Shown here one piece after another: positions 1-26,154 of a DNA stretch of 26,154 bases. How positions within the stretch are numbered: the first letter of the stretch is position 1; every line of letters starts with the position of its first letter. The DNA comes from a virus. Its lineage: Duplodnaviria; Caudoviricetes. The DNA lies in IMG/VR virus record IMGVR_UViG_3300028377_000051, positions 1 to 26,154 of that record. One strand, 5' to 3'. Position numbers and translations under genes: made by a program. The notes below the pieces were generated by a model that had not been told where the DNA came from, did not search any database, and was given only the letters and a program-made list of their open reading frames with translations.

Positions 1-43
1 CTAAAACTTGAAAGTTTAATTTTATTTTACCTATGTCTGACAT
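1..43 (-). CDS. 5' end of a gene running off the window (MSDIGKIKLNFQVL...)
   Basis: ATG at 43 lies 10 nt after the upstream stop and the frame is open to the window edge. Translated by hand. Confidence 0.5.
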   Translation of the reverse strand, partial: MSDIGKIKLNFQVL

Positions 44-52
44 TGTGAATTA

Positions 53-196
53 TTAAGATGGCACTAATGTATCTACTTTGAATTCTAGTGCGGTTAAGTC
101 CTCTTGTAGAGATTGCTTCTCTAATTCAAGAGCATCTATTTTTTCCATTAGGTCTGTGACCATTGCGGGAAGATTGAACCAAGTTACTTTTTCCAT
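53..196 (-). CDS. 47-aa small coiled-coil protein (not in the ORF track)
   Basis: Hand translation MEKVTWFNLPAMVTDLMEKIDALELEKQSLQEDLTALEFKVDTLVPS*. A-rich Bacteroidota-type initiation region (AATAACAATTAAAATG), heptad leucine pattern, fills the gap in the operon. Confidence 0.7.
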   Translation of the reverse strand: MEKVTWFNLPAMVTDLMEKIDALELEKQSLQEDLTALEFKVDTLVPS

Positions 197-208
197 TTTA
201 ATTGTTAT

Positions 209-700
209 TTAATTGTTTTTAGATATTTTTTTAAATTTTTCTACTCCTCTAGAACCAAAGTAAGCTAAACATACAGTTATCAAAAGATTTTTTAATAGTT
301 CTACCCACTCAGGGGCAACTATAAAAGTCTTTATAGAACTATCAAGCATTACAAATATGAACATGCAAGCCATTAAAAATGCTAGTACCAGCGGTCTTAT
401 ATTTTTACTTAGCCAACTATCCGAAGTCATGTCGGCTTCCCATCTCTTTGTAACGTTAAGCATATCTTGCTTATCCATTTCAATTTCAGCCTGTAGCATT
501 ATTTTCTCACTTTCTGTGAGTTCTTCTGTTCCTGCTATTTTATCTGATAACTTTTTAAGTCCTTGTATCCCTGTAATACTTCCTGCTATGTCTAGTAATT
601 CAGGTGCTACATTTTTACCTTGTTTTACCAACCAACGAAGTGAATCACCGACTCTTGTGCTTCCATTGCGTTCTTTATATGTTAGTTTATCGTCTGGCAT
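209..700 (-). CDS. Putative holin, GTA/3TM-holin-like
   Basis: Motifs RWEADMTSDSWLSKNIRP and AYFGSRGVEK, two C-terminal hydrophobic helices, basic C-terminus, directly downstream of the endolysin. Confidence 0.7.
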   Translation of the reverse strand: MPDDKLTYKERNGSTRVGDSLRWLVKQGKNVAPELLDIAGSITGIQGLKKLSDKIAGTEELTESEKIMLQAEIEMDKQDMLNVTKRWEADMTSDSWLSKNIRPLVLAFLMACMFIFVMLDSSIKTFIVAPEWVELLKNLLITVCLAYFGSRGVEKFKKISKNN

Positions 701-1212
701 TATATATCAAATAAATATACTTTTGGGTTTTTTGGATCATCACACACATCTAAATGTACCCACGTAATAGGTTTTCCTTTTAATTTGTGTTCTAATCTTA
801 TAGGGTGTGGTAGTTCTTCCTGTACAGACAAAAGCCAATTTCTATGTTCTTCGGCTGTTTCTCCCTCAACATCATAGTCTAAAGCCATAGCTAATACGTG
901 ACCACTTAACCAAGAGTCATCCCTAGTAGCCCTTTTTTGAACCATAGGTGTTGAAGTATCTCTTATGCCTCTTTCGTCAAAGATTCCGTTCCATAACCAT
1001 GTGTTAACAGTTATAGACTTTCCTTTTTTTATTCTTACCCAAAGTATTGTTTGTAATAATCTTCTATCAAATCTAGATAAAAAGAAATTATCGCCAAAAT
1101 GCTTGTATTTTTTGTAAGCCCCTGGACTAACTAATTCTCGTATATCAAAATACTCTAGTACACCTTTGTAAAGGTCTTCAGTACTTATATTTAATATTTG
1201 AGATTTAGTCAT
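700..1212 (-). CDS. Endolysin, M15-like Zn peptidase
   Basis: YFDIRELV...SGHVLAMALD (SxH-x6-D)...WVHLD Zn-ligand pattern typical of M15 peptidases; sits between two holin-like genes. Confidence 0.8.
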   Translation of the reverse strand: MTKSQILNISTEDLYKGVLEYFDIRELVSPGAYKKYKHFGDNFFLSRFDRRLLQTILWVRIKKGKSITVNTWLWNGIFDERGIRDTSTPMVQKRATRDDSWLSGHVLAMALDYDVEGETAEEHRNWLLSVQEELPHPIRLEHKLKGKPITWVHLDVCDDPKNPKVYLFDI

Positions 1213-1702
1213 TTTTATCTTTTTTGTTAATATCGTATACTGCTTTTTTTAAATATGATTCTAGAAACTTTCTTAGACCTTTTAGTATGTCGGATATATA
1301 ATCAGTGTTTTCTATATTTTCTTTTTTCCTAATACTTAATATATTTGTTATAGAGCTTATACCTTCGCTAATCACTAATATTCTGAGGATTAAGACTATT
1401 AACCATTTAAAGTCAAATCCTAAACCTAGTGCTACTAAAGCCAAAACCATTGGTATGGTAAGTATTGTAGCTTTTGAAATCAGTCCCCATAGTAATCTTT
1501 CAAAGGTAAATCTTAAGTCTTTTAAGTATACTGCTTTTATGGCCCCTAGTGCCGTATCTGCCATCATTAATATAGACAAAATTTTCACTATATCTAAATC
1601 TACATTTAAAAAAACAAACAGTAAGTAGATTGCTGTTTTTGTTTCCTGCCAATAGTCTCCTAAAAGATGTGCTTTATTGTACAAGTAGTTCTCAATTCTC
1701 AT
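1205..1702 (-). CDS. Phage holin (Phage_holin_4 / toxin-secretion-holin-like)
   Basis: Multiple TM segments; LMMADTALGAIKA...GLISK...SEGISSITNI pattern; overlaps the endolysin start. Confidence 0.75.
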   Translation of the reverse strand: MRIENYLYNKAHLLGDYWQETKTAIYLLFVFLNVDLDIVKILSILMMADTALGAIKAVYLKDLRFTFERLLWGLISKATILTIPMVLALVALGLGFDFKWLIVLILRILVISEGISSITNILSIRKKENIENTDYISDILKGLRKFLESYLKKAVYDINKKDKND

Positions 1703-1728
1703 ATAGACTATGTAGGATGTCAGGTTAT

Positions 1729-1756
1729 TAAAAGAAAGGGGTTTTTACACCCCTTT
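1729..1756 (-). terminator. Intrinsic terminator after the 549-aa structural gene
   Basis: AAAGGGGT-6 nt loop-ACCCCTTT hairpin followed by a T-rich tail on the minus strand. Confidence 0.8.
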
Positions 1757-1771
1757 GTTCATTTTTCAACT

Positions 1772-3421
1772 TTAGCTTGCGGATACTGTAGGAATTCCAG
1801 CCGCTGTAGCTACTGCGTTAAGTAACGCCTCTACTCCTGCTTGTTTTCCTGTTTCTACTGCAATTGTATAATTGAAAGCTTCTTCTAATTGTCCTGCAAA
1901 TCCTTGTGAGAATGATTTAGGTTGCACTTTAAGTGTGTACACAATATATTGAGAACTTCCTTTTAGTACAGTCTCTTCGCCTAACGATAACTTAATGTAT
2001 TCGTTTTGGTGTCCGTCAACATTTCTATGTCTAGAATACCCTTGAAAATAAGTAAAGTCTCTGTCTTCAAGTCCCCAAAGGTCTCCACCTAAATTTTCTA
2101 GGTCTTCTGCTCTTTGTAAAACTTTTACAGCAAATCTATCTCCTGAACCTTCTACGAAAGAAGAGAATACAGAACTTCTAAATCCACCTGCAACACTCAC
2201 TCTTACAGAAGTGTCAATAAATGGCACACTGTCTCTAATAGATTCTCCTGGTACATTTACAGTTTCTTTTCCTTCAATTTTAATTCCCATCAAAGCTGTT
2301 TCACTGTAAGTTTTTGAACCTTTCTCCCAATCTGTAAATCCAAATCTTTTTGGAGCTTCAGTTTCAAAAGTATTTCTTAAGATAGGGTCACAGTCTTCAC
2401 ATACAATGTTTGAAGTAATTGTAGTTGAATATACTGTTTGGCATCCACCTGCTACGTTTGCAGACTCTACTTCTTTAACCACAATGGTTAAATCAGGAAA
2501 AGCTTCTTCTAGCTCTGTAAGTCTATCTCCCTCAGCATCTTCATCAGCTAATTGAATTATATACTCTTCACTAATTGCATTACACTCTTCCCCAGCAGTC
2601 CATGAAATATCTGTTCCTGTCTCTGGTGAAAAGTCTGCAGGAACCCCCGAAGCATCAATTGTAGGAAGTAATAGAGTATATACAGAAGTTTGTCCATCAC
2701 GATCTGTTCTTTCTACTTTAGTTCCAAATTGCGCTTGTACCTCTGCTAGAGCATTTGAATCCCCTGCATCTTGTACACTCAAATTATAGAATGTGTGAGC
2801 AATAGGATCGGCTGGTGTAGATGGTGACTCACTGTTGATAACAGAAACATTTATAGCATCTGTAACAGGTATCATCTCTTTTAATACGTCTCTTCTTAGA
2901 GCTTCTACAGCCTTTTCTACAACCTCTTGGTTAGTTTGGTCTGCACTCTCTTTTTCAAAGTGTAGATTTAACGTGGTACATCCATACTCATAACCTAACA
3001 CTTCAATGATACCTCCTTCTAACTTAATAGATAAGATTTCAGGTTCATTTACATTAAAAGTTAATGCTTTTGATTCGTTGATACCATCATAACCAATAAG
3101 AAACTTATCAGTCTTTTTTACTTGGTTTGGTACGAATACATCTAAACCTTTAACTTCGGAAAGTCTAAATGCACGACTCTCTTTGTTCTTATTAGATAGT
3201 CCTCGTGTAACACCAATTTCGTTGTTACCTAGACGAAGCTGAAACAAGTCATTTGCTCCTGCTGAGGAAAAGTCGTCTACCGCAACTAAACCATCTTTAG
3301 TTTTATCTTTGATGTCAAAGATGCCTAATTGTCCCTTTGCAAGATTTAAAGAGCCTCCTGAAGTCATAACGTTTCCGTTAAGAGTAGGCATAAATCTTGA
3401 CCACGGTGCATGTAATCCCAT
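1772..3421 (-). CDS. crAss-like virion structural protein (gene-73 position; probable auxiliary capsid/decoration protein)
   Basis: 549 aa, acidic and beta-rich; third gene after the MCP in the conserved crAss-like block; followed by a strong terminator. Function inferred from synteny. Confidence 0.6.
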   Translation of the reverse strand: MGLHAPWSRFMPTLNGNVMTSGGSLNLAKGQLGIFDIKDKTKDGLVAVDDFSSAGANDLFQLRLGNNEIGVTRGLSNKNKESRAFRLSEVKGLDVFVPNQVKKTDKFLIGYDGINESKALTFNVNEPEILSIKLEGGIIEVLGYEYGCTTLNLHFEKESADQTNQEVVEKAVEALRRDVLKEMIPVTDAINVSVINSESPSTPADPIAHTFYNLSVQDAGDSNALAEVQAQFGTKVERTDRDGQTSVYTLLLPTIDASGVPADFSPETGTDISWTAGEECNAISEEYIIQLADEDAEGDRLTELEEAFPDLTIVVKEVESANVAGGCQTVYSTTITSNIVCEDCDPILRNTFETEAPKRFGFTDWEKGSKTYSETALMGIKIEGKETVNVPGESIRDSVPFIDTSVRVSVAGGFRSSVFSSFVEGSGDRFAVKVLQRAEDLENLGGDLWGLEDRDFTYFQGYSRHRNVDGHQNEYIKLSLGEETVLKGSSQYIVYTLKVQPKSFSQGFAGQLEEAFNYTIAVETGKQAGVEALLNAVATAAGIPTVSAS

Positions 3422-3444
3422 AATTTTTAATTTTTAATTGTTAA

Positions 3445-3458
3445 TAGTAGTGATTATT
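3445..3458 (-). promoter_or_regulatory. Leader motif AATAATCACTACTA, copy 1
   Basis: Identical 14-mer at 6916-6929; both lie in leaders of capsid-associated genes. Confidence 0.5.
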
Positions 3459-3459
3459 G

Positions 3460-4128
3460 TTATTGAACGTTCTCGTTCTGTCGAAATTTTTCTATCTCGT
3501 AAGTGGGGTCAGAAGTGTTAATCTTGAAGTCGCCCACCATTCCTGATATAATTCTGTCAACTATATGTTCAGGAAGTTCTATTTCTGTATCCTCAAATTG
3601 TGACTCTGGGTTTTCAGTGTCTTGAAGTATTATTTTTTTTGGATACTTGTAATAAGTAAGTAATAATTCTGTTATTGTCATTTCTTCTTCCGTATACACT
3701 TTTATATTGTTTTCAGTGTAATTGTAAGGTGCTTCTCTAAAAGCAAATGACGGTTTAAAAAATGTGTTATTTGTAAAATCTGCTCTATCTTCGTCTCTTA
3801 TCTCGTACAAACCTATGTCTTGCTCTGTACACTCTCCTTTTGAAGCTTTAGCTTTAGCAAAAGACCATGATAAAAAATTTGGAGGCAACTGAAAGCTTTT
3901 AAAATCTTCTTGAGATATATCAGGTGTTAAAGGTAAGTCATTTATCAATAACACCTGTATATCTTTTAAATTATCAAAGTTTCTGTTATTTAAAAAAAGC
4001 TTTATGAACCTAACTGATATTTCATTATACAACTCAGCAAACTTTCCTCTATCTGTAGAGAAATTATCATTGGTGGAGTTTTTTTCTACCTTTATAAGGT
4101 ATTTTTCGTATAACCTGTTTGGGTTCAT
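3460..4128 (-). CDS. crAss-like structural protein (gene-74 position; probable head-tail ring/adaptor protein)
   Basis: About 222 aa (ATG at 4128 preferred over TTG at 4131); C-terminal LTYYKYP...EIELPE pattern resembles tail tubular/ring proteins; synteny. Confidence 0.6.
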   Translation of the reverse strand: MNPNRLYEKYLIKVEKNSTNDNFSTDRGKFAELYNEISVRFIKLFLNNRNFDNLKDIQVLLINDLPLTPDISQEDFKSFQLPPNFLSWSFAKAKASKGECTEQDIGLYEIRDEDRADFTNNTFFKPSFAFREAPYNYTENNIKVYTEEEMTITELLLTYYKYPKKIILQDTENPESQFEDTEIELPEHIVDRIISGMVGDFKINTSDPTYEIEKFRQNENVQ

Positions 4129-4135
4129 CAACTAT

Positions 4136-5113
4136 TTAATTTTCTTGTCTGAGCTCGTCTACTTGCTGTTGCATTGTAGTCTTTTTAGAAATAAATTTAG
4201 CGGCTGCTTTTAAGTTACTTCCTACTTCTGTTTCTCCTATAACATAAGAATCTCCTTCTTTTTTGAGCTTGCCTTTGTTCAACAGATCTATAAGATAAGA
4301 ATAATATATAATTTCTTTTCTTCCACTCTTGGTGCTTTCTAAAGATACTGCATCCAAGAATAGTTTTTTGTTTTGATAAGCTTGTTCTTTGTCCTCAACA
4401 AAACGTTTGAAAAGTGTTATAGCCAACTCTTTGTTTTCTACATTTATGTTCTTAACTCCTATATAAGTTAAAATAGGTTGCAACGTTTTAGGTTGACTTA
4501 GTAAAGAGTAGAATTTACCATTTACTTCCATATCTATCATGTCCGTCTCCACTTTTGTACTTCTTACTTCTTCTTTGTTTTCAATACAAAATTGAGCTTT
4601 TCTAAATTTTGGAGAGCTTTCGTGCTTTTTAGGTGCCAAGTCTTTATTAGATAAACAGATAAAAAGTTGAAGTAAGTCTAGAGGATTTTTAGTCTTGAAT
4701 AATTTTCCTTGATATAAATCTACTTTGAAAGAAGTAGAGTCTGTATAATTCCAAAATTCAGAATCTTTATCTCTAGGATTTAATTTACCTTCTCCATATA
4801 TTCTTTCGAAAGGTTTTACTATGAGATCTTCTATCTTATTGCCTAAAGAATTTTTAGCTTCTTCACTTAGTCCTCTGTACATTGGGCTGTCTTTGTAAAG
4901 ACCCGTATCCCATAATCCTAAATCTCTGTCAAATAACGCTGATACTGTATTCTTTCCTGCATCGAAGTCTAATAGCTTAGTAGTTCGATTGTTTCTGAAT
5001 CCATCAGGGGCATCCGCATCATACTTGGGGACTACCTCATAAACTGTGTCTTCTGTTTCAAAAGGGATACCGTGAATTTTAATTACGGTTTCTTTTTCTT
5101 TGGTTTCTTGCAT
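4136..5113 (-). CDS. Conserved crAss-like protein (gene-75 position)
   Basis: 325-aa ORF immediately downstream of the MCP; assignment by synteny. Confidence 0.6.
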   Translation of the reverse strand: MQETKEKETVIKIHGIPFETEDTVYEVVPKYDADAPDGFRNNRTTKLLDFDAGKNTVSALFDRDLGLWDTGLYKDSPMYRGLSEEAKNSLGNKIEDLIVKPFERIYGEGKLNPRDKDSEFWNYTDSTSFKVDLYQGKLFKTKNPLDLLQLFICLSNKDLAPKKHESSPKFRKAQFCIENKEEVRSTKVETDMIDMEVNGKFYSLLSQPKTLQPILTYIGVKNINVENKELAITLFKRFVEDKEQAYQNKKLFLDAVSLESTKSGRKEIIYYSYLIDLLNKGKLKKEGDSYVIGETEVGSNLKAAAKFISKKTTMQQQVDELRQEN

Positions 5114-5130
5114 CTTTTTTGTGGTTTAGT

Positions 5131-5168
5131 TAAAATAATCTCCCCTAGTTGTTGGGACTAAGGGAGAT
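5131..5168 (-). terminator. Terminator/stabilising hairpin after the MCP
   Basis: Minus strand ATCTCCCTTAGT...ACTAGGGGAGAT 12-bp stem followed by TATTTTA. Confidence 0.75.
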
Positions 5169-5181
5169 ATTTATTTAATCT

Positions 5182-6897
5182 CTATTGAAATCCTTTTCTT
5201 GCTTGTGGTTTCAATTCAATCATTACAATTTTACTTGGGTCTGGCATCCAAACATCAAGTCCTGCTGCCCATGCGAAGTATTCTTCTCCCATGTATTTAT
5301 TGGCAGCCATAATATCAGAAGAACGTCTTGAATCATAACGACCAGTACTTCTTCCTGAGTGAATTAATGAACCTTCAGGCTTAACTAAGAACATACTAGA
5401 GTTAGCGTTTCCACCTTCTACAAGATTAGCTCCTTGAGGAATCTCTGACATGTTGTTAGAATAAGATTGGTTAGTTACATCCCAAATAACCATTGTGTGA
5501 GTTGTGTGGGATCTACCGTGTGGTTGCATACCTCTTTCAAATCTATCACCTCTTAAACCGAAGTCTAAAGAAGGGTCATGTTCGATTTCAACTTGACCTA
5601 TTTGTGCGATATATACATCTGTAAATCTTACTGCCTCTAGTTTTAGGTTACGTAGGTCTCCTGAAACTGGATTGCTAGAAAGAACTCTGTCTGCTCCTAA
5701 TAGTGCCGCTAAGTTTGATACTTGTGCGTTAACTTCTTCTTTGAAAATTTCAAGCACATTGTAGAATGCTTCCATACCACACTTGAACTTAACTCTTCTG
5801 TTTTCAAACTGCATATCAGGCTTAGTTCTGAACACATACTCAGCAGCTTCTCTAATATGTTGACGAGTAATTCCACCTGGTTTTCCATACTCAATGATAC
5901 GTCCTCTACGTGCTTGTTTCCAAAGACCTTCGTTGAATCTTAGTACACCATTTGTAGTTTTTATTTCCCCTGCGCTTTGGAACATAAGTTTTGTCCCTAA
6001 CAATTTATGTAAATACTTTTCAGTTAGGTGCTCCATTGTTAGGCCGATATTAGCAGTCTCTCTTAGTGGAGCTCCGTTAGAATCTAAATCCATACGTACA
6101 GCAAACTCACCATAACCGTTTGAGTCCATTTCTTGCTTTACCTTGTTCATGTATTCTTTGGTTCCTGCAGTAATTATCCCATCAGCCATAGAAGCTGAAG
6201 CAGCTTTTGCTGTAACATAACTTTCTACACCAATAGCAGAACCTAGTCTGAATTCAAATTTCATTGAACCTGGTGCGTCTGGCATTTGGACTTGTGCAAA
6301 CTTAGTACCATATTCAGATACTCCATGACCAACTTCAAAATATTCAATACCTCTTCCTAAAAGAGCTGAATCAAAGAAATCAGATTTGTTTTGTGTGTTT
6401 AATACTACAGGGTGTTTGTAACCTGTACCTGTTGGTAATACGTCTTCTTCTTCAGAAACAACAATTTGTTGTCCATCAAAATCATCATAAGTAAGTACTG
6501 TACCTGGTGCAAACTCTCTGTTTAAAGTAATATAAAAAATACTTCCGTCTATACCTGGAACATCTTGAGCTGACATGTCAGTTTCTGTATAGACACCTTT
6601 GCGCTCCTTGATAGGAATAGAATAGGTAAATCTGCCTTCTTGTCCACTTACTTCAATTACGGACTTAGAAGTCAGCAATTCGTCGAACAAACTAGTAGGT
6701 TTCTTTTCTCTATCTTGCTGATTCCAGAAAGACATTAAACCTAAGTGGTTGTTGTTTGGGTCTTCTTCATACCATGTACGAAGGGAAGCATTGTCCATAT
6801 ATCCTTGGAAATGCTTTGACACCTCTTTTCCTTTCATAAAAGCAATGGCTTGATTGCCATTTCTTATAGTAGGGATTCCTTTTGATTGTAGAGTCAT
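5182..6897 (-). CDS. Major capsid protein (crAss-like)
   Basis: 571 aa; position in terL-portal-scaffold-MCP order; followed by a terminator; segments such as EGLWKQ...GRII and VEIEHDPSLD resemble crAss-like MCPs. Confidence 0.85.
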   Translation of the reverse strand: MTLQSKGIPTIRNGNQAIAFMKGKEVSKHFQGYMDNASLRTWYEEDPNNNHLGLMSFWNQQDREKKPTSLFDELLTSKSVIEVSGQEGRFTYSIPIKERKGVYTETDMSAQDVPGIDGSIFYITLNREFAPGTVLTYDDFDGQQIVVSEEEDVLPTGTGYKHPVVLNTQNKSDFFDSALLGRGIEYFEVGHGVSEYGTKFAQVQMPDAPGSMKFEFRLGSAIGVESYVTAKAASASMADGIITAGTKEYMNKVKQEMDSNGYGEFAVRMDLDSNGAPLRETANIGLTMEHLTEKYLHKLLGTKLMFQSAGEIKTTNGVLRFNEGLWKQARRGRIIEYGKPGGITRQHIREAAEYVFRTKPDMQFENRRVKFKCGMEAFYNVLEIFKEEVNAQVSNLAALLGADRVLSSNPVSGDLRNLKLEAVRFTDVYIAQIGQVEIEHDPSLDFGLRGDRFERGMQPHGRSHTTHTMVIWDVTNQSYSNNMSEIPQGANLVEGGNANSSMFLVKPEGSLIHSGRSTGRYDSRRSSDIMAANKYMGEEYFAWAAGLDVWMPDPSKIVMIELKPQARKGFQ

Positions 6898-6915
6898 TTT
6901 TATTTATTTAAATAT

Positions 6916-6929
6916 TAGTAGTGATTATT
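6916..6929 (-). promoter_or_regulatory. Leader motif AATAATCACTACTA, copy 2
   Basis: Identical to 3445-3458; 18 nt upstream of the MCP ATG. Confidence 0.5.
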
Positions 6930-6930
6930 T

Positions 6931-8076
6931 TTATAGAAATTTTAGTTCTTTACTTAAATCTTCAGAAGGATTGACTTTTTTACTACTTGCCTTTTTGCCT
7001 TCTGTGTGTTTACCTCTCGCAATGTTTAGTTTGACCAAAGTGTCTTTTTTAGCTTTAGAAGTCTGTTTCTCGCTTATCAGCTTATTATAGTCTTCTCTAT
7101 TATTTTTCCAAAGTAAAAATTCAGCTAGTTCCTCTGGATTTTGTTTCATTTCTCTAAACTGATTATCTACAGTAAAGCCATTCTCTGTTTCTTTTGTTAC
7201 AGAGTCTAATAAAGGTCTTAAAGCTGAATCGTTCTTGATACCCAAGTTAGTTAAGTGCTCTCTTAAGTCTTTTCTAAGAGTTTTTCTATTTTGCTGTTCT
7301 TGCTCTCTTAATTTGGAAGCTTCCTCTTTTTTCTTATCTAACATACTGTGATAAGATTTCTTGAGGTTATCTGCAAAATCTCTAGCTTTAGCGTCTAATT
7401 CCAAATCTACTTTATCCGCTTCGACTAGTCTGTCTATTTGCTTGTCAGATATTTTTGGATTGTCCAACCTATACATCTGTCTAACTAAATCCTCTTGATG
7501 CATTTCATCTTCAAGATTGTAAGTGTTGAGGTTGTCAATGTATGTTTCTTTTGCTTTTAAAACATCTTTTATGTCTCCACCATTCTTAGAAATTTCAATA
7601 ATCTTTAAGGAGATATCATCTAAATCCTCTTTGTTGATGAAATTCTTATCTATTTCGGTGTTTTTTTCTTTATCTTGAGCTTTAACTATTTCTAAGAACG
7701 TTTCTTCGTCTAGGTCTTCTAATTCTGAAAGTGTTACTGATTCTCCGTCTATTTCAACTTCAGCATCTTTCCAAGTACCTAATTCTATGTATTTTTTAGC
7801 TAATGAAGAATAATTATTTTGACTTGAAGGTCTTTCTTTTTTGAACTCTTCTTCTTCCTCAACTTCATCAGGAGTCTCTTTTTTAGAATTATTGTCTTCG
7901 ACTAATTCTTCATCTGCTCCTTCTTCAATATCTTCTTCCTCTTCTTTTTCCTCTTTTTCTGGTTCAGGTAAGTCTAAGTCTCTTACTTCTTCCTCTTGAC
8001 TTTCCGTTTCTCCCATTAATTCTGAGAAATCATAAAATCCTGCTCCTTGTTCTTCTTGGTTTTCTAGTCTTGCCAT
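6931..8076 (-). CDS. Scaffold-like protein (crAss gene-77 position)
   Basis: 381 aa, very Glu/Asp-rich low-complexity N-terminus and helical coiled-coil remainder; lies between portal and MCP. Confidence 0.7.
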   Translation of the reverse strand: MARLENQEEQGAGFYDFSELMGETESQEEEVRDLDLPEPEKEEKEEEEDIEEGADEELVEDNNSKKETPDEVEEEEEFKKERPSSQNNYSSLAKKYIELGTWKDAEVEIDGESVTLSELEDLDEETFLEIVKAQDKEKNTEIDKNFINKEDLDDISLKIIEISKNGGDIKDVLKAKETYIDNLNTYNLEDEMHQEDLVRQMYRLDNPKISDKQIDRLVEADKVDLELDAKARDFADNLKKSYHSMLDKKKEEASKLREQEQQNRKTLRKDLREHLTNLGIKNDSALRPLLDSVTKETENGFTVDNQFREMKQNPEELAEFLLWKNNREDYNKLISEKQTSKAKKDTLVKLNIARGKHTEGKKASSKKVNPSEDLSKELKFL

Positions 8077-8084
8077 TGTTGGTA

Positions 8085-8116
8085 CAAATATATAGTTATT
8101 GTTTCGTTATCACAAA
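8085..8116 (-). promoter_or_regulatory. Bacteroidota sigma-A promoter for scaffold/MCP
   Basis: Minus strand TTTG (8116-8113)-N20-TATATTTG (8092-8085). Confidence 0.8.
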
Positions 8117-8151
8117 TTAATAAAATTTTAACTTGTCATGTTAAAAAATAT

Positions 8152-10980
8152 TTAATTTTTATTTACTACATCGCCAAATGTTTTGGCTCTTATAGCTTCT
8201 CTTTTTATTTGGTTGTTTTCTCTTTTTATTCTTAACTCTTCCATTTTAGCTTTAAGATTACCTATAGCTACTTCATTTTTCTGGTTTTGATCTTGCTCTT
8301 TAAGCTCTATTTTTTTAACTTCGTTTTGACTTTTAGCTTCATCTTTGAGATACTGTGATGCTACTTTACCCACGGCTTCAGAGTCTCCATTTTCTTCATT
8401 CCTATCTTTGACTTTTCCTACTGTTTGAATATGCGCCACCTCTAGCCTATTATCAAGCTCTTCTTTTTGTTTTGTTAGTTGGTATTGTCTTTCTTTTTGT
8501 GTTCTTTCTGCTTCAGCTTGATTATTTCTGTCTACTAAGTCTTTTTCGTGATTTCGTTTTATTTCGTCTTGTTGTAGCCTTTGTCTTTGAGATTCTTTTA
8601 GTATTCCGTTTACTTTGGAAAAGCTGTCAGATGTAATTACTTCTGCTATATCAGATAAATCATTTTGTATAGCATTATTTCTTAATAGGTAACTTTTGAA
8701 CTGTTCTAGCTCTTTCTTTCTTTTAGAGTCGGCCACTGGTAGCAGTCCAAATTGTCTTAAATGAAAGTTATCATCACTAAACACTTGTCTTACTAAAGCT
8801 ATCTCTTCATCAGAACTTGTAAACCCTAAACTTATATCTTTTTCGTCTACTTGACAGTGTTGTGTTATAGCTAAACCTATTTCTAAATCTTTTAACCTAG
8901 AGTTGTCCATCTTCTCAAAGATATGCTCTATTTGAGAGAAAGAGTTTTGTTGACCTAGTTTTATTCCTTCTGCTGTTGCATACTCAGAAGGTGTTTTCAT
9001 ATCTTGGTTAGTGATACCAATTTGTTCCAACGCCAAGCTTTTATAGTATTCAGCTAATTGCATTTTTTGTTGTATCTGTGGGACAAAGGATATATCTTGT
9101 GCCATCATTGAGTTGAACTGTTGGCCTGAACGTCCTCTCATATTCTGTTTGGACATATCTAAAGGTACAAGGCCTACATCTCTAGCCATGTCAGTTACGT
9201 TAAGTAAAATTTCTCTTGCATCTCCCATACCATCAAACTCCGAAGGAAGCAAGCTTATATCAAATAACCAAAATATACCTATTTCTTTCTCTGTTAGCGA
9301 GTGCATGAGGTTCATTTGATAATTGTATTCTACTTGGTAAGGTCTTATTTTTTTAGCCTCTGAGTTTGTTATAATACCTGTTACAGGAAGTTTAACATCA
9401 TATATATTAGATTCTCCTCCTTTAATCTGTAAAGGCATTGGTTCTACTCCTAAATATAAATCTTTTTTAAGTATTGAGTTGGTTCCTGCAGCTTTTACTC
9501 CTTTCCATACTCTAGGTGCATACGTCCATACTATACTGTTTGGCTCTAATGTACCGTTGTCGTGCTCGTTAATAAATTCTTGTAAACTTTTATTAGTTAC
9601 TTTATTTATGTCGAATTCTTTTAAGAACTCTTGGTCTAGTTCATCTGTAACCCAATCTAAACTCGTTATACCTGATTCATTTTCTCTATATATTAGACCT
9701 ATCTTATCCCAAGACCTCCAATAAGCTTGTACAACTCTTATGGTGTCTTCTCTTACATCAATATCTCTTCTTAAGAATTTAGATATGTTGTATAGTCCTG
9801 TATTTTGGAAATCATAATTGGGAACCCACGCATCTCTTGTTCTTTCATTACCATCTGCGTCATAGAAAGTTTCTTCACCTAAAGGCATGTTTAATGCTGA
9901 CTGCAATTCTGTTGTAGATTGTCTGTCATAGTAGTTTTCATCTGGAACTAATACTGTGTCCCCTGTGAAAGCGTCTTCTATTCCTTTACCAGGTTTTTTG
10001 TTTAATGTGTCAGAGCCTCCACCTGCATAGTCAAAAGCATTAAGAATTTCTTTAATGTCTTTCTCCTTCATTAGATGTCCAAACTTGTTTACAAACTTTG
10101 AAGGTGACATCTCTTGTATGTTACCTACGTACTCACCGTCTTGAGGGTATTTTATATCAGCGTCTTCTGAAAAGAAAGTTTCAACTGGATGCCATCTTTC
10201 TGGCATGTAGTAATCGTGACCTATGAAATAATGTTTGAAGTATCTACCTGTAAGAAAAAAGTCTTTAAAGTGCTCTCTTTCCATTTCATCAAGAGAATAC
10301 CTTTTTCTATCTCTAGCTAGTACATTTTGAGCCCACTTTGCAGCTATCGGTTTCCATTGGGTACTCATAGCTGTTTTAATATCAGGAGGGGTATCGTATT
10401 TTTGTTTTTGTTGTTCTAAAAACTGTAGATACTGTTGCTTTTCTTCTTCTGACTTAAACTCTTTTTGTAGTGTGACACCGTTTCTAAGAAGTCTTAATTC
10501 CAATTCAGTACTGAATACTTTTTGTGTAAACTCAAATATTCTGTTTGAAAATTCTCTGTCGTACTCATTTTTACTTACATCATCAAAAAAGTTAACTACA
10601 AACTTATGTTTTGTATCGTTGTATTTTCCTTGTAAGTGTTTTGTTATTTGTCCTATTAAATCAAAATGCCTTACATAAGAAGGTATGTCGGCTTTCTGCC
10701 TTATATCGGCTACGTTCTTTAGTATTTCTGGTTGTTCTTCATAATCTGTATAAGCTAGGTCTCCTTCAACCATTCTATAGTACTCGTCATAAATAATGTT
10801 TTTTCTTATTTGTGTTAGTCCTATTTCTTCTAGCCTATCTAAATTATCTTTAGCAAACTTTTCTTTCTTTCTATAAGAGGGCAACGCTTGAGGAGGTAAA
10901 GAAGTAGATATTCTACTATTATCTCCTAAGCCTTTGTATACGTTATTATATAAATTACCCGAATCGGATCCTAAAGACAT
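8152..10980 (-). CDS. Portal protein (crAss-like)
   Basis: 942 aa directly after terL; N-terminal LPPQAL motif, PYQVEYNY segment and long C-terminal coiled-coil, as in crAss-like portals. Confidence 0.88.
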   Translation of the reverse strand: MSLGSDSGNLYNNVYKGLGDNSRISTSLPPQALPSYRKKEKFAKDNLDRLEEIGLTQIRKNIIYDEYYRMVEGDLAYTDYEEQPEILKNVADIRQKADIPSYVRHFDLIGQITKHLQGKYNDTKHKFVVNFFDDVSKNEYDREFSNRIFEFTQKVFSTELELRLLRNGVTLQKEFKSEEEKQQYLQFLEQQKQKYDTPPDIKTAMSTQWKPIAAKWAQNVLARDRKRYSLDEMEREHFKDFFLTGRYFKHYFIGHDYYMPERWHPVETFFSEDADIKYPQDGEYVGNIQEMSPSKFVNKFGHLMKEKDIKEILNAFDYAGGGSDTLNKKPGKGIEDAFTGDTVLVPDENYYDRQSTTELQSALNMPLGEETFYDADGNERTRDAWVPNYDFQNTGLYNISKFLRRDIDVREDTIRVVQAYWRSWDKIGLIYRENESGITSLDWVTDELDQEFLKEFDINKVTNKSLQEFINEHDNGTLEPNSIVWTYAPRVWKGVKAAGTNSILKKDLYLGVEPMPLQIKGGESNIYDVKLPVTGIITNSEAKKIRPYQVEYNYQMNLMHSLTEKEIGIFWLFDISLLPSEFDGMGDAREILLNVTDMARDVGLVPLDMSKQNMRGRSGQQFNSMMAQDISFVPQIQQKMQLAEYYKSLALEQIGITNQDMKTPSEYATAEGIKLGQQNSFSQIEHIFEKMDNSRLKDLEIGLAITQHCQVDEKDISLGFTSSDEEIALVRQVFSDDNFHLRQFGLLPVADSKRKKELEQFKSYLLRNNAIQNDLSDIAEVITSDSFSKVNGILKESQRQRLQQDEIKRNHEKDLVDRNNQAEAERTQKERQYQLTKQKEELDNRLEVAHIQTVGKVKDRNEENGDSEAVGKVASQYLKDEAKSQNEVKKIELKEQDQNQKNEVAIGNLKAKMEELRIKRENNQIKREAIRAKTFGDVVNKN

Positions 10981-11003
10981 GTGGCAGTTATGTTAATTTT
11001 ATA

Positions 11004-11035
11004 CAAAAATAGTTATATTATTTGGTAAAACCAAA
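11004..11035 (-). promoter_or_regulatory. Bacteroidota sigma-A promoter for portal
   Basis: Minus strand TTTG (11035-11032)-N20-TATTTTTG (11011-11004). Confidence 0.8.
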
Positions 11036-11053
11036 ATTGTTAAACTTTATGTG

Positions 11054-13771
11054 TTACCAAAGCCTACCTTTTCGTCTACTTTCTGGAAACATTCCTCTTT
11101 TCCTAGAGTTTGTTTTTTTCTTATCTAGCATTTGTTTTTTTCTCTTTTTTTCCTCTTCCGTCATAGGTTTATCTGGTGCTTGACCTGTGACAGTTAAATA
11201 ATAGTCATAGCCATAAGCTGACATAAGCGCCGTTAAACCGTCGAAATTACCTCCTGGTCTATAATTTATCATTTCGTCTAATAATCTGACGTCATTTATC
11301 AGTCTTTCAAATTTATACCTAGTTCTTATCTTTCCTTCTAAATCTTCGTAGTCTTCCTTCTTAGTTAATATTTTAAACATTATATTAAAAATATAAGCTT
11401 TATTTTTAGTTGTAGGTTGCCAACCGTATTGTCTTCTTTGATTTGCATCGTAGTTTACATCTCCTAAGAAGTCTACGCTTTTAAGTATATATTCGTCTGT
11501 TACTTCTAATCTGTCTGTAAATTCTTTGAACCCCATATCGGCATTCTCCATAAATACAGGGCCATTATATAGTTCACATAATAGCTTACCTTGCTCATGG
11601 AGTTTACCGTGAGGGTCAGGTCTAGAATGGTATGTGGCTACAACCTTCTCTGTATCCCTCCTTATGACAACAAATGAACCTACAGAGTCTGAACTTGCTT
11701 CTTCTTGTTTGTAGTCATCTAGTCCTACTATACAAAATTCAAAAGGAGCATTAGGTAAAGGATCTTCATAAATTGTAACAGGTGAGTCATGAAATCCTCC
11801 TGCGTAGGGAAAATCTGCTACCTCTTTTGATGTTAGGTCGTATTCTACCTTTTGAGTTTTTTCGTTAAAGAATAACTCTACATTTTTTCCAACGTTACCT
11901 TCTTCTATTATCCTTTCTTTGTGTCTTATTAAAGCTTCTTTTGGAAAAGGGTTTTCTTTACCTGACAAAAATATTTCTTCGGGATCTATTGGGTAATAAG
12001 CTTTTTCTTTGTTTAAAGATTTTTTATCATCTTTAATAGCTTCTCTATCTTTTAATATTATATCAATGGACTTATCCCACTGCGTTACCATTATTTTCAT
12101 GGGTTTTATTGCTTTTGTTTCCTCTATACCCAAATATTCGGCTAAACCTATTTCTCTCTTAACCATTCCTGTTTTTGAACTCATTTGTGCAGGAATATAT
12201 GTACCAAAATCCCTTCTCTTCCAAGTTATGTATTTCTCGGGTATATTTCTTTCTAGGGCTTTCCAATCCATCACATGAATATTATATGACTCTGGTTTTT
12301 TAAGCATCAGGTGGGCATCTTCTGTAAGCTCTTCATTTGCGGAACCTGTACCACTTAAAATGGGTACTAACCTTTTACCGTAAGGTGAGTCAAACGAAGG
12401 TTTTGCCCCATCTAATTGTGTCTTGAATGGACTTTTCATAGCTTCATCAAGAACAAAAGCATTAGGCGTAAAACCTGCTAAAATTTCAGATTTTTTATCT
12501 GCACCACTATCTAAGTTTATTACAGCTAGAAAGCAAGGGTTTATGTTTTTTTGGTTTTTCTTTTTTACTCCAAGTCTAACCATCTTAGACCAATCGTTAG
12601 TAATATTGGGATAATAAAATGCAGGATTTGAATGAAGCATTGTTTTTTTAAAGTTTTTTTCTATCTGCCCTAAATCTTTTGCTGAACCTCCTGCAACTAC
12701 AAGCTCTCCACCTTTATCAAGCGCAGTCCACTGTAGCAATGAAGATATAAGAGTAGTCTTAGCCGCCCTCCTAGTCGCACATAAAAAAAGCATTTCATCT
12801 AACTTTTTTGCTTTTACAAAATTGTCTTGTATAATAAACCACTCGTTATCTCTTAATGGCGGATTCATTATTACATCCTTAGACGAAAAACTACCATCTA
12901 ACTCTTCCACCTCTGTAGGTATGTCTGTTTTAAACACGTTTAGATGTGAATACATCCAAGGGGAAATAAATACACTTCCTAGCTTTATCCCTCTCCTTAG
13001 TTTTTTAAATTCGTCAACATAGAATTGTAGTGTTTTTTTATCTTGTTCAAAATAATGTTTGTCTGGATTCCATACAGGTGGATTTTTTACATGTATTAAC
13101 ATTTCATTTTTAGGAGGTGAATCGAAATCTATTCCTAATGTTTCCACATACTCTTTTATATGGGGGTATTCAGCCTCTACGGCATCTCTCATAGCAAGAG
13201 GTGCTTTCGAATTACCATGTAACTCTAAAAGACTGTGTTCTTTATCTTGATTTAAGTCTAGCTTATTTATTTTATCGGATATATCAGACTTATCTCCGTA
13301 AAGCAAATTGTCAAATTCTATGTCTTCCGACTGAAAATCTTTTTCAGTTTTTTCTGAAGAATCACTGGTTTGTTTTAATTCAAGAGAATCACTATTTCTT
13401 ATATAATTATCAACTCGTTTTAAGTGACATTCTATTAGGTCAACCATTTTGTCAACCATATTATCCACAGATTTAGACTTGCCTATATCTGATTCAACTA
13501 CCGAGTGGAAGTGTTTTAGGCGGTCTACTATAGTTTTTACAATCTTAGCTTGTATTTTATACTCTGATTCTTTGCCTTCGTGTAATAGTACGTAAGCTCC
13601 TTTTTGTTTGACCTTTACATCTTTTACATAATAATATTTAGATGTAGATATATTTCCTTCAGTATCTTTATTTAATACAGGTATACTCCAATCATTTTCT
13701 TTGAAATACTTTTTGTATTTCTCAACTTGAGGCTTGTTGTCTTTTATAAAGCTTTTTACAAAATTATCCAA
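11054..13771 (-). CDS. terL: Terminase large subunit with long N-terminal extension
   Basis: Walker A ATRRAAKT, Walker B FVLDEA, motif III SGTG, RNase H-like nuclease IVGLDDY...DSVGSF...FDGLTA; TTG start. Confidence 0.92.
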   Translation of the reverse strand: MDNFVKSFIKDNKPQVEKYKKYFKENDWSIPVLNKDTEGNISTSKYYYVKDVKVKQKGAYVLLHEGKESEYKIQAKIVKTIVDRLKHFHSVVESDIGKSKSVDNMVDKMVDLIECHLKRVDNYIRNSDSLELKQTSDSSEKTEKDFQSEDIEFDNLLYGDKSDISDKINKLDLNQDKEHSLLELHGNSKAPLAMRDAVEAEYPHIKEYVETLGIDFDSPPKNEMLIHVKNPPVWNPDKHYFEQDKKTLQFYVDEFKKLRRGIKLGSVFISPWMYSHLNVFKTDIPTEVEELDGSFSSKDVIMNPPLRDNEWFIIQDNFVKAKKLDEMLFLCATRRAAKTTLISSLLQWTALDKGGELVVAGGSAKDLGQIEKNFKKTMLHSNPAFYYPNITNDWSKMVRLGVKKKNQKNINPCFLAVINLDSGADKKSEILAGFTPNAFVLDEAMKSPFKTQLDGAKPSFDSPYGKRLVPILSGTGSANEELTEDAHLMLKKPESYNIHVMDWKALERNIPEKYITWKRRDFGTYIPAQMSSKTGMVKREIGLAEYLGIEETKAIKPMKIMVTQWDKSIDIILKDREAIKDDKKSLNKEKAYYPIDPEEIFLSGKENPFPKEALIRHKERIIEEGNVGKNVELFFNEKTQKVEYDLTSKEVADFPYAGGFHDSPVTIYEDPLPNAPFEFCIVGLDDYKQEEASSDSVGSFVVIRRDTEKVVATYHSRPDPHGKLHEQGKLLCELYNGPVFMENADMGFKEFTDRLEVTDEYILKSVDFLGDVNYDANQRRQYGWQPTTKNKAYIFNIMFKILTKKEDYEDLEGKIRTRYKFERLINDVRLLDEMINYRPGGNFDGLTALMSAYGYDYYLTVTGQAPDKPMTEEEKKRKKQMLDKKKTNSRKRGMFPESRRKGRLW

Positions 13772-13788
13772 TTCTTATTTTTTTTGTG

Positions 13789-13820
13789 TAAAGATACTAC
13801 AACTAAATTAATTGTTAAAA
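13789..13820 (-). promoter_or_regulatory. Probable sigma-A promoter variant for terL
   Basis: TATCTTTA at 13796-13789; the -33 position reads TTTT; lies just downstream of a terminator. Confidence 0.5.
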
Positions 13821-13838
13821 TGTGTTAAACATTTAATC

Positions 13839-13864
13839 AAAAAACCGAGGTGGTGTGCCTCGGT
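13839..13864 (-). terminator. Intrinsic terminator upstream of terL
   Basis: ACCGAGG-loop-CCTCGGT followed by a T run on the minus strand. Confidence 0.85.
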
Positions 13865-13920
13865 CTAAAAGTGTTTGTACAGTTGTTTAATTTTACGTAT
13901 ACGATTATGCTTTTGAAATT

Positions 13921-14385
13921 TTACCCTTTTAAATTATCAGAAAGCATCTTCATAATAGCATCGTATTGAGGTGATTCTTTTATTTCGTTGATTGCTTTCT
14001 CTTGCGTTCCATTAATTCTTTCTTCTAAGCCATCTTCTGTTGGCACAAAAGTTAGTTTTCGTTTAGACTCTTTTAATTTTTCAACTTTCTCTATCAAGTC
14101 TTCATCCAACTTATCTTTTATGTCTAGTGTTGAAGTAAGAGAATATAGTGCAACTAGATCTTGTACAATAGATCTTACGTCTTGCATTTTGATTTGATAA
14201 CCAAACATAAGAAATTCCATTTCTTCTTGAAACTCTTCAAAGCTTTTTCCTTTCTCTAAGGATTTTGCTATTTCTTTTTTCTTTTTTTCTACCTCTTCTC
14301 TTTCTTTGTCGAAAAATTTAGCGTAGTCTTGGTAATCTTTAAACACCGCTTGTATTCTATCTATAATTTTATCTTCAGTTGTCAT
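13921..14385 (-). CDS. Hypothetical helical protein
   Basis: 154-aa ORF, operon-coupled with the upstream gene. Confidence 0.75.
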   Translation of the reverse strand: MTTEDKIIDRIQAVFKDYQDYAKFFDKEREEVEKKKKEIAKSLEKGKSFEEFQEEMEFLMFGYQIKMQDVRSIVQDLVALYSLTSTLDIKDKLDEDLIEKVEKLKESKRKLTFVPTEDGLEERINGTQEKAINEIKESPQYDAIMKMLSDNLKG

Positions 14386-14590
14386 TTTCTACGATTTTTG
14401 CTTTTTCTATTTTGTTTAATATCTGTGAGTCTGTCTTTTCTAATAGTATGCTTACATTTCTATTTTCTTCTTTACCCATAGGTCTACAAAAACTGTAAAG
14501 GATTTGTCCTAATGTAAGATCTTTTCTCTCGTGAATAAACTCTGATAGCTCTGCTATAAAAGCTACTCTTTCTGCTGTATTTTGTTGCAT
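14375..14590 (-). CDS. Hypothetical protein
   Basis: 71 aa; overlaps neighbours (TAATG coupling at 14590). Confidence 0.7.
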   Translation of the reverse strand: MQQNTAERVAFIAELSEFIHERKDLTLGQILYSFCRPMGKEENRNVSILLEKTDSQILNKIEKAKIVENDN

Positions 14591-14892
14591 TATTTTATTT
14601 TTCCTGTTAGTTTTATATCTATTTTATTTTCTCCTTCAAATATATATACGTGTTTAAGGATCCTGCCTAATAAACTAGTATTATAGTTTATAAATATCAT
14701 ATTATCTTTTACCCAAGCTTTCGTACATCCTCCACAAGAAGTTTTTACTTTTATATCTTCACTATCTGTTTCAAACTTTAGTTTCAGGTCTGGGTCAGAT
14801 TTATGTTTTATATCCCCAAAGTCTAGGTTATAATTCAAGTTGTCTATTTTGGTTAGAGTTGACATCTCTGGTTTTAAGTTCTCTAGTTTCAT
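14590..14892 (-). CDS. DUF1573-like Ig-fold protein
   Basis: LDFGDI...VKTSCGGCT...INYNT...G.I.K.V.I...I.LTG pattern typical of the Bacteroidota DUF1573 domain. Confidence 0.6.
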   Translation of the reverse strand: MKLENLKPEMSTLTKIDNLNYNLDFGDIKHKSDPDLKLKFETDSEDIKVKTSCGGCTKAWVKDNMIFINYNTSLLGRILKHVYIFEGENKIDIKLTGKIK

Positions 14893-15284
14893 TTTATATT
14901 TAATTGTTTTAATAATTTTTTAAGTTCTGATTTGTTTTTGATACTTCCTGCAAATGACACTTCAGATTCTTCATCACTTATAATCCATCTCCAATCTTTT
15001 TCATTTTCTTTATATAACCAATATCTTTCATTTTTATAGTCGTACCAATTATTATGAGCCATAGACTTTTTAAAACCTAAACTTTCTATATCTTCTTTGT
15101 CTAGGTATTTAACTAATGGTTCATTTTTTATTATTTCATAAAAATCTGTAACTCCTTGATAATCTCCATAATTTAACTCATCTTCTTTAATTACATGAAT
15201 TATTCTTTTATTGAAATGATTATAAGTAACTTCAAATCCAACATGAAACTCTTCTATTTCTGGTGTGTAATATTTATTTTTCAT
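14889..15284 (-). CDS. Hypothetical phage protein
   Basis: 131 aa; KYYTPEIEEFHVGFE...KYLDKEDIESLGF...IKNKSELKKLLKQL, recalled as recurrent in Bacteroidota phages. Confidence 0.75.
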   Translation of the reverse strand: MKNKYYTPEIEEFHVGFEVTYNHFNKRIIHVIKEDELNYGDYQGVTDFYEIIKNEPLVKYLDKEDIESLGFKKSMAHNNWYDYKNERYWLYKENEKDWRWIISDEESEVSFAGSIKNKSELKKLLKQLNIK

Positions 15285-15564
15285 GTATGTCCCATTTTAT
15301 TTCTTTTCCTATGTTTTCTAAAGAGCAATACTCATCTTTTATTTTGGTTTTAAATATTATTCCACAGTTGCAAATTGTGCATTGATTATTAAAACCGTTT
15401 AAAAAATACCACCAATAGTCTTTAAATGTACGCTCGCTTAACTTTTTGTTTCCAAAGTTATATTTGCACCCATTGCATATTTCACGCCTCTTACGTACCC
15501 ATTTTGGCACTTTCTGGTTATACATAACCCTAGACATAAGTATCCTTTTAAGTTTTTCAATCAT
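15274..15564 (-). CDS. Small Cys-rich putative Zn-binding protein
   Basis: RREICNGC...CTICNC...KT...EYC...W. Confidence 0.7.
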   Translation of the reverse strand: MIEKLKRILMSRVMYNQKVPKWVRKRREICNGCKYNFGNKKLSERTFKDYWWYFLNGFNNQCTICNCGIIFKTKIKDEYCSLENIGKEIKWDIHEK

Positions 15565-16037
15565 TTGATGTTGTTTTGAATTTCTTCTGTTTCTTTTGAA
15601 CTAATCTTTCTTCTTTTTATAGCTCTTCTTAAGTTTTGTATTATTGGTGGAAAGAGATGTTTTTTACTTACATTTTCTTTTGGTCTATACAGTTCGTACT
15701 CCATTTTTATATCATCGTATCTCTGCTGCCATACCTCAACCTGTTTTTTTATGACTTCTTTTGCCTTATCTGAAATATTTTCATAATGGAGCATATTCTT
15801 TTTAACAGTTTTTATTTTGTTTGTATCATAAAGATGGTAGTAAGCCCTACCTATAGGGTAAAGGTTTATAGCACAGTAAGGCTCTTCATTAAATACTTTC
15901 TTTGTATTTTTAGCTGAAAACTCATAAACTCTTTTTAGTTGATGTATGTCTGTTTCTACCCCTTCCTCTTTTAGTATCTCCAAGGCTTTTTCGAATACAT
16001 CTTCATCGTAAGCAACCCCGCTATTAAATTTACTCAT
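15561..16037 (-). CDS. Hypothetical protein with possible HU/IHF-like N-terminal domain
   Basis: Two helices followed by a beta strand with INLYPIGRAY, reminiscent of HU/IHF; crAss-like phages are known to encode IHF-like genes. Weak call. Confidence 0.45.
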   Translation of the reverse strand: MSKFNSGVAYDEDVFEKALEILKEEGVETDIHQLKRVYEFSAKNTKKVFNEEPYCAINLYPIGRAYYHLYDTNKIKTVKKNMLHYENISDKAKEVIKKQVEVWQQRYDDIKMEYELYRPKENVSKKHLFPPIIQNLRRAIKRRKISSKETEEIQNNIK

Positions 16038-16404
16038 CTGTGTGTATAAATCCTATAGTGAATATTCTGTTTCTTTTTTTGAATAGTTGTTCTTGGCAGT
16101 TTAATAGTTCGTCTGATAGCCTTTTTTTATGTGTTTTTGGGTCAATAATTAAATAGCCATTGTTTTTCAACATATTAATTATGACTCTTACATAACTGTT
16201 TTTAATTTGTTGAGATAAAGAAAAAGTAAGACTTTTTTCGCCCTCTTTAGAGTAACCATAAACCAAAAAATAAGCAAGTGCTTCTTTGGCTCTCTCAACC
16301 AAAGTATGTTGTGGAGGTTTAGCTATCATATATATTTGTAGAAAACTTTTTGCCAAGTCTATTTTGTTATCAAACTTCAAAGGTATACCGAATTGTTTAG
16401 CCAT
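16030..16404 (-). CDS. Hypothetical protein, possible winged-helix DNA-binding protein
   Basis: First gene of the leftward operon; NSYVRVIINMLKNNGYLII resembles a wHTH recognition helix and wing. Confidence 0.5.
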   Translation of the reverse strand: MAKQFGIPLKFDNKIDLAKSFLQIYMIAKPPQHTLVERAKEALAYFLVYGYSKEGEKSLTFSLSQQIKNSYVRVIINMLKNNGYLIIDPKTHKKRLSDELLNCQEQLFKKRNRIFTIGFIHTDE

Positions 16405-16423
16405 GCTATATAATTATATATTG

Positions 16424-16455
16424 CAAATATATATTATTTAATTGTTAACTCCAAG
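16424..16455 (-). promoter_or_regulatory. Leftward sigma-A promoter
   Basis: Minus strand CTTG (16455-16452)-N20-TATATTTG (16431-16424). Confidence 0.75.
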
Positions 16456-16485
16456 CATTTTAACATTTAATTTTGATTAGGAATC

Positions 16486-16527
16486 TTTAATTTATTTGGT
16501 GGTTATATTTATTATGATTATATTTGC
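16486..16527 (+). promoter_or_regulatory. Rightward sigma-A promoter (42-bp repeat copy 1)
   Basis: TTTG 16495-98, N20, TATATTTG 16519-26; 37/42 identical to 16892-16933. Confidence 0.85.
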
Positions 16528-16547
16528 TCACAACAAAAATTAAAACC

Positions 16548-16814
16548 ATGAAAGATTCAAAACTTAATATACATGAATTTTTTGACGAATTGCTTTTCTT
16601 AACGGACGAAAACATTTTTTCAAATATTTACATAGACGAAAATATAGAATTTTTTAAAGAAATAAATTTATATTTATATGAGCATTATTTAGAAGATAGA
16701 ATGACTCTAAATTTAGCCTCTAATATTTTAGAAAGTTTCATAAAGTCGATGCTCAAACATACTCCAAGTTTACATAATGTATTAAGAGACGATTTTGGAA
16801 ATATAGAAGAATAA
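16548..16814 (+). CDS. 88-aa acidic hypothetical protein, monocistronic
   Basis: ATG at 16548 after an A-rich leader (the track's TTG start at 16524 lies inside the promoter); own promoter and terminator. Confidence 0.75.
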   Translation: MKDSKLNIHEFFDELLFLTDENIFSNIYIDENIEFFKEINLYLYEHYLEDRMTLNLASNILESFIKSMLKHTPSLHNVLRDDFGNIEE

Positions 16815-16820
16815 TTTTTG

Positions 16821-16839
16821 AGTAGTAGTAGTAGTGATT
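16821..16839 (+). repeat. (AGT)5 microsatellite ending in TAGTAGTGATT
   Basis: AGTAGTAGTAGTAGTGATT in the 3' UTR; shares 11 nt with the capsid-leader motif. Confidence 0.7.
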
Positions 16840-16845
16840 TTTGAC

Positions 16846-16880
16846 AGGCCTCCTTATTTTAAGGGGGTTTTTCTTTTTTT
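16846..16880 (+). terminator. Intrinsic terminator
   Basis: AGGCCTCCTTA-TTT-TAAGGGGGTTT stem followed by TTCTTTTTTT. Confidence 0.85.
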
Positions 16881-16891
16881 GTAAAATAAGA

Positions 16892-16933
16892 TTTAATTTA
16901 TTTGGTAGCTATATTTATTATTGCTATATTTGC
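16892..16933 (+). promoter_or_regulatory. Rightward sigma-A promoter (42-bp repeat copy 2) driving the non-coding region
   Basis: TTTG 16901-04, N20, TATATTTG 16925-32. Confidence 0.85.
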
Positions 16934-16936
16934 ATT

Positions 16937-17464
16937 GTGAGAGATATTGTATCTTTCTAGTAACAACGGTAATCAAACCATTACACCCTTATCAGTCACC
17001 TTGAAAAAGTGCATGTGGGGTCAGAAGTCGGGTTAATAATTGCAGGATTGAAATAATATCTAAACATAGCGATGAAGTTCTCCCCGATAGTTACGGAAAA
17101 TTGCCTAAATATAAGCAGGAGGGCACGATAAGACGATACGGACTGAAAAGGGTAGTATTGCAGTGTGTGGGTGTAAAGAGAAGTCAACGAAATTTCTCAA
17201 ACGTACAGCTCCTTAGTGAAAGTTTAGGTTGAAATCGCCACTAAGTAATTAGAAGGTCAATAGATTATGAAAATTTTCTAAAGGGGTTTCCTCTGTCCAA
17301 CACACAAACACAACAACAGTTTTTCACTCTAACGCATTTTCGGTTTTATACAGTACTTAACACTACAAGTAGAGTGAACTAAAACGGATATTGTTACAAG
17401 CGAAGTTACGGTTTAACGGTGTGTTTCTAACCGACTCTTTGCGGTCTGGGAATTCCTATTTTTT
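16937..17464 (+). ncRNA. Candidate large structured non-coding RNA (about 500 nt), family unknown
   Basis: Own promoter, no + strand ORF of 60 aa or more, higher GC than flanks. Nested helices 16957-66/17391-400, 16979-97/17141-60, 17163-73/17294-305, 17178-84/17192-98, 17212-18/17239-45, 17249-57/17273-81, 17323-31/17370-78. Confidence 0.65.
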
Positions 17465-17486
17465 ATCTAAGTTTTAACAGTTTTTA

Positions 17487-17518
17487 TTTGGTATTATGAC
17501 TAAATATGCTTATATTTA
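17487..17518 (+). promoter_or_regulatory. Sigma-A promoter for the helicase operon
   Basis: TTTG 17487-90, N20, TATATTTA 17511-18. Confidence 0.7.
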
Positions 17519-17541
17519 TATATTAAAAAATATTTGTAAAA

Positions 17542-18999
17542 ATGTACAAACCTTATCCAATACAACAGTTAGAGATTGATAAAATCACAGAGTTTATAAA
17601 AAAGGATACTAACAGAAAAGCTGTATTTGCTTATCCAGTTTCTTTTGGTAAAACAATACTTATAGCAAATGTTGCTATCAACTTTCCTAACAAATACTTT
17701 ATAAATGTAGCACCTAATAAAGAACTAGTAGAACAGAACCACGAAACCTATACTTCGTATGGATATGATGCGTCTATTTGTTCAGCTTCCTTAAACTCTA
17801 ATGAAGTTTCTCAAGTTACGTTTGCAACTATTGGTACTCTTAAAAAACACATAGACTTTTTCAAAGATAAGGATGTAATTTTATTACAAGACGAAGCGCA
17901 TGACAGTTCACTCAAAAAAAGTGAGATAGGTAAGTTTTATAAACAGTTAAAAAAGTGCAAACTGCTCGGTTTTACCGCAACTCCTATGAGACTAAACAAC
18001 TCTGCAAGCGGAACTAAACTGTCAATGATGAATAGACAGAAAGATTGTATTTATAGCTCCATAGAAAGCGTCATACAAGTTTCCGATGTGATAGATAATA
18101 ACATGTGGTCAAAGCTTGTGTATGACGTTGAAAACGTAGATGAGAGTAAATTAAAATTAAACACAACAGGATCAGATTATACTTTAAAATCTCTAGAAGC
18201 TTTTTCTGAAGCTAATAATATAGTCCAAAAATGTGTAGAATCTGTTTACAGGTTAAGAGAAGAAGATAGAGAGAGTTGTATCGTGTATGTTACTTCAATA
18301 GATGAAGCAGAAAGAGTGGCTTCTAAAATAGAAGATTCTGCAGTATTGCATTCCAAACTAAAAAAAACAGAAAGAGATAGGGTAATTACAGAATTTAAGG
18401 CAGGTAATATAAAAACTGTTGTTAACGTAGGAATTCTAAAACAAGGTTTTAATTATCCAGAGCTTTCCTCTATTGTTTTTGCTCGTCCTACAAATTCTTA
18501 TACACTTTATTATCAAGTTCTTGGTAGAGTTATACGTAAACACGAAGATAAAATAGATGGCAAGGTCATAGATATTTCTGGTAACTACAATAAGTTTGGA
18601 GCGATAGAAGACCTAGAATTTATAAATGAAGAGTGGTGCGGTGGTTGGGCGGCTTTTAGTGGCAACAGACTGCTTACAGGTTACGCTTTAGGGGGAAGTT
18701 TAGTACCTACAAAGCAAAGTTTAAAACACTATTTTAATGAGGTAACAACAGGAGATAATTTACCCAAAGACCCTAAATTTAATTTTGGTAAACACAAAGG
18801 AGTTCCTGTTTCAGTAGTTAAGAGAAAACACGAGAGTTATTTATTCTGGATAGTAGATCCTGAAACAAAATTTACGTTCAGAGGAAAAAACGGATTGGCA
18901 CTTAAAAGAGCTATATACCGACAACTAAAATTGCCTTTGAACAAACTAAGAGATGTAGATTTAGATTATAGTAAATCTCAATTACCTTTTAATTTATAA
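17542..18999 (+). CDS. SF2 DEAH helicase (UvsW/RadD-like)
   Basis: YPVSFGKT, QDEAH, FTATP, LKQGFNYP, YYQVLGRVIR motifs; C-terminal FNFGKHKG...YLFW module. Confidence 0.9.
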   Translation: MYKPYPIQQLEIDKITEFIKKDTNRKAVFAYPVSFGKTILIANVAINFPNKYFINVAPNKELVEQNHETYTSYGYDASICSASLNSNEVSQVTFATIGTLKKHIDFFKDKDVILLQDEAHDSSLKKSEIGKFYKQLKKCKLLGFTATPMRLNNSASGTKLSMMNRQKDCIYSSIESVIQVSDVIDNNMWSKLVYDVENVDESKLKLNTTGSDYTLKSLEAFSEANNIVQKCVESVYRLREEDRESCIVYVTSIDEAERVASKIEDSAVLHSKLKKTERDRVITEFKAGNIKTVVNVGILKQGFNYPELSSIVFARPTNSYTLYYQVLGRVIRKHEDKIDGKVIDISGNYNKFGAIEDLEFINEEWCGGWAAFSGNRLLTGYALGGSLVPTKQSLKHYFNEVTTGDNLPKDPKFNFGKHKGVPVSVVKRKHESYLFWIVDPETKFTFRGKNGLALKRAIYRQLKLPLNKLRDVDLDYSKSQLPFNL

Positions 19000-19001
19000 C
19001 T

Positions 19002-19436
19002 ATGTTTATAGACTTTGAAACAGAAGATTATGATAATTTAAAAAATGGACAGTTAAAAAGAATGGCTGATTTTTGGCAGAGACGATATTTATTAAAGAAT
19101 GCAAAAAGAAACGGTTATAATCAAGTATGGTGTCCTGTAAAAGAAAGATATTATAACGAAAATAAAATGGAAGCCTCTCACTTTATAGATAGAAGCGTAA
19201 TGAGTACAAGGTACGATAAAGATAATGTATGGTTAATATCGAAACAAAGTAATACTTGGGATGCTAGAGAACAAGTAGAAAGATACAAATCTTTACATCA
19301 TAAAGAGTTTGAAGAGCTTTTGGTAAAAGAAATAGGAGAAAAAAATATTAAAAAACTCTTGGCTAAGAGTAAAAGTTTGACTATATTTGCAAAGAAAGAT
19401 TATATAGACAAAATAAAAAAATTTAGAGATGAGTGA
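19002..19436 (+). CDS. ninG: NinG/Rap-like HNH recombination endonuclease
   Basis: MEASHFIDRS..STRYDKDNV pattern of the lambda NinG family. Confidence 0.7.
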   Translation: MFIDFETEDYDNLKNGQLKRMADFWQRRYLLKNAKRNGYNQVWCPVKERYYNENKMEASHFIDRSVMSTRYDKDNVWLISKQSNTWDAREQVERYKSLHHKEFEELLVKEIGEKNIKKLLAKSKSLTIFAKKDYIDKIKKFRDE

Positions 19437-19839
19437 TACAAAACACCCCTTTTTAAGGTTATCCGACCTAATACAAGAGTATGATAATAAGAAAGAGTCC
19501 TTCTCTGTAAAAGAGCTCCAAGATATGAGGGAAAATATATCACTTACACTATTTTATTTGTCTGACAGTGCTTCAACTGCATTATCTAACTATGACAAAG
19601 CTGATTGGGAAAGAAAAAGAAGTTTTGCAGAACTCATAGAAGAAAATAAATACGATGATAATGGCGATAAAAATACTGTGGCTGTAATGGAAAGTTTAGC
19701 CCGTATAGCAAACAAAGAAAAAGAAGAAGCAGTAGTTGAAGCATTAAGACAAAAAGAAAGAGTTAGAATAATACTAAATTCTACACAACAAATATTAAAT
19801 GCGATAGCGTCAAGATTAAGTTCAATACAACAAAAATAA
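19429..19839 (+). CDS. Helical protein, possible UvsY-like recombination mediator
   Basis: 136 aa, all-helical, directly upstream of recA. Function inferred from size and context only. Confidence 0.45.
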   Translation: MSDTKHPFLRLSDLIQEYDNKKESFSVKELQDMRENISLTLFYLSDSASTALSNYDKADWERKRSFAELIEENKYDDNGDKNTVAVMESLARIANKEKEEAVVEALRQKERVRIILNSTQQILNAIASRLSSIQQK

Positions 19840-19843
19840 CTAT

Positions 19844-20833
19844 ATGTCAGAAGAAATAAACGAAGCATTAGAGTCTTTTAACTCATTATACAAGGGGGGA
19901 GGCATTGTAAATTTAGGAGAAAACCCTAGATTTCCAAAGAAAAAAAAGACAGGTAGACCTTCTATAGATTTTGTAACGGATGGGGGAGTTCCAAAAGGAA
20001 GACTGATACTTATTGCAGGAGAACCCTCTGCAGGTAAATCTTCTTTGACTATACAGATAGTAGAAAAATTAGGTAAGAAGATTTTGTATGTAGATACTGA
20101 AATGACACTAACAACGGATTATTTAGAGTCATTGGGGTCTACACCCCATAAATTTTCACATGTCATTCCAACAACAACAGAGGAAATGTGTAATATAATT
20201 CGAGAACAAATTCCTAACTTTGATGTTATTGTGGTGGATTCTATAAACAACAGTGCTAGTGGAGAACAGATGCAAAAAACAGCAGAAGAGAGAACAATGG
20301 CAAACAGAGCTATAGTTTTATCTTCACAATTACCTATAATTGTAGGTCTTTGTAATCAGTATGACACCACACTAATTATATTATCTCAAGTTCGAGACAA
20401 TATGAACAAAGCGAACAAATATTCACCAGACACAGTTATTCCTGGTGGAAGATCTTTACACCATAATAGCTCAATGACTTTAGAGCTATTTAAATCAACA
20501 AAAAAGAAGTCTAAAGAGGAAGAAAAACTTAGTAATAAAAAGGAAACTATTGAGGGTAATTTAATTAGAATTAAGTGCACTAAAAACAAAGTAGGCAAAG
20601 TAAACAGAGAAGTTTCTGTAGAGTTTACTTACGGAGAGGGCTTTACTATAGAATCCGATGTAGCATCTTCAGCAGTAAGACTAGGAATTATAGAAAAAGC
20701 GGGAAGCTGGTTGAAATACAACGGCTCGTCTATATCGCAAGGTATAGATAATTTAGTTCCAGTGTTAAAAGACAACCCTGATCTACTGCAAGAGTTAATA
20801 GAAAAAATAGAAACCATTAAAAAAGAGAATTAA
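19844..20833 (+). CDS. recA: RecA/UvsX-like recombinase
   Basis: GGVPKGRLILIAGEPSAGKS, YVDTE, IVVDS, SQVR, PGGRSL, KNKVG, IIEKAGSW motifs. Confidence 0.95.
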   Translation: MSEEINEALESFNSLYKGGGIVNLGENPRFPKKKKTGRPSIDFVTDGGVPKGRLILIAGEPSAGKSSLTIQIVEKLGKKILYVDTEMTLTTDYLESLGSTPHKFSHVIPTTTEEMCNIIREQIPNFDVIVVDSINNSASGEQMQKTAEERTMANRAIVLSSQLPIIVGLCNQYDTTLIILSQVRDNMNKANKYSPDTVIPGGRSLHHNSSMTLELFKSTKKKSKEEEKLSNKKETIEGNLIRIKCTKNKVGKVNREVSVEFTYGEGFTIESDVASSAVRLGIIEKAGSWLKYNGSSISQGIDNLVPVLKDNPDLLQELIEKIETIKKEN

Positions 20834-20834
20834 T

Positions 20835-21152
20835 ATGAGATTACAAAGACCACCAAAGCAAAAAAGAGGATACATTCTAGTAAAACTTCTAGATGAAGAA
20901 ATACAGAAAACAAAGTCAGGTATTTATATGCCTACTGAAATAACAGAAAACTCTTTTTTCAGAAAAGCTGAGGTCGTGACTGTAGGTGAAAACAGTAAAG
21001 ACTATGAAATGCAAACTAAAGAAGGGGATATAATTTTAGTTAAAAAGTCTTTGGCACAGATGTCAGACTTAACTTTGACTGTAGACGACATACCCCATTA
21101 TATAATCAGAGAAGAACAAGGGTTTTACGGATGGCCACAGGACGAACAGTAG
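20835..21152 (+). CDS. groES: GroES/Cpn10-like co-chaperonin
   Basis: YILVK...KTKSGIYMP...AEVVTVG...KEGDIILV. Confidence 0.85.
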   Translation: MRLQRPPKQKRGYILVKLLDEEIQKTKSGIYMPTEITENSFFRKAEVVTVGENSKDYEMQTKEGDIILVKKSLAQMSDLTLTVDDIPHYIIREEQGFYGWPQDEQ

Positions 21153-21631
21153 AATGGACACATAAGGGTAAAAAAGTTTCAACTCTGGATGACATACCTG
21201 AAGGAGTTGAACACTTTGTTTATCTTATAACAGACATTAACGGAAGGAAATACGTAGGTAAGAAACAGATAATGTCTACCCGTAAAGTTGAGATTTCAGA
21301 GAAAGCTTATAGGAAATTAAAAAAAGAAGGAGAAGCCGTTACCAAAACCAAAAACAAAGCTAAAAGTAAGAAAGGTAATATTGTATGGCGATTTAAAAAA
21401 ATAGTAGTTAAGGGTAATAAATGGGAAGGCTACACAGGATCTTGCATACCGCTCAATAAAGAAATTAAAAAAGGTATGAGTTACAAAAAAGAAATATTAT
21501 ATTTTTGTAGAACAAAGAAGCAAGCTACATACTTTGAGTTAAAAGAACAGTTTACAAGAGGTGTAATAGAAAACGACCTTTATTGGAATGAAAACATACT
21601 GAATAAATTCTTTAAAAAAGATCTGTCATAA
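21131..21631 (+). CDS. GIY-YIG (Seg-like) endonuclease
   Basis: FVYLIT...KYVGKK, YTGS, KEILYFC, conserved E and N (YWNENI). Confidence 0.8.
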   Translation: MATGRTVEWTHKGKKVSTLDDIPEGVEHFVYLITDINGRKYVGKKQIMSTRKVEISEKAYRKLKKEGEAVTKTKNKAKSKKGNIVWRFKKIVVKGNKWEGYTGSCIPLNKEIKKGMSYKKEILYFCRTKKQATYFELKEQFTRGVIENDLYWNENILNKFFKKDLS

Positions 21632-21643
21632 AAGTTTAATTTA

Positions 21644-21675
21644 TTTCTTTACATTATATATTTTTCGTATATTTG
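21644..21675 (+). promoter_or_regulatory. Sigma-A promoter for phoH
   Basis: TTTC-N20-TATATTTG (21668-75). Confidence 0.65.
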
Positions 21676-21697
21676 GGTCAGCCCCAAAATATATAAA

Positions 21698-22354
21698 ATG
21701 TCTACAAAAGAAAACAAAGAAAAAAGAAAATTGAAAAGCGAACCAAGATTCAAACTGCAACTTAATGAAGAACAAAAAGAAGCAGCAGCCGACTTTTATG
21801 AATACGATGTAAATTTTTTTCATGGAGATTTTGGCAGCGGAAAAACTCTTTTATCATGCTATCTAGCTTTATCATTTTTTAGAAAAAAAATGTGCAATAA
21901 AATAATCATAGCAAGACCTATTACTAAAAATTCAGTAGGACTTCTTCCAGGAGATATTTCAGAAAAACTTAATCCTTACATTGCACCCATAGTACACAAC
22001 TTTAATATGTTACAAGCATCGTCTTCTACACAGAAAATGATGGATAACAAAGATATAGAAATACTTCCTGTAGATTTTGCTAAGGGTATTACTTACACGG
22101 ATGCTGTAGTTATTATTGATGAGTATGAAGATTTAAATTACGAAGATTTTAGGATGATGCTTTCACGGTTGGGTAGAGACAGTAAAATTATTTTTTGTGG
22201 GTCAAAAGAACAAATCCACAGAAGCATCAATAGCAAAAGTTGTATATTTGCTACAATGAAATTAGAAGACAGCGGTGTTGTAGGTTATCATACACTGAAA
22301 TCAAATCACAGAAACCCAATTATTAAAAAAGTAACAGATTTTTTAGAAAGATGA
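21698..22354 (+). CDS. phoH: PhoH-family ATPase
   Basis: GDFGSGKT, IIIARP, GLLPGDISEKLNPY, KGITY, IIDEYED, SRLG, HRNP. Confidence 0.92.
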   Translation: MSTKENKEKRKLKSEPRFKLQLNEEQKEAAADFYEYDVNFFHGDFGSGKTLLSCYLALSFFRKKMCNKIIIARPITKNSVGLLPGDISEKLNPYIAPIVHNFNMLQASSSTQKMMDNKDIEILPVDFAKGITYTDAVVIIDEYEDLNYEDFRMMLSRLGRDSKIIFCGSKEQIHRSINSKSCIFATMKLEDSGVVGYHTLKSNHRNPIIKKVTDFLER

Positions 22355-22998
22355 AAATACACGTAAGAGGAGAAGAAATAAAGTTAAGAGGTCTTTTAGG
22401 ATATATGAAAGATATAGGATATGCTACTAGTACTGTTAGAGGATCTTTTAAAGGGCTGGAAATAGAAACTCTAGATAAAAAAGCTAAACCACTTTGTATT
22501 TGTGACAAAGGTTTTGATGTAGAAGAAGATGCAGATGAAATATTTTCTTTTATTGATAGTTATATGGACTATTTACCAGAAGAAGAGGAACAATATGATT
22601 TTTGCGAGACAGCAACTGCCATAACAGATGGATGGGGGGACGATCGTCCAAAAAGGCTTAACCAAAAAACAGAAGAAAAAGGGGTAAAACACAACGAAGG
22701 CAAACTACCTTTAGATAAAGTTATGTTTACACAGTTTCCTAAAGCGATACAGGCTGTTTCTAAATGCAGTCTCTATGGACACTCAAAACAGTATAAAGAT
22801 GCTGACTCGGATTGGCTAAACTTTAAAAGAGTATATGGTGGCAGTCAAACCTATGCAGATGCTTCTTTGCGACACTCTATAGACAAAGAAAAATTAAATG
22901 ATAGTGGTTTACCACATATATTCCATAAAGCTTGGAATGTATTAGCAGAGTTAGAATTATTTATAGAAGAGAATGACATTAAATTAAAAGACTTTTAA
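22351..22998 (+). CDS. Protein with C-terminal dATP/dGTP diphosphohydrolase (DUF5664-like) domain
   Basis: GVKHNEGKLPL...LYGHSK.Y...NFK...YADASLRH...SGLPHIFHKAWN. Confidence 0.75.
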   Translation: MKIHVRGEEIKLRGLLGYMKDIGYATSTVRGSFKGLEIETLDKKAKPLCICDKGFDVEEDADEIFSFIDSYMDYLPEEEEQYDFCETATAITDGWGDDRPKRLNQKTEEKGVKHNEGKLPLDKVMFTQFPKAIQAVSKCSLYGHSKQYKDADSDWLNFKRVYGGSQTYADASLRHSIDKEKLNDSGLPHIFHKAWNVLAELELFIEENDIKLKDF

Positions 22999-22999
22999 A

Positions 23000-23137
23000 A
23001 TGGCAGGAAAAAGAATTAGCTGGAAGTGGGGAGACAAAACATATTATGGTACAGAAATACCTTCCAGAGAAACATCTACGCATAAGTTTGCAAGAACAGA
23101 AAATGGTAAAATTAAGAAAATCAAAAAGAAAAAATAA
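23000..23137 (+). CDS. 45-aa basic protein (not in the ORF track)
   Basis: MAGKRISWKWGDKTYYGTEIPSRETSTHKFARTENGKIKKIKKKK*; starts 1 nt after the previous stop and is TAATG-coupled to the next gene. Confidence 0.75.
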   Translation: MAGKRISWKWGDKTYYGTEIPSRETSTHKFARTENGKIKKIKKKK

Positions 23138-23520
23138 TGCTTATACCAATTACATATATAGATTCTAAATATTCTGAAACAGGAGAAGCAAAATTAAACG
23201 AAAGTTTATCTGACGATTTCGAACTAACGGCAGAAGAAAAAGAAAAAAGAGAGGAAGAATTCAGACAAAGAGAAATAGATAGAATTATTGGAAAAGTAGA
23301 TGAAGAGGAAGAATTTCTTCATGAAGAACCAAAAATAGAGTTTAGGACAATTAAATTTCAAGATGATGATTTCATTTTCACAGAAAGAAAGGCATGTATA
23401 GATACTGAAGAAGTGTCTTATGCACATGAAACAGAACAGGGTTATACATCTATACTTACAAAAGGTAATAACACAATTTTAATAAAAGAATCTGTAGATT
23501 ACTTGTTAAATCTAAAATAA
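23137..23520 (+). CDS. Acidic hypothetical protein
   Basis: 127-aa ORF in the operon. Confidence 0.75.
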   Translation: MLIPITYIDSKYSETGEAKLNESLSDDFELTAEEKEKREEEFRQREIDRIIGKVDEEEEFLHEEPKIEFRTIKFQDDDFIFTERKACIDTEEVSYAHETEQGYTSILTKGNNTILIKESVDYLLNLK

Positions 23521-23533
23521 ATTCGTATATTTA
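23502..23533 (+). promoter_or_regulatory. Sigma-A promoter for the SSB-like gene
   Basis: CTTG-N20-TATATTTA (23526-33). Confidence 0.6.
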
Positions 23534-23556
23534 CAACAAATAATAAAACTATAATA

Positions 23557-24258
23557 ATGGCAGATAACAATTTAATGGAAGTAAAGATTAAAAAGGGTAC
23601 TTTCTATATTTCTTCTAAAGAAGATAAAGGCGAAGGTTGGGAAAAGAATGAGTTCCCTAATCCTCAAAACAAAGACGAAACCTTAGTAAGGTATCACAGA
23701 GAGCTCTCTATAGAAGGTAAAATTAATTATCTGGCTATGAAAGAAGATAGATTTGCAGGAAATGTGATGTCTCTAATCGTCAATAATAAGGAGAAAGATG
23801 AAAGCTATTCCTTACAAATACCTATTATGAATACGGGAGGAACAGTTCGGACTACTAACCAGTATTTTAATTCTATTGCAGGAGTCTTTAAAAATGTAAA
23901 AAAGGGAGACACAATTACAATGTTTGTCAATAACAAAAAAAAGGACAAAGACGATAGGCTGTATAGAAATATAGTAGTACTGAACGAAGATAATAATCTT
24001 ATTAAATCTGATTTCAGTTTTATGGACTCTCCAAAGTGGGCGGTGTCTATTACCGAAGATGAATTTGGTAAAGAGGTTAAAAAATATGATGCAACAGAGT
24101 CTAATAAATTCTATATAGAGAAGTTTAAAGAGTCCATAGCAAGCTTTGAAGCATCACAGGCTAAAGACCCTATTCCAGAGCCAAAGGATACTGCAAAAGA
24201 AGAAAAAGATTATACTCCTCATGAAGAAGTAGATGAGGATGATGACCTTCCATTTTAA
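23557..24258 (+). CDS. Putative single-stranded DNA-binding protein
   Basis: Beta-rich body with an acidic tail ending EDDDLPF. Confidence 0.7.
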   Translation: MADNNLMEVKIKKGTFYISSKEDKGEGWEKNEFPNPQNKDETLVRYHRELSIEGKINYLAMKEDRFAGNVMSLIVNNKEKDESYSLQIPIMNTGGTVRTTNQYFNSIAGVFKNVKKGDTITMFVNNKKKDKDDRLYRNIVVLNEDNNLIKSDFSFMDSPKWAVSITEDEFGKEVKKYDATESNKFYIEKFKESIASFEASQAKDPIPEPKDTAKEEKDYTPHEEVDEDDDLPF

Positions 24259-24298
24259 GAATTAGTGTCCCATTAACATATTAAGTTTTAACAGTCAA

Positions 24299-24326
24299 AA
24301 CAGAGGGTGAAAATATTCCCTCTGTT
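24299..24326. terminator. Hairpin after the SSB-like gene
   Basis: AACAGAGGG...CCCTCTGTT 9-bp stem. Lacks a U tail on the + strand, so it may be a stabiliser or a minus-strand terminator. Confidence 0.5.
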
Positions 24327-24354
24327 CCCTGGATAAACCGATAAATAAAAAACC

Positions 24355-24636
24355 ATGAATATAGAGCAAAAAAAACAAATGGAAGCAAATTGGATGATTC
24401 CAATGTTATTTCACAAATCAAACTTAAACCGAGTAAAAAAAGGTACAGGTGCTTACCATGTTATACATGTGAAAAATCATGTAAGAAAAAAAGGTGGTAA
24501 AGTAGACTGTTTACTTATCCGTGGGGAAGAAGGTGAGGTAAAGTACGGTGGTAGTGGTAAAGACTTCAACCAATGGACAGAAGAAGATTATACAAACGCT
24601 ATAAACAGCTATAATAATGAGTTCAGCAAAAATTAA
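24355..24636 (+). CDS. Hypothetical protein
   Basis: 93 aa, A-rich leader AAAAAACCATG. Confidence 0.75.
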   Translation: MNIEQKKQMEANWMIPMLFHKSNLNRVKKGTGAYHVIHVKNHVRKKGGKVDCLLIRGEEGEVKYGGSGKDFNQWTEEDYTNAINSYNNEFSKN

Positions 24637-24772
24637 AGACACTTACGACTCTTTGCTTAAAAACGGTGATCTACTAGACATGTTTCCAATGTTAGAAGGG
24701 CAGTGGCCAAAAGATAAAGACACGTTTACAGAAATGTTTCTATTAAATTCTGAAATTTTAAATGAAGATTGA
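24617..24772 (+). CDS. 51-aa hypothetical protein (not in the ORF track)
   Basis: MSSAKIKDTYDSLLKNGDLLDMFPMLEGQWPKDKDTFTEMFLLNSEILNED*; overlaps both neighbours and fills the gap. Confidence 0.7.
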   Translation: MSSAKIKDTYDSLLKNGDLLDMFPMLEGQWPKDKDTFTEMFLLNSEILNED

Positions 24773-25025
24773 TGTTATTTTACTTACGAAAATAATAAAA
24801 GAAGCCAATATAAACACAAATAAATTGGAAATAAATACTGTTGTAAGACATCTTGAAAACAACACTGAAGAGCACATAATCTACAAATATGCAGACAAAG
24901 ATTACATGGCCGCTGTAATAAAATACTTTGAAGAAATTGAAAATTACAAAAAGTGTCAAAGTCTCTATTATTTAGTTGACACTTACAATAAACTTCACGG
25001 AGAAAATATAAAAACTAAATTGTAG
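24762..25025 (+). CDS. Hypothetical protein
   Basis: 87 aa; YFEEIENYKKCQ.L resembles a UVR-like helical motif. Confidence 0.7.
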   Translation: MKIDVILLTKIIKEANINTNKLEINTVVRHLENNTEEHIIYKYADKDYMAAVIKYFEEIENYKKCQSLYYLVDTYNKLHGENIKTKL

Positions 25026-25047
25026 CAAATAAATAGAATTTAATTCG

Positions 25048-25075
25048 AACCCTTAATTAATTTTAAGGGTTTTTT
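25048..25075 (+). terminator. Intrinsic terminator
   Basis: AACCCTTAA...TTAAGGGTT followed by TTTT. Confidence 0.8.
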
Positions 25076-25100
25076 AACGTCTAAACTTAAAGTTTATTTG

Positions 25101-25108
25101 TATATTTG
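25101..25108 (+). promoter_or_regulatory. -7 promoter element
   Basis: TATATTTG 16 nt upstream of the GTG start; no clear -33 box. Confidence 0.45.
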
Positions 25109-25124
25109 GAAAAAACATTAGATA

Positions 25125-25379
25125 GTGGATATTTATAAAAAAATAGAGCAAGAGCTACAATACGAAGAGTTACAAAAAGAAAATATAAAACTATATACGT
25201 TGTCTCACGACATAGGTATAACTTTTTCCAAATTTAAAGCATATTTTCCAGAAGAAGTTTTAGATGAAGATGATTGGATAATGATGTTTGAAGGATGGTG
25301 TCACTATTTAAAAAGTGTAAAAGAAAAGTATAGAAATGTAGAAGCCTACAAGAAAGAATTAGACTTAAACCTCGAATAA
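25125..25379 (+). CDS. Hypothetical protein
   Basis: 84 aa, GTG start. Confidence 0.7.
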   Translation: MDIYKKIEQELQYEELQKENIKLYTLSHDIGITFSKFKAYFPEEVLDEDDWIMMFEGWCHYLKSVKEKYRNVEAYKKELDLNLE

Positions 25380-25464
25380 TTAAAAATTCGATTATAACCT
25401 CAATTTTAAAGTTTTTTGTATACATCGCAAACCTTAAATTGTAAACAACTTAAATAGATAAAAA

Positions 25465-25839
25465 ATGAATAAATTAAAATCAATTACTCGCTATGTATTG
25501 TATATGGTGTTAGGGTGCGTTATTTTATTAGGATGCAACCACCTTGAAGAAGGAACTGTAGTTAATAAACATTATGAACCAATGGAAAAAAACTTGATAA
25601 TTATGCCTTTAGTTACGAGCAATGGAAAAACTACAACCACGATAATGATGCCTTACCTTGTAACTGATAACGAAGATTACGTTTTGCATATTAAAGGAAT
25701 TCATAAAGGTGAAGAAGTTACAGAAAAAGTATATACTTCTAAAGGATGCTACGAATCTATGAAAAATGGAGATAAATGGGCTAAAACTCAATATTGTAGT
25801 TTTTCTGACAACAATAACACTAAAGAGCGTAGGGACTAA
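25465..25839 (+). CDS. Putative lipoprotein
   Basis: Basic N-terminus, hydrophobic stretch and lipobox LLGC (Cys24). Confidence 0.7.
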   Translation: MNKLKSITRYVLYMVLGCVILLGCNHLEEGTVVNKHYEPMEKNLIIMPLVTSNGKTTTTIMMPYLVTDNEDYVLHIKGIHKGEEVTEKVYTSKGCYESMKNGDKWAKTQYCSFSDNNNTKERRD

Positions 25840-25974
25840 TGTACCCTAACGTGTTGAATATGGTGCGTTGTGATTTTGAATAATGACTTTAATTAATAGA
25901 TATGGAAAAAGATAAAGGAATAACAATTACCAATGTAGATAATCAAAAGTAATGTGATGTGCACGTTGTCACCG
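25837..25974. mobile_element. attC-like imperfect inverted repeat (degenerate)
   Basis: CCCTAAC just after the stop codon; arms AACGTG (25848-53)/CACGTT (25962-67); TAATGTACCCTAAC is complementary to GTTAGGGTGCGTTA at 25509-22. Confidence 0.5.
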
Positions 25975-26154
25975 ATAGTATTTGGTTAATAGAACAAATT
26001 TGGCTAGATCACCTAGAAACATTCGGAAAAGAAAAAGATGGCAGTTATTGTGATAGGTGGGAATTTAGCATAGTTAAAAGCCCCTTAAAAGTTGTGTGCT
26101 TTAAAAAAGTTGTGTGTGTTTTGAAAAAGTTGTGTGCGGGGGCAACTGCAGACC
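25902..26154 (+). pseudogene. Probable pseudogene with an in-frame TAA at codon 17
   Basis: MEKDKGITITNVDNQK*CDVHVVTDSIWLIEQIWLDHLE...; the frame stays open after the stop (25950-52) to the window end. Confidence 0.45.
26087..26136 (+). repeat. Three direct copies of AAAAGTTGTGTG
   Basis: Copies at 26087-98, 26105-16 and 26125-36. Confidence 0.85.

What the first reader, a model, noticed from the sequence alone, without database searches (positions are those of the whole stretch)
16937..17464. Candidate novel ~500-nt highly structured phage ncRNA with its own promoter
Seen: in a genome that is otherwise almost fully coding, this stretch has no + strand ORF, is GC-richer than its flanks, starts after a consensus sigma-A promoter (16901-16932) downstream of a terminator, and ends before the helicase's own promoter. 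Hand folding gives mutually compatible nested helices. A closing stem CTAGTAACAA/TTGTTACAAG (16957-66/17391-400) joins the ends. Domain 1 is closed by ACCCTTATCAGTC/GACTGAAAAGGGT (16985-97/17141-53, extendable) and holds a CTT-GAAA-AAG tetraloop, GGGG..AGAA/TTCTCCCC and TGCCT/GGGCA stems. Domain 2 is closed by 17163-73/17294-305 and holds four hairpins. Domain 3 is TTCACTCTA/TAGAGTGAA (17323-31/17370-78). Many pairs are G-U, which favours a + strand RNA over a DNA cruciform. Inference: a large multi-domain RNA comparable in scale to phage-borne ROOL/GOLLD-type RNAs. I do not see tmRNA, RNase P or group I intron hallmarks.
Basis: partly seen in the sequence, partly recalled or inferred. Interest (0 to 1): 0.9.

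Follow-up and report, generated by a model that had tools for sequence, protein, structure and literature searches.

The report
New structured RNA of Bacteroidota phages
The gene-free gap holds a roughly 340-base element whose base-paired fold is conserved across about 70 related sequences from phages, prophages and islands of Bacteroidota bacteria, including crAss-like gut phages; it matches no Rfam family, is predicted to be made as its own RNA, and likely acts by binding a protein partner that is still unknown.

Summary
Single-sequence folding is no better than shuffles (z=+0.89). Homologue searches gave about 70 distinct relatives (my tally) in Lightbulbvirus-like phages, including cultured Cellulophaga phage phi4:1, and in crAss-like phages, prophages and islands. 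The core 17027-17088 covaries strongly: 11 of 15 pairs are compensatory, and 0 of 500 shuffles match it. Three long-range helices pass a partner-swap test. Conservation spans about 16958-17298. A Bacteroidota promoter sits at the 5' end here and in many relatives. Neighbouring genes vary and are sometimes convergent. Rfam has no match. Transcription is not shown. Best reading: a stand-alone accessory RNA that likely binds a protein in trans; ribozyme, antiterminator and packaging roles remain open. The scan had not noted this RNA before. Two bulk candidate catalogues could not be read.

The parts
16846..16878 (+). Intrinsic-terminator-like hairpin and U run that ends the upstream 96-aa gene
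16901..16932 (+). Bacteroidota sigma-A-type promoter (TTTG, 20-nt spacer, TATATTTG); predicted start near 16938. A weaker second -7 box at 16950-16957 would start the RNA at P0
   Evidence: the consensus is recalled, and the term appears in search listings
16958..17298 (+). Conserved structured RNA, about 340 nt
   Evidence: collinear with L235, L236, L486, L509, L453, L257, L289; no substitution in 16942-17372 in 4 of 4 runs
16960..17094 (+). P0: 5'-terminal helix 16960-16964 with 17090-17094, closing domain 1
   Evidence: partner-swap test, 24 members, 0 of 5000 permutations as high
16985..17021 (+). Pa helix 16985-16989 with 17017-17021
   Evidence: 5 of 6 pairs compensatory in 13 short-form members
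17027..17088 (+). Core: P1 17027-32/17083-88; loop-E-like internal loop (motif name recalled); P2 17039-43/17069-73 with a constant U-G pair; P3 17045-48/17058-61 with a GNRA-like loop and an A-rich linker. The P3 module is missing in short-form members
17103..17229 (+). Domain 2: Pc 17103-10/17222-29, Pd 17117-21/17209-13, a hairpin with a conserved purine-rich loop (17135-17159) and conserved boxes at 17169 and 17201
   Evidence: RNAalifold on 8 relatives predicts Pc and Pd; swap test strong for Pc and marginal for Pd, p=0.055; the inner hairpin was read by eye
17237..17257 (+). Pg hairpin with a GUAA tetraloop
17280..17298 (+). Conserved 3' box (AAAGGGG) that marks the family's 3' end
17299..17464 (+).
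   Evidence: 9 variable sites in 17373-17455
17542..18999 (+). Downstream DNA helicase, 54% identical to that of Cellulophaga phage phi4:1, with its own promoter-like repeat at 17483-17517

Best explanation
This is a conserved, covarying structured element of about 340 bases that is predicted to be transcribed as a stand-alone RNA from the Bacteroidota promoter in front of it and that likely works in trans, as a compactly folded accessory RNA binding a host or phage protein as a decoy or scaffold during infection. Shown by comparison: the helices, the + strand, the modular build (P3 module optional, peripheral hairpins variable), the promoter at the 5' end and the lack of a fixed partner gene. 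Inferred: transcription, tertiary folding, the protein partner and any benefit to the phage. I put the existence of a structured RNA at about 0.9 and the protein-binding mechanism at about 0.4.
For: Core covariation in 31 sequences: 95.7% of cells paired against 79.9 +/- 1.2 shuffled, 11 of 15 pairs compensatory, slid controls at most 52.6%. RNAalifold gives the same structure unaided. Short forms: 97.3% paired, 11 of 17 pairs compensatory. A model built only from 13 short forms finds the window at E=5e-9. A model built without the phi4:1 subgroup finds it at E=2e-8 to 2e-12. P0, Pa and Pc pair better with their own partner than with swapped ones in 24 members. A constant U-G pair in P2 (31 of 31) would be a C-A mismatch on the other strand. 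A strict TAnnTTTG box lies within 45 nt of P0 in 7 of 21 members against a background of 0.03, and a relaxed box lies 10-15 nt before P0 in 12 of 21. Neighbours differ: helicase, holin, amidase, RNA ligase, DUF559, NUMOD4-HNH, integrases. The next long ORF is convergent in L288, L233 and L378, and in L295 beyond a 70-aa ORF. No credible match in 8 complete phage records, which fits an accessory role.
Against: No transcript is shown. Folding energy is ordinary: z from -2.4 to +1.1 in 16 members, +1.1 for the window's type. One near-identical contig (L001) changes the conserved G of the P3 loop. Members were found with sequence patterns, so invariance at pattern positions is built in, and related sequences inflate the counts. 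I chose the search windows for P0, Pa, Pc and Pd after looking at the sequences. Nothing tests protein binding. The position 7-9 kb upstream of the portal gene, on the same strand, in 5 of 5 crAss-like contigs fits a cis or packaging role as well.
Confidence: 0.4

Rival explanations
1. A cis-acting leader or put-like antiterminator: the nascent RNA modifies RNA polymerase or controls the long operon it heads.
For: It begins right at a promoter. It heads the terminase-portal side in 5 of 5 crAss-like contigs (with locus positions). It often sits at a strand switch.
Against: The downstream ORF is convergent in several members, and downstream genes share no function. In the window the helicase has its own promoter-like repeat, and the RNA faces away from the portal operon.
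Confidence: 0.17
2. A new ribozyme class, self-cleaving or tRNA-processing, with its active site at the conserved junctions.
For: Conserved unpaired junction bases. The long-form core resembles twister in layout (recalled). tRNA genes lie nearby in phi4:1, L486, L490 and L509.
Against: No Rfam ribozyme model scores on it. The twister-like P3 module is absent from 13 short forms. No pseudoknot signal in the one test made (p=0.50). ARAGORN found no tRNA in 18 of 19 member loci or regions, although Rfam and reading by eye found some that it misses.
Confidence: 0.13
3. A packaging or virion-assembly RNA, or an RNA-only multimer like ROOL and GOLLD cages.
For: Position ahead of the portal module. 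A possible 6-8 bp loop-loop pairing in gut crAss-like members, read by eye. ROOL and GOLLD are phage and prophage RNAs near tRNA islands that form cages (PMC12286853, passages).
Against: Not found in crAss001, phi14:2, ProJPt-Bp1, IAS virus or two complete Lightbulbvirus-like genomes. Present in a small tRNA-linked island and in a transposon-rich region without virion genes in the stretch read. It is about half the size of ROOL.
Confidence: 0.15
4. A DNA element: a replication origin, or an RNA primer for one.
For: It lies at the GC-skew minimum and strand switch, just upstream of a helicase.
Against: One-strand G-U pairs, GNRA-type loops, compensatory changes and a promoter exactly at the 5' end are RNA features. 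The skew follows gene strand. The helicase is not a constant neighbour. One phage contig has two different copies 44 kb apart.
Confidence: 0.08

Closest known systems
ROOL and GOLLD RNAs (PMC12286853, passages read)
   Same: Multi-domain structured non-coding RNAs of phages and prophages, often near tRNA genes, accessory, of unknown function.
   Different: No Rfam match. About 230-400 nt rather than 600-800 or more. Seen here only with Bacteroidota-type phages and genomes. No pseudoknot or multimer contact shown.
raiA motif RNA (PMC10861870, search listing only; structural details recalled)
   Same: Similar size class, multi-junction fold with loop-E-like motifs, stand-alone transcript of unknown biochemistry.
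   Different: raiA is a chromosomal RNA of Bacillota and Actinomycetota (recalled). This family is carried by mobile elements and had a match in at most 2 of 150 sampled Bacteroidota genomes per search.
Twister ribozyme (recalled)
   Same: Layout of the long-form core: helix, internal loop, short helix, hairpin and A-rich linker.
   Different: No Rfam hit, no pseudoknot evidence, and the hairpin module is dispensable.
HK022 put antiterminator RNAs (recalled)
   Same: Structured RNA at the very start of a phage transcription unit.
   Different: Much larger; downstream genes can be convergent; no sequence likeness tested beyond Rfam.

Membership tests
ROOL / GOLLD | Match to the Rfam covariance models | tested here: not met
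   No hit at E<=1 in the window, at E<=10 in 16880-17540, or at the RNA in 20 and 17 member loci
ROOL / GOLLD | Length of about 600-800 nt or more | tested here: not met
   Conserved span about 340 nt
ROOL / GOLLD | Phage or prophage location, often near tRNAs | tested here: met
   tRNA linkage only in some members
ROOL / GOLLD | RNA-only multimeric cage | not testable with these tools
   Needs cryo-EM or mass photometry
tmRNA | tRNA-like domain and tag reading frame | tested here: not met
   ARAGORN found none; Rfam none
RNase P RNA / group I / group II intron | Match to Rfam models of the catalytic core | tested here: not met
Twister and other known self-cleaving ribozymes | Match to the Rfam model | tested here: not met
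   the same search did detect a RAGATH-1 hammerhead elsewhere in L257
Twister and other known self-cleaving ribozymes | Self-cleavage | not testable with these tools
   Bench assay needed
Riboswitch / cis leader | Constant position upstream of same-strand genes of one function | tested here: not met
Endonuclease-associated RNAs (HEARO, omega RNA) | Constant adjacent nuclease gene | tested here: not met
   Nuclease domains beside L223, L260, L276, L302 and L429 only, of different families, among the 45 and 64 ORFs scanned
Fremin 2021 and 2023 candidate structured RNAs | Overlap with a listed candidate alignment | tested here: inconclusive
   The 2023 alignment archives could not be opened; the tables searched held none of the terms; the 2021 supplements gave no answer

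The most novel reading that the evidence does not exclude
An undescribed class of functional RNA with its own fold and new biochemistry, either a ribozyme or an RNA that reprogrammes host machinery or virion assembly, shared across crAss-like and Lightbulbvirus-like phages and Bacteroidota islands from salt lakes to the human gut.
Probability: 0.25. Interest if true: 0.9.

Novelty: new variant of a known kind. Interest (0 to 1): 0.72.

Why it matters
Few multi-domain phage RNAs are known, and each one studied closely (ROOL, GOLLD, theta ribozymes; the last recalled) brought new structural or catalytic biology. This family has deep covariation and natural long and short forms that mark a dispensable module. 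It occurs in crAss-like phages of the gut, sea and fresh water. A divergent member sits unannotated in a cultured phage (Cellulophaga phage phi4:1, about 91790-92120), so expression, structure and deletion can be tested now.

Tried and rejected
Folding z-scores gave no support. blastn of the window against 50,697 phage records found only promoter-like chance hits. Queries from L086, L368, L260 and L429 found nothing meaningful in phages, nor L295 in plasmids. No RNA holder was listed among sequencing runs, which is no evidence either way. Dropped as chance: 47 of 90 distinct pattern-plus-profile rows at E>=2.5e-5; about 25 of 51 sources unmatched, which include five known divergent members (L005, L010, L097, L233, L368); a phi13:2 hit inside gp068; a crAss001 hit in coding-like DNA. 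L432 is doubtful: it lacks P1 and looks like the antisense of a gene. A pseudoknot between the bases before Pa and the domain 2 loop looked good by eye but failed a crude swap test (p=0.50). tmRNA, RNase P, intron, twister and hatchet likenesses were considered from memory and found no Rfam support. Literature searches found no description. The preprint 10.64898/2026.10.21.760802 has one Bacteroidota passage, on a PhoH2-linked RNA (passage); its supplements are closed. A final script to tally loci and to compare Pa with Domain 1 in close relatives could not run, so those two points rest and on reading by eye.

Full report
Setting. The window is a 26-kb fragment of a phage related to Cellulophaga phages phi4:1 and phi17:2 (Lightbulbvirus): helicase 54% and capsid protein 42% identical. 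Near-identical DNA occurs in lake-water and salt-lake metagenomes. The finding lies where the leftward terminase-portal-capsid module meets the rightward replication module.

Checking the observation. The gap has no + strand ORF, follows a terminator-like hairpin and a promoter of Bacteroidota type that is repeated in front of two neighbouring genes (consensus recalled). On its own the stretch folds no better than shuffles (z=+0.89), and Rfam and ARAGORN find nothing. The sequence alone therefore did not establish a structured RNA.

Finding relatives. Loci fetched through the helicase showed a non-coding element at the same place in phi4:1, L010 and L079; a profile of those three hit the window at 17030-17079 (E=0.006). 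Pattern scans of viral, metagenome and genome collections, filtered with a profile, gave 90 distinct rows. Of these, 43 scored E<=1.2e-6 and 47 were dropped at E>=2.5e-5; phi4:1 made 44. Model searches added L429, L430, L431, L444 and L512. L444 lacks the hairpin I had used as anchor. A last scan on the flanking helix gave 64 loci, among them 13 distinct short forms and about 10 new long forms. My tally is about 70 distinct sequences, many closely related within subgroups.

Structure. For the core I aligned 31 of the 44 (left out: 4 with a loop insertion, 5 of the phi4:1 subgroup, 1 truncated and 2 near duplicates; the window replaced its 2 near copies). Three helices have 95.7% of cells paired against 79.9% shuffled, 11 of 15 pairs change on both sides, no shuffle of 500 reaches the values, and slid controls fall to 35-53%. 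RNAalifold returns the same structure. In 13 short forms, Pa, P1 and P2 give 97.3% and 11 of 17. Longer-range helices were seen by eye and tested in 24 members by swapping partners between members: P0 13.1 against 10.9, Pa 14.4 against 11.6 and Pc 15.0 against 13.0, each above all 5000 permutations; Pd p=0.055; a suspected pseudoknot p=0.50. RNAalifold on 8 collinear relatives predicts Pc, Pd and Pg with 12 of 20 pairs compensatory. Cross-checks: the short-form model, built without the window, finds it at E=5e-9, and the long-form model, built without the phi4:1 subgroup, finds that subgroup. The short-form model does not find that subgroup, so it may be a divergent branch or another scaffold that shares the P2-P3 module. 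Caveats: patterns fix some letters, relatives are not independent, and I chose the helix windows.

Domain 1 crosses or shares bases with P0, Pa, Pc and Pd; Domain 2 crosses Pc and Pd; the closing stem competes with P0 for one arm. By eye, only about four to six pairs of Domain 1 survive in the closest relatives. Against my reading, the energy model strongly prefers Domain 1 in this one sequence, so a misfold or a switch in this phage is possible. In four runs there is no substitution in 16942-17372 but there are nine variable sites in 17373-17455, and Domain 3 is broken in all four and in 6 of 6 contigs that cover it. These may be the same samples. One contig has three changes inside the conserved part, one at a conserved loop G. 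The conserved RNA is thus about 16958-17298.

Gene context. A strict promoter box lies within 45 nt of P0 in 7 of 21 members (background 0.03), and a relaxed one 10-15 nt before P0 in 12 of 21, so the 5' helix likely starts at the transcription start. Neighbours vary and are sometimes convergent. The element occurs in a prophage of a Prevotella MAG, in a small tRNA-linked island and in a transposon-rich region. Among sampled Bacteroidota genomes it had 2, 0, 1, 1 (doubtful) and 1 new matches in five searches of about 150 each. Five viral contigs tested, three of them gut-type contigs of 64-96 kb, carry the same portal family as the window and have the RNA 7-9 kb upstream of it on the same strand. 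The window has the RNA facing away from the portal. No credible match was found in crAss001, phi14:2, ProJPt-Bp1, IAS virus (short-form model only), phi13:2, csAssE-Sib or two complete relatives.

How it likely works. An independent promoter, a protected 5' end, a conserved 3' box, no fixed partner gene and a patchy spread over mobile elements point to a trans-acting accessory RNA. Conserved unpaired bases at junctions point to a tertiary fold that something recognises. I commit to protein binding as decoy or scaffold (0.4), ahead of cis antitermination (0.17), packaging or cage RNA (0.15), ribozyme (0.13) and DNA origin (0.08). None of these functions was tested.

Comparison and novelty. It behaves like ROOL and GOLLD in setting but fails membership by model and size (PMC12286853, passages only). 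No Rfam family matched the RNA in 37 member loci. Eight literature searches found no description. I read the first fifth of PMC10690425 and the first part of one of its tables; its candidates are 29-151 nt, and its alignment archives could not be opened. The supplements of PMC8040213 gave no answer, and those of the 2026 preprint are closed. A piece of this RNA may therefore be listed in a bulk catalogue without characterisation. Verdict: a real and apparently undescribed RNA family within a known loose kind; interest 0.72.

Noticed in passing
L443 and L444 (G584, 47560 and 3040): One phage contig carries two different family members 44 kb apart: a phi4:1-type long form and a short form at the position syntenic with the window.
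   Followed up: partly
L474, L450, L462, L471, L477, L487: In gut crAss-like members the loop of the 5' hairpin is complementary over 6-8 bases to the domain 2 hairpin loop, a possible kissing contact, seen by eye.
   Followed up: no
L103, L105, L219, L333: An 8-nt insertion turns the P3 loop into a further small hairpin with a GCAA tetraloop.
   Followed up: no
L005 3764-3849, 4640-4900 and 5285-5400: phi4:1 has unannotated tRNA-like pieces after its tRNA array (weak tRNA-Sec and tmRNA scores) and a short promoter-to-terminator unit just before the RNA. L010 and L079 also have a short terminated unit there.
   Followed up: no
L257 354-417, - strand: A RAGATH-1 hammerhead ribozyme about 800 bases from the RNA.
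   Followed up: no
window 16820-16836: A three-base repeat that varies in length between strains.
   Followed up: no
L079 3752-6352: The helicase relative is 866 aa with a long insertion; a similar 838-aa relative (P0008) carries intein and LAGLIDADG Pfam domains.
   Followed up: no
L235, L236, L444, L509, after the 3' box: Large-phage members share a second downstream element with GGCGG/CCGCC arms that the window lacks in this form.
   Followed up: no
L223, L429, L497: An endonuclease gene (DUF559 in L223, NUMOD4-HNH in L429, a similar-looking ORF in L497 by eye) starts shortly after the RNA's 3' end, which hints at occasional nuclease-aided mobility.
   Followed up: partly
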